Both the position numbers and the translations under genes were made by a program. Of a DNA stretch of 64,000 nt, positions 1-64,000 are shown in pieces. The notes beneath the pieces were generated by a model. It did no database searches. It was not told where the DNA came from and worked only from the letters and a program-made list of their open reading frames with translations. The stretch covers positions 288,001 through 352,000 of the forward strand of contig OZ218778.1 of assembly GCA_965112635.1 (NCBI GenBank), written 5' to 3'. This stretch comes from an uncultured bacterium. Lineage in GTDB: Bacteria > Oederibacteriota > Oederibacteriia > Oederibacteriales > Oederibacteriaceae. Position 1 is the stretch's first letter; each line of letters starts with the position of its first letter.

Positions 1-687
1 TTTCATGGTTTGGGGGTCCACCAGCATGATGCCGTCCGAGGCATGGTCAAAAATGGCCTTGAACTTGCCTTCCCCCAGGCTCAAGGCTTTGCTGGTCCTG
101 TTCCGCTCGGTGAGGACCATCCTTTGGGCGATAAGAAAACCAATAAAGACGAAGAACCCGACCACCCCAAAGACATTGTTCCGGGCCTGGATGTTTTTTT
201 GCATCGTGGAAACGAACAGCGACCTGATAGTGTTCCTCAAGGTGAAAGCATTTTTGAATACTTCATCGGCCTGCCGGGGACCCGGTTGTTCCAAAGTCCC
301 TGGGGTGGCTGCGCCATATTGGACCGGCGTATCCTGGATCCACAGGGGGGACATACCGGACAGGGTGGCCTCAAAGTTTTTTTGGACTTTTTGCAGGAGC
401 GCCTTGTCCTGGGCGCTGGTAAAACTTTTGAGGGCTGTAGCCAGCAGGCCCTCTAAAGTGCTGGTTTTTTTATCCCACTCGGTTTTTAGTTGCTGGCTGG
501 GATACAGCAGGTACCTGGCCCTCAGGACGATCCTGGCCGAAACCGTGTTGCTCATTTCATCGGCGAGCTGGAGGTTCCGGCTGGCCAGGGTAATATCCCT
601 CAGGGTCCAGGCCAGGGCCAGGAGCATGAGCACGACCCCTCCCGCATATATCCATCCATTGTCTTTCATCCATTTATCCATCCTCAT
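1..687 (-). CDS. Membrane-anchored PAS-domain sensor protein, probably a histidine kinase; runs off the left edge
   Basis: Not in the ORF track. Manual translation from ATG 687 gives MRMDKWMKDNGWIYAGGVVLMLLALAWTL (TM segment) and, at the window edge, the PAS entry motif GEGKFKAIFDHASDGIMLVDPQTMK. Purine-rich RBS upstream. Confidence 0.8.
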   Translation of the reverse strand, partial: MRMDKWMKDNGWIYAGGVVLMLLALAWTLRDITLASRNLQLADEMSNTVSARIVLRARYLLYPSQQLKTEWDKKTSTLEGLLATALKSFTSAQDKALLQKVQKNFEATLSGMSPLWIQDTPVQYGAATPGTLEQPGPRQADEVFKNAFTLRNTIRSLFVSTMQKNIQARNNVFGVVGFFVFIGFLIAQRMVLTERNRTSKALSLGEGKFKAIFDHASDGIMLVDPQTMK

Positions 688-730
688 ATTCCTGTCCCCC
701 TTCCCAAAATAGCCATGACCCTTTGATGCA

Positions 731-2296
731 TCATTGGAATTCTTCCTTACCGGCCATCACCATCTGGAAGGCCTTGGCCTCTTCCCGGCGGCCTAAAGAA
801 ATCAGCGGTTTAACAAAGGAAAAAATGGTCTTTTTTTCACTGGCCGCAGCCAGGGGCAGGCTAAAACTTATGGAATTGTCCCCCTTGGAGGGAAAATCCA
901 CCTTGATTTCGCCCTGATGCGACTCCACGATCCTCTTGGCTATGGCCAGCCCCAGGCCTATGCCCGGGATATCGCCCGCGCCCTCTTTGTCCACCTGATA
1001 AAAAGTGTCAAAGATCTTCTGCCGTTCCTCGCAGGGTATGCCGGGGCCGTTATCGCCCACAGAGAACCTGACCAGGCCTTGCTCCTGCCTGGCCGTGAAA
1101 GTGAGCTTGACTATCTTTTGGTCGTTGAATTTCACGGCGTTCTCAATGAGGTTGCTCAACAGTATCTCCAGCATCACCGGGCTGAGCCGCAGCCCCACCA
1201 TGCTGCCCGGCAGGTCGAATGTGTATTCGATCTCTTTATCCGTATGCTTTTTGAGGATGGCCTTCACGATTCCCTCTATCCGGTCCATATACACAGAGCC
1301 CTCTCCGACACCTTTGCCCCCGTAACGGGCCGCCGTGTCCACATTGACAAAATCCGTTATTTTTTCCATCACCTTTGAAAACTCGGCCAATCTTTTCATC
1401 GTGGCCTCTGCGGAGTCCCTGAGCCGGGTATTTTTCATGGCCACAAAGGCCTCTTTCATCTGGGCCAAATGGCCCAGGCTCAGGTTCAGGGGAGCATGCA
1501 CTTTTTGGGCGATAAGGTTGAGAAAATTTGCTTTCCGGTGCTTTTCTCCCCTCTGTTCCGTCACGTCATGCAAAATGATGACCACGCTGGTTGTCCTGCC
1601 CTGGCTGTCCCTGATCACCCTGGAACTGAAACTAAGTATCAGCGGCCAGTAGGTGGGGAACTCGGGCCGCTCCAGGTCAAAATCAAGGTCGTCAATGACC
1701 AGGTCGGTCTTCAGCTCGCCTTCATAATGGACCTTAAAGGTCTGGTGCAGGCGGTCCAGCCAGTCCGGGGACGGCTCCACAAAGCTCAGCAGCTCCCGGG
1801 CCAGCTGGTTGGACCGGACGATCCTCAGGTCCGCGTCGCAGACGATCAACCCTTCACTGGCCCGCTCAATGACCTTTTCCAGCTTTTTCTTTTCATCCAC
1901 CCGGGAGCGTTCATTGTGGAGCTGGAGGAGCGTCTTGACCTTGGCCAGCACTTCATTGATATCAAAAGGCTTGGAAATAAAATCATCGCATCCCGCCTCT
2001 ATCCCGGAGATCCGGGCGCTGGTTTCGGCCAGCGCCGTGATCATCACCACGGGCAGCGTCTTAGTGCTTTCCGCGGCCCGGATCTTCCGCGTCACCTCGA
2101 AACCATCCATATCCGGCATCATCACGTCCAGCAGGACCAGGTCTATTTTTTCATAGGTGAGTTTCCTTAGGGCCTGCCCCCCGTTTTCCGCGGTGACGAC
2201 CTCGTAACCCTTGGACTTGAACAAAGTGGCCAGGAGCTCCACATTAAGGGGCTCGTCGTCCACCACCAAAATCGTGGTTTTTTCAACTATATTCAT
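731..2296 (-). CDS. Hybrid REC-PAS-HisKA-like-HATPase signalling protein with a degenerate H-box
   Basis: REC motifs ILVVDDE and LLDVMMPDMDG; HATPase NLIENAVKF, DNGPGI, GLGLAI. Start placed at ATG 2296 because it overlaps the upstream stop (ATGA). Confidence 0.9.
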   Translation of the reverse strand: MNIVEKTTILVVDDEPLNVELLATLFKSKGYEVVTAENGGQALRKLTYEKIDLVLLDVMMPDMDGFEVTRKIRAAESTKTLPVVMITALAETSARISGIEAGCDDFISKPFDINEVLAKVKTLLQLHNERSRVDEKKKLEKVIERASEGLIVCDADLRIVRSNQLARELLSFVEPSPDWLDRLHQTFKVHYEGELKTDLVIDDLDFDLERPEFPTYWPLILSFSSRVIRDSQGRTTSVVIILHDVTEQRGEKHRKANFLNLIAQKVHAPLNLSLGHLAQMKEAFVAMKNTRLRDSAEATMKRLAEFSKVMEKITDFVNVDTAARYGGKGVGEGSVYMDRIEGIVKAILKKHTDKEIEYTFDLPGSMVGLRLSPVMLEILLSNLIENAVKFNDQKIVKLTFTARQEQGLVRFSVGDNGPGIPCEERQKIFDTFYQVDKEGAGDIPGIGLGLAIAKRIVESHQGEIKVDFPSKGDNSISFSLPLAAASEKKTIFSFVKPLISLGRREEAKAFQMVMAGKEEFQ

Positions 2297-3768
2297 TGCT
2301 TTTCCTTCTCCTGACAGCAAGTTGCCTCAAAAATACCGGCGAGCATCCGGCCTTTCTCGTCGGCATCTCCCGGCTGGTAGCTTTTGCCCGATACCCCGGA
2401 CCGGCCCACGGGCAGATGGATATAAAAAATGGTCCCCTGTTCCTGGGATGTTTTATAAAAGATATGACCCTTGTGCGCTTCCACGATCTCCCGGCAGATG
2501 GACAGCCCCAGTCCCGCGGCCCGCTCCGCGGTTTTGGTGGTAAAGAACGGCTCAAATATCCTGCCGCGTATCTCCTCCGCGATGCCCGGACCCCTGTCCT
2601 TGACGCTGATTTGGACCTTGTCCTCGCCCAGATGGTCGGCCGCCAGCGAGGTCCTTATTTCTATGATGCCATCCTTTTGAACGAGCGAGATGGCCTGGGC
2701 CGCGTTGTGGATGAGATTAAGGAAGACCTGCTGCATCTTCAGCTCATCGCAGCGGACCGGGGGCAGGTCCAAGGCCGGTTCAAAGACCAGTTTGATGCCG
2801 TGCATGGTCAGGATATTCTGGACGATCTGGATGCTCCGCCTCAGGCAAAGGTTGATGTCCAATGTCTCCAGGCCGGGCTCATTGTTCACGGACAGGCTGA
2901 TGGTCCGCTTGACCATCACCTGGCACTGGGTCCCTTCGCGGATGATGTTGTCCGCGGCTAGCATCCTGCCCTCCGGGCCCAGGTATTCCTGCTGGAATTT
3001 TTCCGCCTCCCGGACCATCAGGGTCAGGGAATCATTGACGCTCTCGGCCATGCCGTGCAGTATTTCCCCCAGGGTGGCCATGCGCTGGGTGCGGTCCAGC
3101 CGGACCTGCGCCATCTTCACTTCCCTGGTCAGCTTCTCGCTGAGCTGGCGGCTGTTCTCGGACTGCTTCCTGAACCCGCGTTCCTGCTCCATCAGGAAGC
3201 TGTAGAAGATGGTCAGGACAAAGATAAAGGGGATGCGTATCAAAAAGGTCGTCTCCATCAGGCTCTGGCTCATGATGCCCGTGGAATGCAGGACCATCAG
3301 CGCGTACACGCCCGAGACGACCCCAGCGATCAGGAGGTTTTCCAGCAGGTTGCGCCCAATGGCCACCATAAAGATAAGGAGGAAATAGGCCAGGTAAAGG
3401 TCGGTATCAAATTTACGGAGCAGGAGGATGGCCAGGGTGATGACAGCCGTGTCAAAAATGAACAGCACCAGGTTTTGCCAGGCCTGGTCAAAACGCGCCA
3501 GCCTGGAAACAGTCACCCAGATATTGGACGCGGCGTAGCAGGTCAGCAGAAGGGCCAGTAGAACCAAGTTCCAAAAATGCATTCCCCGGCCGGCGTAGAT
3601 CATAAAAAGGGTGAGGGTCAGGAGCACCATCCAGCGGAGCATGAGGATGGCCCGCTTGGTACCCTGGCTGCCTTCCTGCTTCACGGTCATGCCTCGGAAC
3701 AACTTAAGGGCCTGTTCACGGGCTCCATACAGGACACCCTTCAGCCGACTTGCCAAAACCTGTTCCAT
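2293..3768 (-). CDS. Multi-TM sensor histidine kinase (NtrB-like HATPase) with a degenerate H-box
   Basis: About 5-6 N-terminal TM helices; QQVFLNLIHNAAQA, DRGPGI, FEPFFTTK, GLGLSI. Confidence 0.88.
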   Translation of the reverse strand: MEQVLASRLKGVLYGAREQALKLFRGMTVKQEGSQGTKRAILMLRWMVLLTLTLFMIYAGRGMHFWNLVLLALLLTCYAASNIWVTVSRLARFDQAWQNLVLFIFDTAVITLAILLLRKFDTDLYLAYFLLIFMVAIGRNLLENLLIAGVVSGVYALMVLHSTGIMSQSLMETTFLIRIPFIFVLTIFYSFLMEQERGFRKQSENSRQLSEKLTREVKMAQVRLDRTQRMATLGEILHGMAESVNDSLTLMVREAEKFQQEYLGPEGRMLAADNIIREGTQCQVMVKRTISLSVNNEPGLETLDINLCLRRSIQIVQNILTMHGIKLVFEPALDLPPVRCDELKMQQVFLNLIHNAAQAISLVQKDGIIEIRTSLAADHLGEDKVQISVKDRGPGIAEEIRGRIFEPFFTTKTAERAAGLGLSICREIVEAHKGHIFYKTSQEQGTIFYIHLPVGRSGVSGKSYQPGDADEKGRMLAGIFEATCCQEKEKQ

Positions 3769-4073
3769 ACTGCCTCCCCCTTCGCATGCGAATGGTTAAC
3801 AACATAGTCAACACTATCATTTGCGGGATAAAGGCAGAAGGAGCCAGGGCTGTAAATACATTGATTTTTAAAGGGTAATTAGCTGTCCTGGAGCAGGAGA
3901 TAATTGGAGTATTGTTGAGAAAAAGCTATTTCATACCTCATTTCAGCAAGTACCCCTTTTTGTCCACTTGATGAAATGAGCCTACCACCCCATTTTCTCT
4001 GTTCAATGTTGTTTCTCTAGTTCAGGGTTCTGACTGGGGAACGGGGAAGGGGGATTGTTAAACAGCTGGTTGC

Positions 4074-6746
4074 TCAGGCATACAGGGCTTTGTGGACCGC
4101 GGCGAGCATGGTTTCGGACTCGTAGGGCTTGCCCAGGAACCGGTAACCCAGCTTGTCCAATTCGGGCAGTTCTATCCTGTCGTCCAGATAGCCGCTGCAG
4201 ACCAGCACCTTGATGCCGGGGTTCTGCCTGCTGACCTCCTCCGCGAGCTGTCTGCCGTCCATGCCTGGCAGGATCATATCCGTAAAAAGCAGGTTGAATT
4301 TTTTCTTTTCTTCTTTAAAAGAGATGAGGGCCTCCTCTGCGTTCTGTGCGGGAAACACAATATAACCATGCTTCTGGAGGATGACCGTGCTCAGGGCCAG
4401 GTTTTCCGGCTGGTCTTCCACCAGCAATATCCTTTCTCCGGTCCCCCGGCCGTACTCCAGCGCTATTTTTTTTGACTCCCTGGGTTCCTCGCTCTTTCTG
4501 GTGTCCATAGGGAGCCACACCTTGAACTCCGTGCCCTGACCCGGCTGGCTGGACACATTGATCCACCCGTTATGCTGTTTCACGATGCCATAGGTGACCG
4601 ACAGCCCCAGTCCCGTGCCCTTGCCACGGGTCTTGGTGGTAAAAAAGGGCTCAAATATTTTTGCCATGGTTATCGGCTCCATACCCTTCCCGTTGTCTTT
4701 GACCGTCAGGCACACGAACTCGCCAACCCGGGCTTCGGATATTTCCAGGGCCTGGCTCTCGCTTAGAGTGCAGTTGCAGGTCTGGATGAGCAATTGGCCG
4801 CCCTGGGTTATGGCATCCCGGGCATTGACGCAAAGGTTCATCAGGACCTGTTCCATCTGGGTCTGGTCGGCGTAGATGGCCTGGAGGCCCTTATCCAGCT
4901 CCAGTTTCAAAGTAACCTTTTCACCCACTGCCTCTTTGAGCATCTTTTCCATATCCTGGACCACTAGATTCAAGGAAAGGGACTTGGGGGACAGGTTTTG
5001 TTTGCGGCTGAACGCCAGCAGCTGACCGGTCAGGGCAGCGGCTTTTTTACCCGCGCCCTTTACTTCCTCCAGATAGGATTGGACAGCATCCCGGTCATCT
5101 TTTTTGATGAGGGCCAGGTCAGAGTAACCGATAATGACATTAAGCAGGTTGTTGAAATCATGGGCAATGCCTCCGGCCATCTCCCCGATAGAGGCCAATT
5201 TTTGGGCCTGCATCAGGCCCTGTTTCAGGAGTTTAAATTCCGTCACATTGGAGGCTATGGTGGAGAAACCGATGGCCTGGCCATTTTGTCCTTGAAGCGG
5301 GGTTATGGTCAAAGCCACCTGGATGGTCTCCCCGTTCTTGCGCAGGTGCTCGGTCTCAAAATGGGCAATTTTATGGCCTGCGTTGAGTTGCTCTGTAAGC
5401 ATCCGCATCTCTTCTTTGCGTTCCGCGGGAACCAGTTGTTCCGCAGACATTCCAATGGCTTCCGCTGGGGAATAACCATAAATCTTTTCCGCACCCCTGT
5501 TCCAGCTCGTGATGAGGTTCGCCAAATCCCTGCTGAATATCGCGTTATCCGAGGATTCCACGATCGTCGCCAGCAGGCGGTCTTTTTCTTCCGCTTTCCG
5601 GCTCTCGGTGATGTCCCTGGAAACGGCGAGTAAACCTATGATCTTTTTGTGTTCCGCCCCTTCCCAGATGGGGGTTTTGACTTCCCAGAACACCCGGCCA
5701 TTCTCCGAGACGACCTCCTCGGTGGTCTGTTCGCCCTGTAAAACCCGGGCCTCAATGGCCTTGATCTGCTCGGCCGCGCCAGTGGGCATCAGTTCGGAGT
5801 CCTGACGGCCTATCAATCCCTCCAGGGAACAGCGGAACAGCTCCAGGGTCGCCTTGTTGCCGTAAACATACCGGGACTGGGCGTCCTTGAAATAGACATA
5901 AACGGGTATCTGGTCCATGATCTCCCGGAAACGCTGGGCTTCGTCCAGAGCCCTGAGCAGTTTCAACTCCTCCTGCTTGCGTTCGGTGATGTCCTCGGAT
6001 ATGCCCAGCAAATATTTCGTGACCCCATCCTCCCCCCGAATGCAAACCTTGCGGGTATGAAGAATCCGTTGGCCTTTCTTGGCTGTCAGGATAAATTCTT
6101 CCGGGATATCCAGCATCCCCGCTTCGCCATCCAGCACCTCACGGTCTTTGCTCATGAAATTGGCCGCCTGTTCAGGAGGGAAAAGGTCCAGGTTATTCCT
6201 GCCCAGCAGGTCTTTGCGGTCATATCCCAGGAGTTCCTCGCCCGCGCGGTTGAATATGACGAAACGCAGGTCTTTGGACTCTTTGAGGAATATCATGAGC
6301 GGAATATTTTCTACGACGGATGCGAAAAGGCTTTTCGATTCCCTCAACTCCCTCTCCGACCGCTTGCGCTCTATGGCATATCTCAATGAACGGATCAGCA
6401 GGGAACCGTCAAATTTCCCTTTAACCAGATAATCTTCCGCGCCCGTATGAAGGGAATCCACAACTAGTGCTTCATCATCCAGCCCGGTGATCACCACCAC
6501 CGCGGTCCCGGGGGCATTGCCCAGGATGCTTTTCAGCGTAGTGATCCCCTGACTGTCCGGCAAATTAAGGTCTAGTATGAGGCCGTCAAACGAACTCTTG
6601 CGTAACTGATCGACCGCGTTATCCAGCGTGCCTACAGTTGATATTTCATACCGGCCGACACCGGCTTTTTTGACCATTTCCTGGATGAGCCGAGCATCGC
6701 CCGGATTGTCCTCGACCAATAATAGTTTTATCTTTGGCTCCTCCAT
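4074..6746 (-). CDS. Hybrid histidine kinase REC-PAS(x3)-HisKA-HATPase-REC
   Basis: [13 protein letters not shown] domain, repeated DITE PAS ends, H-box [16 protein letters not shown] and GTGLGLS, C-terminal REC. Confidence 0.95.
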   Translation of the reverse strand: MEEPKIKLLLVEDNPGDARLIQEMVKKAGVGRYEISTVGTLDNAVDQLRKSSFDGLILDLNLPDSQGITTLKSILGNAPGTAVVVITGLDDEALVVDSLHTGAEDYLVKGKFDGSLLIRSLRYAIERKRSERELRESKSLFASVVENIPLMIFLKESKDLRFVIFNRAGEELLGYDRKDLLGRNNLDLFPPEQAANFMSKDREVLDGEAGMLDIPEEFILTAKKGQRILHTRKVCIRGEDGVTKYLLGISEDITERKQEELKLLRALDEAQRFREIMDQIPVYVYFKDAQSRYVYGNKATLELFRCSLEGLIGRQDSELMPTGAAEQIKAIEARVLQGEQTTEEVVSENGRVFWEVKTPIWEGAEHKKIIGLLAVSRDITESRKAEEKDRLLATIVESSDNAIFSRDLANLITSWNRGAEKIYGYSPAEAIGMSAEQLVPAERKEEMRMLTEQLNAGHKIAHFETEHLRKNGETIQVALTITPLQGQNGQAIGFSTIASNVTEFKLLKQGLMQAQKLASIGEMAGGIAHDFNNLLNVIIGYSDLALIKKDDRDAVQSYLEEVKGAGKKAAALTGQLLAFSRKQNLSPKSLSLNLVVQDMEKMLKEAVGEKVTLKLELDKGLQAIYADQTQMEQVLMNLCVNARDAITQGGQLLIQTCNCTLSESQALEISEARVGEFVCLTVKDNGKGMEPITMAKIFEPFFTTKTRGKGTGLGLSVTYGIVKQHNGWINVSSQPGQGTEFKVWLPMDTRKSEEPRESKKIALEYGRGTGERILLVEDQPENLALSTVILQKHGYIVFPAQNAEEALISFKEEKKKFNLLFTDMILPGMDGRQLAEEVSRQNPGIKVLVCSGYLDDRIELPELDKLGYRFLGKPYESETMLAAVHKALYA

Positions 6747-6759
6747 TTTTTCCTGCGTC

Positions 6760-7209
6760 CTATCCTTGGAGAGGAAGCTTAACCACGGTCAGCCAGAAAT
6801 CCTCTATAATTTTAACCACTTTATAAAACTGATTAAAATCCAAAGGTTTGGTGATATAGGCATTGGCATGAAGATTGTAGCTTTTTATAACATCCTCGTC
6901 CGCCTTGGAAACGGTCAAAACCACCACGGGAATGCTTTTCAAGGCCTCATCGGATTTGACCTCTTTTAGAACTTCCCTGCCGTTCTTCTTGGGGAGATTC
7001 AGGTCAAGCAAGACAATGTCCGGGCGGGATAATTTTTCGTATTTTCCCTGCTTCCTAAGATAAGCCATAGCTTCCACCCCATCCCCTACAACATTCAAAG
7101 CATTCCTTATCTTGGCATCCTTGAACGCCTCCTGGATAAGCCGAATATCACCCGGATTGTCCTCCACCAGCAGTATTTCTATCGGCTTTCCTATATTATT
7201 CATTTCCAT
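6760..7209 (-). CDS. Single-domain response regulator, Rcp1-like
   Basis: [36 protein letters not shown], and C-terminal FWLTVVKLP typical of the Rcp1 family. Confidence 0.93.
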
Positions 7210-7224
7210 TTTCCCCTCCTCCTA

Positions 7225-8320
7225 TTAATCTTTTAAAGTGAAATAAAAAACTGTGCCCTTTCCATATTCGGACTCATACCATATCTTCCCCCCATTACGC
7301 TCCACGATACGCTTGCAAACAGCCAGGCCCACCCCGTTACCGGGGTACTTGACCCCTGCCAACCGCTGAAATAGGGAAAAAACCCTATCCTTATACTGGG
7401 GTTCTATTCCGATACCATTGTCCTTGATGGAAAAAACAACCTCTTTTCCCTTTTTCCCCGCAGAAAGATGAACACACGGTGCCTGTTCTCCGCAAAACTT
7501 GATGGAGTTGGCAATGAGATTCTGCAAAACCTGAAGAAGCTGGGAGGGGTCGGCCATGACCGCTGGCAAAGGATCTGTGGGTAATGACCGCTTTATTCTC
7601 TAATATGGCCAATTTCAGATTGGCCAGAGCGCCTTTAAGGACCTCCTCGGTATCCACCAGCTCCAGGGGTTTAGCCTGGGACTCTACCCGTGAGAATAAT
7701 AACAGACCGTCAATGAGTCCCTGCATGCGGGTAGCTCCGTCTACGGCGAAATTGATGAATTCATCAGCATCCTGGTCCAGTTTGCCTTTATAGCGTTGCT
7801 CTATCAATTGAAGATAACTTACGACCATCCGGAGCGGCTCCTGCAGGTCGTGGGAGGCGATATTGGCGAACTGCTGGAGGTCTTCATTGCTGCTTTTTAG
7901 TTTTAAGGCATATTTCCTAATCTCCTCTTCCTCTTTGTGCCTGGTGATGTCCTCGATGGCCAGAAGAATGATATGCTCTTTTCCTAATGCTCTCTGAATT
8001 TGCCTTGCATTCAAAAGTAAGATGCGCCGGCCAATGGTGTCAAAATCGTGCTCCACCTCAAAATTGTCAAAGGAGGTCTTTTGAGGAAGGATGTTTTCCA
8101 GCAGTTCCCTTAGCTGGGGAATATTCCACTGTTTGTTACCCAGGTCATAGATTAACTGCCCCACCGTCTCTGCCGGGTTTACCTTAAAAAATTCATAGAA
8201 GGAACGGCTGGCGGAGATGACCCTGAGGTCCTGGTCCAGAACGACCAAGGGTTCGCGAATGGTATTGATAATGCTTTCGGCGTATTCCTGGGATTCTACT
8301 GCTGTTTTTTCGCTAAACAT
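7225..8320 (-). pseudogene. PAS + Cph1-type histidine kinase split by a +1 frameshift near 7576 (possibly a sequencing error)
   Basis: FANIASHDLQEPLRMV lies in ORF 7391..8320 and the HATPase in ORF 7225..7569. Removing one base from ACCCACAGATCCT restores ITHDPLPAVMAD. Confidence 0.85.
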
Positions 8321-8377
8321 TTCTTATCTCCTTGCTGGCTGCCTGGCCGCGTTCCCTGGCCCTTTCAGGCCAAGGCT

Positions 8378-8560
8378 TTACCTATGGAGTGAAAATACTA
8401 CTGAGCTTGTTTTTGCAGGAGTTCGGATTGTAGGATGGTGATGTCTGTGGGTGGTGCGGCTCGAGGTGAAATTATTCTTGCAGGTATGGTTGAGTCCCTC
8501 AAAAATACTTCCCTTGAGGCTGGGACATTTCATATCACAGGTACAGTTATCTTTGGTCAT
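8378..8560 (-). pseudogene. Internally deleted remnant of the Crp/Fnr gene at 12189-12884
   Basis: N-terminus CTCDMKCPSLKGSIFEGLNH matches WTCDAKCPGYKGSIFEGLNH. The 3' DNA ttttgcaggagttcgga (8411) matches the Fnr gene end (12202). Confidence 0.75.
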
Positions 8561-8787
8561 TTTCTACCCCCCCCCCCCCCGAAAAAAAGGGTGGAGGTTT
8601 CTACAATTAAGTTTAATCCTCTTCCTCTGCATTAGGAAGATATAAAAAAATTATCTTTTGCAAATGGATATTGGGCCATTAACCGTCTTAAGAAAGCTGA
8701 GCAATATCAAGGGGTTTGCAACAATAGCGCCCCAAACAAGGGTTTTATTGGGTAACATGGATCATAATTCAAAAATCCTCCTCTACC

Positions 8788-8811
8788 TCCCCCTTTTCTG
8801 TAAAGGGGGAA
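8788..8811. repeat. GC-rich intergenic stem-loop (TCCCCCTTT/AAAGGGGGA), REP-like or terminator
   Basis: Inverted repeat seen just downstream of the 8837 stop codon. Confidence 0.45.
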
Positions 8812-8836
8812 GGGGGATTGTTAAACAGCTGGCTGC

Positions 8837-11800
8837 TCAGGAATACAGGGCTTTTTGGACCGCCGCCAGCATGGTTTCGGATTCGTAAGGTTTGGCTAGG
8901 AACTGGAAACCTTGGTTGGTGAGTTCGTTTTGCTCCACGATCTTATCCAGATAACCGCTGGTCACCAGCACCCGGATGTTAGGATTCTCTTTTCGGATTT
9001 CCTTGATAAGTGCATTCCCATCCATGCCGGGCAGAATGATGTCGGTAAAAAGCAATTTAAACCCTTTTTTCTCTTCCTTGAACGCCCTGAGGGCGTCTTC
9101 TGCATTCTCAGCGGGAAAAACAGTATAACCTTGTTCTTCGAGTATCTTGGTGGCCAGGGCCAGATTGTCCGGCTGGTCCTCCACCAAAAGTATTTTTTCA
9201 CCAGCGCCCCGGCCGTGCTCCAGGGCTATTTTCTTTTGTAGCTTGGGCTCCTGGTCTTTGCGTTCATCCCTGGGGAACCATATCCTGAACTCTGTGCCTT
9301 TCCCAGGCTGACTGGACACATTGATCCACCCGTTATGCTGTTTCACGATGCCATAGGTGACGGACAGGCCCAGGCCCGTGCCCTTGCCCCTGCTCTTGGT
9401 GGTAAAAAAGGGGTCAAATATTTTGGTCAGGGTCATGAAATTCATTCCTATACCGTTGTCCTTGACTGTCAGGACTATAAAATCCCCGGGACGGGCTTCA
9501 CGGATAACCTGCGCTTCTAACTGGCCAAGGGACACTGCCTGGGTCTTGATAAGCAGTTGGCCTCCCTGAGGCATGGCGTCGCGGGCGTTGACGCACAGGT
9601 TCATCAGGACCTGCCCTAACTGGTTCTGGTCCGCATATATTCTTTCTTGTCCTTTACTCAAGGCCAGCGTAAGCACGACGTGTTCACCCACCGCCTCTTT
9701 GAGTATTTTTTCCATACCCAGGACCACTTCATTCAGGGATAAGGACTGGAGGGACTGGTTCTGTTTGCGGCTGAAGGCCAGCAATTGTCCGGTCAGGGAG
9801 GCGGCTTTTATGCCCGCGCCTTTTATCTCCTCCAGGTAGTTCCTGGCGGCAGTCCAGTCATTGGCTTTCATCAGGGCCAAGTCAGAATAGCCGATGATGA
9901 CGTTGAGCAGGTTGTTGAAATCATGGGCAATGCCTCCGGCCAATTCCCCGACAGAGGCCATTTTCTGGGTCTGGACCAAATCGCTCTGCAGGCGCCGGAA
10001 TTCGGTGATATCGGTGGCGATGGTGGACCCGCCGACGACCTGGCCGTTCTTGTCGTAGATAGGCGAAAGGGCCAGCATCACCTGGACCCGGGTCCCATTT
10101 TTATGCAGGCGCTCTGTCTCAAAGCGCAGTATGGGTTGGCCAAGGTTAAGTTTTTTGGTGATCTCCAGCATCTCTTCCCTGCGTTCCGGAGGGACCAATT
10201 TTTCCGCGGACATGCCGATAGCCTCCTGGACGGAATACCCATATATCTTTTCCGCGCCCTTGTTCCAGCTCAAAATTATTTGATGATGGTCCCTGCTGAA
10301 TATCGCGTCACCTGAGGATTCCGCGATGGTGGCCAGCAAGCGGTTTTTTTGTTCGGCTTCCCGGCGCTGGGTAATATCTTGGACATAGTTCACAAAATAA
10401 AGGATAACTCCCGTGGAGGGCTTGCGCACTGCAGCCACAGACACATTGGCCCAAATAATCCGGCCGTCCTTGCGTAAATACCGCTTTTCTAGGATGGCAT
10501 TGTCAGCCTCACCCTCCGTCATGCTCCTCATGGCTTTTAACCCTATTTCATAATCTTCCGGATGAGTGATGCTGTTAAAGGTTTTGCCTAAAAGCTCATT
10601 CTCACCAAACCCCAGCATTTCGTTCATGGCCCGGTTGACCCTGAGATACCGGCCTTCAATATCCACTAGGCTGACCCCGACCACGGCGTTTTCAAAAGAG
10701 GTCCTGAAAAGCTCCTCGCTCTCGGCCAAGGCCTTTTCAGCTTGCCGGCGTTCAGTCACATCGCTCATAAAATTGAGCGTAGCCAGCCGGCCCTGCCATT
10801 CGATCCTGACGGCGTTTATCTGCACCCAGCGCAGCTGGCCCGAAGCGGTCAGGATGCGGAACTCATATATTTTTTCCAGGTCCTCCCCAGCCAGCCGTCT
10901 CAGGTGGTTTGCCGCGACCATGGCCCGGTCTTCCGGATAGATGAAATCAGTGAAAGGATGGCGGGATATCTCTTCGGGTGGATATCCCAATTCCCGGACT
11001 GTGGCCTTGTTCACGAAAACCAGTTTGTTGTCCTGGGCCACCATGATCATTTCCTGGGAATTTTCCACGACCTGGCGGTATCTTTTCTCGCTCTCCCGCA
11101 GTGCTTCTGAAGCTTTCCTGAACTCGGTAATATCCCTTGCCGAGCTGAGCGTCCCGGTGATGCGCCCCTCCTCATCATGGACAAGGGAGTTATGAAAAGC
11201 CAATAAACGCCTGTCTCCTTGTTTGGTGACCACAAAATTCTCAAAATATTCAACTGGCTTGATAGCGCCGGAGATGATCTGGTCAAAAACAGAATGGACA
11301 GCCTGATACTCCTCGGGAGTAACGCAGGTCTTGAACCAGTCCTTGCCCAGGAGCTCTCCCTCCTGGTAACCGAGGAGTTCGTGACCCTTACGGTTGAGGA
11401 GCACGACCTGGCCCTGGGTGTCCAGCACCACCATCAATACCTGGGCAACTTCAAGATATTCGGAGGCTTTTCTTCTTTCGGCCCTTAAATACGCCACATC
11501 CTTCTTGCGCAGGGTCACATCGTTGGCCATGGATATATTTAACTTTCGCCCATCCGCGGTCCGGCCCAAGGCAGTAGATTGAAATTCCCAAACCCGGGTC
11601 TTCCCGCTTTTCGTCTTGACTGTGAACTCTCCCTCATTGTACCGGATGCCATCGTCCAGAGAAAAAAACAGATTTCTCCGGGACTGGACTTTGTCCTTTT
11701 TCAGCCCATAGGCAAGCTCAAGCCAAGCATCTAGTGTAGGTATGTCCGCCCGGCTATATCCGGTCAGTTCTTCCCAAACCTGGTTGACCCGGATGACCTC

Positions 11801-12153
11801 GCCATCCTCCGCGTAGATCATGATGGGAAACGGTGACAGCTGTATCACTTTTTCCCGCTGTTCCAGGCTGAGCCTCTCGGCTTTTTCTATGTGCTGGAGC
11901 AAAACGACCACGATAAACATGGAAAGGGATAAGGCAAAACGCCTCCCGGTCTCCAGAGGGTCAATCGTGCTGGGAACATGGTTTACGAGCATCTGATACA
12001 GGGGGGAAAACGCAGGTAAAAGATCAAAACAAGGGCCAAACCCATGAAGGACCAGGAGACTTTCCTTTTGGACTTGGGCAGGCCCAGGAGGACCATCACC
12101 ATGGCTATGAGGGCAATGATGGCCGAGGCCACATTGACCACGGTCAAAAACAT
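8837..12153 (-). CDS. Membrane-bound hybrid histidine kinase: TM-PAS(x5)-HisKA-HATPase-REC, with a probable frameshift near 12010
   Basis: AAGGAGG precedes ATG 12153, giving hydrophobic [24 protein letters not shown] in a different frame from the body. The body has multiple PAS domains, [11 protein letters not shown] and a C-terminal REC. Confidence 0.88.
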
Positions 12154-12188
12154 GGCTGTCCCTCCTTTTCAATGTATGGTGACGATGA

Positions 12189-12884
12189 TTACTGGGCTTC
12201 CTTTTGCAGGAGTTCGGACTGCAGGACTGTGATCCTTTTGCCTACCAGGGAAATGATCTTTTTTTTCTCCAGTACTTTCAGGGCCCGGATGGCGGTCTCC
12301 TGGGCCGTGTCCGCCAGCTCGGCCAGCTCGGTCCGGGAAAGCTGGATGTTGAGCGAACCGTCCTTGGCCGGAGCATAGTCCCGGGCCAGCTTGCACAGCA
12401 CCTCGGCCACCCGGTTCTTGACCGGCTTTTGGACCGCGCTTTCCAGCCGGGACAGGGTGTCGCCCACCTCGGCTCCCATCCGGCTCATGATGTTCTCTCC
12501 CAGCCGGGGATCCAGCCCCAAGGCCGCGAATAAAATGGAGCGTTCAATGAAGCAGACCTGGGTTTCCTCCAGGGTTTCCGCAGAGGTGAAATTGACCTTG
12601 CCCGACATCAGCGCGGACACACCCAGCGCATCACACGGTCCGGCGATCTGGACGATCTGCTCGCGGTCCAGGCGGCCGGTTTTGTAGAGTTTTACTTTTC
12701 CGGAACGGATGTGATAAATGCCGTAGGGTTTATTGCCCTCATAAAAAAGGTTTTGTTTGGGTTTGTAGGTGTTGGTGGTGCGGCCCTTGGCGATATAATC
12801 CAGGCATTCATGGTTAAGCCCCTCGAATATACTTCCCTTGTAGCCGGGACATTTGGCGTCACAGGTCCAGTTTTGATTGACCAT
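12189..12884 (-). CDS. Crp/Fnr-family transcriptional regulator with an N-terminal Cys cluster
   Basis: cNMP-type domain (LFYEGN, GIYHIRSGKVKL), HTH LSRTELAELADTAQETAIRALK, Cys pattern CxxxC..C plus central VCFI. Start set at ATG 12884 after the SD. Confidence 0.92.
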   Translation of the reverse strand: MVNQNWTCDAKCPGYKGSIFEGLNHECLDYIAKGRTTNTYKPKQNLFYEGNKPYGIYHIRSGKVKLYKTGRLDREQIVQIAGPCDALGVSALMSGKVNFTSAETLEETQVCFIERSILFAALGLDPRLGENIMSRMGAEVGDTLSRLESAVQKPVKNRVAEVLCKLARDYAPAKDGSLNIQLSRTELAELADTAQETAIRALKVLEKKKIISLVGKRITVLQSELLQKEAQ

Positions 12885-12967
12885 CCACGCTTCCTTTCTC
12901 CCCTGCCTCAATGTCTACATATAAAGTATAGTCCTTATAACCTGATTTCTGACAATGAAATGGCTGG

Positions 12968-13363
12968 CTAATTCGATCCGGGCAGGAGGTCATTGAGGGT
13001 CTTGAGAAACTGAGTTATATCCATGGGTTTAGAGATATAGCCGTCAAAGGAGTACGATTGGACCTCTTCCCGGTAATGGGGATTGCCCATGCCTGTGAAA
13101 CTGACGACCTTGACGGCTTTGAAAGCCTCATTCTGCCGGATCATTTTGAAAATCTCAAATCCGTCAATGTCAGGAAGCCCGATATCCAGCAGGACAATAT
13201 GTGGAACTATGGTGTCCAGGATTTCTATGGCCTCCTCACCTGTCGCGGCCTGATGGACCTGCCAGCCGTCCATTTTTAGGATCTCCACGGATATCTTCAG
13301 ATTGGTCGGATGGTCCTCTACGACCAAAATGATCTTGGTTTTTACCTTTTCGCCATTAGCCAA
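12968..13363 (-). CDS. Single-domain response regulator (CheY/DivK-like)
   Basis: ILVVEDHPTN, LLDIGLPDIDG, YISKP. Confidence 0.92.
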   Translation of the reverse strand: MANGEKVKTKIILVVEDHPTNLKISVEILKMDGWQVHQAATGEEAIEILDTIVPHIVLLDIGLPDIDGFEIFKMIRQNEAFKAVKVVSFTGMGNPHYREEVQSYSFDGYISKPMDITQFLKTLNDLLPGSN

Positions 13364-13531
13364 TGTTTACTCCCCGTTGCCATGGATTGGTTTCTCGAAT
13401 TTTTGTACCACTAATCTACCTTATAATTGGAAATCCCGTCAAGTTCCAGTTCAGTTGGATTGATGAGATATCGGGCAGGGCAATCCTTTTGATAATGATT
13501 CTTTCCCAACCGCCAGGGCCATCACAAATTT

Positions 13532-14596
13532 TCAGTCAGCACTCTGGTCGCCTATCTTGTGCTTGGCTATCTCGCAAAAACACCGCGTATGATTGGCGCA
13601 CTGCGGGTCATACACCATGGCTTTTTTCAGATTAGAGACGGCGGCCTTGTAAAGCTCCGGGTCGCCGGTGAGGATACCCAAGCTCATCTGGGTGAGGCCG
13701 CAAAGACGATACGCCGCCACGTATTGCGGATCAAGCTCAATGGCTTTGTTAAAACAGGAGACGGCTCCCTTGATGTCATTGATCTGCCATAAATAAAATC
13801 CCCTATTATAATATTTCTCCGCCTCTCCCACGCTGATGCCGTCATTGGGGATCTTATAGCCCATGAGTTCCACATCTTTCTGGAGATGGATCAGGGAAAT
13901 AACGACCACCGGATTGGATGAGTCTATTTTGGCCAGAGCCTCCGAAGCGCAATGCCGGACCTGCTGATCCGGGTCACTGAGCAGCTGGAACAGGGCAGGC
14001 ATGGCGTCTTTATCAGAGGGATCGATGTTTCCCAGGACACCCGCGGCACAGCAGCGGACATTCCCATCCGAGTCCTTGAGAAGATCCAGGAGCGGCGAGA
14101 GGATTTCTTTGGTTAGCGGTTTGATCTGTTGCAGGGCTTCCGCGGCCTTGGAACGGACCTCGGCATCCTGGTCCTTGAGCATTCCCAGAAGAACAGGCAC
14201 GTCTTTTTCACCGACTTTATTCCAATCCAAGTTCCCGGGTTTAGCGCTTGGAGCTACGGATTCCGCGGACTTTAAGGACCGCAGATCATTTTCTAGTTTT
14301 ATTTTATCCGCCCTGACAGCCTCCGCAACCCGTTGTTTAAGTTCTGTATCTATACTTACTTTATCCTGCTCCATGGCCTTCAGATCCGCCTTGAGCGTGG
14401 CCTGGTCCTGCGCGATGGTTAGTTCGAGCTGATCGACCATGGGGTTGGCTGCCACAGGCAGGGTAGCCATTATGGTCATAAGCACGGCGATGCAAAAAAA
14501 TACTATCAGTGCAGGGCATGAGTTTTTTGGGACAGCCAAGTTTTCCAAGGTCGTACACCTCCGCTTTCCTCTAGTGCAAGTGTACCCCTGGACCAA
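13532..14596 (-). CDS. Probably exported protein with coiled coil, HEAT repeats and TPR (start uncertain)
   Basis: Hydrophobic signal-like segment; three LKDxDxxVRxxAAxAL repeats; TPR YYNRG...KAIELDP. Confidence 0.75.
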   Translation of the reverse strand: MVQGYTCTRGKRRCTTLENLAVPKNSCPALIVFFCIAVLMTIMATLPVAANPMVDQLELTIAQDQATLKADLKAMEQDKVSIDTELKQRVAEAVRADKIKLENDLRSLKSAESVAPSAKPGNLDWNKVGEKDVPVLLGMLKDQDAEVRSKAAEALQQIKPLTKEILSPLLDLLKDSDGNVRCCAAGVLGNIDPSDKDAMPALFQLLSDPDQQVRHCASEALAKIDSSNPVVVISLIHLQKDVELMGYKIPNDGISVGEAEKYYNRGFYLWQINDIKGAVSCFNKAIELDPQYVAAYRLCGLTQMSLGILTGDPELYKAAVSNLKKAMVYDPQCANHTRCFCEIAKHKIGDQSAD

Positions 14597-14721
14597 AAAA
14601 TCCCTTATGACGCAGGAAGACTGGCCGATTGATATTTGGATACGGAAAAGCTGACGCAGGTCAATAGATGAAGGGTGTGTTTTTCAGGATTTTAAGCAAT
14701 TTTCCGTAAAAAACTTTGGGG

Positions 14722-15606
14722 TTAGGGCCTTTTGGAGCCCCGGGCTAGCATCAGGGAAGGATTAAAATTCTCGTAAAGAGCAATATTTTTGCCTGATTTT
14801 TTAGCCTGGGCCACCAGTTGGCTGGCCTGCCTGAAGAGGTCCTGGCTTTCCGGAACATCCTCTCCCACGCTGACCAAACCGCAGCTGAAAGTGATCTTCC
14901 AGTTGTTGTATTCCATGGCCTTGTTCAGGTTCTGGTGGACCCTGTTCCAAAATTCTTTGGCGCCGGTTCCATCGATATTCACCAGCAGGACCCCGAACTC
15001 GTCCCCGCCCAGCCGGGCCACCTCGTCGCTTTCCCTGATATGCACTTTCAAAGTTTCAGCGACTTTGGCCAGCACCTCGTCGCCTGCCCTATGGCCCAGT
15101 GTGTGGTTTAAGTCCGCGAAATCATCCAGGTCAATGACCGCCAAGGTGTAGGGCGTATTTTTGTGCTGGCGTCTGTTCTCCTCGCGGTCCATGGCCTCAT
15201 ACAATCCCTGCCGGTTCAGGGTTTGGGTCAGATGGTCGGTCTTGGTAAGGACGATCTCGCGTTCCAGGGTTCCGCGGATGCGGCCGAGAAGGAGTGCGAT
15301 AAGGGTGAAAACGGCGAGGTCCACTCCGCAATTCCAATAAGCAATGGTTTGTTGGGAATAGAGTTGATGGATGAAGTTCGTCCACACCGCAATGACTGCG
15401 CCCAAGGCCGTGCCAGCCCACCATCCCACGGTCCAGGTGGCCAACCCTACTGGAAAAATATAGAAAAGGAACAGGCTCGCTTCTTTGCCGGTAAGGTCAT
15501 CTACATAAGTGATGATCAGGATGAGGAAAAGGCAGATGGCCAGGCGCATGGCATAGGGCAGTCTTTCCATCCAGCCGAACAGATTTTTTGGGTCAAAGTT
15601 TTGCAA
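14722..15606 (-). CDS. Membrane-bound diguanylate cyclase
   Basis: N-terminal TM helices; TDHLT, IDLDDF, GHRAGD, ARLGGDEF. Confidence 0.92.
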   Translation of the reverse strand: MQNFDPKNLFGWMERLPYAMRLAICLFLILIITYVDDLTGKEASLFLFYIFPVGLATWTVGWWAGTALGAVIAVWTNFIHQLYSQQTIAYWNCGVDLAVFTLIALLLGRIRGTLEREIVLTKTDHLTQTLNRQGLYEAMDREENRRQHKNTPYTLAVIDLDDFADLNHTLGHRAGDEVLAKVAETLKVHIRESDEVARLGGDEFGVLLVNIDGTGAKEFWNRVHQNLNKAMEYNNWKITFSCGLVSVGEDVPESQDLFRQASQLVAQAKKSGKNIALYENFNPSLMLARGSKRP

Positions 15607-15755
15607 GGCTCAGCACACCTCAAAAGTTATTACTGCTGGCAAGAAAATCACGGGCGTAAGCCCGAGAATGAATTGCCAGCCCGCAGCGAAGCGGAGGAGT
15701 AACAAACATAATAAACTCTTCCATACAAATACCATGCCTGTGAAGGCGTGGATGT

Positions 15756-17759
15756 TTATTCGTAACGCAGGGCCTCGATGGGTGATAGCTTGGAAGCCTG
15801 CCACGCCGGCCAGATCCCGAATATAATGCCTGTTCCAGCTGAGATAAAGACCGCCAGGAACACCGTGCCCCAGGGAAGCGAAATAGGCCAACCAGCCAGG
15901 ACCGCCGTACTGATAGCGCCGCTGGAGCCGATCAAAATGCCGATGAATCCGCCGATCACTCCGATCAAAATCGACTCGACCAAGAACTGGAACATGACCT
16001 CCATATTGTGCGCGCCGAGCGCTTTGCGCAATCCGATCTCCTTGGTCCTTTCCCTGACCGAAACCAGCATGATGTTCATGATACCGATGCCGCCCACAAA
16101 CAGGGACAATAATGCGATCATGCTGATCATGGTGGTCAGAGTGCCGACCGTGTCCTGCTGGGCCTGCTGGATGTCCGACATATTGCGCACCGTGAAATCA
16201 TCCAGTTTGCCCGGTTGGATATGCCGAGTGTGCCTCAAGATCTGAGAAACCTCCTGGATGCAGCCGTCCACGCCCTCCGGCGTTTTGGCGTCCACATCTA
16301 TATAGTTGATGGTATTGAGACCCAGAAGACGGTACATGGCCGTATGCAAAGGCACGATCACCACATCATCTTCATCCCGGTAGGTGGCTCCTTTGACGGG
16401 CAGGACCCCCAGCACTTGGAAATTGATCTTGTTGATCTTGATCTGGGTGCCGGTAGGATTGAAATCCGGAGGGTAGATGCTCTTGACCACTGTAACTCCC
16501 AAAAGGCAGACTTTGGCCCGCTGTTGGTCTTCCTTTTCCGTGAAAAACCTGCCCGTGACCGGTTTGGAAGCCCTCATATCCTCATAGGTATATTCGCAGC
16601 CCGTGACCCGAGTGCTCCAGTTCTGGTCGCCATAACTGACCAACACACCCCCGCCCACACAACCGTCCACATGCCGGATCATGCTCTCCTGCTGATTGAC
16701 CTGCCTAAGGTACAGGAGATCCATGAGCGTGAACTTCGGAGCACTTCCCGAACCTCTGGCGTCCTGGTTTCCTGGGAAGACCATCAAAAGATTGCTGCCC
16801 AACGAGGCCAGCCTCTGCTTGACCGCCTCTTTGGCCCCGTCACCGATGGCGGTCATGGCAATGACCGCGGCCACGCCGATGATAATACCCAGCATGGTCA
16901 AAAAAGTGCGGAATTTATTCAGCGAAAGGGCAATGAGGGCCATTTTGACGTTCTCCAGGATCTCTGAGAATCCGGGAATGACGGTACTTTTTGGCACCGC
17001 TATCTGCCTGTCTTTTACCATGTTTTTGTGTTCCGGCCTGTTCTGAACATCTGAAATGATCTTCCCGTCTTTCATCGTGATAACGCGGCGCGCATGGGCG
17101 GCGATATCAGTCTCATGGGTGACCACGATAAGCGTCACTCCTTCCTCGCGGTTGAGACGGTCCAATTCTTCCATGACTTCCACGGCCTGCTGGCTGGAAA
17201 TATTCCCGGTCGGTTCGTCGGCAAAAAGAATGGAGGGAGAATTGACCAGGGCCCGGGCAATGGCGACCCTTTGCTGCTGTCCCCCGGATAGCTGGTGCGG
17301 AGCATGGTGGAGCCTGTCGCCCAAACCGACCTTTTCCAAAAGGGTTTTAGCCCTGGCCTGAGGGTTGGGATGCCGGGCATAAATGGCCGGCAGGGCCACA
17401 TTGGCTAGCGCTGTGGTCCTGGCGAGGAGGTTGAAGAATTGGAATATAAACCCTATGGCCCGATTGCGCAGGCTGGCGATCTGATCGTCGTTCAGCTCGG
17501 ACATCTCATATCCGGCCAGAGAGATGCTTCCCGAAGTTGGCCGATCCAAAAGGCCCAGGATCTGCATCAAGGTGGATTTGCCTGACCCAGAAGGCCCGAC
17601 AATAGCGATATACTCCCCGGCCTGGATATCCAGGTCCAGATGGTCCAGGGCACGGACCACCACTCCGGACCCTTTTAGTTTTTTCTCGGCGGTCGCGTAG
17701 ACCTTGCTCAAATCCCTGACTCGGATAAGCGGCCCGTTGCTGCTGGGTGTGGGGCTCAT
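15756..17759 (-). CDS. macB: MacB-type ABC exporter, ATPase-permease fusion
   Basis: Walker A GPSGSGKST, LSGGQQQRVAIARAL, ADEPTGN, permease GGIGIMNIMLVSVRERTKEIGLRKALGA. Start trimmed to ATG 17759. Confidence 0.93.
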   Translation of the reverse strand: MSPTPSSNGPLIRVRDLSKVYATAEKKLKGSGVVVRALDHLDLDIQAGEYIAIVGPSGSGKSTLMQILGLLDRPTSGSISLAGYEMSELNDDQIASLRNRAIGFIFQFFNLLARTTALANVALPAIYARHPNPQARAKTLLEKVGLGDRLHHAPHQLSGGQQQRVAIARALVNSPSILFADEPTGNISSQQAVEVMEELDRLNREEGVTLIVVTHETDIAAHARRVITMKDGKIISDVQNRPEHKNMVKDRQIAVPKSTVIPGFSEILENVKMALIALSLNKFRTFLTMLGIIIGVAAVIAMTAIGDGAKEAVKQRLASLGSNLLMVFPGNQDARGSGSAPKFTLMDLLYLRQVNQQESMIRHVDGCVGGGVLVSYGDQNWSTRVTGCEYTYEDMRASKPVTGRFFTEKEDQQRAKVCLLGVTVVKSIYPPDFNPTGTQIKINKINFQVLGVLPVKGATYRDEDDVVIVPLHTAMYRLLGLNTINYIDVDAKTPEGVDGCIQEVSQILRHTRHIQPGKLDDFTVRNMSDIQQAQQDTVGTLTTMISMIALLSLFVGGIGIMNIMLVSVRERTKEIGLRKALGAHNMEVMFQFLVESILIGVIGGFIGILIGSSGAISTAVLAGWPISLPWGTVFLAVFISAGTGIIFGIWPAWQASKLSPIEALRYE

Positions 17760-17775
17760 AAATTCCTTTCCTGAA

Positions 17776-18753
17776 CTACTGCGGACGCTGGCGGTTGCCG
17801 CTTTGACTGCCGGCGCTGGGAGTGGTCCGGCTTTGCGGACGGCCGAATTGGAACATACCCAGAGAAGCGGCTCCTTTGACTTTGAGGGACTCCACTTGGA
17901 CCGAATCGTTCTCATTTAATCCGGACAACACCACGACCTGGCTGCCATCCGAATCGCCCAGCTTGACCTCCCGTTTTTCCGGTTTTTTGGCCAGGTCATT
18001 CTGCACCCGGAGGAACACCGTGGTATTTTCGCCGCCCTTGACCGCCCAGGAGGGGATCAACAGGCTGTTATCCGCTTCTTTGATGATGAAATTGATGTTC
18101 GCGGTCATCCCGGCCCGGAGCACGCCTGGTTCTTGGCGGGGAATAAGATCAACATAATAACTCACCACATTGTTGACCTTTACGGCCTGATGAGTGATCA
18201 AAGAAACATCCGCTAAAAATAGCTTGTCTGGATAGGAGTCCACCGTAACCTCGGCTTTTTGGTCCATCTTGATATTCGCCAGGTCCGTTTCGTCCACATA
18301 GGCTTCGACGATGAGCTTGTCAGAAAGGTCATACAGGTCCGTATCGCCGGCCACGGTCTGCCCTTCCACCACATTTCGCGCGATGATCAGGCCGTCCGTG
18401 GGCGCCACGATAGGGGTCGGCTGGAAAGCCTTCTCCCAATACGATAGTTCATCCTTGCCCTTGGCCAAGGCCATGTCCAATAGAGCCGCCCTGTCTGACG
18501 AGCTCATCCAGGCGATGATCTGGCCTTTTTTCACATGGGTTCCCTCATCGACGAGGATCTTATCAATACGGCCCGCCACAGGAGGTAAGATAGAGACCTT
18601 ATTTAAAGGCGTAATGATCCCGTTGGCCTGAACGGTCTGCTTGAAATTGCCCCTGCTTACCTTGACTTTCTGGGCATCCTCGCTCGCATGGTTCCCGCAG
18701 CCTATGATGAAAAATACCATGGCCGCAGCCGTTATACAGGTCAAACGTTTCAT
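17776..18753 (-). CDS. macA: MacA-like periplasmic adaptor (lipoprotein)
   Basis: Lipobox FFIIGC, lipoyl-like motif GRIDKILVDEGTHVKKGQ, VDETD; sits between TolC and MacB. Confidence 0.88.
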   Translation of the reverse strand: MKRLTCITAAAMVFFIIGCGNHASEDAQKVKVSRGNFKQTVQANGIITPLNKVSILPPVAGRIDKILVDEGTHVKKGQIIAWMSSSDRAALLDMALAKGKDELSYWEKAFQPTPIVAPTDGLIIARNVVEGQTVAGDTDLYDLSDKLIVEAYVDETDLANIKMDQKAEVTVDSYPDKLFLADVSLITHQAVKVNNVVSYYVDLIPRQEPGVLRAGMTANINFIIKEADNSLLIPSWAVKGGENTTVFLRVQNDLAKKPEKREVKLGDSDGSQVVVLSGLNENDSVQVESLKVKGAASLGMFQFGRPQSRTTPSAGSQSGNRQRPQ

Positions 18754-18789
18754 AGAACCTTCCTTTCTTGGCAAACTTTGTTCCATATT

Positions 18790-20107
18790 TTAAGGTTTAA
18801 GCTCTGACTCTAAAGTCAGACCCAAGGCTTTATCAAAACTTACTTTGGCTTGGGCGATATTGAGTTTATCGGAAAGCTGGCTCTGTTGGGCTGAAGTATA
18901 ACCTGTTTCCGCCTGCTCAAAATCAAGGTACTGGGCCAGGCCTGATTCATACAAGGCCCGGACCGTCTTGAACCGCTCTTCCCCAGATTGGACGAGCAAA
19001 TTGGTGTAAACAGTATGCTGCTGATCGGATACATAGGTGATCCAGGCCTGATAAAGCTGCAATTGCAAAGACCCGACAAGGTCATCCAGGTTATCTTTAC
19101 TGGCCAGCCACTGATGGGTGGCCTGCGTGATGGAAGCCTCCTGGCCAAATCCGGAGAATAGGCTGAAACCTGTGGAAAGACCCACGCTTCCAGGTGGACT
19201 GGGTGGGAGGCCAGGAACTCCCATCAGAATAATTGTAGCCGCTGTTTAAATTAAGGGAAGGATACCGCGTGGACAAACTGCCGTTCATTGCCGCCTCGGC
19301 GGCTTCCACGATAGCCTTTTGCAGCATCAAAGCAGGATTCTCCTCGTACATCCTTTCATACCACGGCTCGATCTCCTCGGGCGGTTCCGGGGTCTCTAGG
19401 TTTCCGGACACCTTGATAGTTTCCTTGATATCTCGCGGTTTACGTCCCAATAAGTAGGCCAAATTTTTTTGCTGTGAATCCAGATCTTCCTGGGACTGCT
19501 TGGTTTGCCATGCTATTTGCGCTTCTTCAGCTTCGGCTTGGAGATAAGCCCAGTGCGCTTCACGGCCGGATTTATACTGCATCTGGATATAACGGGTATC
19601 CTGGTTCAATCTCTCTTTGATGGATTCTAAAAGAACCAGGTTCAACTGGTCATAGATGATCCTGTTAAACGCTTGCATTAGATTGCTCCTCAAGTTCACG
19701 CTGGTCTGCTGGTAATTAGCCTGGCTTTCTACTAGTTGCATCTCGGCCTGATGCCGGCTGTTCCAGGTGTAAAATCCGTCAAAAAGTTTCCAGTTGGCGC
19801 TTGCGCCGGCTGAGTAACTGGTGCTGTCTGTCTCGAGGCCGGTATTGTTTCCATTACTGTCCAGCGGCTGGCTGCCACTGCGGTTAATGTTGCCATTCAA
19901 GCCGAGATTAGGCCAAAGTCCGGAGCTGGCCGAGGTCACGGCCTGTTTGGCCGACTCGATATTATGCCGGCCTGCTTCCAGGGTGGGATTCTTCTCAATC
20001 GCTTCCTTGACCGCCTGCCCCCAGGTTAAGGATTCAGCCATCAGAGAGCAAGCGGGAGCAAGAATAAATAGCATTAGAATTAATATATGAATATTTTTTT
20101 GGCTCAC
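18790..20107 (-). pseudogene. TolC-family outer membrane channel with a +1 frameshift at about 19188
   Basis: Signal peptide, AIEKNPTL, WKLFDG. Deleting one A from TGG-A-AGC-GTG joins ORFs 19097..20107 and 18790..19224. Confidence 0.85.
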
Positions 20108-20196
20108 CTTTTTACTTCCTTAAAATTTATTTTTCCAATTAGTTTAACCTACTGCCCACTAAAATTACAGCCCTTTGAATTTCTTAGGAAGGCCTC

Positions 20197-20520
20197 CTAT
20201 TTGCTTTTAAATTGGCAAAAATCACTCAGGACCTGTTGTCTATCGCGTTCAAATTGTCTTATAAAACAACCTGTTTTTGAAAGCAGTAGCACCAAACCCT
20301 CCATCTGCAGTACATTCTTACCGCACAAAGTTTGCTGTGCTGATATGATGCCGTTCGGGTCTATCTTGACCTTGCCTTCTTTGGCCAGCCACCCCAAAAC
20401 AATGAGCAGGCTGACCATATCAATAGGCATGGTTTCCCGTAGTTCCACAATGCTAAGAGAACCTTTGCGTTCAACGGTTTCCCAAACTTTTTCCGCATTC
20501 ATTTCAATGACATTATCCAC
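20197..20520 (-). CDS. Small winged-helix protein (DUF2582-like)
   Basis: NAEKVWETV...LGWLAKEGKV pattern; GGAGG SD upstream. Confidence 0.7.
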   Translation of the reverse strand: MDNVIEMNAEKVWETVERKGSLSIVELRETMPIDMVSLLIVLGWLAKEGKVKIDPNGIISAQQTLCGKNVLQMEGLVLLLSKTGCFIRQFERDRQQVLSDFCQFKSK

Positions 20521-20582
20521 TTTACATACCTCCCTCTTACAGGATTGACTTTACGAGTTCTCACACAGTGATGCTTGTCGCT

Positions 20583-20608
20583 TTTGTACCAATTTGTACC
20601 AATTTGTA
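20583..20608. promoter_or_regulatory. Triple 10-bp direct repeat (TACA-N6-TACA on the minus strand), candidate OmpR-family binding site
   Basis: TTTGTACCAA TTTGTACCAA TTTGTA in the divergent promoter region; a near-identical copy lies at 27079-27104. Confidence 0.7.
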
Positions 20609-20698
20609 GTAAAAAGCTCTTTCCCTGCTTGGCTGTGTTAAAATTTTTACAACAGTAAACAGCAAGGCAATCATGTTTTATCCCTGAGGAGAAATGAT

Positions 20699-21409
20699 AT
20701 GGCCATTCAAATTTTAGTGATCGACGACGACCAGGAATTGGGCAAACTGCTCAAAAATTATCTGGCCAAGTTCGGGATGAAGGTCACTTACGCCAGCCAT
20801 CCGGACCAGGGCCTGGCCCTGCTCAAGGAGCACCATCCCTCCCTGGTGATCCTGGACCTGATGCTCCCCGGCAAAGACGGATTTGAGGTCTGCAAAGAGG
20901 TAAGGAAACTTGGAGATACACCCATCATCATGCTGACTGCCCGCGGAGATGTGGCTGACCGCGTCGTGGGCTTAGAAATCGGAGCTGACGATTATGTCCC
21001 CAAACCTTTTGAGCCAAGGGAACTGGTGGCCCGGATCCAGGCCGTGCTTAAAAGGACCGACACGGGCCACAAAAACCATGGAAAAGGCGGCATCCTCAGC
21101 TCCGGGCAACTAACTGTAGATATAGAAAAACGGACGGCCCGGCTGGGCGCCAAGCCCCTTGCCCTGACCACCACGGAATTTGACATCCTGGCGTTGTTCA
21201 TGAAAAATCCCGGGGCCACCATCGATCGCGACAAAATAATGGAATATACCCGCGGAGTGGATGTGGAAGCTTTTAACCGTTCCGTGGACCTGTCGGTAAG
21301 CCGCCTGCGCCACAAGCTCGGCGATTCAGCCGAGAACCAAAAATACATCAAGACCATCTGGGGTTCGGGATATATGTTTTTGGGAGAGGTAAAACATCGT
21401 GCTTCCTAG
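20699..21409 (+). CDS. OmpR-family response regulator
   Basis: REC (ILDLMLPGKDG, GADDYVPKPFEPRELVARI) plus winged HTH (RSVDLSVSRLRHKL, KTIWGSGY). Confidence 0.96.
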   Translation: MAIQILVIDDDQELGKLLKNYLAKFGMKVTYASHPDQGLALLKEHHPSLVILDLMLPGKDGFEVCKEVRKLGDTPIIMLTARGDVADRVVGLEIGADDYVPKPFEPRELVARIQAVLKRTDTGHKNHGKGGILSSGQLTVDIEKRTARLGAKPLALTTTEFDILALFMKNPGATIDRDKIMEYTRGVDVEAFNRSVDLSVSRLRHKLGDSAENQKYIKTIWGSGYMFLGEVKHRAS

Positions 21410-22724
21410 CAAACTTTTATCCATCAGAAAGCCCCTTTCCTTCAAACTCTTCCTTGTTTTCCTGGTCACCAGTCTTGCTCTCGTTTCCATATTCGCGGCT
21501 TTTCTAATTTCTCTGCACGCTCCCAATCCTTCCGCCCACCAAACCATGCATAAAAACCTGCTTTACCTGTACAACAACCTGGTCGACCGCATCGGCAACC
21601 CGCCAAACCTCAGCAGAGCCCAGGAAGTGCACGAACAGTTGGGCGTAGAGATCAAAATAGAAGGGCCCCAGGGAACCTGGTCCTCCACTCCGCTCCCGGC
21701 CATCGCGGATTATGAACAATACGACAGAAAAGAATTTCCTGATGTTATGGCAGGCCGCAGAGAAAAAAGTTTTTTCATGATCTTGAGCCGCGGCCAGACC
21801 CGTTACCTCTTTACGGTTCCGGGTGATCCCATGTTCTCCATCCCTGTCTGGAAAATGCTGGTTATTCCGGGGCTGATCCTTTTTATCCTTTTTTTAAGTT
21901 ACCTCACCATTAAATGGATCCTGGACCCCATGAATTTCCTTTTAAGCGGGGTCAAAGAGCTCACCTCCGGCAACCTGAATTACCGGATCAATGTGAAGGA
22001 CCGGGATGAGTTCAAGGACCTGGCCCAGGCGTTTAATCAGATGAGCGATAAAATTAACGAAATGATCCGCGCCAAAGACCGCCTGCTGGTGGATGTAAGC
22101 CACGAACTCAGGAGCCCCCTGTCCCGGATGAAGCTGGCCCTGGAGATGATGCCGAAGTCCGCGAACCGGAAAACCGCCGGACGGGCCGTGGCGGAAATGG
22201 AAACCATGGTCAAGGAATTGCTCGAGACCGAAAGGCTCAAGAGCAATTTTGGGATTCTATCCAAGTCCAAAGTCAACCTGGTCTCCCTGGTCCGCGAAGT
22301 GGCCGGGAACTACAAAGACACCAAGCCCGGAGTGGAGATCCGCCTCAAAGAACCCTTTCCCATTTTGGAGGTGGACGAAGCCAGGATACGGACAGTCCTC
22401 ACCAATGTGATCGAGAATGCCCTGAAGTATTCCCAGGAACAGTCCAGGCCGGTGAAGATCGATTTTCATGGTAAGGTGGGCATCTCGCCGCGTATCACCA
22501 TCAAGGATTTTGGGGATGGCATTGCCCAAGAGGATATCCCGTTGGTCTTTGAGCCGTTTTACCGTGCGGATAAATCCAGGAATAAAAAGACCGGGGGTTA
22601 CGGACTGGGATTGAGCCTGTGCCGGGAGATCATGGCTAGCCATGGAGGCAACATCACCCTGCGTAGTGAACCGGGCCAGGGAACTGAAGTGGAGCTGGTC
22701 TTCCCAGCTCCAGCGGGAAAATGA
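21399..22724 (+). CDS. HAMP sensor histidine kinase (CpxA/RstB-like)
   Basis: Two TM helices, HAMP, DVSHELRSPL, GGYGLGLS; overlaps the regulator stop. Confidence 0.95.
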   Translation: MLPSKLLSIRKPLSFKLFLVFLVTSLALVSIFAAFLISLHAPNPSAHQTMHKNLLYLYNNLVDRIGNPPNLSRAQEVHEQLGVEIKIEGPQGTWSSTPLPAIADYEQYDRKEFPDVMAGRREKSFFMILSRGQTRYLFTVPGDPMFSIPVWKMLVIPGLILFILFLSYLTIKWILDPMNFLLSGVKELTSGNLNYRINVKDRDEFKDLAQAFNQMSDKINEMIRAKDRLLVDVSHELRSPLSRMKLALEMMPKSANRKTAGRAVAEMETMVKELLETERLKSNFGILSKSKVNLVSLVREVAGNYKDTKPGVEIRLKEPFPILEVDEARIRTVLTNVIENALKYSQEQSRPVKIDFHGKVGISPRITIKDFGDGIAQEDIPLVFEPFYRADKSRNKKTGGYGLGLSLCREIMASHGGNITLRSEPGQGTEVELVFPAPAGK

Positions 22725-22731
22725 ACTGAGC

Positions 22732-24249
22732 TTACAAGCGACCCACATGCGGGGCGGACGCGACATTGATCGTTGAATTTTCATGCAGGAAAACGATATA
22801 TTTTGCACTCTCCCCGACCTTCTTAACGGATGCACTGGCAATATAGAGGTCTTTCCCTTTCTGCACCACAAGAAATCCCGTAAAATGGCGTTCTGCCAGG
22901 ACCTTTTGAGCTGCCCCCTGGACCTGGTGCACCCGTAACCCTTTGATCACTTCCGCGTAAAAGACCGCGGAAGGGGTGGGGTCTTCCAGAAAAGTAATAT
23001 CCCTGACGGTTTTCGTTGTATCCAGGTTCAGGATCAGGACATAGAACGGGTCGGTGATGACGGATTGCTCAGCTTTCCAGAGGATCCGCCCTTCTGCCCC
23101 CACAACTACCAGCAGAAAAATAGATAACACGACGGCCCTGATTTTCAGGAAAGAACCATTTTGCTCTGTTATCTTTTCCCATCCCCACTCCAAGAACCGG
23201 GCCATCAAAACGCAGGCCGCTGGAAAAAGCGGAAAAATGTACCAGTAGCACCGGGTAGGCGACAGGGAGAACGCTGTCAGGGGAACAACCACCCAGCACA
23301 ACACCAGCAAGGTGATGGGGACAAGGCGGAACCTTTCCAGCCGTATGGCCCGCCAAAGCGGCTGGAAAAATAACAGGAGGAACAGGAGGGCCCACCCTGT
23401 CCACGGCATGAGCCCTGTGAACAGATACTCCAGGTAATAACCCAGCCATTCCCTGTGGCCCTCGATCGTCACCGTGGCCCGGGACAAAAATCCCTGATAC
23501 AGCATATTGCTCAGGAAAGCGCTCCCGTCTGTCTGGTAGCGGACCAGGCCCCAGCCCATGACCGGCAGGAGCATGGCTGCGACAAACCATACCCATAGGC
23601 TAGGCTGAACAACGCGGTACTTTTTGGTCAGGCCTAGATAGGCACCCCAGAGGATCAGTAACTCCAGGGCATGAAAACTTTTCATGAGGAAGGCCAGGGT
23701 GACCACAAAACCGGCCAGGATGAACCAAACCGGCCTCATCTTCATCCGGCTGACGAGGCTAACGAACAGGACCGCCAAAAAAGTGAGACCCGCGTCCAAA
23801 TTAGCTGATCGGCCTCCATGGTTAAAAAGGAACAAGTATGACGTGGCGAAAAAGAACGTGGAAAGCAGGGCAACGCGGTTGCCGTACCATTGACGGACTA
23901 TGAACAAAAGGAGCAGGACCGTCAAAAGCGTAAATAAAGCCGAGGGTAGTTTGGCAGCTAAAATTGTCGGCCCCAGCAGTTTGAACGAAAGAGCAATGAT
24001 CCAAAATCCCAGCAGCGGCTTCAGGTTCGACAGGTCCGTATGCCCCATCCAGGTATTACGGATGAAGTCGCCTGATTTAACCATTTCCCAGGCCGAAACA
24101 CCGTAACGCGATGCGTCAAAATCCTCCACATCGCTCCGGTACAGGTTCCAAAAGACATTGATTACGGCTAGAAATACGATACATCCAGCCAACCAGTAGA
24201 ATAATTTTCTATTCAACGGCTTCAAATTCTTCTCCTCGGAAGCCAACAT
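22732..24249 (-). CDS. ArnT/PMT-family (GT-C) membrane glycosyltransferase
   Basis: D-x-x-R-Y motif (FDASRYG), KPLLGFW, RSANLD, FLMKS, LMPW, YIFPLFPA; many TM helices. Confidence 0.85.
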   Translation of the reverse strand: MLASEEKNLKPLNRKLFYWLAGCIVFLAVINVFWNLYRSDVEDFDASRYGVSAWEMVKSGDFIRNTWMGHTDLSNLKPLLGFWIIALSFKLLGPTILAAKLPSALFTLLTVLLLLFIVRQWYGNRVALLSTFFFATSYLFLFNHGGRSANLDAGLTFLAVLFVSLVSRMKMRPVWFILAGFVVTLAFLMKSFHALELLILWGAYLGLTKKYRVVQPSLWVWFVAAMLLPVMGWGLVRYQTDGSAFLSNMLYQGFLSRATVTIEGHREWLGYYLEYLFTGLMPWTGWALLFLLLFFQPLWRAIRLERFRLVPITLLVLCWVVVPLTAFSLSPTRCYWYIFPLFPAACVLMARFLEWGWEKITEQNGSFLKIRAVVLSIFLLVVVGAEGRILWKAEQSVITDPFYVLILNLDTTKTVRDITFLEDPTPSAVFYAEVIKGLRVHQVQGAAQKVLAERHFTGFLVVQKGKDLYIASASVKKVGESAKYIVFLHENSTINVASAPHVGRL

Positions 24250-24269
24250 AATTTTAGGGAATTATACGC

Positions 24270-25061
24270 TTAACTCCCTTTCTGCTTCCATCTCCCAAAT
24301 TTCTTGCTTGCAGTCCCATGAACATCAATATTGGCACTGAATTCCATAGTCACTGGAATTTTATCAAGCAATAACTTCATTACTGGAACTATCAACATAT
24401 TAAACCTAATTTCTTGATAATGCTCCTTGCTATCATTTCTCATTTCTAATTCCCCCAATGTTTGCTTCTCACCTTTGAAGATAACTTTTTGGTCTGGGAT
24501 ACCTTCCCTGCTGGTTGAATTTTCCACATTGAATGAGTCACCCATGACTCCGATTACATCGGTATTTCTAAAAACATGAAACTTACTACCGTGAAGAACA
24601 GTTAAATAATCAACTTCACCACCATTAAAAATTGACTTTCCAAGAAATGCCCTGAGCAAAGCTTTACGTTGTAAGCGGTCTTTAATCTCTTTCATAGGCG
24701 TTCTAAGCCGTTCTTTTGCCGCCTTGGGGTTACTCTTATATTCAGAATATGATGGAGGAAAAGCGTCAATACAGTGTACAAGTAAAGTACCAATACCATT
24801 TAACGCTTGAAAACCATCATCTTCCAAAAATCTTGTTCTGGTATACAAGAATATCTGCCATTTTTTCATCCCGCTTTTTACTGAATGGGCATCACCAGAC
24901 GGATCAATTACATCTTTTTTTGCTTTTTTGTCATTCTGGTAGTCTTCGGGCATCCCAATCGCTAACGCAAAGTTCTTTGCATTATCGTGTCCAGCCTGTC
25001 TATATGCCTTAGCGTCTTCCGATGAAGACCCGTGAGTCTTTGTCAAGATGGCTCCTTCCAA
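24270..25061 (-). CDS. Putative type II restriction endonuclease
   Basis: Overlaps the MTase 3' end; KKD...SVK motif resembles PD-(D/E)xK variants; 263 aa. Assignment is mainly from context. Confidence 0.6.
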   Translation of the reverse strand: MEGAILTKTHGSSSEDAKAYRQAGHDNAKNFALAIGMPEDYQNDKKAKKDVIDPSGDAHSVKSGMKKWQIFLYTRTRFLEDDGFQALNGIGTLLVHCIDAFPPSYSEYKSNPKAAKERLRTPMKEIKDRLQRKALLRAFLGKSIFNGGEVDYLTVLHGSKFHVFRNTDVIGVMGDSFNVENSTSREGIPDQKVIFKGEKQTLGELEMRNDSKEHYQEIRFNMLIVPVMKLLLDKIPVTMEFSANIDVHGTASKKFGRWKQKGS

Positions 25062-26038
25062 ATAAGAAGTTCGTGAGATTTCTTTACATGACTTCCATTG
25101 TTATCATTGATTCTATTTTCTCCAATTCTGACATCACCCTGTCCAAATGTATACTGCCACTTGGGACTGGACAGTTTAAAATCCTTGTACCATGTTCTAA
25201 TAGTTTTACAGTCATTGTATGACAATACAAAACCACCCTTGTGAGATTTCAGCATATCCCTTAAAATTTCGTGTTTGAATCCAACATGATGAATTGGGAA
25301 ATTTCTGTGCGGATACATGCCAACGAACATCTTCCCATCTTCTAAAAAGTAAGGTGGATCGCAGTAAAGAAAATCTTTAGGATAATTAGGAATAATTCTT
25401 TCAAAGCTGGCACACCTTACATCTAATTTTGGAACTACAAAATCCCGTGATTTTTCAATCATTTTTTTATACCGCTTTGGATTTAAATAAACATCAGAAG
25501 GCCAACCCAAAAAGTGAGGGCCATAAGAAGTATTTGAATTAAAGTAATAATATGATGCCAAGTCATAAGCCGATAGAGCTTTTCCTTCCTTCCAGTGCTG
25601 TCTAAGTCTTTCTTTTACCTCTTTAAATGTTGTCCTGGTTGGTTTAAATGCAAGCATGTGTTTGTATAAAATATCAGGATGTTTTACCTGAACTTTCCAA
25701 TAGTTACACAAAATATCAAAAACATCATAAGCTATTACTTTTAATCCCAATTCTCTTGCACACGCTATTTCAACTGCACCACCACCCATAAAGGGCGATA
25801 TGAGTCTTTTAATATTATTGGGAAACTTTTCGATTACAAAACCAACAGCTAAACTTTTTCCCCCTGCATACCTCAAAGGAGACCCAACATATCTTTTATA
25901 ATGTAATTTTTCTCCTTTAAGTGAATTTAGGAAATTTTCCTTCTGTGTTTGAAAGTCAGATTTAGTAGCTACGGCATTCGGTTTGTAACCTAAAACTATA
26001 TCTGTAAATCTATTTAGACTTAATATTGACTCATTCAT
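25043..26038 (-). CDS. DNA adenine methyltransferase (Dam/D12 class)
   Basis: LRYAGGKS, SPFMGGGAV (motif I), YCDPPY (motif IV), FVLSYND. Confidence 0.93.
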   Translation of the reverse strand: MNESILSLNRFTDIVLGYKPNAVATKSDFQTQKENFLNSLKGEKLHYKRYVGSPLRYAGGKSLAVGFVIEKFPNNIKRLISPFMGGGAVEIACARELGLKVIAYDVFDILCNYWKVQVKHPDILYKHMLAFKPTRTTFKEVKERLRQHWKEGKALSAYDLASYYYFNSNTSYGPHFLGWPSDVYLNPKRYKKMIEKSRDFVVPKLDVRCASFERIIPNYPKDFLYCDPPYFLEDGKMFVGMYPHRNFPIHHVGFKHEILRDMLKSHKGGFVLSYNDCKTIRTWYKDFKLSSPKWQYTFGQGDVRIGENRINDNNGSHVKKSHELLIWKEPS

Positions 26039-26961
26039 ACCGTCAGCTCCTTGTAAGTGATTCTATGACCAACGGTTGCTTTTGCCAAACTCGATAACCT
26101 ATCTAATGTATGCCGTTCCACATTGCCGTCATTAAGTCTAAATGTGAATTCGTTTACGTAGCGGTTAAGATGTTTCTTGCTTGCATGATGGTAAACGCCA
26201 TGCAGACCACGTTTAAGAACAGCCCAAACACTTTCAATGCTGTTTGTGTTTACATTGCCCCTGCCGTATTCTTTTGCTCCGTGATTTACTGATTCATGCT
26301 TGTATGATTTTTCAATTCCGTTATAACCCTTCCATTCGTCTGTATGGAGCATTGACCCTGCTTTAACATGCTCTTTGATTTCAGCATGCAGGGTTTGTGA
26401 ACCAGTATCACTGATTGACTTGGCAAAAGTATTGCCGCCACGTTGACGCATACCCATTACAGCCGTTTTCCCCACGCTACCCCTTCCAGCGTGAAGTTTT
26501 TTACCTGAATGTTTGTTGTTCTCTTTACCGCCTACGAATGTTTCATCAATTTCTACAATGTCCCTCAATGATTCAATGTGATTACCGCAAGCCTCTCTTA
26601 GTCGTTGCAACATAAACCAAGTCGTTGCTTGGCGTATTCCTATTTCTTTAGAAAGTTGCAGGCTAGATATGCCCTTACGGGAAGTCAAAAGAAGATACAT
26701 AGCATAGAGCCATTTATGAAGCGGTACATGAGAGCGTCCAAAAATAGTATTTGTTCTCACTGTAAAATCCTCCTGGCAGATATTACAGCGATAATAGCCA
26801 CCCTTGCGAGTGGTAATGCTTTTATTCTTATTACCTCTACCACAAGTAGGGCATTTAACACCTTTCGGCCACAAACGACCTTCAAAATATTCACGAGCCG
26901 ATTCTTGGTCAGGAAACATTTTAAAAAGCTCAAAGGTACTTACTGTTAGATTATCTTCCAT
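26035..26961 (-). CDS. IS1595-family DDE transposase
   Basis: Zn ribbon CPTC..CNIC, RKGISSLQL HTH, VEIDET, HTDEW, NTNSIESVW, KHLNRYVNEFTFRLN. Confidence 0.95.
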   Translation of the reverse strand: MEDNLTVSTFELFKMFPDQESAREYFEGRLWPKGVKCPTCGRGNKNKSITTRKGGYYRCNICQEDFTVRTNTIFGRSHVPLHKWLYAMYLLLTSRKGISSLQLSKEIGIRQATTWFMLQRLREACGNHIESLRDIVEIDETFVGGKENNKHSGKKLHAGRGSVGKTAVMGMRQRGGNTFAKSISDTGSQTLHAEIKEHVKAGSMLHTDEWKGYNGIEKSYKHESVNHGAKEYGRGNVNTNSIESVWAVLKRGLHGVYHHASKKHLNRYVNEFTFRLNDGNVERHTLDRLSSLAKATVGHRITYKELTV

Positions 26962-26993
26962 GACTACCTCCCTTTAATATTTGTTATACTGTA

Positions 26994-27022
26994 ATAGTAG
27001 CAAAACTAGTCAAGGGAGTCAA
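26994..27022 (-). promoter_or_regulatory. Sigma70-like promoter for the IS operon; its -35 lies inside the TIR
   Basis: TTGACT-N17-TACTAT with an extended TGn; GGGAGG SD before ATG 26961. Confidence 0.65.
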
Positions 27023-27078
27023 GCGTATAATTCCCTAATTTTAATAATACGTAAAAATGCTAAAAAATGATTTTCAAA

Positions 27079-27104
27079 TTTGTACCATTTTGTATCAATT
27101 TGTA
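27079..27104. promoter_or_regulatory. Second copy of the triple TTTGTA direct repeat
   Basis: TTTGTACCAT TTTGTATCAA TTTGTA, 24/26 identical to 20583-20608. Confidence 0.7.
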
Positions 27105-27357
27105 ATTAATAAACATTTGGCATTCCTAATATAGGAACAAATTGCGGCTAAATTTAATTTCACCCTTTACGGATGGAAAGAGCTTTAATTGGGAAGGAAT
27201 AAAGGGGTTAATTGGATTTGATCATGACCAATAAAATCTTAAACTTCGATCGCCTTTATTAATATGCGTTCCTCTTCGAAGGCAATCGCGTCACTCTTTA
27301 TAGTCCCCGAATGGGGGAAACAGTTCGTTTGACAGAGGCAGGGGGAATTGGGTTTTA

Positions 27358-27723
27358 TTACGCCTTAATCATCACTAACATCATTTTAAATCTCTGTATC
27401 GCCATGACCGAATGAGATTTTTTGGCGGGCAAAATGATGACATTTCCTTTTTTAAGTCTGAAAGGCTTGCCGTCGACCTTGACTTCGCAAGAGCCTTCGA
27501 CCACTTGCAGTACCGCATCAAACGGGGCCTGGTGCGTGCTCAGACCTTGTCCAGAATCAAAAGCAAAAAGCGTGATGGTGCCGGCCTTTTTTCTTATCAA
27601 CTCACTGCTGACCACGGCTCCTGGCTGATAATTGATCAAGCGTGCTGGTTCCAACACTTTGGCGAAAAGACCGGTATTTTGATTCCCCACGCGTTTATTA
27701 GTCATATCTGCTCCTGTGAACAA
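27358..27723 (-). CDS. Cupin-domain protein (true start probably MTNKR at 27705)
   Basis: TLFAFDSGQGLSTHQAPFDA, HSVMA, FKMMLVMIK. Confidence 0.88.
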   Translation of the reverse strand: MFTGADMTNKRVGNQNTGLFAKVLEPARLINYQPGAVVSSELIRKKAGTITLFAFDSGQGLSTHQAPFDAVLQVVEGSCEVKVDGKPFRLKKGNVIILPAKKSHSVMAIQRFKMMLVMIKA

Positions 27724-27753
27724 AAAGAGCAGGGCTTTTAGACCCTGCTCTTT
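27724..27753 (-). terminator. Rho-independent terminator after trpB2
   Basis: AAAGAGCAGGG/CCCTGCTCTTT stem followed by a T-run on the minus strand. Confidence 0.75.
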
Positions 27754-27772
27754 ATTGTTCTTATTTGCTCGT

Positions 27773-29161
27773 TTACTTGGTTGCTTTGGGTTGTTTCGGC
27801 TTGGGTAGGTTTTTTAGGACTTCCAGAGAAGTCGCCAAGTCTTCTTCGGACATTGAGTAATCGGACAGCTCTCCGGCCATATATTTTTCATAACCTAGCA
27901 GGTCCATCAAACCGTGGCCGCTGTAATTGAATAGAATGACCTTTTCCCTGCCCTCTTCTTTGGCCCGCTTGGCCTCGTCGATCACGCAGGCAATGGCATG
28001 GCTGGTTTCCGGGGCACAAATAGTGCCCTCGGTCTGCGACCAAAGCATGGCTGCCTCATAACATTTAAGCTGGTCGTAAGCTCTGGGGCTGACCAGTCCG
28101 TCGTTGATACATGCGCTGACCAATGGCGCTACCCCGTGATACCGCAGGCCCCCCGCATGGATGGAAGGCGGGATAAAGGCATGCCCCAGCGAATGCATAG
28201 GCAGAAGCGGAGTCATCTTGGCCGTATCTCCATGGTCATAAACAAAAGGCGCGCGGGTCATGGTCGGGCAGGCGGTAGGCTCCACGGGATAGATCAGGAT
28301 CTTCTCGCCGTTGATCTTGTCCTGAACAAAAGGAAACGCGATGCCCGCGAAATTGCTCCCTCCCCCAACACAGCCAATGACGATATCCGGCTTCTTGATT
28401 CCGGCCATGGCCAGCTGTTTCTTGGCTTCCAAACCGATGATGGTCTGGTGGAGCAGGACGTGATTAAGGACGCTTCCCAAGGAATAACGGGCTTTGCCTT
28501 CTTTATCGGTGACAGCTTCTTCAATAGCTTCGCTGATAGCGATCCCCAGGCTGCCTGAGGTGTCCGGCATCTTCTTGAGGATCTCTCTGCCGGCATGGGT
28601 CTCCTTGCTGGGACTGGCCACGCATTTGGCGCCCCAGAGGGCCATCATGGTCTTGCGGAACGGCTTCTGTTCAAAACTGACCCTGACCATGAACACTTTG
28701 CACTCCAGGCCAACTAGCTTGCAGGCAAACGCCAACGCGCTGCCCCACTGGCCGGCTCCGGTTTCGGTCACGAGTTTTTTGATCCCGAACTTCTTGTTAT
28801 ACCAGGCCTGGACCACGGCCGTGTTGGGCTTGTGGCTTCCAGCCGGGCTAACGCTCTCATCTTTATAAAAAATCTTGGCCGGCGTCTTTAAATATTCCTC
28901 TAAATAGACCGCGCGCCTTAAAGGAGTAGGCCTCCACCTGACCAGGATATCCAGTATCTCTTCGGGGATATCGATCCAGCGCTGCTGGCTGACTTCCTGT
29001 TCGATCAAATTCATAGGGAACACGGGAGCCAGCATCTCCGGGCCGACCGGTTTGCCGTCAGGACCCAAAGGAGGCTGCATAGGCGTCGGCAGGTCTGCAG
29101 CAATGTTGTACCACTGTTTGGGCATCTCTGATTCTTTTAAGATATATTTGACCTCTTTCAT
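27773..29161 (-). CDS. trpB2: TrpB2 (TrpB-like PLP enzyme)
   Basis: SPAGSHKPNTA, TETGAGQWGSAL, GGGSNFAG, IHAGGLRYHG, SGHG; no trpA nearby. Confidence 0.93.
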   Translation of the reverse strand: MKEVKYILKESEMPKQWYNIAADLPTPMQPPLGPDGKPVGPEMLAPVFPMNLIEQEVSQQRWIDIPEEILDILVRWRPTPLRRAVYLEEYLKTPAKIFYKDESVSPAGSHKPNTAVVQAWYNKKFGIKKLVTETGAGQWGSALAFACKLVGLECKVFMVRVSFEQKPFRKTMMALWGAKCVASPSKETHAGREILKKMPDTSGSLGIAISEAIEEAVTDKEGKARYSLGSVLNHVLLHQTIIGLEAKKQLAMAGIKKPDIVIGCVGGGSNFAGIAFPFVQDKINGEKILIYPVEPTACPTMTRAPFVYDHGDTAKMTPLLPMHSLGHAFIPPSIHAGGLRYHGVAPLVSACINDGLVSPRAYDQLKCYEAAMLWSQTEGTICAPETSHAIACVIDEAKRAKEEGREKVILFNYSGHGLMDLLGYEKYMAGELSDYSMSEEDLATSLEVLKNLPKPKQPKATK

Positions 29162-29252
29162 AGAACCTCCTTTAGCCTTTTTTGGAAAAACCTCAAATAC
29201 TATAGGGCAAACCAGCCCAAAGCGTCAAGCGAAGTCAAAAGATAAAAACAAA

Positions 29253-29282
29253 AGACCCCTCTTCGTTTCCAAAGAGGGGTCT
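29253..29282 (-). terminator. Rho-independent terminator
   Basis: AGACCCCTCTT/AAGAGGGGTCT stem followed by TTTGTTTTT on the minus strand. Confidence 0.75.
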
Positions 29283-29303
29283 AAAATTAAGGAAAAAACG
29301 CTG

Positions 29304-29579
29304 CTACCTAATGTTCAAAACCGAGTTTTCTGAACCTATATCGTTCCAAACTCTCTCTGTGGCTGGATCAATGTGCCACGTGCCATCCACGATGTACTTA
29401 TACTCATATCTTCCGGGTGCCAGATCAACCTCTGCGGTCCAGTAACCGCCTTTGTCCTTCATCGCGATACCGGCCTTATCCCAACCATTGAAGCTCCCGC
29501 AAACCTTGATCTGTTTTGCCCCTTTCCAGTGGAGGACAAAAGTGTGCTTCACGACTTTTTTCTTTTTATCCAGCGCCAT
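29304..29579 (-). CDS. Stand-alone glycogen-binding (CBM48/AMPK-beta-like) domain protein
   Basis: GSFNGW, LAPGRYEYKYIVDGTW, DP, NSVL. Confidence 0.88.
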   Translation of the reverse strand: MALDKKKKVVKHTFVLHWKGAKQIKVCGSFNGWDKAGIAMKDKGGYWTAEVDLAPGRYEYKYIVDGTWHIDPATERVWNDIGSENSVLNIR

Positions 29580-29687
29580 TCTCCCTCACCACCTTTCGAC
29601 CTCTAGCTCTTATTGGGCGAGAGGCTCCCATCACCTTAACTTTAATTATATACCCGCCCAAAAAAAATACATTTTATATTTTCGGCA

Positions 29688-30191
29688 CTATACCCTAGCC
29701 AGGCAAGATACGATCTCACCCAGGAACATCCGGTGGTAATCTTTCCCGTTATAGTTCCTTTCAATGTTCTTGTCCACGAACCGCTTGGGGTCAATATCCT
29801 GGGTGTAAAGTTTCCGGCACTCCAGCACCAGCCGGGCCTGTTCATAATAAATACCAATCTTTCCTTGAATAGGTTTTAATCCTGTTTCTTTGATTTTATC
29901 CACATCCCTGCCTGACTTGGATCCACAATAATTTAGAATATCTTTATATTTTTCTTCAAAAAAACAAAGCGAAAAAGACTCCGCCCTATCCACGAATCCA
30001 AAGGTATGCCGTGAAGGACGGATCACGCACGCGGCCACAGGCCGGCCCCACATGATGCCTAACCCTCCCCAGCTCGCGGTCATGGTGTTAAAGGAGCTCA
30101 AAGTTCCCGCTGTAATGAGCATCCAGTCTTGGTCTATAAGTTTAAAAACATTATCCTTGATCTCCTGTGGTGCAATCTCCTTGAAAGCCAT
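29688..30191 (-). CDS. Flavin reductase-like protein
   Basis: WMLITAG, NTMTASWGG, CGSKSGRDVDK, YHRMFLGEI. Confidence 0.9.
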   Translation of the reverse strand: MAFKEIAPQEIKDNVFKLIDQDWMLITAGTLSSFNTMTASWGGLGIMWGRPVAACVIRPSRHTFGFVDRAESFSLCFFEEKYKDILNYCGSKSGRDVDKIKETGLKPIQGKIGIYYEQARLVLECRKLYTQDIDPKRFVDKNIERNYNGKDYHRMFLGEIVSCLARV

Positions 30192-30326
30192 TCTGCCTCC
30201 TTAGAATTAAATGACCACTATCTTTATTGATTATATTCTTTAGTAATTATTTTCACAAATCTCATCATTACCTAACCCAAACTAAACAATCCGGAGATAA
30301 CGTTACCTTGGAGAAAGGAGGGACCT

Positions 30327-30440
30327 ATGCCTGTCCAGCCACCCATCCTCAGCATGGGACTTATCTTAGCCGTGGCTTTTTCATTCAAGCTACTCGCCAC
30401 CTATCATTGGAAAAAAGGTACAGCCAAACCGAAGAAATAG
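30327..30440 (+). CDS. Putative 37-aa single-TM small protein
   Basis: AAAGGAGG SD, then MPVQPPILSMGLILAVAFSFKLLATYHWKKGTAKPKK*; below the ORF-track cutoff. Confidence 0.5.
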   Translation: MPVQPPILSMGLILAVAFSFKLLATYHWKKGTAKPKK

Positions 30441-30496
30441 CTTTAACTTTTTTCTGCCGGTTTTGATTTTGGAGGATACAGCTACATTTCCAATTT

Positions 30497-32872
30497 CTAT
30501 CGTAAAACTTGTTCTAAATACTGCCCGCTATATTTGATATTCCATGCTTCCTGCTTGCAACAATAATCCAAAACGGGTCTTATTATTTTTAAAGGCGGAT
30601 GGATCCTGGCTATAGCTTTGGCTGTAGGCAAACACAGCGACCAGTCGGTCAAAAAAGGCAACAGCTGAGGGACCGCTTGCCTGGCTGCCGGCCCCATCTG
30701 GCCCAAAGCCAAGATGGCGCCGAAACGCAACCGGCCGTGGCTCAAAGCTTCCCTGAGGAACAGGATGGTCTTGGGACTTGGCCCCATCTTGCCCAAAGAG
30801 TAGAGTGCCATGTTTTGCAGGTCTTCCGTCGCAGAGGGATCCGCAATAATCATTTCTATTTTGTGGGTCACGGCTTCCGGATGAGAGAACTTCGACGATA
30901 GTGCATAAATGGCTGCCAGGGCATCCTCTTCATTGGTTGTTTTTAAATTTACCAGAAAATCCTTATTCCCCACCTCAGGGACCGGCAAAGAAACTGCCGA
31001 CCAGAATGGTTCTGCCTCGGTCTTTCTGGAAAGGTCAAAGCAGATATAGTCTTTGCCCTGTTCCACGGCAGCCCCAGGGCCAATCCAGTTACTGAAAAAA
31101 CTCACCATCCCCGGATAAAGAACGGGTTTGTGAAGAATGATATATCTAACCTGATTAGTTTGCAGGAATGCGCGCCATTTCTCGATCTCCAAGGGAAGCG
31201 GAGAAAAAGAATCTGGTACTTTTTGTCGCTGCACCAGGTCGTTGATCACCCATTCTGAAACAAGGGCATCCCAGGTTTTACGCGGAATCCTGGAAATATA
31301 GCCGGAAACAATGTTCTTGGCATGGAACATCTGGTAGGTCTGCGCCTGGACCGGCATATGCCTGCCGTACGTGATAAGCCCGTCGCGGATGACCAAGGGC
31401 ACTTCTAAGACAGTGCATTCCCCCGGCACGGTTGCGATCTCGTGGTAAACCTGCGGGATGTCAGGAAAAGGTAAAAGAGGAAAGGGCATACATAAATAAT
31501 CCAATAGTAGTCCAGCGACAGTTAAAGATCCGCCTAGAAAACGCAGTTTCCTACGATCGCTTAAGGCTTTCTTCCAGCGGTCCCAACCAAATCCCGCCAA
31601 AAGAGCCAGGCAAAGCATTCCCGGCACCATCAATCTTGCGGGAGCCCTAAAATTTCGGATAATTGGTAAATATTGGGTCAATAAAAATGGCAATGGTATT
31701 GGAACTCCCCTGATTGTGAACAATGAACTGGTGACCCGCAAAGCCGGACCCAAACTGAACACAAGAAATAAAATGAATAAAAACAGCCACACTTTGACCT
31801 TGAATTCCCTGTGTCCGCCCAGTACTAGGCCGGACAGTAAAAGGATTAGGCTGGTCCAGCCCAGATAGACCGTACATTCAAAAACATCCTGGGGGTGCTG
31901 GTTAAAAATTGTTTTGAAAATAGGATGTTGATAGGAAGGGGTAATCAACCCGCTTAAAGTGGAAACGTTTTGACTGACGAACCAATAATTGGTTTTGAAG
32001 TGATGGTTAAATTCCTGTAAAGAACCCTTTCCCGTGACCAACAAACCCAGCTGGCGGAGATCCTGGGGTAAACTTGAATTGACATACTGATAAACTTCCT
32101 TATCCATGGTCATGGCGTTAGACAAAAAAGGGGTGGCCAAGATCAAAAAGGGCGCGGCTAGCGCCAGAGCATGTTTCCAGCAAAATTGTTTCACGGTTTT
32201 TCTTTGCCGGGCATCAGCTATCAGCAGGATAAGACCCATTGCGACGCACCAAAATACAGCAATATGTTCCACCCACGCTTGCAGGCCCAGAAAAACAGAC
32301 GCCCAAAAAGCGTCCCTGGCCTCACCCTGCCTGATGAATTTGGTCCAGAACAAGAGGAAAAAAGGCATGGCGGACGTGGACACCACTGCCACATGACCTC
32401 CTGCGGCGTGTCCCATCCGCAAAGGAGCAAACCCAAAAATGAACCCTGCGACCATGCCCGCCCAAAAACTCAAGCCGTAATATCTCGCAAGTAAATAAAC
32501 TCCCCAACCGGAGAAGCAAAAGGAAAGAAAATAACCCAGATTAAAAGCGCCAATGAGTCCAAGAAAAGGCTGGAGAATAAATTGTGCTAATCCATGCAAA
32601 GGAATTGTTCCATCATAAGCCATGCTGATACCGTAGGGGAAAAGGATCATCCGCGTGAAAAAAGGGTTCTTGAGCAGTCCGACCGCGTGCTGGAAATGCC
32701 AGGCTGCCCAGAGCATTCCCTCAATGTCTGAAGACCCCAGCAAGTGTGTCCCAAAATGCAGGATCCAGGGAAAAGTATAGAGACCGGTCAATAGGATGAA
32801 TAAAGCAAAGGCCAGGCAATGCCCCTGCCTAGGGGAGTTGACGCGCTTCATTTTTATTTTTATTTTGAACAT
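30497..32872 (-). CDS. Polytopic membrane protein (GT-C/YfhO-like) with C-terminal HEAT repeats
   Basis: NPFFT..LFPYG, many TM helices, FSLGP, FRAPAR, VSGYISR; C-terminal ALGQMGPAARQAVPQL. Confidence 0.7.
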   Translation of the reverse strand: MFKIKIKMKRVNSPRQGHCLAFALFILLTGLYTFPWILHFGTHLLGSSDIEGMLWAAWHFQHAVGLLKNPFFTRMILFPYGISMAYDGTIPLHGLAQFILQPFLGLIGAFNLGYFLSFCFSGWGVYLLARYYGLSFWAGMVAGFIFGFAPLRMGHAAGGHVAVVSTSAMPFFLLFWTKFIRQGEARDAFWASVFLGLQAWVEHIAVFWCVAMGLILLIADARQRKTVKQFCWKHALALAAPFLILATPFLSNAMTMDKEVYQYVNSSLPQDLRQLGLLVTGKGSLQEFNHHFKTNYWFVSQNVSTLSGLITPSYQHPIFKTIFNQHPQDVFECTVYLGWTSLILLLSGLVLGGHREFKVKVWLFLFILFLVFSLGPALRVTSSLFTIRGVPIPLPFLLTQYLPIIRNFRAPARLMVPGMLCLALLAGFGWDRWKKALSDRRKLRFLGGSLTVAGLLLDYLCMPFPLLPFPDIPQVYHEIATVPGECTVLEVPLVIRDGLITYGRHMPVQAQTYQMFHAKNIVSGYISRIPRKTWDALVSEWVINDLVQRQKVPDSFSPLPLEIEKWRAFLQTNQVRYIILHKPVLYPGMVSFFSNWIGPGAAVEQGKDYICFDLSRKTEAEPFWSAVSLPVPEVGNKDFLVNLKTTNEEDALAAIYALSSKFSHPEAVTHKIEMIIADPSATEDLQNMALYSLGKMGPSPKTILFLREALSHGRLRFGAILALGQMGPAARQAVPQLLPFLTDWSLCLPTAKAIARIHPPLKIIRPVLDYCCKQEAWNIKYSGQYLEQVLR

Positions 32873-32912
32873 TCGGCACCATTAGTCAGTGATCGGCAAA
32901 ACTCAAGGTTGA

Positions 32913-33980
32913 CTAGGAATTGAACTCCCGGACCGCTTCAAGCATGGCCAAATAATTGGGGACTGGGATATAATTGGCGACCGTGTTTCCGCTGCCGGCC
33001 GCATAACCGCCGGTTGGAGCGCAAGCCTCCAATATCCTCTTAGTGTGTTCTTTGATCTCGCTAGGGGTGTGCCTGCACAGGAAATCCACGTCCACGCCTC
33101 CGAAAAGGGCCACCCTGCTCCCCCACCGCTTTTTAGCTTCCGTGACAGGCATGATGACATCCTCGAACGAATGCTTGGCGTCGATCTTCACGTCGTCGAT
33201 CAGGTCATCCATGATGTCCTGGAGCTGTCCGCAGCTGTGTAGCAAGAAGGGTTTCCCGTTCCGGTGGGCCGCCTCGACGACCTTTTTTTGCCAGGGGAAA
33301 ACGTACTGACGCAGGACTTTGGGAGACAGCATAGTGGTGGTTTTATAGCCCAGGTCATCCCCGAACCGGTACACTCCCACGGCATCCATCTTGGACAAAC
33401 GCTCGGCGATTCCTACGATGGTCTTGCCGATCTTTTCAAAAAGTTTGGTGACGAACTCCTCATCCTCATAAACCTTGATGCACAGAGGCTCCAGCCCCAC
33501 CATGAACGAAGCGTGTTCAAAGGGCCCTCCGGAAGCACCCCCGATGATCTTCATCCCCGGCGGTAAAAGCTTGGCTATCTTTTCAAACAACGGGTAATCA
33601 AAAGCCTTGTCTCCTTCAGGCCAGTTGGCCGGATTTTCCAGGTCTTCCATGGTTCTGAGGATCCCGTTTTGTTCATTGACCCAGCTGCGGTTCCCCTTAG
33701 TATAGACCGCAGTATCCTCTACGGTCAGGTTTGGGTTTTCGGCAAAATTGGGGCTGTATTCTACCGGAAGATAGTCATAACCCAACTGCTGATAAAATGA
33801 AAGTCTATGACGCCAAAGCTGGACTTGGCCGTCCATGGTGGAACGGGCTATTTTGGAAAAATCAAAACCCATGACCGCTTCAATAATCTCATCGTCAGCG
33901 AAATGTTCATAAAGCGGGACTTTTGCAGGGACACCTTTGCGGGTAACGGCTTGCAGAATTAGATTAAAATCCGGTTTCAT
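32913..33980 (-). CDS. Uroporphyrinogen decarboxylase/MtaA-CmuA family protein
   Basis: GDDLGYKT, LHSCGQL, AKHSFED, GGVDVD, GSGN. Start moved to after AAGGAG because the track's start overlaps the tRNA. Confidence 0.85.
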   Translation of the reverse strand: MKPDFNLILQAVTRKGVPAKVPLYEHFADDEIIEAVMGFDFSKIARSTMDGQVQLWRHRLSFYQQLGYDYLPVEYSPNFAENPNLTVEDTAVYTKGNRSWVNEQNGILRTMEDLENPANWPEGDKAFDYPLFEKIAKLLPPGMKIIGGASGGPFEHASFMVGLEPLCIKVYEDEEFVTKLFEKIGKTIVGIAERLSKMDAVGVYRFGDDLGYKTTTMLSPKVLRQYVFPWQKKVVEAAHRNGKPFLLHSCGQLQDIMDDLIDDVKIDAKHSFEDVIMPVTEAKKRWGSRVALFGGVDVDFLCRHTPSEIKEHTKRILEACAPTGGYAAGSGNTVANYIPVPNYLAMLEAVREFNS

Positions 33981-34000
33981 CACATTTCTCCTTACTAAAT

Positions 34001-34077
34001 TGGTGGGCCCTGTAGGACTCGAACCTACGACCAAGAGATTATGAGTCTCCTGCTCTGACCAACTGAGCTAAGGGCCC
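34001..34077 (-). tRNA. tRNA with CAT anticodon, Ile2 (lysidine) type
   Basis: GGGCCCTTAGCTCAGTTGGTCAGAGCAGGAGACT-CAT-AATCTCTTGGTCGTAGGTTCGAGTCCTACAGGGCCCACCA; cloverleaf with encoded CCA; resembles ileX rather than Met tRNAs. Confidence 0.93.
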
Positions 34078-34088
34078 GATCAAAAATA

Positions 34089-34293
34089 TAATAATGCGTT
34101 TCCGCTAGAGGGCCTTTAAGTCGTAACAGCTTTACGACTAAAGGGCCCCACACCTTTACGCCAAAGGGCGCAACTTTAATAATGCGTTTCCTCTCGTGGA
34201 GCCCTTATATCGAACAACGGTTCGATAAACAGGGCCCATGCGTTTAATTGCTCGGATCCTTAATTCGCAACAGTCTTGCTAATAAAGGGACTC
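34089..34293. repeat. Three tandem structured repeat units (leader motif plus bulged hairpin)
   Basis: (TAATA)ATGCGTTT leader at 34089, 34177 and 34238, each followed by a hairpin with compensatory changes between copies. Confidence 0.7.
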
Positions 34294-34319
34294 AAATAAA
34301 AATAATAATCCGTTTTTCT

Positions 34320-34575
34320 ATGCTGAATAAGTGTTTTTCACGATCATTCAGCAGACTGCTACTCCGAGACTCTCTTTTGTACCCCTGCGGGGTACGCCTT
34401 CGGCGATCGAGGAATCTCATCCTTCTTAGTGAGCTGAAAAAGTCTCTCAATAGACTCTTTACACTCTTTATAGCCCTCGCATGAGGGGTCCCCGCACAGG
34501 CTCACGAGCTCAAGCTCGCATGCTTGAGCATGTGCCTGCGCACCTGGAGGGCGTGGGGACTTTTGCAGCGGACTG
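34320..34575. repeat. Palindrome-rich intergenic region, MITE/REP-like
   Basis: Inverted repeat GCTGAAAAAGTC/GACTTTTGCAGC enclosing nested hairpins; also TACCCC/GGGGTA and CGCCTTCGGCG. Confidence 0.5.
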
Positions 34576-35070
34576 TTAATTCTTTTTGTCCGGCTCAAAA
34601 TTCTTTTCATTGAAAAAACTCAATATTCTTTCCGGTTTTTTGGGGAGCGCGTCGCCCGGGATCCTGTCGCACTCGATCTTGGTCAGGAACGAGTAGAGCT
34701 GCTTGGCGGTATATTCGACGATGCCCTTGATCTTGGCCAAAGCGCCGAGGTCTTCAAAAAGGATGACCAGGACGCTTCTTTCTGAAACACGCTTCATATA
34801 AATGTTCTTGTTTTCCCCTTCATGGAAGAGCACCTTGATCTTCTCGTCCCCCAGGTATTTGGCCAGTTCATCGGTGACCAGGAAGTTACAGGCGATCAAA
34901 GAAGCCAGCTCAGCCGGATTTCCGGCCCTCATGCGGCCCTCTCTCGTGATCAGGGCCCCGGACTCATCGATAATGTAGGCCTCGCTGGCTTCGGAACGCG
35001 ACAACAATTCGGCCAGATAGCGGTTGAGCACCTGGGTCATTTGGGAAGATATGAACAAATTTCGTTTCAT
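34576..35070 (-). CDS. Roadblock/LC7 (MglB-like) protein
   Basis: IIDESGALI, LASLIACNFLVTDELAKYLGD, LFHEGENKNIY, matching the MglB pattern. Confidence 0.88.
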   Translation of the reverse strand: MKRNLFISSQMTQVLNRYLAELLSRSEASEAYIIDESGALITREGRMRAGNPAELASLIACNFLVTDELAKYLGDEKIKVLFHEGENKNIYMKRVSERSVLVILFEDLGALAKIKGIVEYTAKQLYSFLTKIECDRIPGDALPKKPERILSFFNEKNFEPDKKN

Positions 35071-35112
35071 CGGGCACGATCCTTCCGGGAAGCCGGGGGT
35101 CTGGCGCGGCGG

Positions 35113-35472
35113 CTACCCCATTTTACGGTAATAGAGCCAGCCGCCCAACAGGGTCAAAAGCCCCGCCAGCAGCAGGCAGAACATCGAAACGGTACGCAGT
35201 TTCATGCTGAGCTTATAAAATTCGGGGTCCACGGCTATGTATTTAACGATGAACAGGTTCGTAAAAAAATGGATCGCGGCGGAGATGACCAGGAGCAGGG
35301 AGCCTATGAACGGCAGGACCTCCAGGAACCGGCGTTCGATCAGGCCGAGCAACCTCCCCACGACCAACCCGTACAGGACCATGGCCAGGGCCAGCAATAA
35401 AAGGGCCGCCTCGTAAATAAAATGCCCGCGGGGCACCCCATGCAGCAAGGCGCGGAAATTCAACATGAACAT
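35113..35472 (-). CDS. Small 3-TM membrane protein
   Basis: Three hydrophobic helices; starts immediately after the upstream stop. Confidence 0.8.
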   Translation of the reverse strand: MFMLNFRALLHGVPRGHFIYEAALLLLALAMVLYGLVVGRLLGLIERRFLEVLPFIGSLLLVISAAIHFFTNLFIVKYIAVDPEFYKLSMKLRTVSMFCLLLAGLLTLLGGWLYYRKMG

Positions 35473-35853
35473 TTAAAACTCCCAGTCTTTCTTAAAATGG
35501 GACAGCCTGGCCAGCGTCCGGTAGACCAGATAGCACCCGACCGCGCAGGAGATCCCTGATAAAAAAAGGAGGACATAGGCGATCTGTCTTTCCAAAATAA
35601 ATTCAACCACGCCGCCCTGCCCCGGGCCGGCCTGGACCAGGGTATAGACGGTATACAAAAGGATGCCCGAGGGGCCCCATTGCAGCAGTTGCCAGCCGGT
35701 CGGCGTCTCAAAGGAACGCTCCAGCTGGCGGGCGATCAGGCCGAGCATAAAAAAGGCCGCCCACAGCGCGACCCCTCCCAGGACCGCGACATAATTGGTC
35801 AGGGTGATATAGAGCAAATATTCGTTCGTGGACAGCAAAGATTTTATCATCAA
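35473..35853 (-). CDS. Small 3-TM membrane protein
   Basis: Three hydrophobic helices; overlaps the upstream stop. Confidence 0.8.
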   Translation of the reverse strand: MMIKSLLSTNEYLLYITLTNYVAVLGGVALWAAFFMLGLIARQLERSFETPTGWQLLQWGPSGILLYTVYTLVQAGPGQGGVVEFILERQIAYVLLFLSGISCAVGCYLVYRTLARLSHFKKDWEF

Positions 35854-36704
35854 ATCTCCAGGTCGATGATCCGGGAAAAAAGGTTCTTTATTTCCAGGGA
35901 AAGGGTGTCCGACTTACGCGCCCCGACCAAAGAACGGCAGCGGCGTTTTAACCCGTCGTGCAGCCGGTAGAACTGTTCCCTGGTAAAGCTTTTCAGGTGG
36001 GGCAGCCTCTTTTTGAAGTTCTGGTATTCAAGAAAAAGAAGATAAGATCCGTACCCGGGGATGAATTTCTCGCAGATGCCGCGCATTTCCTCCAAAACCC
36101 TTTTTTTCTGCAGGGTCAGGTCCACGGTCCTCATGGTGTGGGTGCCGGGACAATCCCAGCGGGTCCAGGACGCACCGGCGCCGGAAAGATCGGCCAACGG
36201 GAGCTGTTCCAGGAGCTGGTCATAGGGCGGCGAGAAAAAACCCACGATATTCCCGTCAGCGCAATAAACATAATGCTGTTCCCCCTCTTTTTCCAGCAAA
36301 AGCCCGGAAAGGGCCGTGTTTCTTTCCACAAAATTTTTAAGCTCCGGGATGGTCCTGGGGATCTCCCCGGGAGGGACGGTCCGGCCCGTCCCATGAATCA
36401 AACCCAATAAGGAAGACAGCAGGTCATAATCTATCTTGCAGATGTCCAGAAAAGCCCGGCTGGACTTGATCTTATCCAGCACCTTCACCAGGCCGTCCAG
36501 CCCCAAAGTTCGGTCCCCCTCGTATTCAAATAAGGCCGCGATCAATTCACTATCCCTGATAAAGATCAATCCTTCGGCATCGTCAAAAACGGCCCTGACA
36601 TAGCCGACGAAATTTTCCGAGCCCAGGCTGCCCAGGACCTGGCCGATATTAACATAGGTGGTATCGAGGTTTTTCTGGAGGACCTTGCCTTTGGGATACC
36701 GCAT
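35850..36704 (-). CDS. Hypothetical protein with a DUF2226/PATAN-like N-terminal domain
   Basis: PKG..NLDT.YV...L....FVGYV......GLIF pattern recalled from GTPase-associated proteins; TGATG coupling to the upstream gene. Confidence 0.65.
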   Translation of the reverse strand: MRYPKGKVLQKNLDTTYVNIGQVLGSLGSENFVGYVRAVFDDAEGLIFIRDSELIAALFEYEGDRTLGLDGLVKVLDKIKSSRAFLDICKIDYDLLSSLLGLIHGTGRTVPPGEIPRTIPELKNFVERNTALSGLLLEKEGEQHYVYCADGNIVGFFSPPYDQLLEQLPLADLSGAGASWTRWDCPGTHTMRTVDLTLQKKRVLEEMRGICEKFIPGYGSYLLFLEYQNFKKRLPHLKSFTREQFYRLHDGLKRRCRSLVGARKSDTLSLEIKNLFSRIIDLEI

Positions 36705-37975
36705 CAGCTGTACATCCCCCCGTCCTGGTCCGGATCGAAAGAGCTTTGGCTCATTCTTTTGATCTCTTCCAGGAACCAGTTTATCTTGTTGACCATCTCC
36801 AGCTCATGGACCTTGTGAATGTTTTTTTGGATGGCCATCCTCCACTTGTTATAAAGTTCCAGGGCCGCCTCATCCCCGAATATCCTCTTTGCAATGGAAA
36901 ACCGGTTCCGGAGAAAATCAAAAAATGAATAAATAAAGATATCCTTTTCCTCATAATCGCCCAATATCCTGGAGGCATCCAGCTTCAGGAACATGAACTG
37001 CGCCTCCGGACCGGTCTTATCCAGCAGGAAATAGTTTTTACTGAAGAGAGGTCTGTCCACATGGTCCAAAACTTTCTGCGCGTGTTCTCCCAGCTGGGCC
37101 GTAAAAATATTATTGCTCTGTTCGATCAGGCTGTTGAAAAATACCAATGGGACCGAATCTTTTCTCTGCCCGGCGGGCTCCGGGGCCGGCTTTCCAGGCT
37201 TTACCGGCTGCGCGGTGTTTTCGAGGGGAGCCAGGTTCTTTTCATAGGCCTTCAACAGGCCCGCCTCGATCTCCACAGCCAGCTCTTCCTCTTTTTCGCG
37301 CTGATCCGTTGTTTGCAGCCTGATCAGGGCCTGGACTTTCGCTCCCAGTTCTTTCCAGACTTCCGGATATTTTTTGTCGATACCGGTCGCCAAACTGTCT
37401 TCGATCAGGTTTTTGATCCGCCAGATCTTCCTGACCAGGATAGGGGATACCGGCGCGGCAGGGTCCTGGCCGGCCGCCGGCTGTTCGTCCGGTCCGGCCT
37501 CTTCATCATCATAAAAGGATTCTTTGAACGATTCAAGGCCGACCACTTTTTTTTCGCACCGGTCCAGGATTCTTTTCAGTGCATTCTGGGTCTCTTTCAC
37601 TTTGGCCCTGATCTGCCCCAGCAAATTTGCGTGTTCGAACAGGATGATGAGAAGCGTCTCTTCACTGACCGACTGGAGATAGGCGCTGAGTTGCTTGTCC
37701 CTCTGGAAGATCAGCGAAAAACTTTTTTCTCCGACCTTCTTGGCCACTTCTTTGGTGGTGGCGTAATCCCCGGCCGCCAGCGCGGCAATGGTCGTCAAAT
37801 TTTTGTCCTTGGACTCGCCGGCATAGGCAATGACCTTCCCTGCCGTATCAATGAGCACCCCGAGGTTCACCTCATGGTCGCTGGAGTCCAGCAGCTTCTC
37901 CAGGGTCTCCTGGATGGCGGTTAGGGCCTCGTCCGGGATCAGAACATTAACATTACCGTCCTTGAGTTCTAACAT
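36704..37975 (-). CDS. Roadblock (MglB-like) domain with a long unknown helical C-terminal extension
   Basis: LIDTAGKVIA, IAALAAGDYATTKEVAKKVGEKSF, LLGQIR; acidic/Pro linkers followed by about 250 aa of unknown sequence. Confidence 0.85.
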   Translation of the reverse strand: MLELKDGNVNVLIPDEALTAIQETLEKLLDSSDHEVNLGVLIDTAGKVIAYAGESKDKNLTTIAALAAGDYATTKEVAKKVGEKSFSLIFQRDKQLSAYLQSVSEETLLIILFEHANLLGQIRAKVKETQNALKRILDRCEKKVVGLESFKESFYDDEEAGPDEQPAAGQDPAAPVSPILVRKIWRIKNLIEDSLATGIDKKYPEVWKELGAKVQALIRLQTTDQREKEEELAVEIEAGLLKAYEKNLAPLENTAQPVKPGKPAPEPAGQRKDSVPLVFFNSLIEQSNNIFTAQLGEHAQKVLDHVDRPLFSKNYFLLDKTGPEAQFMFLKLDASRILGDYEEKDIFIYSFFDFLRNRFSIAKRIFGDEAALELYNKWRMAIQKNIHKVHELEMVNKINWFLEEIKRMSQSSFDPDQDGGMYS

Positions 37976-37994
37976 GCGACTAGAGGTCCTTTCC

Positions 37995-38576
37995 TCATTG
38001 GTAAACTCGCTGGAGAGCCAGTTCTGTCGCGGTCCTCAGGGTATCCATGACCCCGACCCCGTGCCTGGCAATGGCCTGATGGTAAGGATCACCGTTGGGA
38101 TTGAACCGGGATTGCAGCTCTGCGAGAGACAAACTCTTTTGAATATCGGCTTTGTTGTATTGGATCACCCGGGGGATATCCTGAGGGGCGACCTCGATCG
38201 CCTTGAGGTCTTGTTCCAGTAATTTCAGGCTTTGCTCGTTTTCCTCGGCCTTCGAGGCCTGGGAATCCACGACAATGACAATGACATCAGAGCCTTTCAG
38301 GATGAGTTTGCGGCTGGCGTCATAGTATTGCTGGCCGGGCAGGGTATAGAGATGCACATAGATCCTGTAACCGTCTATATTCCCCAGCATGACCAGTAAA
38401 AAATCAAAGAAAAGAGTGCGTTCGGTCGCTGTGTCCAGGGTCAGCAAATCTCCCCTCATGCTCGGAGAAACATACTTGCATATCTCTCTTAGATTGGTTG
38501 TTTTGCCGCCAAGACCGACCCCGTGATAAGCGATCTTGAAAACGATCTCCTTGGTTTGTTGATTAACGGTAGCCAT
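37995..38576 (-). CDS. mglA: MglA-family small GTPase
   Basis: GVGLGGKTTNL, ERTLFFDF, TLPGQ, QYNKAD, GVGVMDTL. Confidence 0.93.
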   Translation of the reverse strand: MATVNQQTKEIVFKIAYHGVGLGGKTTNLREICKYVSPSMRGDLLTLDTATERTLFFDFLLVMLGNIDGYRIYVHLYTLPGQQYYDASRKLILKGSDVIVIVVDSQASKAEENEQSLKLLEQDLKAIEVAPQDIPRVIQYNKADIQKSLSLAELQSRFNPNGDPYHQAIARHGVGVMDTLRTATELALQRVYQ

Positions 38577-38749
38577 GATCTTTTAACCTTTTCCTGTCTC
38601 ATTGCGAATTGGAAATATGAGAATTCGGTTAATTCTACAATGCCTTCCTTGGCTTCTGCAAGCTATTACTGGGGACTTAGAGTCGGGTCCTGTGAATGAG
38701 GGTGGGGAACAGCTGCGGACTTGCCTGTAAAAGATGAAAAAAAACGGCA

Positions 38750-40189
38750 CTACCAGCGGATCGCTCCGCCCAGCTCATCGTTGATCTTGGAATGGGCCTG
38801 ACCTACCAGGTCCGAGGCCTTGGAGATCTTATCATTAGTCAGGTCAAAATTCCCCTGATTCACGGCCTGGCTGGCCTCGTCCAGATCGGCATCGATCTGG
38901 CTGAGCAGTTCCGTGACCAAAGAACCATACCCCCTTCTCTGGATCTCCTGGACAGCCTCCCGTTGCTTCTCTATCTGGACCGACAGTTTTTTGACCATCG
39001 CCTGATCAGGAGTAAGCGTGGCTGTGGGAAGAGGAGTGAAAGTTTCCGTGGGTGTGGAGGTGGGCCTATGTTTGTGCCGGATAACCGGTGTCGGGGTTGG
39101 AGTCACGGTGGGCTGGCTGGTGGGTAATGGAGTCGCGGTCGGACTATAACCGCCCCTGGGACCTCCAGCAGGAAGGTTCGCGGGAGTTTTAGCCGGAACA
39201 CCCGGAACCTGTTTGTGGGGTGCTAGGTTCCCCTCTTGCTGGCCCCATCCCCTTCCGGTTGAAAATCCATAGGACAAACTGGCCAGATGGCTCATGCCCA
39301 GGTCGCCCCAGAGCGAAAGAGCATAATCCAGTTTCCACGTGTCATAATAAAAGCCCACTCCCGTATAAAGGCCGGCAAGGCCATCCAGCATCCGGTCATT
39401 CAGATCATAAGCATATCCCGTTCTGAGCGCCAGGAAAGACAAGACCCTGTACTCCCCTCCCATCCTGATCTCAGGATCATCATCCATATCTTTGGTTAGA
39501 TCGGCGTCGATCAGCAGATGGTGGTCCAGGGTACTCGTAGCCACTCCCAGCCTGAGCAGGGCAGCCTGGTCACTGCCCACGGAACGGAACTTCACAGGCT
39601 GTCCGATATTCCCAAAATACAAACCCGCCTGCATCCAGGAAGAGAGCTGATAAACCAGACCAAGGTCGACGGAAAAGGCGCTGGCGCTGTCAATGTCGAT
39701 GATCTCCTGGGCCATTTTTAAGGCCAATCCCACGGAAAGGTCGTCATTGAGCTCCAGACCGTAGCCGAGGGTATAGGCATAATCGCTAACGGTAAAGGAA
39801 CCGATCGGCCTATCATTCTCGTCATAAGCGTCTATCGGGGGACCTTGTAGGACAAAGACGCTTCCGGCGATGGTTCCAAAATTTTTCAGGGGCAAGGCCA
39901 CGGCTCCCGCGGAATAGCTCATATTGGCGAGATAACTGCTGAAGCCCAGTAGAACCTCCGTGTTCTTCAGGGACCCCAGTCCGCCGGGATTATAGAACAA
40001 CGAGTTGACATCCGTGGCGCAGGCTGTGTAGGCGCCTGCCATCCCCATGGGCCTGCCTCCAGATTCCAGATTCAAAAAGGTAAGCGAGTTCTGGCCTCCG
40101 CTGGTGCCCCGCATCTGGGGAGGCAGAATAAGAGTCATCGACACCAGCAGCATAAGCATCCAGACGTTGTTTTTGGGGCTCATTTTCAT
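38750..40189 (-). CDS. PorV/PorQ-like outer-membrane beta-barrel with Pro/Thr linker and coiled-coil tail
   Basis: FLNLESGGRPMGMAGAY, SLFYNPGGL, LRTGY, DYAL..WGDLG.SH..SLSYGF. Confidence 0.82.
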   Translation of the reverse strand: MKMSPKNNVWMLMLLVSMTLILPPQMRGTSGGQNSLTFLNLESGGRPMGMAGAYTACATDVNSLFYNPGGLGSLKNTEVLLGFSSYLANMSYSAGAVALPLKNFGTIAGSVFVLQGPPIDAYDENDRPIGSFTVSDYAYTLGYGLELNDDLSVGLALKMAQEIIDIDSASAFSVDLGLVYQLSSWMQAGLYFGNIGQPVKFRSVGSDQAALLRLGVATSTLDHHLLIDADLTKDMDDDPEIRMGGEYRVLSFLALRTGYAYDLNDRMLDGLAGLYTGVGFYYDTWKLDYALSLWGDLGMSHLASLSYGFSTGRGWGQQEGNLAPHKQVPGVPAKTPANLPAGGPRGGYSPTATPLPTSQPTVTPTPTPVIRHKHRPTSTPTETFTPLPTATLTPDQAMVKKLSVQIEKQREAVQEIQRRGYGSLVTELLSQIDADLDEASQAVNQGNFDLTNDKISKASDLVGQAHSKINDELGGAIRW

Positions 40190-42591
40190 CGGACCACCGC
40201 CAGTCTTCCTATCTTGCGGTTCCCGGTTTTTTTATCAGTGGCGATCCAGATATATAGGTCGCTTCCTACATCCACCCCGTCCTGATTTTTCAAATCCCAA
40301 ATAATGTCGCCTGGGCTGGTTTCTTCCAGGGTAATTACATGCCTGATATCCACGGTGTAAATGGCCACGGAAACCTGGGCGGTCAATCCTGTGAAATGGA
40401 TCATAGTGACCCCTTTATAGACCCGTGCCGGGTTGGGATAGGGGTGCATTTGAGTAAGGTCGGAAGGGACGGTCGTCACTGTGGGTGTCAATGAAGGGGT
40501 CAAAGTCTGGGTTCTCGTTCCTGTCATGGTACCGGTCAGAGTGACCGACCCGGTTGCCGTAGCGGTTGCGGTCAAAGAAGGGGTCAAGGTCTTAGTGATC
40601 GTGGCTGACGCCGAAGCAGTAGCCGACGCCGAGGCGGTAGCCGAGGCGGTCGCAGAGGAGGTCATAGTACTCGATATAATCGCTGTGAAGGTAGGAGAAC
40701 TACTGACCGTACTCGTCCCTGTGGCTGTAGCCGTCGGCGATGAGGTCCGGGTGGCGGTTGAAGTGCCGGTAGAGGCCAGGGTCTGGGTGGCCGTGGCTGT
40801 CGCTGAAGCAGTAGCCGACGCCGAGGCAGTAGCCGAGGCGGTTGAAGTGCCGGTAGAGGTCGGGGTCGGAGTAGCGGTGAAGGTGGTTGAAACAGTATTG
40901 CTGGGTGTTGCTGTCGCAGTGGTGCTCCAGGTATGAGTAGGGGTGGGAGAAGCAGAACTGGTGGAAGTATAGGTTGCGGAACATGTGTCTGTGGCGGTCG
41001 GGGAGTCAGTAGCAGAAGCAGTGGGGGTAGGCGTCTGAGTGGCACTCTTAGTGGCAGTCTCACTTGATGTCGCAGTGGCGGTATGAGTGTCTGATGCTGT
41101 CGCCGTACTCGTGCTGGTTACCGTGGCCGAAGCTGTGGCTGTTGCTGAGCTGGTGCCAGTAGGGGTCGCCGACTCTGTCCCTGTGATTGTACTGGTCTCC
41201 GTGGCCGTAGCTGTGGCTGTTTCAGTTCCCGTAGGGGTCTCAGTGGCTGTAGCAGTTTCTGTGGCAGTGGATGTTTGAGTTTCTGTCTCTGTACCTGTCG
41301 CTGATGTAGTGGCTGTCTCCGAACTGGTGCAAGTGGGGGTCGCCGACTCTGTCGCCGTGCCTGTACTGGTCTCCGTGGCCGTAGCTGTGGCTGTCTCCGA
41401 GCTGGTGCCAGTAGGGGTCGTCGTCTCTGTCGCTGTGTCTATACTGGTCTCCGTGGCGGTTGGCGTCGGAGTGATGTTCAACAAAACGGAGATATTATTA
41501 TCGCTGTAATTCGCTACAGCCATATCGAGCTTCCCATCCCCGTTGAAATCCCCCGCAGCCACGGAAAAAGGATTAGTTCCTACGCCATAATCCGTCTTGG
41601 CCAGGAACGTTCCATCCCCTTTTCCCAGGAGCAGGGAAATGCTATCAACCCCGGTTTGTCTATTTGCCACAGCCAGATCCAGGTGACCATCCCCGTTAAA
41701 ATCCCCAACGGCAATGGAAAAGGGATTATTTCCTACCGCATAATCCGTCTTTGGCCAAAACGTCCCATCCCCCTTCCCCAGAAGAATGGAAACTGTACAA
41801 GGGCTCCCTGCATAATTCGCCACCGCCAGGTCCGGTATCCCGTCCTCGTTAAAATCTCCCACAGCCACGAAAAAAGGCATGCTTTCCACGGCATAATCTG
41901 TTTTGGCCCCGAATGTCCCGTTACCGTTATTCAGAAGTATGGAGACGGTATCGCTTCCAGCATTCGCCACAGCCAGATCCGGGGCCCCATCCCCGTCAAA
42001 ATCCCCCACAGCAACGGATTGAGGACTGCTTCCTACGCCATCATCTGTTTTGGCCCCGAATGTCCCGTTGCCGTTATTCAGAAGTATGGAGACGGTATCG
42101 CTTCCAGCATTCGCCACAGCCAGATCCGGGGCCCCATCCCCGTCAAAATCCCCCACAGCAACGGACGAAGGATTACTTCCTACGCCATAATCCGTCCTCG
42201 TAGAGAAAACCCCTGCCGGCCCCTGAAAGAGTATAGAAATAGTATTGCTGCCCCCATTTGCGACAGCCAGATCATTATCCCCGTCTTGGTCGAAATCCCC
42301 CACAGCCACTGATTGAGGACCGCTTCCTACGCCAAAATCCGCCTTGACCCCGAACGTCCCATTGCGGTTATTCGGAAGTATGGAGACGGTATTGCTTCCC
42401 TGATTCGCCACCGCCAAGTCCGGCCACCCGTACCCGGTAAAATCCCCTACTGCCACGCAATAGGGAGAAGCGCCCACGCCATAATCCGTCCTTTGGAAGC
42501 AAACCGACTGCGAAAAAGCACAGACAGAGGTAAATACAAGGGATATCCAGGCAAGATGAAAAAATAGATATTTTTTTAATACTAATACCAT
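40186..42591 (-). CDS. Secreted FG-GAP/VCBS repeat protein with Thr/Ala/Ser linker and T9SS-like C-terminal domain
   Basis: Seven GDFxxDGxxDLAVAN repeats, about 330-aa TAT/TPT linker, YPNP...IYT...WDLKNQDG...Y...GRLAVVR. Start at ATG 42591 after AGGAG. Confidence 0.88.
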   Translation of the reverse strand: MVLVLKKYLFFHLAWISLVFTSVCAFSQSVCFQRTDYGVGASPYCVAVGDFTGYGWPDLAVANQGSNTVSILPNNRNGTFGVKADFGVGSGPQSVAVGDFDQDGDNDLAVANGGSNTISILFQGPAGVFSTRTDYGVGSNPSSVAVGDFDGDGAPDLAVANAGSDTVSILLNNGNGTFGAKTDDGVGSSPQSVAVGDFDGDGAPDLAVANAGSDTVSILLNNGNGTFGAKTDYAVESMPFFVAVGDFNEDGIPDLAVANYAGSPCTVSILLGKGDGTFWPKTDYAVGNNPFSIAVGDFNGDGHLDLAVANRQTGVDSISLLLGKGDGTFLAKTDYGVGTNPFSVAAGDFNGDGKLDMAVANYSDNNISVLLNITPTPTATETSIDTATETTTPTGTSSETATATATETSTGTATESATPTCTSSETATTSATGTETETQTSTATETATATETPTGTETATATATETSTITGTESATPTGTSSATATASATVTSTSTATASDTHTATATSSETATKSATQTPTPTASATDSPTATDTCSATYTSTSSASPTPTHTWSTTATATPSNTVSTTFTATPTPTSTGTSTASATASASATASATATATQTLASTGTSTATRTSSPTATATGTSTVSSSPTFTAIISSTMTSSATASATASASATASASATITKTLTPSLTATATATGSVTLTGTMTGTRTQTLTPSLTPTVTTVPSDLTQMHPYPNPARVYKGVTMIHFTGLTAQVSVAIYTVDIRHVITLEETSPGDIIWDLKNQDGVDVGSDLYIWIATDKKTGNRKIGRLAVVR

Positions 42592-42883
42592 GGAGCTCCT
42601 TTTAAATTGCCTTTTTTTCCCCTCGCCCTTTAGTCGGATCTGTGTGGACAGGGACTTGAAAAAAGGCCGAAAGGAATAGGCCAAATACAACAACACCTGT
42701 CCATTCCTTTGGAGAAAGGCGATGGGCATTAAAATAGGTTTTATGATCAAGATAAACTTGCATAAGACTGATTTCTGGTACGGGATAAAAAAGGCCCAGA
42801 AAAACTTTCCCAGTAACGGTTTAGTCCCGGCCCTCAGAAAGGAATACTACTTCTCGCAGCAGACTCAAGCGGAATGACGAGAG

Positions 42884-43999
42884 CTATCCAGTATAGTTCT
42901 CACAATATTTTTTGGTCCAACGTACTCTTTCTAAACACTCTTCCGGCGCTCCCTGGGGAAACTCGTCGGAAATGCCCAGGACCAGTTTAGGATGGAACAG
43001 CTTGACCAGCTTTTTGACGCAGGCCTCCAGTTCCTCGGCCTTGTAATAGGGCATAAAAAATACGGCCGGGATCCCGTCTAGCAGGATCTTGTCCCCCAGA
43101 TGCGCCTTCATCTCGTCAATGCTCACGTCTCCCTGCGGCAGAGGCGTCAGGGCCTCTATGCCGTCAAAGGGAAGGTCTTTTAGATACGGGAGGAGAGGCT
43201 TGAAGTATCCGTCAAAATGGGCGTAGGTGTATATCCCGGCTTTCCTGAGCTGGCCGACTCGCTTCTGATAGAAAGGAATAAAATATTTCTCAAAATAGGC
43301 CTGCGACAGGAGCTGGGCATGGACATTTTCGCCGAAATTCATGATATGGAGGCCCTTGGCCCTAGCCAACTGCTCATACAAGGAGTCATAGGAATCGTCA
43401 ATGGCTTTCATGAGGGTTTCCACCTTATCCGGCATGTCCGTCATGGCAAAAATAAAATCCTCCAAAGTGGACAGGTTGAGGCACATGGCCTGGTAGGGAC
43501 TGCGGGGCACCCAGAACTGCGGCTCTCCCCGGTCGCCCATGTTGGCCGCGCCCTTATCAAATTTTTCCTGGTTGAAAAGGTAGCTGGTGTTTTGCATCAG
43601 CCAGGTCGCCTTGTCGTAGTCCGCCCCGCTGACCACGGGAAATTTGGTCTCACGCCAGGTATTATCCTGGGTCCATTGGTGCTCTTCGGTCAGGGGCCCG
43701 AATGGGGTCTCCATCACAATGACCATGGATTTGCCTTCTATAGTTTTATTAGTGATCTTGACCTTGTCGGAATATTTCACCTCAATGGGGTCGGGCATGC
43801 CGGTGTAATAGTGGATATAGCGCATGGAAACATCCAGGTCGTCGTAAAATCCGAGGGTATCCATGGCCGCCAGCCGGGGCGATATGGTCTTGCGCTGTTT
43901 GTGGTAATCGAACCACGGCTCAATGCGCGGCTGGAAAAAAACGCAAGGGTTCTTCTTACCGGTGAAAACGTTCAGGTTCATCTCACGCTTGGTCATCAA
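42884..43999 (-). CDS. Uroporphyrinogen decarboxylase-like family protein
   Basis: HFDG, GIEALTPLPQGD, ILLDGIP, LGISDE. Confidence 0.75.
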   Translation of the reverse strand: MMTKREMNLNVFTGKKNPCVFFQPRIEPWFDYHKQRKTISPRLAAMDTLGFYDDLDVSMRYIHYYTGMPDPIEVKYSDKVKITNKTIEGKSMVIVMETPFGPLTEEHQWTQDNTWRETKFPVVSGADYDKATWLMQNTSYLFNQEKFDKGAANMGDRGEPQFWVPRSPYQAMCLNLSTLEDFIFAMTDMPDKVETLMKAIDDSYDSLYEQLARAKGLHIMNFGENVHAQLLSQAYFEKYFIPFYQKRVGQLRKAGIYTYAHFDGYFKPLLPYLKDLPFDGIEALTPLPQGDVSIDEMKAHLGDKILLDGIPAVFFMPYYKAEELEACVKKLVKLFHPKLVLGISDEFPQGAPEECLERVRWTKKYCENYTG

Positions 44000-44026
44000 T
44001 CTCCTCCTGCGTCAATAATGAGACTA

Positions 44027-44821
44027 TCATAGGACCTGCCTGTTCTTTGCGCAACGCAATCTTTGCACCAAGGCCATCTCATTCTTTCCCAGAGGCCGGA
44101 TGGCCAGGGGAACACCAAAATATTCCTGCCAGCCCTCGCCAAGCGCTTTGACAACTTCCTGAAAACTTGTTCTTTTGCCCAAAACCTCTTCTAAAGTCAC
44201 GATTTTATCCTTCAAGATCCTGGCGGATAACCCGGCTTTGGCTTGGAAACAGGACAGGACCTTTTTTTTGTCCAATCTCAGCAGAAGCGACCCGTGTTGC
44301 AGCCTGGCTGTCTTGGTGCGGCGCTGGGCGCTGCCGATGAGTTTTTTCCCGTCCACGGTCATATCGTAGCAGCTGTGCCGGGCCAGGCAGTAGGCCTGGC
44401 TGTCCTTGGAAGAAGGGCCCTTGGCTTCCCTAGCCAGGCTGGTCCTCACGCCCAAATGGTCCAGCAGGCCTTTTTGGAGTCCGGCCAGGATGGCCGCGTA
44501 AGACTCCCGGGTATTTTCGGGGATACGCCCCTCCGCCGCGTTCCAGACAAAGCTGTAGGTCACCTCATGCTCGTGGAAAAGAGCGCCGCCGCCTGTGACG
44601 CGCCGCACGATATCAATATGGTTCTTTTTACAATAAGTGACATCCGCGACCTCTTCTTTTTTTTGGAAATAACCCAGGGATAAGGCGGCTGGTTTCCAGC
44701 CGTAAAGGCGCAGGGTCGGAGGAATTTTTTTTTGGCCTGCTAAGGTAAGGAGAGCCTCGTCGACCGACATATTGGTCTCTCCATCCCGCTTTCCGGTCAG
44801 AAGCAGACGCCAGGGCCGCAT
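44027..44821 (-). CDS. Lipoate-protein ligase / octanoyltransferase (LplA/LipM family)
   Basis: PTLRLYGW, SLGYFQ, VRRVTGGGALFH, KLIGSAQRR, LQHGS; adjacent to gcv. Confidence 0.92.
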   Translation of the reverse strand: MRPWRLLLTGKRDGETNMSVDEALLTLAGQKKIPPTLRLYGWKPAALSLGYFQKKEEVADVTYCKKNHIDIVRRVTGGGALFHEHEVTYSFVWNAAEGRIPENTRESYAAILAGLQKGLLDHLGVRTSLAREAKGPSSKDSQAYCLARHSCYDMTVDGKKLIGSAQRRTKTARLQHGSLLLRLDKKKVLSCFQAKAGLSARILKDKIVTLEEVLGKRTSFQEVVKALGEGWQEYFGVPLAIRPLGKNEMALVQRLRCAKNRQVL

Positions 44822-44830
44822 GGGGATGGC

Positions 44831-46288
44831 CTAGAGGGAGCCGGGTTTACGGTAACGCAGGTTGGGTTGGCGCGCTGCCGCAACCTCGTCCAGCCGGGAA
44901 ACCGGGGTGGTAAGAGGCGCATCATGGAGTCTTTGCGGCTGCTCGTTGGCCTCCTGGACAATGGATTTGATGGCCTCAATGAAGCTTTCCAAAGTTTCTT
45001 TGGACTCTGTTTCCGTAGGCTCGATCATCAGAGCCTCTTCCACGATCAGGGGAAAATAGACCGTGGGCGCGTGAAATCCGTAGTCCAGGAGCCGCTTGGC
45101 AATGTCCAAGGCCCGTATCCCCTTTTCCTTGAGGAGCCTGGCGGATAGAACGAACTCATGCTTGCAGGGTCCTGGATAGGGCGACTCCAGAACTTCCCGG
45201 AGCCGCGACAGCATGTAATTGGCGTTCAAAACCGCCTGCTCGCTCGCCTGCTTCAGTCCTTCGGGGCCCAGGCTGAGGATGTAGGCATAGGCCCGGACAA
45301 TGATCCCAAAATTTCCCAAAAACGACCTGACCCTGCCGATGCTTTGCGGCCTGTCGTAGATAAGCTCGAAAACTCCGCCCTTTTTCTCGATGGCCGGCAA
45401 AGGCAAAAAGGGTTCCAAGGACTTTTTGACGCCGATGGGACCGGAACCCGGCCCTCCTCCGCCGTGCGGCGTGGAAAAAGTTTTGTGCAGGTTGAAATGC
45501 ATCAGGTCCACTCCCATGTCGCCGGGCCGGCATTTACCCATGACCGCGTTGAGATTGGCGCCGTCGTAATAGACCAGCCCGCCCGCTTTGTGGACTTTGT
45601 CGCAGATGGTAGCGATCTCTTTTTCAAACAGGCCCAGGGTGTTGGGGTTGGTCAGCATCAAAGCAGCCACGCGGTCGTTCAAATGCCTGAGGAGGTCCTG
45701 AAGGTCGATTTGGCCGTGCCGGTCTGATTTCACCACCTGGACCTGGAAGCCCGCCATGGCCGCGCTGGCCGGATTGGTGCCATGGGCCGTGTCCGGTACC
45801 AAAATCACGTCGGGCTTTTTCCTTTTGGAGGAATGATAGGCCCGGACAATGAGCAGGGCGGTCATTTCTCCCTGCGCTCCAGCGGAGGGTTGCAAAGACA
45901 CGGCGTCCATGCCGGATATCTCGGCCAAAAAACCCTGCATCTCGTGGAGCAGGGCCAGCGCGCCCTGGCATTGGGAGGCCGCCAGGTAGGGATGAATGCG
46001 GGCAAACCCGGGTAGACTGGCCGCTTCTTCGTTGACCTTGGGATTGTATTTCATGGTGCAGGAGCCTAAAGGATAAAAATGGGAGTCCACGCCCACGTTG
46101 CGCTGTGACAAACGGGTAAAATGTCTGACCAGCTCCGGCTCGGAAACTTCGGGAAGCTGGGCGGGCTTTTGGCGCAGATATTTCGCGGGGACCAACTTGT
46201 CCACGGGAAGCGTCGGCACGTCCACTCTGGGCAGGGTACAGGCCCGGCGTCCCGGCTTGCCCAGCTCAAACAACAAAGGTTCGTTCAT
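44831..46288 (-). CDS. gcvPB: Glycine dehydrogenase subunit 2
   Basis: [46 protein letters not shown]. Confidence 0.97.
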
Positions 46289-47634
46289 TTGGCCGCGTCC
46301 TTTAAGGCTTCGACCAGCAGGTCGATCTCGGCCTTGGTCCTTTTTTCCGTCACGCTGAAAAGCAAATGGCCTTTAAGCTCAGGATAGAACCTGTCCATAG
46401 GGATACCACCCAGAATAGAGCGGCGCTTCAACTGTTCCTGGACCTTTTCCGCAGGAACAGGGGAAACAAGAGAGAACTCTTTGAAGAACGGAGCGGCAAA
46501 AGCTGGTTTGAACTTTGTCTTAGCCTGGATCTCACGCAAAGCATAGTGGGATTTTTGCAAACAGGCCTCGCCGACTTCCCGGATCCCCTGTTTGCCCAAG
46601 CAACCCAGGTATATGGCGGCCCGCAGGGCCATCAGAGCCTGGTTGGTGCAGATATTGGAAGTGGCTTTTTCGCGGCGGATATGCTGTTCCCGGGTCTGCA
46701 GGGTCAGGACAAATCCCCGGCGGCCCTGGGTATCCGTGGTCTGGCCGATCAACCTGCCCGGCATCCTGCGGACGAACTGTTCCCGGCAGGCTAGGAACCC
46801 AAAACCCGGCCCGCCAAAACTCATTTCCACACCCAAGCCCTGGCCCTCTCCCACGGCGATAGAGGCCCCCAGCTCTCCGGCTGGAGCAAGCACCCCCTGG
46901 CTGAGAGGATCCACGACCAGGACCAGCAAAGCGCCTTGGCTGGCGACTTCCCGATTAAAAGCAGCCAAATCTTCAAGACAACCGAAAAAATTGGGCTGTT
47001 GGACGATGACAGCGGCTATATCCTGGCTCAAATGCTCTTTGATGAACCCCGCATCGCTGACGCCATCCTTGAAAGGGACCTCGATGAAGGATAAATCAAG
47101 GTTCTGGGTGTAGGTCGTCACCACCTGCCTGTATTCGGGATGGACAGTGCGGCAGATCAGGAATTTATTACGGTTGGTGGAACTATGAGCCATCAAGACC
47201 GCTTCGGCCAGGCTGGAGGCCCCGTCGTACAGGGAAGCGTTGCTGACGTCCATGGCGGTCAATTCGGCCAACAGGGACTGGTATTCATAAAACGCCTGTA
47301 GCGAACCCTGGCTGATCTCCGGCTGGTAAGGGGTATAAGCGGTATAAAATTCGGACCGTCCCGCAAGATGGTCGATCACGCTGGGGATAAAATGGTCGTA
47401 AACGCCCGCACCCAGGAAATCAATATTTTTGTTGTTGTGTTGGTTCTGTTCGGCCATCCCGCTGAGGCGGCTGAGCAATTCCTGCTCCCCCTCCGGCCCA
47501 GGCAGCCGCAGAGGCTGCTGGCGTCTCAATGCTTCGGGGATGTCGCTAAAAAGGTCGTCCACGCTTGCAGCGCCTATCTGCTGCAGCATGGAACTTTGGT
47601 CTTCAGGCGTGACAGGAAGATAAGGAGAGGTCAA
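46285..47634 (-). CDS. gcvPA: Glycine dehydrogenase subunit 1
   Basis: [33 protein letters not shown]. Confidence 0.97.
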
Positions 47635-48023
47635 TGGCCGGCGCCCTCGGTCTTTAAAAATGCCTCATAGCCTTTGGCGTCCATGAGGTTGTTGAGCTCT
47701 CCAGGATTCTTAATCTCCACTTCCACCATCCAGCCGTCCTCATAAGCCGACTTGCTGACTGTCTCCGGATTGTCCAATAGTTTTTCGTTGACCGACACGA
47801 TCTTGCCGCTTACCGGGGCATTGACCTCAAACACGGCTTTGACCGACTCCACGTTGCCGAACGGTTTGCCTTGCACGACCTCCTGGCCCTGGGGGTTGAG
47901 CTCAATGAAAATGATGTCCCTGATCTCCTGGACCGCGTGGGCCGTGATCCCGAATTTCGCTTTATTGCCGCTGACTTTGACCCATTCATGGGATTTGGTA
48001 TATTTTAAATTTTCCGGTATCAT
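47631..48023 (-). CDS. gcvH: Glycine cleavage H protein
   Basis: YTKSHEW, lipoyl site VESVKA, GWM. Confidence 0.96.
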   Translation of the reverse strand: MIPENLKYTKSHEWVKVSGNKAKFGITAHAVQEIRDIIFIELNPQGQEVVQGKPFGNVESVKAVFEVNAPVSGKIVSVNEKLLDNPETVSKSAYEDGWMVEVEIKNPGELNNLMDAKGYEAFLKTEGAGH

Positions 48024-48130
48024 CTCTCTCCTTCCTAATTATTCAAGGTCATTTTCGCCTATTTTAGTACATCTGCCCTGTTTTCCTAGGCTCTTGTCAA
48101 AAAAAATCAGCCGGCTAGCCGTTCATATCC

Positions 48131-49210
48131 TCATTTTTTGCGCTGGTAGAACGGCAGGCCGCACAGGCTGGCCGCATAGCTTTTGCCCCTGATCTCAATG
48201 GACAGCGTTTCTCTGATCTGGTCCGACCGGACATAAGCCAGGGCAATGCCTTTGTCCAGGCTGGGAGAAAAAGTACCGCTGGTCACCTGCCCCACCGGGG
48301 TCTGGCCCTGCAACACCGGGCATCCCTGCCGCGGCACGCCCCTTTCCTGGAGCACTAGTCCCACCAATTTTTCTTTCACACCTTTTTGGGCTTTGGCCAG
48401 GAGCGTCTCCCTGCCAGCAAAAGGGCCTTTGTTGAAATTGACGAACTTTTCCAGCCCCGCCTCCATGGGCCCGTGCTGAAAGTCCAGCTCATGGCCGTAA
48501 AGCGGGAATGCCATTTCCAGGCGCAAAGTGTCTCTGGCCCCCAGTCCGACCGGCACGAGGCCGTCTCTGCGGCCTTCCTCGGACAAGATATTCCAGACCG
48601 TTTCGGTGTCCTTGGCAGGGCAAAACAGCTCAAACCCGTCTTCACCGGTATACCCGGTCCTGCTGAACAGCACCTGCACGGAGCCGACCTTGCCGCGTGC
48701 AAATCCATAGTAAGGGATGGGGTCCAAAGAAAGGGAGGTGGTGCGGCCGAGGATCTTTAAAGCAAGCGGCCCCTGGATCGCGATCATGCCCAAATGGTCG
48801 GACTGGTCGACGGTCTCCACTTCGCCTTTTTCTCTGCTCTGCAGCCATTGCAGGTCGCGGGCCGTGTTGGAAGCGTTGATGACCAGGAAAATCTCTTCGC
48901 CGTCGTTGGAGACCAGCAGATCGTCCAGCACTTCGCCGTTCTCGTTGCAAAAAAAAGTGTATTTAGAACGGCCCTGCGGGATCTTGGCCACATCAATGGT
49001 CACCAGAGATTGCAAAAAGGCCACCCGGTTGGCTCCCCGGATAACCACGCGTCCCATGTGACAAAGGTCGAACAGGCCCGCATTGGCGCGGGTCTGCTGG
49101 TGTTCCTGCTTGACGCTCTGGTATTGCACCGGCATGTCCCAGCCGGCGAAATCCACCATCTGGGCGCTTAATTTAACGTGGGTTTGGTATAACGGGGTTG
49201 GTTTTGCCAC
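48131..49210 (-). CDS. gcvT: Aminomethyltransferase
   Basis: FAGWDMPVQY, SRTGYTGEDGFE, GLGARDTLRLE. Confidence 0.97.
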   Translation of the reverse strand: MAKPTPLYQTHVKLSAQMVDFAGWDMPVQYQSVKQEHQQTRANAGLFDLCHMGRVVIRGANRVAFLQSLVTIDVAKIPQGRSKYTFFCNENGEVLDDLLVSNDGEEIFLVINASNTARDLQWLQSREKGEVETVDQSDHLGMIAIQGPLALKILGRTTSLSLDPIPYYGFARGKVGSVQVLFSRTGYTGEDGFELFCPAKDTETVWNILSEEGRRDGLVPVGLGARDTLRLEMAFPLYGHELDFQHGPMEAGLEKFVNFNKGPFAGRETLLAKAQKGVKEKLVGLVLQERGVPRQGCPVLQGQTPVGQVTSGTFSPSLDKGIALAYVRSDQIRETLSIEIRGKSYAASLCGLPFYQRKK

Positions 49211-49278
49211 AGATCCCTTTCAGTCAATGCTCCGCTTTACTTACAGTACAAAATTTCCAATTAGTCGGCGCTGGATAA

Positions 49279-51021
49279 TTAGTCTAAAAACCCTTTTAAT
49301 TTTTTGCTTCTATTGGGATGTCTCAATTTTCTCAAAGCCTTGGCTTCTATCTGACGCACACGCTCCCTCGTTACATGGAAGATCTCGCCCACTTCTTCAA
49401 GGGTGTGGGGATAGGTGTTCTCGCCAATCCCAAAACGCAGCCTCAAGATCTCCGCCTCCCGGTCTTTAAGGGATGAAAGCACCTTGGCGATCTGCTCTTT
49501 CAAGATGACATAGGAAACGGCCGTGGAAGGCGAAACCGCCTCTTTATCCTCGATAAAGTCGCCTAAATGGCTATCTTTTTCTTCGCCGATAGGTGTTTCC
49601 AGGGAGATGGGCTCTTGGGCTATCTTCAAGATCCCCCGCACCTTTTCCACGGGGATACGCATCCTGGCGGCGATCTCCTCAGGGGTTGGTTCCTTGCCAA
49701 ATTTTTGGACCAAGCTGCGGGAAGTGCGGATCAGTTTGTTGATCGTCTCGATCATATGGACAGGGATACGGATGGTGCGGGCCTGGTCCGCGATGGCCCT
49801 GGTGATAGCCTGCCTGATCCACCAGGTCGCGTAGGTGCTAAATTTATAACCGCGGCGGTACTCGAATTTCTCCACAGCGCGCATCAGTCCGATGTTGCCT
49901 TCCTGGATAAGATCAAGGAATTGTAAACCGCGGTTGGTGTATTTTTTGGCGATGCTGACCACCAGCCTCAGGTTGGCTTCGACCAGCTCCATCTTGGCTT
50001 TATAAGTGTAACGTTCCCCTTCTTCGATCTTGATCCCCAGGCCTTTAAGAACATTTAAGGGATACTCGGCTTCCCTTTCTAAACTTCTGAATCTGCGTTC
50101 AATGTTCTGTAAGGTCTGCTGGAGGGTCAGCCATTCCTCCGCAGTCATCCCGCCGTGTGCGACAGCCTTTCTTGAACGGCTGCTTTTTCTCAAATCGGCG
50201 ACCGTCCGGCTGATCTCTTCGGGGGTAAGCTTCACCTTGTCCAGCAATAATTTCTTTTCTTTTTCCAGCTGAACGACGCGGTTGGCGATGCCCTTGATGC
50301 GGGCCACGATCTTGCCGATTTCCCTGTCGCTGAGATTCATGGCCGTGATGATGCCGATAACGACCTTGCGAACCTGGTTTTCTTTGTCCCTCAGTTTGTT
50401 CGTACCCTTGGCCTTGATTCTCTTCTGGATATCGACCAGCTTGCACCAGGTCAGGCGCAAACGTTTCAGTTGCTTTTTCAGCTGCTTAAAATATTTGCGC
50501 TTTATTCTTGGAGGGACTTCCATCTCACTGTCGATCTTTAACCCTTCGGTCAGGGGAACTTTCTCGCTTAAAATATCCACGACCAGGTTTTCCACAGCAC
50601 GGATGGTCAACTGGGCGCTAAAAGTGGCGTTCTGAACCTTTTGCTGGCCCGATTCGATGCGTTTGGCCAGGTTGACTTCCTGTTCCCTGGTCAGCAGGGG
50701 GACCTTACCCATCTCACGCAAATAAAATCGAACGGGGTCATCATCAGTGGAGGCAACCTCCACCAAGGTGGGAGTTTCATCGCGCTCGATCTCCGAGGTA
50801 GCCGCTTCGACGACCGTCTTCTCGACTTTCTTGTCATCTTTGCTGGAATCAACGATATCAATATCCATCTCGCCGAGCATGGTAAGGATATCGTCAATCT
50901 GATCCGATGAAATGACTTCCTCGGGAAGGATATCGTTCACTTCCTGATAAGTGAGGAAGCCCTTCTCTTTGCCCATTTCAATAAGTTGTTCGATTTCACC
51001 GCTTCGCTGGCCCTTCTTCAT
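49279..51021 (-). CDS. rpoD: RNA polymerase sigma factor RpoD
   Basis: Region 1.1, [46 protein letters not shown]. Confidence 0.98.
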
Positions 51022-51075
51022 CTAACCTCCCAGAAACCATTAAACCTTTTTCGTCGAATAAATTTGCTCATAGCA

Positions 51076-52833
51076 TTAATTACGGGTTATTAAAAGATGC
51101 TGATAATCGCTCAATAGCTTGTGGAGTTTTTCTTGATCTCCTGTCTTTGCAGCTTCGGAGATCTGGTGTTTAAGTTCGCTTTTGATCTTGCGCTGGCCTA
51201 AACCTTTCAAGGTGCCCACAACCTCCTTGACGGCCTTGTCGATGTCATCGTATTTATTTTCTTCTAATAATTCTTTGGATATTTGCTTCATCAAGGCGGG
51301 ATTTTCCTCAAGCGCCGACAGGACCGAAGAGACGTTGATCGCTCCCTTTTCCTTGTAGGCTTTCTCCATCATCATAAAAATGTCCCTGTAAATATCGCTC
51401 TTAAAGTCACCGGCCGCCACCTGGTCCATGACGACCCTGATATATTCCGGATGGCTGATCAGCATCAGGACCAACTCCTTTTCGGCGAGGAAAGAATTTG
51501 AATTTTCTGTTTGAATATTCGATAAAACCTCTCTTTTCACATTGGCGATATTGCTAAAACCTTTGCTGAGAGTTTCTTTGGATATGCTCAGCCTCTCAGA
51601 AATGATCTTGAGGAACTCATCCTGTTCGATTTTATTTTCGACCTTTTCCAGAATAGGGAACAGCTCATCCAGCAGCTTGAGTTTATCCTCGATCCCGGGA
51701 TTGGGTAGCTTCTCAAAAGCACGATCAAAACAAAAATCGACAATGGAAGAGGCATTCTGTATCTTGCTCGCCAGCTCTTGGCTTGAAAATTTCTTTAGGA
51801 ATTCGTCCGGGTCTTTGGCTTCTTTGAGCAATACGAATTTTGGCCGCAGCGCCTGCTCAACCAATAAAGTGCCGCTCCGCTTGGCTGCCTTGATCCCCGC
51901 CTCGTCGCTGTCATACATTAAAAGGGCTTGCCGGGTGTATTTCTTCAGGAGCCGTACCTGGTTTTCGGTCAATGCCGTGCCTAAGGGAGCGACGGCGTAG
52001 GTAAATCCGGCCTGATGGCAGGCAAGCACGTCAAAATAACCTTCAACGATCAACGCCCTCTCCTGTTTTTGGACGGCATCTCTGGCTTGATAAAGGCCAT
52101 AAAGATGGTCTCCTTTTGTAAAAATAACCGATTCGGAAGAATTTAAATATTTCGGGAGCGAGTCATCCAAAGCTCTGCCCCCAAAAGCCACGATTTTTCC
52201 GTAAGAATTAAAAATCGGGAATAATACCCTTCCCCTAAAAGCATCAACCCAATCGTGATGATACTGACTGTAAACGGACAGCCCGGATTTTTTGACGATA
52301 TCCATGGAAAATTTCTTCTCCATGGCATGTTGCAGGAACTTTTTCCCCTGGGAAGGAGCATAACCCAGCTTGAATGCTTGGGTGATGTTTTCGTGGATCT
52401 TACGTTGTGCAAAATAATCTCTCGCCACTCCCGCAGAAGCATCCTGGCTCAAATATTGCTGATAAAAAAGGCTGGCTTCCTCATATAATTTATAGATCAA
52501 CTGTTTTTCTTCGTATGCCTTCTGCTCCTGTGGACTGTAATTGATTTCTCGGATCGGAACATGGGCCTTTTCGGCGAGGAATCTGACTGCTTCCTGGAAA
52601 TCCAGATGTTCTATTTTCATGATAAAAGTGAAAACGCTCCCCCCCTCTCCGCAACCAAAACAATGGTAGGCCTGCTTAGTTTGGCTGACAGAGAAAGAAG
52701 GGGTCTTCTCGACATGGAAAGGGCATAAACCTTTATGTTGGTTTCCAGCTTTCTTTAAGGCAACATAACCCGAAATTAATTCGACAATATCAATTTGACT
52801 CTTAATTTTTTCAATGATGTCTTGGGGAAACAT
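51076..52833 (-). CDS. dnaG: DNA primase
   Basis: CPFHVEKTPSF Zn finger, KYLNS, VEGYFDV, TOPRIM YDSDEAG, KDPDE. Confidence 0.98.
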   Translation of the reverse strand: MFPQDIIEKIKSQIDIVELISGYVALKKAGNQHKGLCPFHVEKTPSFSVSQTKQAYHCFGCGEGGSVFTFIMKIEHLDFQEAVRFLAEKAHVPIREINYSPQEQKAYEEKQLIYKLYEEASLFYQQYLSQDASAGVARDYFAQRKIHENITQAFKLGYAPSQGKKFLQHAMEKKFSMDIVKKSGLSVYSQYHHDWVDAFRGRVLFPIFNSYGKIVAFGGRALDDSLPKYLNSSESVIFTKGDHLYGLYQARDAVQKQERALIVEGYFDVLACHQAGFTYAVAPLGTALTENQVRLLKKYTRQALLMYDSDEAGIKAAKRSGTLLVEQALRPKFVLLKEAKDPDEFLKKFSSQELASKIQNASSIVDFCFDRAFEKLPNPGIEDKLKLLDELFPILEKVENKIEQDEFLKIISERLSISKETLSKGFSNIANVKREVLSNIQTENSNSFLAEKELVLMLISHPEYIRVVMDQVAAGDFKSDIYRDIFMMMEKAYKEKGAINVSSVLSALEENPALMKQISKELLEENKYDDIDKAVKEVVGTLKGLGQRKIKSELKHQISEAAKTGDQEKLHKLLSDYQHLLITRN

Positions 52834-53025
52834 TATGTCACTCCTTTTAACACACAGAAGAAACAGGAAAAAATCTACACTGGAAAAAACTCCTTAATTC
52901 TTGTATTTTTGCTGAAAAAAACAAGAATTCGTTCCTTTTTTCGATTCTCCCGTCATACTTTAGTGACAGTTATCTTTAGCCACAATTAAGAGCTTGCTAA
53001 ACCGGTAAGAAAAAATGAAGGAGGA

Positions 53026-53223
53026 TTATTGACTTAACAGCCTATTTCTTGCCTGGGCTTTTCTGGCTGCAGCTGCTTGTTTTCTTTTCCGCCTGACTCT
53101 GGGAGGTTCGTAATACTCTCTTTTCCTCATCTCCGTAAGTAGACCCGCGTCCTGGACCTTCTTTTTAAATTTTTTTAGGGCTATTTCAAAAGATTCGTGC
53201 TCCTTGACCTTAACTTCGGCCAT
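53026..53223 (-). CDS. rpsU: 30S ribosomal protein S21
   Basis: [21 protein letters not shown]; upstream of dnaG-rpoD. Confidence 0.96.
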
Positions 53224-53475
53224 GCTACTCCTTCCACTTGGTCTGACTAACCTTCTCTACACTTAAAACAGACTGAATTTACATAAAATTTCTAAATAGA
53301 GACAAATTAAGTCATTATATAGCATACGTTTTTTCCAAAGTCAAGAATGGGCTTAAGCGCTTTAAATCCTATATTCAAAATATTTCTTAAGTTTTTGGAA
53401 AGGTTTAAAAAGGAAATTCATGAAATGAATTAAGTTAAGCAATATCAACGTTTTTTAAATATTCTTATCAAAGAA

Positions 53476-53829
53476 TTACCCGGGAGGCCAACCCATCATC
53501 CTGCCACCCAAAACATGGAGGTGGATGTGCATAACATCCTGGCCCCCCAATTTATTGCAGTTAAGAATAGCACGAAATCCATCTTGAGCAATTTTTTGTT
53601 GTGCGGCAATTTTAGACGCCACACGCATCATTTTACCCAACAAAACGTCCTCCGATTCACCAACATCCATTAAGGTGCTTATATGACAGGAAGGCACTAC
53701 TAAAAAATGGACTGGGGCTTGGGGATGAATATCCCTGAACGCTACCACTTCCTCATCACGATAAATAATATCTGCAGGAATCGCTCCTTTCACAATTCGG
53801 CAAAAAAGACAATCTGGTTGGTGATCCGT
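53476..53829 (-). CDS. Histidine triad (HIT) nucleotide-binding protein, apparent ACG start
   Basis: HIHLHVLGG motif and WPPG end; in-frame DCLFCRI lies upstream of the track's GTG 53793. Confidence 0.9.
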   Translation of the reverse strand, partial: TDHQPDCLFCRIVKGAIPADIIYRDEEVVAFRDIHPQAPVHFLVVPSCHISTLMDVGESEDVLLGKMMRVASKIAAQQKIAQDGFRAILNCNKLGGQDVMHIHLHVLGGRMMGWPPG

Positions 53830-53905
53830 GGTATTTCCTCCCCAAATAAATTGTTTTAAAAAAATAAGAACTTCACCTAGGTGGGAAAATTGAGAGAAAC
53901 TTCGA

Positions 53906-55069
53906 TTAGGCGTTTATCTTCTTAACCGTCTCGTTTAAAGCTAATTTTAATAAACCAAAAGAAGCATTGACATCTGCCACAACATTTAATATTCCCTTTT
54001 TAGTTTCCATCAAAATGATTTGGGATGCTTCTGAACATATGATGATTAATCCCACGCCACCCCACTGCATTCTCATGGTAACACCAGCAGTCTTTTTGAA
54101 AAGCTGAATACCGGCTTCCCCGGCTCCCTTTTCATCCATACCTTTTACGAACGCATTGACGACCACCTGACCCGTCGGGGTGACAAGCATGCTACCCAAG
54201 ATGCCGCTTTTTTTGTTGAGGTCTTGTAAAATCGCTTCTAAATTAGAATCGAACGAAACAGGGGGGTTAGCCACAGCCACCTCTTGTGCCGGAACTTTCT
54301 GCTCCTTTACCGGCTCAGTGGCCTTAGGGGCAGCAGCGGGTTCCGAGGGCTCTCCTTTTTCATAGATCATACCACCGAGTGTTTTCATAACACTCAATAG
54401 ATCATCCCCAGTAATATTATCGGATTCGAAAGAGGCCCTAGAGGTTTCTGTAAACATACCTGGAAGGGATGATTCTTTGGAGGGTGTTGCTAATTGAACG
54501 ACAGGTTCTTTAGCAATATTACTTTCTTGCTGAACGCTTTCTTTTTTTACTTCCTCTGCTTTACCTTCTTCTTTTTTAACTGGTTCTTTAACGGGTTCCT
54601 TTGGAGCTGACTTCTTCTTTTCGTTTTTGGATGATTCAACCTGCTCCGGAACAATCCCCAATTTAGCCTGAACCTCAGCCATAAGACTTTGAATAGCGGT
54701 ATTATCCGGGTTGATACCCAATATCCAATCGCATTCTTGAAGAACTTTTTCTAGCTCACCTTGAATATTAAAAATATTGGCTATATAACTCCTGGCCAAA
54801 ATATTATTCGGCTCAATTTCAATGACTTTCTTGAACTCAGCTAAGGCTTCTGCATACATTCTTTTTTCCATATAGGCCCTGCCAATACATACTCTGGCGC
54901 TCATATAGGTAGGATGAATGACCAAGCCCTTTTGACAAACCTCAATAGCCTCGTCCCACATGCCATTTTTTCTATAGGTTTCTGCTAGAGGAAGAAAAAC
55001 TAATGATTCGGGATTTTGCTCTAATTTCTTCTGATATTCTTCGATTTCAGCGCGGGGGTCTTTAGGCAC
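53906..55069 (-). CDS. TPR + low-complexity linker + roadblock domain protein
   Basis: N-terminal TPRs (FLPLAETYRK..), EK/P-rich linker, C-terminal GILGSMLVTPTGQVV..FGLLKL. Confidence 0.82.
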   Translation of the reverse strand: MPKDPRAEIEEYQKKLEQNPESLVFLPLAETYRKNGMWDEAIEVCQKGLVIHPTYMSARVCIGRAYMEKRMYAEALAEFKKVIEIEPNNILARSYIANIFNIQGELEKVLQECDWILGINPDNTAIQSLMAEVQAKLGIVPEQVESSKNEKKKSAPKEPVKEPVKKEEGKAEEVKKESVQQESNIAKEPVVQLATPSKESSLPGMFTETSRASFESDNITGDDLLSVMKTLGGMIYEKGEPSEPAAAPKATEPVKEQKVPAQEVAVANPPVSFDSNLEAILQDLNKKSGILGSMLVTPTGQVVVNAFVKGMDEKGAGEAGIQLFKKTAGVTMRMQWGGVGLIIICSEASQIILMETKKGILNVVADVNASFGLLKLALNETVKKINA

Positions 55070-55077
55070 TTATCCTC

Positions 55078-56167
55078 CTAAGAACAGCACTCTTTTAAAA
55101 CTGCATGGCAAATACTTTTTGGCGGGTTTTTAAGCAGTATAACATGGCCAATTTGGCGTGTCAATATAAGGCAAATTGCACCTAATCGCACCTTCTTATC
55201 CAATCGCATGGCATTCTCGATCCTCCCCACCGAACAGTTTCGGGCTTCAGTAGGCAATCCCACTGCTTTTAGAAGGTTAATGATTCTGTCTTTAACGTCT
55301 TTGGAACACAATCCCAACTCACAAGATAATTTGGAGGCAAAAACCATCCCTATAGAAATGGCTTCCCCATGGCTGAATTCCTTTGTAACCACTCACGGTT
55401 TCAATAGCATGCCCTACGGTATGGCCAAAATTTAAAAAGGCTCTTTTTCCTTTTTCTTCTCTCTCGTCCTTTTCAACAATCCTGGCTTTAATGAGACTTG
55501 TCCTCCAGATAATATGCTCCATAACGCTTGCTTTCAATTTGAGGATATCTTGGACATGGTTTTCAATGAATAAAAAGAGGTCTGGATCTCCAACCACGGC
55601 GCTTTTAATAATTTCAGCTAAACCATTTCTTATTTCCCTAAGGGGCAAGCTTTTCAAATACCCTAGTGAACTAAAAACTAAACGGGGCTGGTAAAAGCAA
55701 CCGATCATATTCTTTCCGCTGGGATGATCGATGGCAACTTTGCCTCCGATGCTGGAGTCAACCTGGGCCAAAAGAGAAGTGGGAACTTGTACCAACGGCA
55801 TTCCTCTTCGATAAGTTGCGGCGACAAATCCCCCCAAATCACCGACTACCCCCCCACCCATGGCCACGAATGTGGCACCCTGGTCCACCTTGGCGCGGAG
55901 CAGCCTACTATAAAGAAAGCATGCCATCTTCCATGATTTTGTTCTCTCCCCTTCTGGCACCAATATAACCTCGATCCGTGAGCCCTGCTTCCTGATAAAT
56001 TTCTCAAGTTGTCTGCCATATAAATCATAGAGCCGCGGATGAGTTAACAGCACAATCCAGTGATGTGCTGCCTGTTTTTTTAGTACTCCTATCAATTGGT
56101 TATTTGTAAATGCGCCCACATAAATAGGATATGAGTTGTTCTTTAAATTAACCCTAATTGTTTTCAT
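55078..56167 (-). pseudogene. aroB: 3-dehydroquinate synthase with a +1 frameshift at about 55383 (likely sequencing error)
   Basis: GGGVVGDLGGF, PTSLLAQVDSSIGGK, LNFGHTVGHAIE; removing one A from TACAAAGGAA restores YKEFSHGEAISIGM. Confidence 0.92.
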
Positions 56168-56679
56168 GTATAGCCCTTCTTACGCACTGCCCCTATAATT
56201 TTATTGATAACCTGGCTTATGGTTTTGCCAGACGTAACCACGGAAAAATCAGCCATAGCATAATATTTCTCCCGAGCCTTAAATAATTTACGGACTACTT
56301 GTTCAATATTGCCTCTCAGCAAAGGCCTGGTCCGATTACTATCCTTCAGCCTTCGTAAGATCTCGCCTATCGAAGCCTTAAGGCGGATACTTATCGCCAA
56401 CCTTCGTATGGCCAACCTGTTTTTTCCCACTAAAATAATGCCGCCACCTGTTGCTAAAACAACGCCTGATTCTTTTAAAATATTACACAGAACCCTTGAT
56501 TCTAATTTTCTGAAATATTTTTCCCCTTTTTCTTCGAAAATATCCGAAACTGAGCGACCCTCCCTTTTTTCGATTAGCGCATCCGTATCAAAAAATCTCA
56601 AATTTAATTTTTTCGCTAGTCGCTTGCCAACGAGGGTCTTTCCAGTAGCCATAAATCCAATTAATACAATGTTTTTCAT
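56164..56679 (-). CDS. aroK: Shikimate kinase
   Basis: LIGFMATGKT, GEKYFRKLE, ATGGG, RPLL. Confidence 0.96.
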   Translation of the reverse strand: MKNIVLIGFMATGKTLVGKRLAKKLNLRFFDTDALIEKREGRSVSDIFEEKGEKYFRKLESRVLCNILKESGVVLATGGGIILVGKNRLAIRRLAISIRLKASIGEILRRLKDSNRTRPLLRGNIEQVVRKLFKAREKYYAMADFSVVTSGKTISQVINKIIGAVRKKGYT

Positions 56680-56686
56680 GAGGTAG

Positions 56687-57847
56687 CTAAAAGGTTTCGA
56701 GCTGATGGACGTAATGCTTAAAGTTTTGCTTCATTTCAAAAAGAGAGTCTCCCCCAAATTTTTCCCTCATTGCTTTGGCGATCTCGATGGCGACTACAGC
56801 CTCGCCAATGACCGAAGCTGAAGGGACAGCGCATACATCTGAACGCTCCATCGAAGCTTTTTGAACTTTCTTGGTATGAATATCCACCGAATTCAAAGGT
56901 TTCATGAGCGTAGAGATGGGCTTCATGGCCGCCCGGATCACGATGGTTTGTCCGTTAGACATTCCGCCCTCAATGCCCCCTGCTCCATTGGTTTTGCGAT
57001 AAAACAATCGCTTGCTTGGATGATAATAAATAGCATCGTGGACTCTGGAACCTGGCAATTGGCCGGCTTGAAAACCTAATCCAACATCAACTCCTTTGAT
57101 GGCTTGGATACTCATCAAAGCCCTGGCAATATTCCCATCCAGTTTATCTTCCCAATGTGTATAGGAACCCAAACCTACCGGGACATTTACAACTAAGATT
57201 TCAATCACCCCGCCTAGCGCATCTCCTGCTCTTTTCATTTTTTCAATAAGATTCATCGCCCTTTTCTCTGCATTTTTATCTGCCATCCTCACGGGGGACA
57301 AGTCAGCAGTCTTCTGGATTTGTAGGGGATTCAAATGAGTTTTTGAAACAACGTCCCCTATCCTCACAACATGGCTGACAACCTGGATGGAATATTCACA
57401 CAATAGTTTTTTTGCGCATGCTCCTACAGCCGTGCGCACGGCCGTCTCTCTTGCGCTTGCCCTTTCTAAAACATCACGGATGTCATTCAATCTATATTTC
57501 AAAACACCAGCCAGGTCAGCATGACCCGGACGAGGTCGAGTCACAGGCTTGATTTTTGCTTGTGACCCACCCTCAACCCTCATGATTTCCTGCCAATGCG
57601 CCCAATCATGATTATCGATTTCTAGGGCTACAGGGCTTCCAAGGGTTTTGCCAAACCGGACCCCGGAAAGAATCCTAACCTGGTCTTTTTCGATAGTCAT
57701 CCTTTGGCCCCTTCCAAATCCTCTTTGCCTTCTTTCCAGTTCCGGATTGATATCTTGGGCCGACAGGCATAGACCTGAAGGAAGCCCTTGGATAATGGCC
57801 AAAAGAGACTGGCCGTGGGATTCTCCAGCGGTGATATAGGAAAACAT
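56687..57847 (-). CDS. aroC: Chorismate synthase
   Basis: TAGESHG, RPRPGHADLAG, ERASARETA, GGIEGGMSNG, ERSDVCAVP. Confidence 0.97.
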   Translation of the reverse strand: MFSYITAGESHGQSLLAIIQGLPSGLCLSAQDINPELERRQRGFGRGQRMTIEKDQVRILSGVRFGKTLGSPVALEIDNHDWAHWQEIMRVEGGSQAKIKPVTRPRPGHADLAGVLKYRLNDIRDVLERASARETAVRTAVGACAKKLLCEYSIQVVSHVVRIGDVVSKTHLNPLQIQKTADLSPVRMADKNAEKRAMNLIEKMKRAGDALGGVIEILVVNVPVGLGSYTHWEDKLDGNIARALMSIQAIKGVDVGLGFQAGQLPGSRVHDAIYYHPSKRLFYRKTNGAGGIEGGMSNGQTIVIRAAMKPISTLMKPLNSVDIHTKKVQKASMERSDVCAVPSASVIGEAVVAIEIAKAMREKFGGDSLFEMKQNFKHYVHQLETF

Positions 57848-57864
57848 TTTTTGCTCCTTAATAG

Positions 57865-57901
57865 AACAGGCAGGCTCTCAAAACATCATGGCCTGCCTGT
57901 T
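57865..57901. other. Intergenic stem-loop between pilQ and aroC
   Basis: AACAGGCAGGC/GCCTGCCTGTT with no strong U-tract; possibly an mRNA stability or attenuation element. Confidence 0.4.
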
Positions 57902-57937
57902 TCTCAATAGACGATTCTTCAACACTTATATTTATCT

Positions 57938-60037
57938 CTATTTGATAATATGAGGTGTCAAGAATATAAGTAACTCGATCTTCTCCTTGGTAACTGAGCT
58001 ACCTTTAAATAACATGCCAAGTAAAGGAATATCGCCTAGAACAGGGATCTTATATTCCTGTTTTTGGTCCTGATCCTTGATCATACCTCCAATAACAATG
58101 GTTTGACCATCCTGGACAGCCACAACACTGGTCACCGCCCTAGAATTGGTGGGGGGCGGACCATTGGCAATCGCGGCGCCGGTCTGAGAAACCACATTCA
58201 CAGTTAGAGGATGCAACGTGACCGTCTTATCATCGTTGCCAATCTCTGGTTGAATGCTTAAGGAAATCGGCAAATTTAAAAAATTAACGGTCTGAGTAGT
58301 TATAGTTTCAGGAGGATTCCCAGTGCTGGTGGTTGTCGGCACTCCCAAATAAGGAATGGTATCTTGGATAGTAAAATTAGCCAGGGTTCGGTCGAGAGCT
58401 GCAATTTTGGGGGTAGAAAGAATATTCGCTGTTCCTACTGACTCCATAGCAGCAAGCTGGGTAGAAAGGGCATGAGTATCTTGAATGCTTCCTATATTCA
58501 AATACGAAGTCATTGCATTACTGGCAATACTATTGTTACTCAGAAATGCGGTAGTGGGGTTCGCAGTTTGAAGGTTGCCCTGTGGTCCGTTAGTTAATTT
58601 CCAATTGATTCCCAAATCAGTTTCTTTATTCAGAGATACCTCAACTAACATCGCCTCGATCATAACTTGCTTCAAGGGGATATCCAATTGTTTGATCAAA
58701 CTTTCAATGGCAGGCATATTGTCAACAATATCTGTGACCACCAAACTGTTTGTTCTGGGATCGATCACCACCTTGCCATTTGAACCTTTTGACATAACAG
58801 AACCCTTAAGGATATCTGCGATCCGCTGCAAATTCGTTACATTCCAATCTTGAGCAGCACCGCCAGTCAGAACAGGGTCAGTGCTGGGAAAATTGAGGGT
58901 GAACACGCGGGTCACGATTGTTCCGGATGGCTCACTGTTTTGCGAAGCCTTTTTCTGAGTTGCCTGGCCAGAGGTGGCGCTCTGTACAGATCCTTTTTTT
59001 ATTGGTATCGCTAAGGCTCCTAGATCCACCATCGTTTCTTTTATTACTTCAAGATCATCGTCGGTACCTTTTAAAATAATATTGTTATTGGTTGTATCGG
59101 CGGTTAATTTGCCAACCCCAGTTTTGAGAACAGTGGAAAGCTGTCCCTGCAAAGTGCTAACATCTGCATTTTGTATAGTCAGCACTTCTGTGCTCTGGGG
59201 CAAAAGAGCTTTTTGAGCGGCAAGATCTTGCGCCATCCCCACATAAATCATACCTCTTTGAACATCAAAGTCATAATTTCCTGTTATTTGACCTACCACC
59301 ATACCTAAGGCCTCGAGAACCGTTACTTTGTCCGCCTTCACGGTTATCAACAAGCCTTGTATACTCTTATTGATAGTAATACCCAACCCTGCCTCAGCAG
59401 CCAAACCTGTTAACACCCCCGTAGCTTCCCCGCTTGTCACATCCAGAGAGACTAATTTCTTCAGCTTTTTCTGAGTAGCTTGGGGAGACAAGGGAACAAC
59501 TTCTGACGGTAGCGCCTCAAAGCCAAGATCCGACTTGCTCTTTTCTTCCTTTTTAACCGCAAAGAACAGCTGTGTGTCTGTTTGAAAAACTTGGTAAGCC
59601 ATAGCCTGTGTTAACTGAACAACCACCTTCACTTCCGCAGGAACTTTAATAACAGTATTAGTTACAGAGACGATATCCCCTTCGGAACTAGTCAATTCTA
59701 AAGGAGGGCCCATTAAAACCGCCTGGGGAATATTCAAAACTACTTGGTTCTTGGCAGCGCCTTTGGTCACCGTATATTTCAAATGGCTATCGCTGGTGAT
59801 CACCAGCTGAGACACTTCCTCTAGCTCCCTAATCTCCATATCCGTGATCTTAATAAGTTCAACTTCAGAACCTGTCGCTGGCGTTAATGCGGAAGAAGGT
59901 TTTGCAACTGCAACGGCCGCCTGGATCTGACAAACCTCTGTCAATAACATCAGCACTAATAATGTGAAAATTAATTCCACACCAGTATTGGTAATGCCCA
60001 AACCTTTTCTCTCCAGCCTCCCTTTCACCTGCATCAC
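57938..60037 (-). CDS. pilQ: Type IV pilus secretin
   Basis: AMIN-like N-terminus, IDPRTNSLVV, QVMIEAMLVEV, DGQTIVIGG, KIPVLGDIPLLGMLF, LLIFLTPHII. Confidence 0.93.
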   Translation of the reverse strand: MMQVKGRLERKGLGITNTGVELIFTLLVLMLLTEVCQIQAAVAVAKPSSALTPATGSEVELIKITDMEIRELEEVSQLVITSDSHLKYTVTKGAAKNQVVLNIPQAVLMGPPLELTSSEGDIVSVTNTVIKVPAEVKVVVQLTQAMAYQVFQTDTQLFFAVKKEEKSKSDLGFEALPSEVVPLSPQATQKKLKKLVSLDVTSGEATGVLTGLAAEAGLGITINKSIQGLLITVKADKVTVLEALGMVVGQITGNYDFDVQRGMIYVGMAQDLAAQKALLPQSTEVLTIQNADVSTLQGQLSTVLKTGVGKLTADTTNNNIILKGTDDDLEVIKETMVDLGALAIPIKKGSVQSATSGQATQKKASQNSEPSGTIVTRVFTLNFPSTDPVLTGGAAQDWNVTNLQRIADILKGSVMSKGSNGKVVIDPRTNSLVVTDIVDNMPAIESLIKQLDIPLKQVMIEAMLVEVSLNKETDLGINWKLTNGPQGNLQTANPTTAFLSNNSIASNAMTSYLNIGSIQDTHALSTQLAAMESVGTANILSTPKIAALDRTLANFTIQDTIPYLGVPTTTSTGNPPETITTQTVNFLNLPISLSIQPEIGNDDKTVTLHPLTVNVVSQTGAAIANGPPPTNSRAVTSVVAVQDGQTIVIGGMIKDQDQKQEYKIPVLGDIPLLGMLFKGSSVTKEKIELLIFLTPHIIK

Positions 60038-61074
60038 TCCTCTCCCTCTTTGAGGTTAAAATTTATTTCCTTGTTCCCCTGAGTTAAAATTACATCCTTA
60101 TGGTCAATAATGCCAGTAACTCCCTTGATTTTCCAATTGTGGTTATCCAAGAGCCTTCCTTTCCTCAGTAAATAGACACTACCCGGCTTTGTCTTATCCC
60201 GGAAAATAGCCTCATTCCCTTCCTCCCCGGCGACATAACCGGTCAATTCTAAATTATTAATGTCAACTGAACTCAAATCGATATTATTGGTATAGGGTTC
60301 AAAGGGATTTCTCCGATTTTTTTCTTCATATACTGTCAGAGGTTTTATCCGCAATATGTCCTCATTGCCTCCTGGCTCCTGCGACATCCCCAACTTTATT
60401 CTCGCCTTTGAGGCCTCATAATACTCCATATCTTCCGGGCCAATCTTATCATACTCTTTGAGAGCTTCTTGGATCTTGCCGGTCTTCTCAAACCATTGAG
60501 CAAGGGTGAAATGAGCATAAGAATTTTTTGGGTCAACGCTGATCCACTTTAACAAACTTTTATAAACGTCCTTGGTTTGCCCTCTCCTTGAATATTCTTC
60601 AACAAGACGTTGGTAAGCCAAAGGATACGGAAACCGAAAAACGCAGTTCTGGTAAGATTTTAAAGCATCATCCCACATTCTTTTCTTGGCATAAAGATCG
60701 CCTTTGGCGATTATAGGTACAAAATCCATAGCATCCCATTTGGCGGCCAATGAATATTCAGATAAAGCTTTGTCAAAAACACCCTGGTACACATAGGAAA
60801 GGCCCAGATACATATGCGCTTGGCTAAAAGATGGATGGAGAGCGGCTTCCTTTTGGATTAATGCAAAACTTTTCTGGAACTGGTCAACATCTATCCTTCC
60901 CCCACTATACCAAGGTAAAGCTTCTTCAATTGCATTAATAGTGTTTTCAAACGAAGTGGTATCGCCATATACAGAAGAAAAAAGACCACTATGTAGAAGC
61001 ATAACAATAAAGACAGCTAATAAAAAATATTTTCTTAGGATCACAACAAATTCCTTTATATAATATTTAGTCAT
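60034..61074 (-). CDS. TPR protein with a C-terminal PilP-like domain
   Basis: Signal peptide, TPRs, then YEEKNRRNPFEP..LELTGYV; occupies the pilP position. Confidence 0.7.
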   Translation of the reverse strand: MTKYYIKEFVVILRKYFLLAVFIVMLLHSGLFSSVYGDTTSFENTINAIEEALPWYSGGRIDVDQFQKSFALIQKEAALHPSFSQAHMYLGLSYVYQGVFDKALSEYSLAAKWDAMDFVPIIAKGDLYAKKRMWDDALKSYQNCVFRFPYPLAYQRLVEEYSRRGQTKDVYKSLLKWISVDPKNSYAHFTLAQWFEKTGKIQEALKEYDKIGPEDMEYYEASKARIKLGMSQEPGGNEDILRIKPLTVYEEKNRRNPFEPYTNNIDLSSVDINNLELTGYVAGEEGNEAIFRDKTKPGSVYLLRKGRLLDNHNWKIKGVTGIIDHKDVILTQGNKEINFNLKEGEE

Positions 61075-61083
61075 CGATGCTCC

Positions 61084-61644
61084 CTAATGACCTGTGGTAT
61101 ACGCTAGAAGAGTCATGGTGATTCTCAAATTGGAAATCTTAGGTTTTGTCACATCGTATTGAATAGTGGTCACAAAAGCAGCTAAGGGTATCGGGGAAAC
61201 CCTCAAGTTACTGAGTAAATGACAAAAATTATTAAAATTGGTCGAGATGTTCATATCCATACAGATGGCATTGTAACCAATGCCCCCCGCATCCCGCCTC
61301 AAAGTCTTTCGGGGAGGATTGATGCCAGTATAAGAGACCCTGCTGTCCGCCATCAATTGCGTGATTTCATTGATCAAAGCAGGATAGCTTAAGGTATCGG
61401 GCAGCTTTCCCTGTAGATACTGTTGTAATTTGATTAACTGTTCACCTTTAAATTTTGCTAAATCGTACTGCTTAGCAACGGTCCTAGCATTTTCTAGCTT
61501 GCTCTTTTTATCCTGCAACTCAGAAAAACTTTGGGTAATCGCTTTGTCTAAAGGAATATAAATGTATCCAAAAAAACCATACAAAGCGACAATCACGACA
61601 ACCCCTATGACGATCCACATTTGCACCTTTTTTGATATTTTCAC
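61084..61644 (-). CDS. pilO: Type IV pilus assembly protein PilO
   Basis: N-terminal TM, coiled coil, KLPD; position in pilMNO-Q. Confidence 0.8.
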   Translation of the reverse strand: MKISKKVQMWIVIGVVVIVALYGFFGYIYIPLDKAITQSFSELQDKKSKLENARTVAKQYDLAKFKGEQLIKLQQYLQGKLPDTLSYPALINEITQLMADSRVSYTGINPPRKTLRRDAGGIGYNAICMDMNISTNFNNFCHLLSNLRVSPIPLAAFVTTIQYDVTKPKISNLRITMTLLAYTTGH

Positions 61645-61665
61645 CTAAAATCTCCGCTTAAATTT

Positions 61666-62250
61666 TTATAAATCTGGATACAAAGTATTTTTGCTTTCGC
61701 AGGTTATTCTAAATTGATAGAACGTTGTTCCGTTCTGTATGCTTTCTGTTATAGCGCCCAGAATGGACACATTAAACAAAGGACTCTGTCCAAGATTATG
61801 ATAAAACTCCAGAATGCGGTCCCTGTTGATTGAATAACCATCGATGTCGACCAATTTACCCGTTTTAGTCTTATCGGCACTCGTGGCCTTCCCCAAAGCC
61901 GAAATCCAAACCCCTTGGGGCAAACGAGCGCTCAAATCGTCCAAAAAAGACAACCAGACGGTTTGGTCTCCGGAAATGGATTCTAGAACAGCCATCTGAT
62001 CCTTTACTGATTTTTCTCTTGTCTCGATCTCCGTGACAAGATTGACCTTATCAATGAGTTCGGGAGCATTGAGCGCAACTTCCACTTGGTCAATCTCCTT
62101 TTTTATTTCATTAAGCACAGCAAGCTTCTGGAAATATAACCATCCAAGGACCAAAATCAGCAATCCGCCTGCCCCAATGATTAAGCTGTTCTGGAAACGA
62201 GAAACTCTTGCTTCCCTAATCTGAGGAGGCAGTAAATTTATCTGTATCAA
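61666..62250 (-). CDS. pilN: Type IV pilus assembly protein PilN
   Basis: IQINLLP, TM helix, LPQGVWI. Confidence 0.9.
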   Translation of the reverse strand: MIQINLLPPQIREARVSRFQNSLIIGAGGLLILVLGWLYFQKLAVLNEIKKEIDQVEVALNAPELIDKVNLVTEIETREKSVKDQMAVLESISGDQTVWLSFLDDLSARLPQGVWISALGKATSADKTKTGKLVDIDGYSINRDRILEFYHNLGQSPLFNVSILGAITESIQNGTTFYQFRITCESKNTLYPDL

Positions 62251-62252
62251 AT

Positions 62253-63365
62253 TTAGACCTTTCTTACGGCCAATCCTACTACAACAGGAAACAAAGCCGC
62301 TTTTTTACTTAGTGTATCTACCACATCCTGAGGGGCATCAATATTCTTAAAAGGGTTGTTCCACTCCACGGGAATCCCCAATTTTTCTTGCAAATACTTC
62401 TCCAAATTCTTTATTTCGGCGCTGCCGCCGCTTAATAGCAACTTTTGGATCGGTTTCTTTTTGGGTAAAGTTTCGTAATAATCAAAGAACTTCCTGATTT
62501 CAGAAATTAATTTGTTTAAAGTTGGACTGATGGCTTCAAAAATTTGGATCGAGCGATCTTCTTTATTGGGCATCCTCAAAAGAGAAAGATCGTCCGATTC
62601 CACCAGGATGCTGGCTTGAAGCTTTTTTAACTCTTCTGCCTGCTCAAAGCTTAAATTGAACTCGCGCTGTATGTCCTTGGTCAGATTTTCTCCGGCGACA
62701 AAAATATCCCGGGTAATCCTCATGTTGCTGCCTTCCATAATACTCACAGTGGATATTTTGGATCCGATATTTAAAAGGACCGTGGCGTCTTCTCCAAGCT
62801 CTTTGCCATAGTTCATCTCGAAAGCGTTGCAGAGGGCGAAGCAATCGACATCGATGATGATCGACCTCAACCCAGATTCCTTAAGGATCTTTAAATGCCT
62901 GTCCAAAACATCGTGTTTGGCGCCGACCAACAACACTTCGATCTTCTTTTGGTTATCTTCGGTGACCTCTCCCAAGATCTGAAAGTTAAGAGCGAATTGA
63001 TCCACATTGGGGATATATTGCTCCGCCTCGTATTGTATGACCCCCTTCAGTTCCTCTTGGCTCATCGCGGGTAATTTAACATTCCTCACGATGACGGCCT
63101 CGCCGGAAAGAGAGGTCACAACATTCCTGCTGTTGATCTTGTTTTCCTTAAAAATCTTTTTTATGGTTTCGGTCAGCAGGACTTCTTTTAACTCGGGGTC
63201 CAATTCTTCATCGCCGACCGACTCCGGCTTGGCGATATTCACGACTCCGCCTTTGACCCATTTCCATCCCTTTGAGGTCTGTTTCAATTGAACGAACTTG
63301 ATGGTGTAGGTGCCGATGTCTAACCCCACCAAGTTCGTGGACAACATTTTCTCAACAACACCCAT
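62253..63365 (-). CDS. pilM: Type IV pilus assembly protein PilM
   Basis: VGLDIG, EAEQYIP, IDVDCFAL, LSGGSA, VGLAVR. Confidence 0.95.
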   Translation of the reverse strand: MGVVEKMLSTNLVGLDIGTYTIKFVQLKQTSKGWKWVKGGVVNIAKPESVGDEELDPELKEVLLTETIKKIFKENKINSRNVVTSLSGEAVIVRNVKLPAMSQEELKGVIQYEAEQYIPNVDQFALNFQILGEVTEDNQKKIEVLLVGAKHDVLDRHLKILKESGLRSIIIDVDCFALCNAFEMNYGKELGEDATVLLNIGSKISTVSIMEGSNMRITRDIFVAGENLTKDIQREFNLSFEQAEELKKLQASILVESDDLSLLRMPNKEDRSIQIFEAISPTLNKLISEIRKFFDYYETLPKKKPIQKLLLSGGSAEIKNLEKYLQEKLGIPVEWNNPFKNIDAPQDVVDTLSKKAALFPVVVGLAVRKV

Positions 63366-63380
63366 CGATCTCCCTCTCCC

Positions 63381-64000
63381 TCACCAATGAAAGATAAAAA
63401 CTTGTGGCAGTATCATCGTAATCAAAGAACCTATCGCCATAAATGGCCCAAATGGGACAAAATCCTTCAGGCTTTTTTTACCTAATGCAATGAGGATGGC
63501 TGCCACTAACGCCCCTAATGTAAATCCCAAGACCAAAGAATTGAAAAGGCCCCGCCATCCCAAAAAAACACCTAGAACAGCCGATAACTTTACATCCCCT
63601 CCGCCCATTCCTCCTCGGCTGAGGGTTGCGATACCGCCCAATACAACGATCCCTAACAAAGCGCCAAGGACTGCATTGAACAAGCCTTGGCTCCAAGGGT
63701 TGACAAAACTCGTTACCAAAAAGAACAAAAATATAGGATACGTTATTTTATTAAAAATTAGCTGGTACTTTATGTCTAAAACAGTCACTACAAACAAGAA
63801 CGAAGCGAACACAAAGGGCAAATAAAACGAAACAGCTTTGAAATCAAACGAAAAAAAAATCTATTCCCTGTAAAAATGACTAACAAGAACAAATAAAGAA
63901 TAGAGTGGCTGGCCTCAACCCAAAAATACCTTGACGAGATGGGAGTCTTGCAAAATCGGCATTTTCTGCCCAATAACCAGTAGCTGATTAAGGGAATGTT
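63381..64000 (-). CDS. pilD: Prepilin peptidase, 5' end outside the window, frameshift in a T9 run at 63851-63859
   Basis: NIPLISY..GRKCRFCKTPISSRY in one frame; GMGGGDVKL and VPFGPF in the next. Confidence 0.9.

Follow-up and report, generated by a model that had tools for sequence, protein, structure and literature searches.

The known systems nearest to the one reported here include the MglA/MglB polarity switch of Myxococcus xanthus and Thermus thermophilus. The catalytic mechanism of the MglA family is defined by an intrinsic Arg53 and Gln82 (PMC3199381), and MglB itself is described as displaying GAP as well as GEF behaviour (PMC13408092). In cyanobacterial PatA-type (PATAN-REC) regulators, the PATAN part is a membrane-localised output, and a regulator of this kind is still at the membrane when pilB1 or pilC is missing, so that "additional proteins" must anchor it (bioRxiv 10.1101/2021.06.11.447907). 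Since 2006, genome surveys have reported genes for MglA, MglB-type Roadblock proteins and PATAN proteins as co-located (cited in PMC4316618), and some MglA genes are mentioned as lying near PATAN genes (PMC4316618). A related gene set, with two small membrane proteins added, was found in a 64,000-nucleotide stretch of contig OZ218778.1 (the window) from an uncultured member of the Oederibacteriota.

The operon and its proteins

The set is a run of six co-directional genes on the minus strand, located by their open reading frames at positions 34576-38576. In the order of transcription these are:

37995..38576, minus strand: mglA, Ras-like small GTPase assigned to the MglA family, 193 aa (E 7e-48 to solved MglA)
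36704..37975, minus strand: long Roadblock protein (RbL), 423 aa, with an MglB-like domain at about 13-144 followed by a 280-aa extension
35850..36704, minus strand: PATAN-like protein, 284 aa, predicted N-terminal two-lobed alpha/beta domain and C-terminal four-helix bundle
35473..35853, minus strand: TMa, small membrane protein by hydropathy, 126 aa (TTG start) or 125 aa (ATG 3 nt downstream)
35113..35472, minus strand: TMb, small membrane protein with three transmembrane (TM) segments by hydropathy, 119 aa
34576..35070, minus strand: short Roadblock protein (Rb), MglB-like, 164 aa (Pfam Robl_LC7, solved MglB)

From mglA to the short Roadblock gene, the intergenic gaps are 19, -1, -4, 0 and 42 bp, which bears out the tightly coupled operon described in the initial annotation. 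The upstream flank is longer, at 173 bp, and so is the downstream one, whose 541 bp end at a tRNA-Met gene. Directly upstream of the operon lie a PorV/PorQ-family gene and a gene for a cargo-like FG-GAP protein.

The window MglA matches M. xanthus MglA over residues 1-189 (E 7e-48) and T. thermophilus MglA up to residue 191 (E 2.6e-44). The P-loop (G19-x4-G24-K25-T26) and the motifs E52-R53-T54, P80-G81-Q82 and N141-K142-x-D144 are invariant across 13 aligned relatives, and these include the catalytic Arg (ERT) and Gln (PGQ) that the initial annotation had pointed out. Full-length similarity together with the intrinsic Arg53 and Gln82 places the GTPase in the MglA family at the level of sequence. 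It is the sole MglA match in its 2.88-Mb genome.

Against Pfam Robl_LC7 (cut-off 23 bits) the short Roadblock protein scores 35.7 bits and the long one 22.4 bits, just below the cut-off. Both match solved MglB directly (short, E 9e-12; long, E 4e-13) as well as the NCBIfam MglB model (4.6e-15 and 4.3e-15), where their 56 bits fall short of the 200-bit cut-off for an equivalog of Thermus-type MglB (NF052242), and both are best described as MglB-like proteins, not MglB equivalogs. The 280-aa extension of the long protein consists of two low-complexity linkers and helical regions and is conserved in three orthologues; it gave no match in Pfam, the sequences of solved structures or the Atlas. M. 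xanthus MglB has small residues at A64 and G68, in a hydrophobic patch of alpha-2 (PMC3199381), and the corresponding positions are Ala/Glu in the long protein, Ala/Ala in its three orthologues and Leu/Glu in the short one.

The PATAN-like protein is confidently modelled by AlphaFold2 (pLDDT 92.9 for the whole and 94.1 for the N-terminal part), with a predicted two-lobed alpha/beta domain at residues 1-190 and a four-helix bundle at 196-284. It has no Pfam match at E<=1 (the cut-off for DUF4388/PF14332 is 25 bits) and none in NCBIfam, and no DUF4388 match above the cut-off occurs in the whole window genome. A full-library search with the protein returned 106 matches at E<=0.001, of which 40 were taken; DUF4388 is present in 32 of these and DUF2226 in three, and the eight without DUF4388 include the query and its six closest relatives. 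Profile-profile comparison with DUF4388-positive proteins from similar loci gave a probability of 55% (E 1.2e-4, 225 columns), and an iterated search within the fetched loci gathered all the PATAN proteins found beside TMa and TMb. The original label "DUF2226/PATAN-like" thus stands by way of relatives and not by a direct Pfam hit, and the 284-aa protein appears to be distantly related to PATAN/DUF4388. The MshE-related c-di-GMP motif is absent from it (NCBIfam, E<=1). An alpha-helical insertion is a feature of PATAN that appears in the title of Makarova et al. 2006 (cited in PMC4316618) and is described in bioRxiv 10.1101/2021.06.11.447907; by the same NCBIfam search, the window protein lacks the helical c-di-GMP-type insert.

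Kyte-Doolittle hydropathy gives TMb three clear segments and TMa two strong segments and one marginal one, in line with the earlier description of both as 3TM proteins; the same analysis leaves both with almost no extracytoplasmic sequence. At E<=1 Pfam gives no match for either protein, whether to MotA, ExbB, TolQ or another family. When TMa was searched against a database of 5.8 billion clusters, 69 proteins came up, none of them named or with a Pfam domain. Fused TMa forms did not turn up among longer proteins, which counts weakly against the switch-and-effector reading given below. At least 90% of 49 TMa members share W31, G38, R43, T52, P61, G63, Y67, Y93 and S99 (consensus residues in window numbering; the window TMa has Q at R43). 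In TMb, all 47 members have H68, in the second TM segment, and at least 94% keep Y20 and E21 at the start of the first. Profile comparison of the two (probability 87%, E 3.7e-6) indicates that TMb is probably a distant paralogue of TMa. No kinase, CvnC-like protein or further family was found among the six operon proteins in Pfam or NCBIfam, in agreement with the initial annotation as regards the kinase.

Distribution of the gene set

The TMa family occurs in 41 of 99 genomes of the phylum. Of 57 listed places 49 were fetched, and 46 loci were free of contig-end cuts; in all 46 the order PATAN-TMa-TMb is constant. These three genes form a fixed cassette, a new point of this analysis. The cassette is found without MglA in 41 of the 49 loci, and what it is paired with differs between classes. 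In class A the PATAN proteins are long, and all 13 of the 13 scanned have the MshE-related c-di-GMP motif, while at loci with short PATAN proteins (class B) TMb is followed on the same strand by a small receiver-cluster gene in 20 of 25 cases; one such gene was checked in Pfam and matched Response_reg (2e-31). The third type of partner is MglA with two Roadblock proteins, at eight loci including that of the window, and the Roadblock genes go with MglA (8/8 MglA cassette loci, 0/41 of the others). In a tree of TMa and TMb each partner class forms one side of a branch (A 100/99, C1 100/97, C2 81/91, B 67/64), although these loci, all from related genomes within one phylum, are not independent, and their class labels would be expected to cluster by descent alone. 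The MglA-linked TMa/TMb and PATAN proteins are sequence classes of their own. Class-B loci often have a hybrid kinase without a recognised sensor domain upstream and a free receiver downstream.

MglA is much rarer, being present in seven of the 99 genomes. At 12 of the 21 MglA places Roadblock genes are present but the cassette is missing within 1.5 kb, so that MglA can do without it. The window genome has one mglA and one cassette, and the two are joined. Four other genomes of the phylum have the same six genes, in two alternative orders. In one of these, mglA-RbL-PATAN-TMa-TMb-Rb (L011-L013), Roadblock genes flank the cassette on both sides with reading frames that overlap or abut; in the other, PATAN-TMa-TMb-mglA-Rb-RbL (L014-L017), mglA occupies exactly the slot of the receiver gene after TMb. 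Both orders stand side by side in three genomes (G003, G017 and G023). Metagenomes provided 18 loci, 14 of them distinct from those already fetched, and TMa follows the PATAN-like gene in all nine with enough downstream sequence. The membrane and PATAN-like genes therefore do accompany mglA elsewhere, at seven further genome loci, one cut locus and the 14 distinct metagenome loci, and the neighbourhood survey that the initial annotation had called for presents the six genes as one conserved unit in both genomes and metagenomes. Because the set reappears in other genomes, and does so in two arrangements, it represents more than chance.

Possible roles of the two units

The reading that we favour, with a probability of about one half, is that MglA is a switch and the membrane-anchored PATAN/TMa/TMb unit its effector, within one two-unit signalling machine. 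Its physical contacts, signal direction and target are all what we infer, the direction being argued by analogy only. The GTPase switch would consist of MglA, with its own catalytic residues, and two different MglB-like Roadblock proteins, which most likely pair as a heterodimer that sets the nucleotide state of MglA; GAP and GEF/effector roles on separate subunits, as in the initial annotation, are putative. The other unit would be the phylum-wide cassette, a soluble PATAN-like protein that TMa and TMb anchor at the cytoplasmic membrane. In relatives, input to the cassette would come from a c-di-GMP-binding insert in PATAN or from the CheY-like receiver whose gene directly follows TMb (though a single-domain receiver might just as well serve as an output), and in the class of the window this place would have been taken over by MglA and the Roadblock proteins. 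Switched by MglA-GTP/GDP, the effector may act on a membrane machine; the analogy of the cyanobacterial PATAN regulators makes the type IV pilus motor the first candidate. The pilus genes said to lie about 20 kb away are indeed there (pilM-pilQ at 57938-63365, 19.4 kb from the operon), and housekeeping genes fill the 19-kb stretch between. Since PilM occurs in 97 of the 99 genomes, co-occurrence of the operon and the pilus is uninformative, and a putative link rests on distance and literature analogy.

In the initial annotation, the small membrane proteins were thought to take the place of a sensor kinase. This did not hold up in so simple a form. TMa and TMb belong to a cassette that lacks MglA in most genomes having it and is there paired with a receiver or a c-di-GMP motif, a distribution that favours a part as effector or anchor over one as sensor. 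Signalling from the membrane inwards is, in our view, rather unlikely: a cue in the membrane or envelope would be detected by TMa/TMb and relayed to MglA through the PATAN-like protein and a Roadblock platform, acting as exchange factor or GAP inhibitor, whereupon MglA would diffuse to its target, in a kinase-free counterpart of the actinobacterial conservon. The conserved gene set agrees with this, the invariant His and near-invariant Tyr-Glu of TMb and the invariant polar/aromatic residues of TMa could form a sensing site, and the class-B layout (upstream hybrid kinase, downstream receiver) fits the cassette as input too, as does the dual GAP and GEF behaviour of MglB (PMC13408092). However, TMa and TMb have almost no extracytoplasmic sequence, the c-di-GMP motif inside every scanned class-A PATAN protein (13/13) puts PATAN downstream of a cytoplasmic signal, and PATAN is an output domain in cyanobacteria (bioRxiv 10.1101/2021.06.11.447907).

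It is improbable that TMa and TMb form a stator-like, ion-conducting or energy-coupling unit gated by the PATAN-like protein and MglA. For comparison, the Agl/Glt gliding motor of Myxococcus is steered by MglA; the small subunits here are a paralogous pair, the conserved ionisable residues E21 and H68 of TMb lie in or at the edge of TM segments, and pairs similar to the PorV/PorQ-family and FG-GAP genes directly upstream are near 13 of the 49 cassette loci. Against this, neither protein resembles a stator family in Pfam, and the PorV family is so common in the window genome (37 matches, 31 above cut-off) that one per 14-kb span is expected in about 15-18% of places, which leaves 13/49 not clearly above chance. 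Least credible of all is that the MglA/MglB set and the cassette are two unrelated modules and mere neighbours in one lineage. Each does occur alone (12/21 MglA places, 41/49 cassette loci), but the joined set is kept in two gene orders that coexist in three genomes, one of them with Roadblock genes on either side of the cassette in overlapping or abutting frames, and its TMa/TMb and PATAN proteins are separate sequence classes.

Beyond the switch-and-effector reading of this operon, TMa and TMb may tentatively be seen as the so far missing receptors of PATAN domains in the membrane; PATAN/TMa/TMb would then be a general switch-to-membrane adaptor with input by a phosphorylated receiver, c-di-GMP or a Ras-like GTPase. 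The evidence throughout is comparative, and the cassette family was traced within one phylum, where a single cassette paired with three different switches offers a natural experiment. We know of no explanation for the co-location of MglA, MglB-type Roadblock and PATAN genes. What holds PATAN regulators at the membrane is a question raised by the cyanobacterial work, and TMa and TMb, encoded after the PATAN gene at every complete locus, are a concrete anchor candidate. How a bacterial G protein communicates with the membrane, and which partner PATAN docks on, become directly testable with a few small proteins.

Comparison with known systems

The window MglA is about 50% alike over its full length to that of the M. 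xanthus/T. thermophilus switch (E 7e-48), shares Arg53 and Gln82, and is encoded beside MglB-type Roadblock partners. The window operon differs in having two dissimilar Roadblock proteins in place of one homodimeric MglB, one of them with a 280-aa extension without known relative, and in the genes for a PATAN-like and two membrane proteins inside the operon. With the PatA-type regulators PixG, PixE and LsiR it shares a putative PATAN-type domain that would be coupled to a molecular switch, which in class-B relatives is likewise a CheY-like receiver. Here, however, the switch is a separate protein (MglA, or a separate receiver in relatives), and the PATAN-like protein has diverged too far for Pfam to recognise it, lacks a helical c-di-GMP-type insert and has a predicted C-terminal four-helix bundle. 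Two dedicated membrane proteins always follow the cassette PATAN, and none is mentioned for cyanobacteria in the available text of bioRxiv 10.1101/2021.06.11.447907.

The actinobacterial conservon (CvnA-CvnD) likewise combines genes for a GTPase of the MglA family, a Roadblock protein and a membrane component (PMC4316618). The window operon was nevertheless rejected as a conservon, having no sensor histidine kinase (CvnA-type) and no CvnC-type protein (Pfam, NCBIfam), and its membrane component consists of a pair of 3-TM proteins, each about 120 aa long and without an output domain. In the eukaryotic Ragulator-Rag system, unlike Roadblock-domain proteins pair and hold a small GTPase at the membrane via a separate anchor subunit. 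The likeness is by analogy only, as there is no sequence relation beyond the Roadblock fold and the anchor here would be integral membrane proteins acting via a PATAN-like adaptor. If PATAN/TMa/TMb is indeed a general switch-to-membrane adaptor, the operon would be a bacterial counterpart of membrane-anchored Roadblock-GTPase platforms: a heterodimer of Roadblock proteins would tune MglA, which in turn would gate a membrane complex responsible for positioning a surface machine.

The mglA operon and its flanking genes

The genome that contains the window is a single contig of 2.88 Mb. The six co-directional ORFs described in the initial annotation were found exactly at 34576-38576 on the minus strand, and encode MglA, a long Roadblock protein (RbL), a PATAN-like protein, two small membrane proteins (TMa and TMb) and a short Roadblock protein (Rb). 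The intergenic gaps are, in order, 19, -1, -4, 0 and 42 bp; mglA is separated from its upstream neighbor by a 173-bp spacer, and on the downstream side a 541-bp spacer is closed by a tRNA-Met gene. A consensus scan for promoters and terminators returned sites no more numerous than in shuffled sequence. Flanking features, and the nearest pilus genes, are:

34001-34077, minus strand: tRNA-Met (CAT) gene, just downstream of the operon
38750-42750, minus strand: genes for a PorV/PorQ-family outer-membrane protein and an 854-aa FG-GAP protein, directly upstream of mglA
57938-63365, minus strand: cluster of pilM, pilN-like, pilO, TPR-protein and pilQ secretin genes

The spacer that leads from the operon to the tRNA gene (34078-34330, minus strand) carries the motif GGAAACGCATTATTA twice, each time near GC-rich inverted stretches. 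A 373-aa ORF resembling URO-D, whose listed start is a TTG at 34034, runs over the tRNA-Met gene, and its true start must therefore lie further in. Two long antisense ORFs, 34822-35400 (plus strand, 192 aa) and 37061-37924 (plus strand, 287 aa), overlap genes of the operon and are most likely not genes, because the minus-strand proteins they overlap have homologues.

MglA (193 aa) matches the solved M. xanthus MglA (E 7e-48) and T. thermophilus MglA (2.6e-44) over its full length, and its P-loop, E52-R53-T54, P80-G81-Q82 and NKxD motifs do not vary among 13 aligned relatives from the phylum. The catalytic Arg and Gln, read from the outset as retained, are R53 and Q82; MglA supplies both of these catalytic residues itself, and in the 2:1 complex MglB is present as a dimer (PMC3199381). 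Both Rb and RbL match solved MglB directly (9e-12 and 4e-13, respectively), and each scores 56 bits against the NCBIfam MglB equivalog, for which the cut-off is 200. Where M. xanthus MglB has A64 and G68, in the MglA-binding patch (PMC3199381), RbL has Ala/Glu, its three orthologues Ala/Ala, and Rb Leu/Glu. RbL continues for 280 residues past the Roadblock domain in an extension that its orthologues also conserve; no recognisable relatives of the extension were found in Pfam, among solved-structure sequences or in the Atlas, where the best match (0.80) is a lead only. A by-eye resemblance of the extension to the C-terminal bundle in PATAN proteins was ruled out by profile comparison (probability <1%). 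Since a short and a long Roadblock gene are both retained at each MglA-linked locus, a heterodimer of Rb and RbL is favoured on the gene content of these loci.

The PATAN-like and membrane proteins

The 284-aa PATAN-like protein has no match in Pfam, NCBIfam or solved-structure sequences, and a word-indexed protein search returned only the protein itself. A full-library search gave 106 matches at E<=0.001, six of them at E<=1e-30 and the rest mainly sharing the first 100-170 residues. Among the 40 matches examined, DUF4388, the Pfam name for PATAN (bioRxiv 10.1101/2021.06.11.447907), was found in 32 and DUF2226 in three; the query and the six relatives closest to it are among the eight without a match. 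A profile of the MglA-linked PATAN proteins aligned with DUF4388-positive cassette proteins (the cassette being PATAN, TMa and TMb) at a probability of 55% (E 1.2e-4) over 225 columns that include the C-terminal part. The initial label of 'DUF2226/PATAN-like' is therefore borne out only indirectly, through relatives and not by a direct Pfam match, and the protein is named PATAN-like and kept out of Pfam membership. No other DUF4388 gene in the genome exceeds the cut-off.

AlphaFold2 confidently predicts a two-lobed alpha/beta domain and, C-terminal to it, a four-helix bundle (pLDDT 92.9 over the full length, 94.1 when residues 1-195 are modelled). Foldseek against the PDB gave nothing at E<=0.001 with either the whole model or its N-terminal part. 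A wide VIA-align search gave only generic helical-bundle matches with residues 196-284 (best Z 8.0), and with residues 1-195 its top Z was 5.5. A solved structural counterpart was thus not convincingly found; Roadblock and longin folds do not appear among the matches listed, which does not imply a novel fold. A complex prediction for MglA with the PATAN-like protein, run without controls, gave a score of 0.00 and a mark of 0.32, and is evidence neither way.

Both membrane proteins had been annotated as carrying three transmembrane segments. By hydropathy TMb has three clear hydrophobic segments, and TMa two strong segments and a marginal third. The two families align with each other (probability 87%, E 3.7e-6), and an ancient duplication may have given rise to TMa and TMb, although profile scores of this kind are easily inflated with membrane proteins. 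In TMa (49 sequences) G38, G63 and Y67 never vary and T52 and P61 are present in 98%; in TMb (47 sequences) H68 is invariant and Y20/E21 occur in at least 94%. All 69 TMa relatives in a large database are unnamed and none has a Pfam domain. The nearest Atlas cluster (0.95) is likewise unnamed, Chloroflexota being the commonest label among its few labelled members. No fused forms of TMa were seen among longer proteins, which is weak evidence.

A constant cassette with alternating partners

The relatives compared share only the phylum with the window genome. Of 41 related genomes searched with the PATAN-like protein, six gave a match, the window genome included. The set of six genes proposed in the initial annotation recurs in full in four further genomes of one family (G003, G017, G023 and G029), in two orders. 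Order I, as in the window, is mglA-RbL-PATAN-TMa-TMb-Rb (loci L011-L013), and order II is PATAN-TMa-TMb-mglA-Rb-RbL (L014-L017); both orders are present in three of the four genomes, and a further order-I locus, L089, is cut by a contig end. A metagenome scan produced 18 loci, four of which duplicate loci already known, leaving 14 distinct. TMa directly follows the PATAN-like gene in 9/9 of these with enough downstream sequence, and mglA is at the expected place in five, the rest being cut. A genome-contig search with the PATAN-like protein or TMa found no related loci. The genes that flank the set in relatives encode an M23 peptidase, a ParA-type ATPase, PGA_cap, an O-antigen ligase and unknowns, and no consistent extra partner is seen among them.

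MglA is rare in the phylum, being found at 21 places in 7/99 genomes; at E<=1e-10 there is no match in the other 92, outside the family of the four genomes above, the window genome and two f9 genomes. A Roadblock gene adjoins mglA at 19 of the 20 places outside the window genome. Eight of the 21 mglA genes are joined to the cassette and one more probably is but is cut by a contig end; at the other 12 the cassette is absent within 1.5 kb. The four related genomes each carry four to six mglA paralogues (L089-L108), and one or two Roadblock genes come after nearly every one of them. The window genome has a single MglA match, and this lone mglA is joined to a lone cassette.

The cassette itself is found across the phylum. 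Profile search found the TMa family in 41/99 of its genomes (in 30 of 60 among those of good quality), and the survey covered 49 of the 57 TMa places listed, the other eight being mostly weaker second copies or at contig ends. Iterated search and ORF clustering showed PATAN, TMa and TMb in the same order and on one strand at all 46 loci uncut by contig ends. MglA and Roadblock genes lie beside the cassette at only eight loci, the window included, and Roadblock genes at none of the other 41.

Two further classes have other partners. Class A has a long PATAN (437-764 aa; L018, L049-L058, L060 and L078), with an MshE-related c-di-GMP-binding motif over the cut-off in 13/13 scanned. In some cases genes for a kinase, a sigma-54 regulator and an ECF sigma factor come after it, and an MrfA-type helicase gene precedes several of these long PATAN genes. 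Class B has a short PATAN (~255 aa, DUF4388-positive at 1.8e-15), often with a hybrid kinase upstream, and a small same-strand receiver-cluster gene directly after TMb at 20 of the 25 loci whose sequence extends to a downstream gene; one of these receivers is Pfam-confirmed as Response_reg (2e-31), the others being assigned by BLAST clustering only. Short-PATAN cassettes (L061-L088) are often followed by genes for the receiver, for an unknown protein of 300 aa whose C-terminus is weakly kinase-like, and for an ankyrin-repeat protein of 550 aa. In order II, mglA sits in the slot of the class B receiver gene. A maximum-likelihood tree of TMa+TMb (47 rows) places each class on one side of a branch, with supports of 100/99 (class A), 100/97 (order I), 81/91 (order II) and 67/64 (class B); the two MglA-linked classes are only weakly united (79/94). 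Common descent by itself would group the labels in this way, so the tree shows consistency, not co-evolution.

Possible roles, targets and relation to known systems

The constant part of these loci is the PATAN core with TMa/TMb, and the variable part, in two classes, is an element that takes in a cytoplasmic signal, either c-di-GMP or phosphorylation. A cyanobacterial PATAN regulator stays membrane-bound without pilB1 or pilC, for which reason the authors of that study postulated further anchoring proteins (bioRxiv 10.1101/2021.06.11.447907). Because of this behaviour and the division into constant and variable parts, we put at about one half the probability that MglA acts as a switch tuned by the Roadblock pair, with PATAN/TMa/TMb as a membrane-bound effector for which TMa/TMb would be the anchor. 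The flow could instead be reversed, with a sensor feeding MglA, which we consider less likely, and ion conduction by TMa/TMb is a long shot. That the two modules are merely adjacent is unlikely, since the joined set is conserved in two gene orders.

As for a target of the proposed switch and effector, the pilM-pilQ cluster lies 19.4 kb from the operon, with glycine-cleavage, lipoate-ligase, rpoD, dnaG and shikimate-pathway genes between. Downstream of the pil cluster are genes for chorismate synthase, shikimate kinase and dehydroquinate synthase. PilM (PilM_2) is present in 97/99 genomes of the phylum, making co-occurrence with pili uninformative, and the genome adds no support for the pilus as a putative target beyond analogy with the literature. 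The PorV/PorQ-family gene (136 bits, cut-off 90) overlaps the end of the FG-GAP gene by 4 bp; the FG-GAP protein has Thr/Ser-rich linkers and a tail that matches the T9SS sorting domain (C-terminal, PorZ). Similar pairs lie near 13/49 cassette loci. The window genome has an unusually large set of PorV-family matches (37), so such a neighbor within 14 kb is expected ~15-18% of the time; a T9SS link to the cassette was rejected as not clearly above chance, and the neighbor is kept as a weak lead.

That MglA/MglB genes are sometimes near PATAN genes has already been published (PMC4316618, citing Makarova et al. 2006; bioRxiv 10.1101/2021.06.11.447907). Membrane partners of PATAN are not reported in the portions of the literature searched, and table S2 of PMC4316618 (MglA neighbourhoods) may already include such loci. 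New here are the TMa and TMb families and their fixed coupling to PATAN, together with an arrangement in which MglA and two Roadblock proteins appear to replace the receiver or c-di-GMP input.
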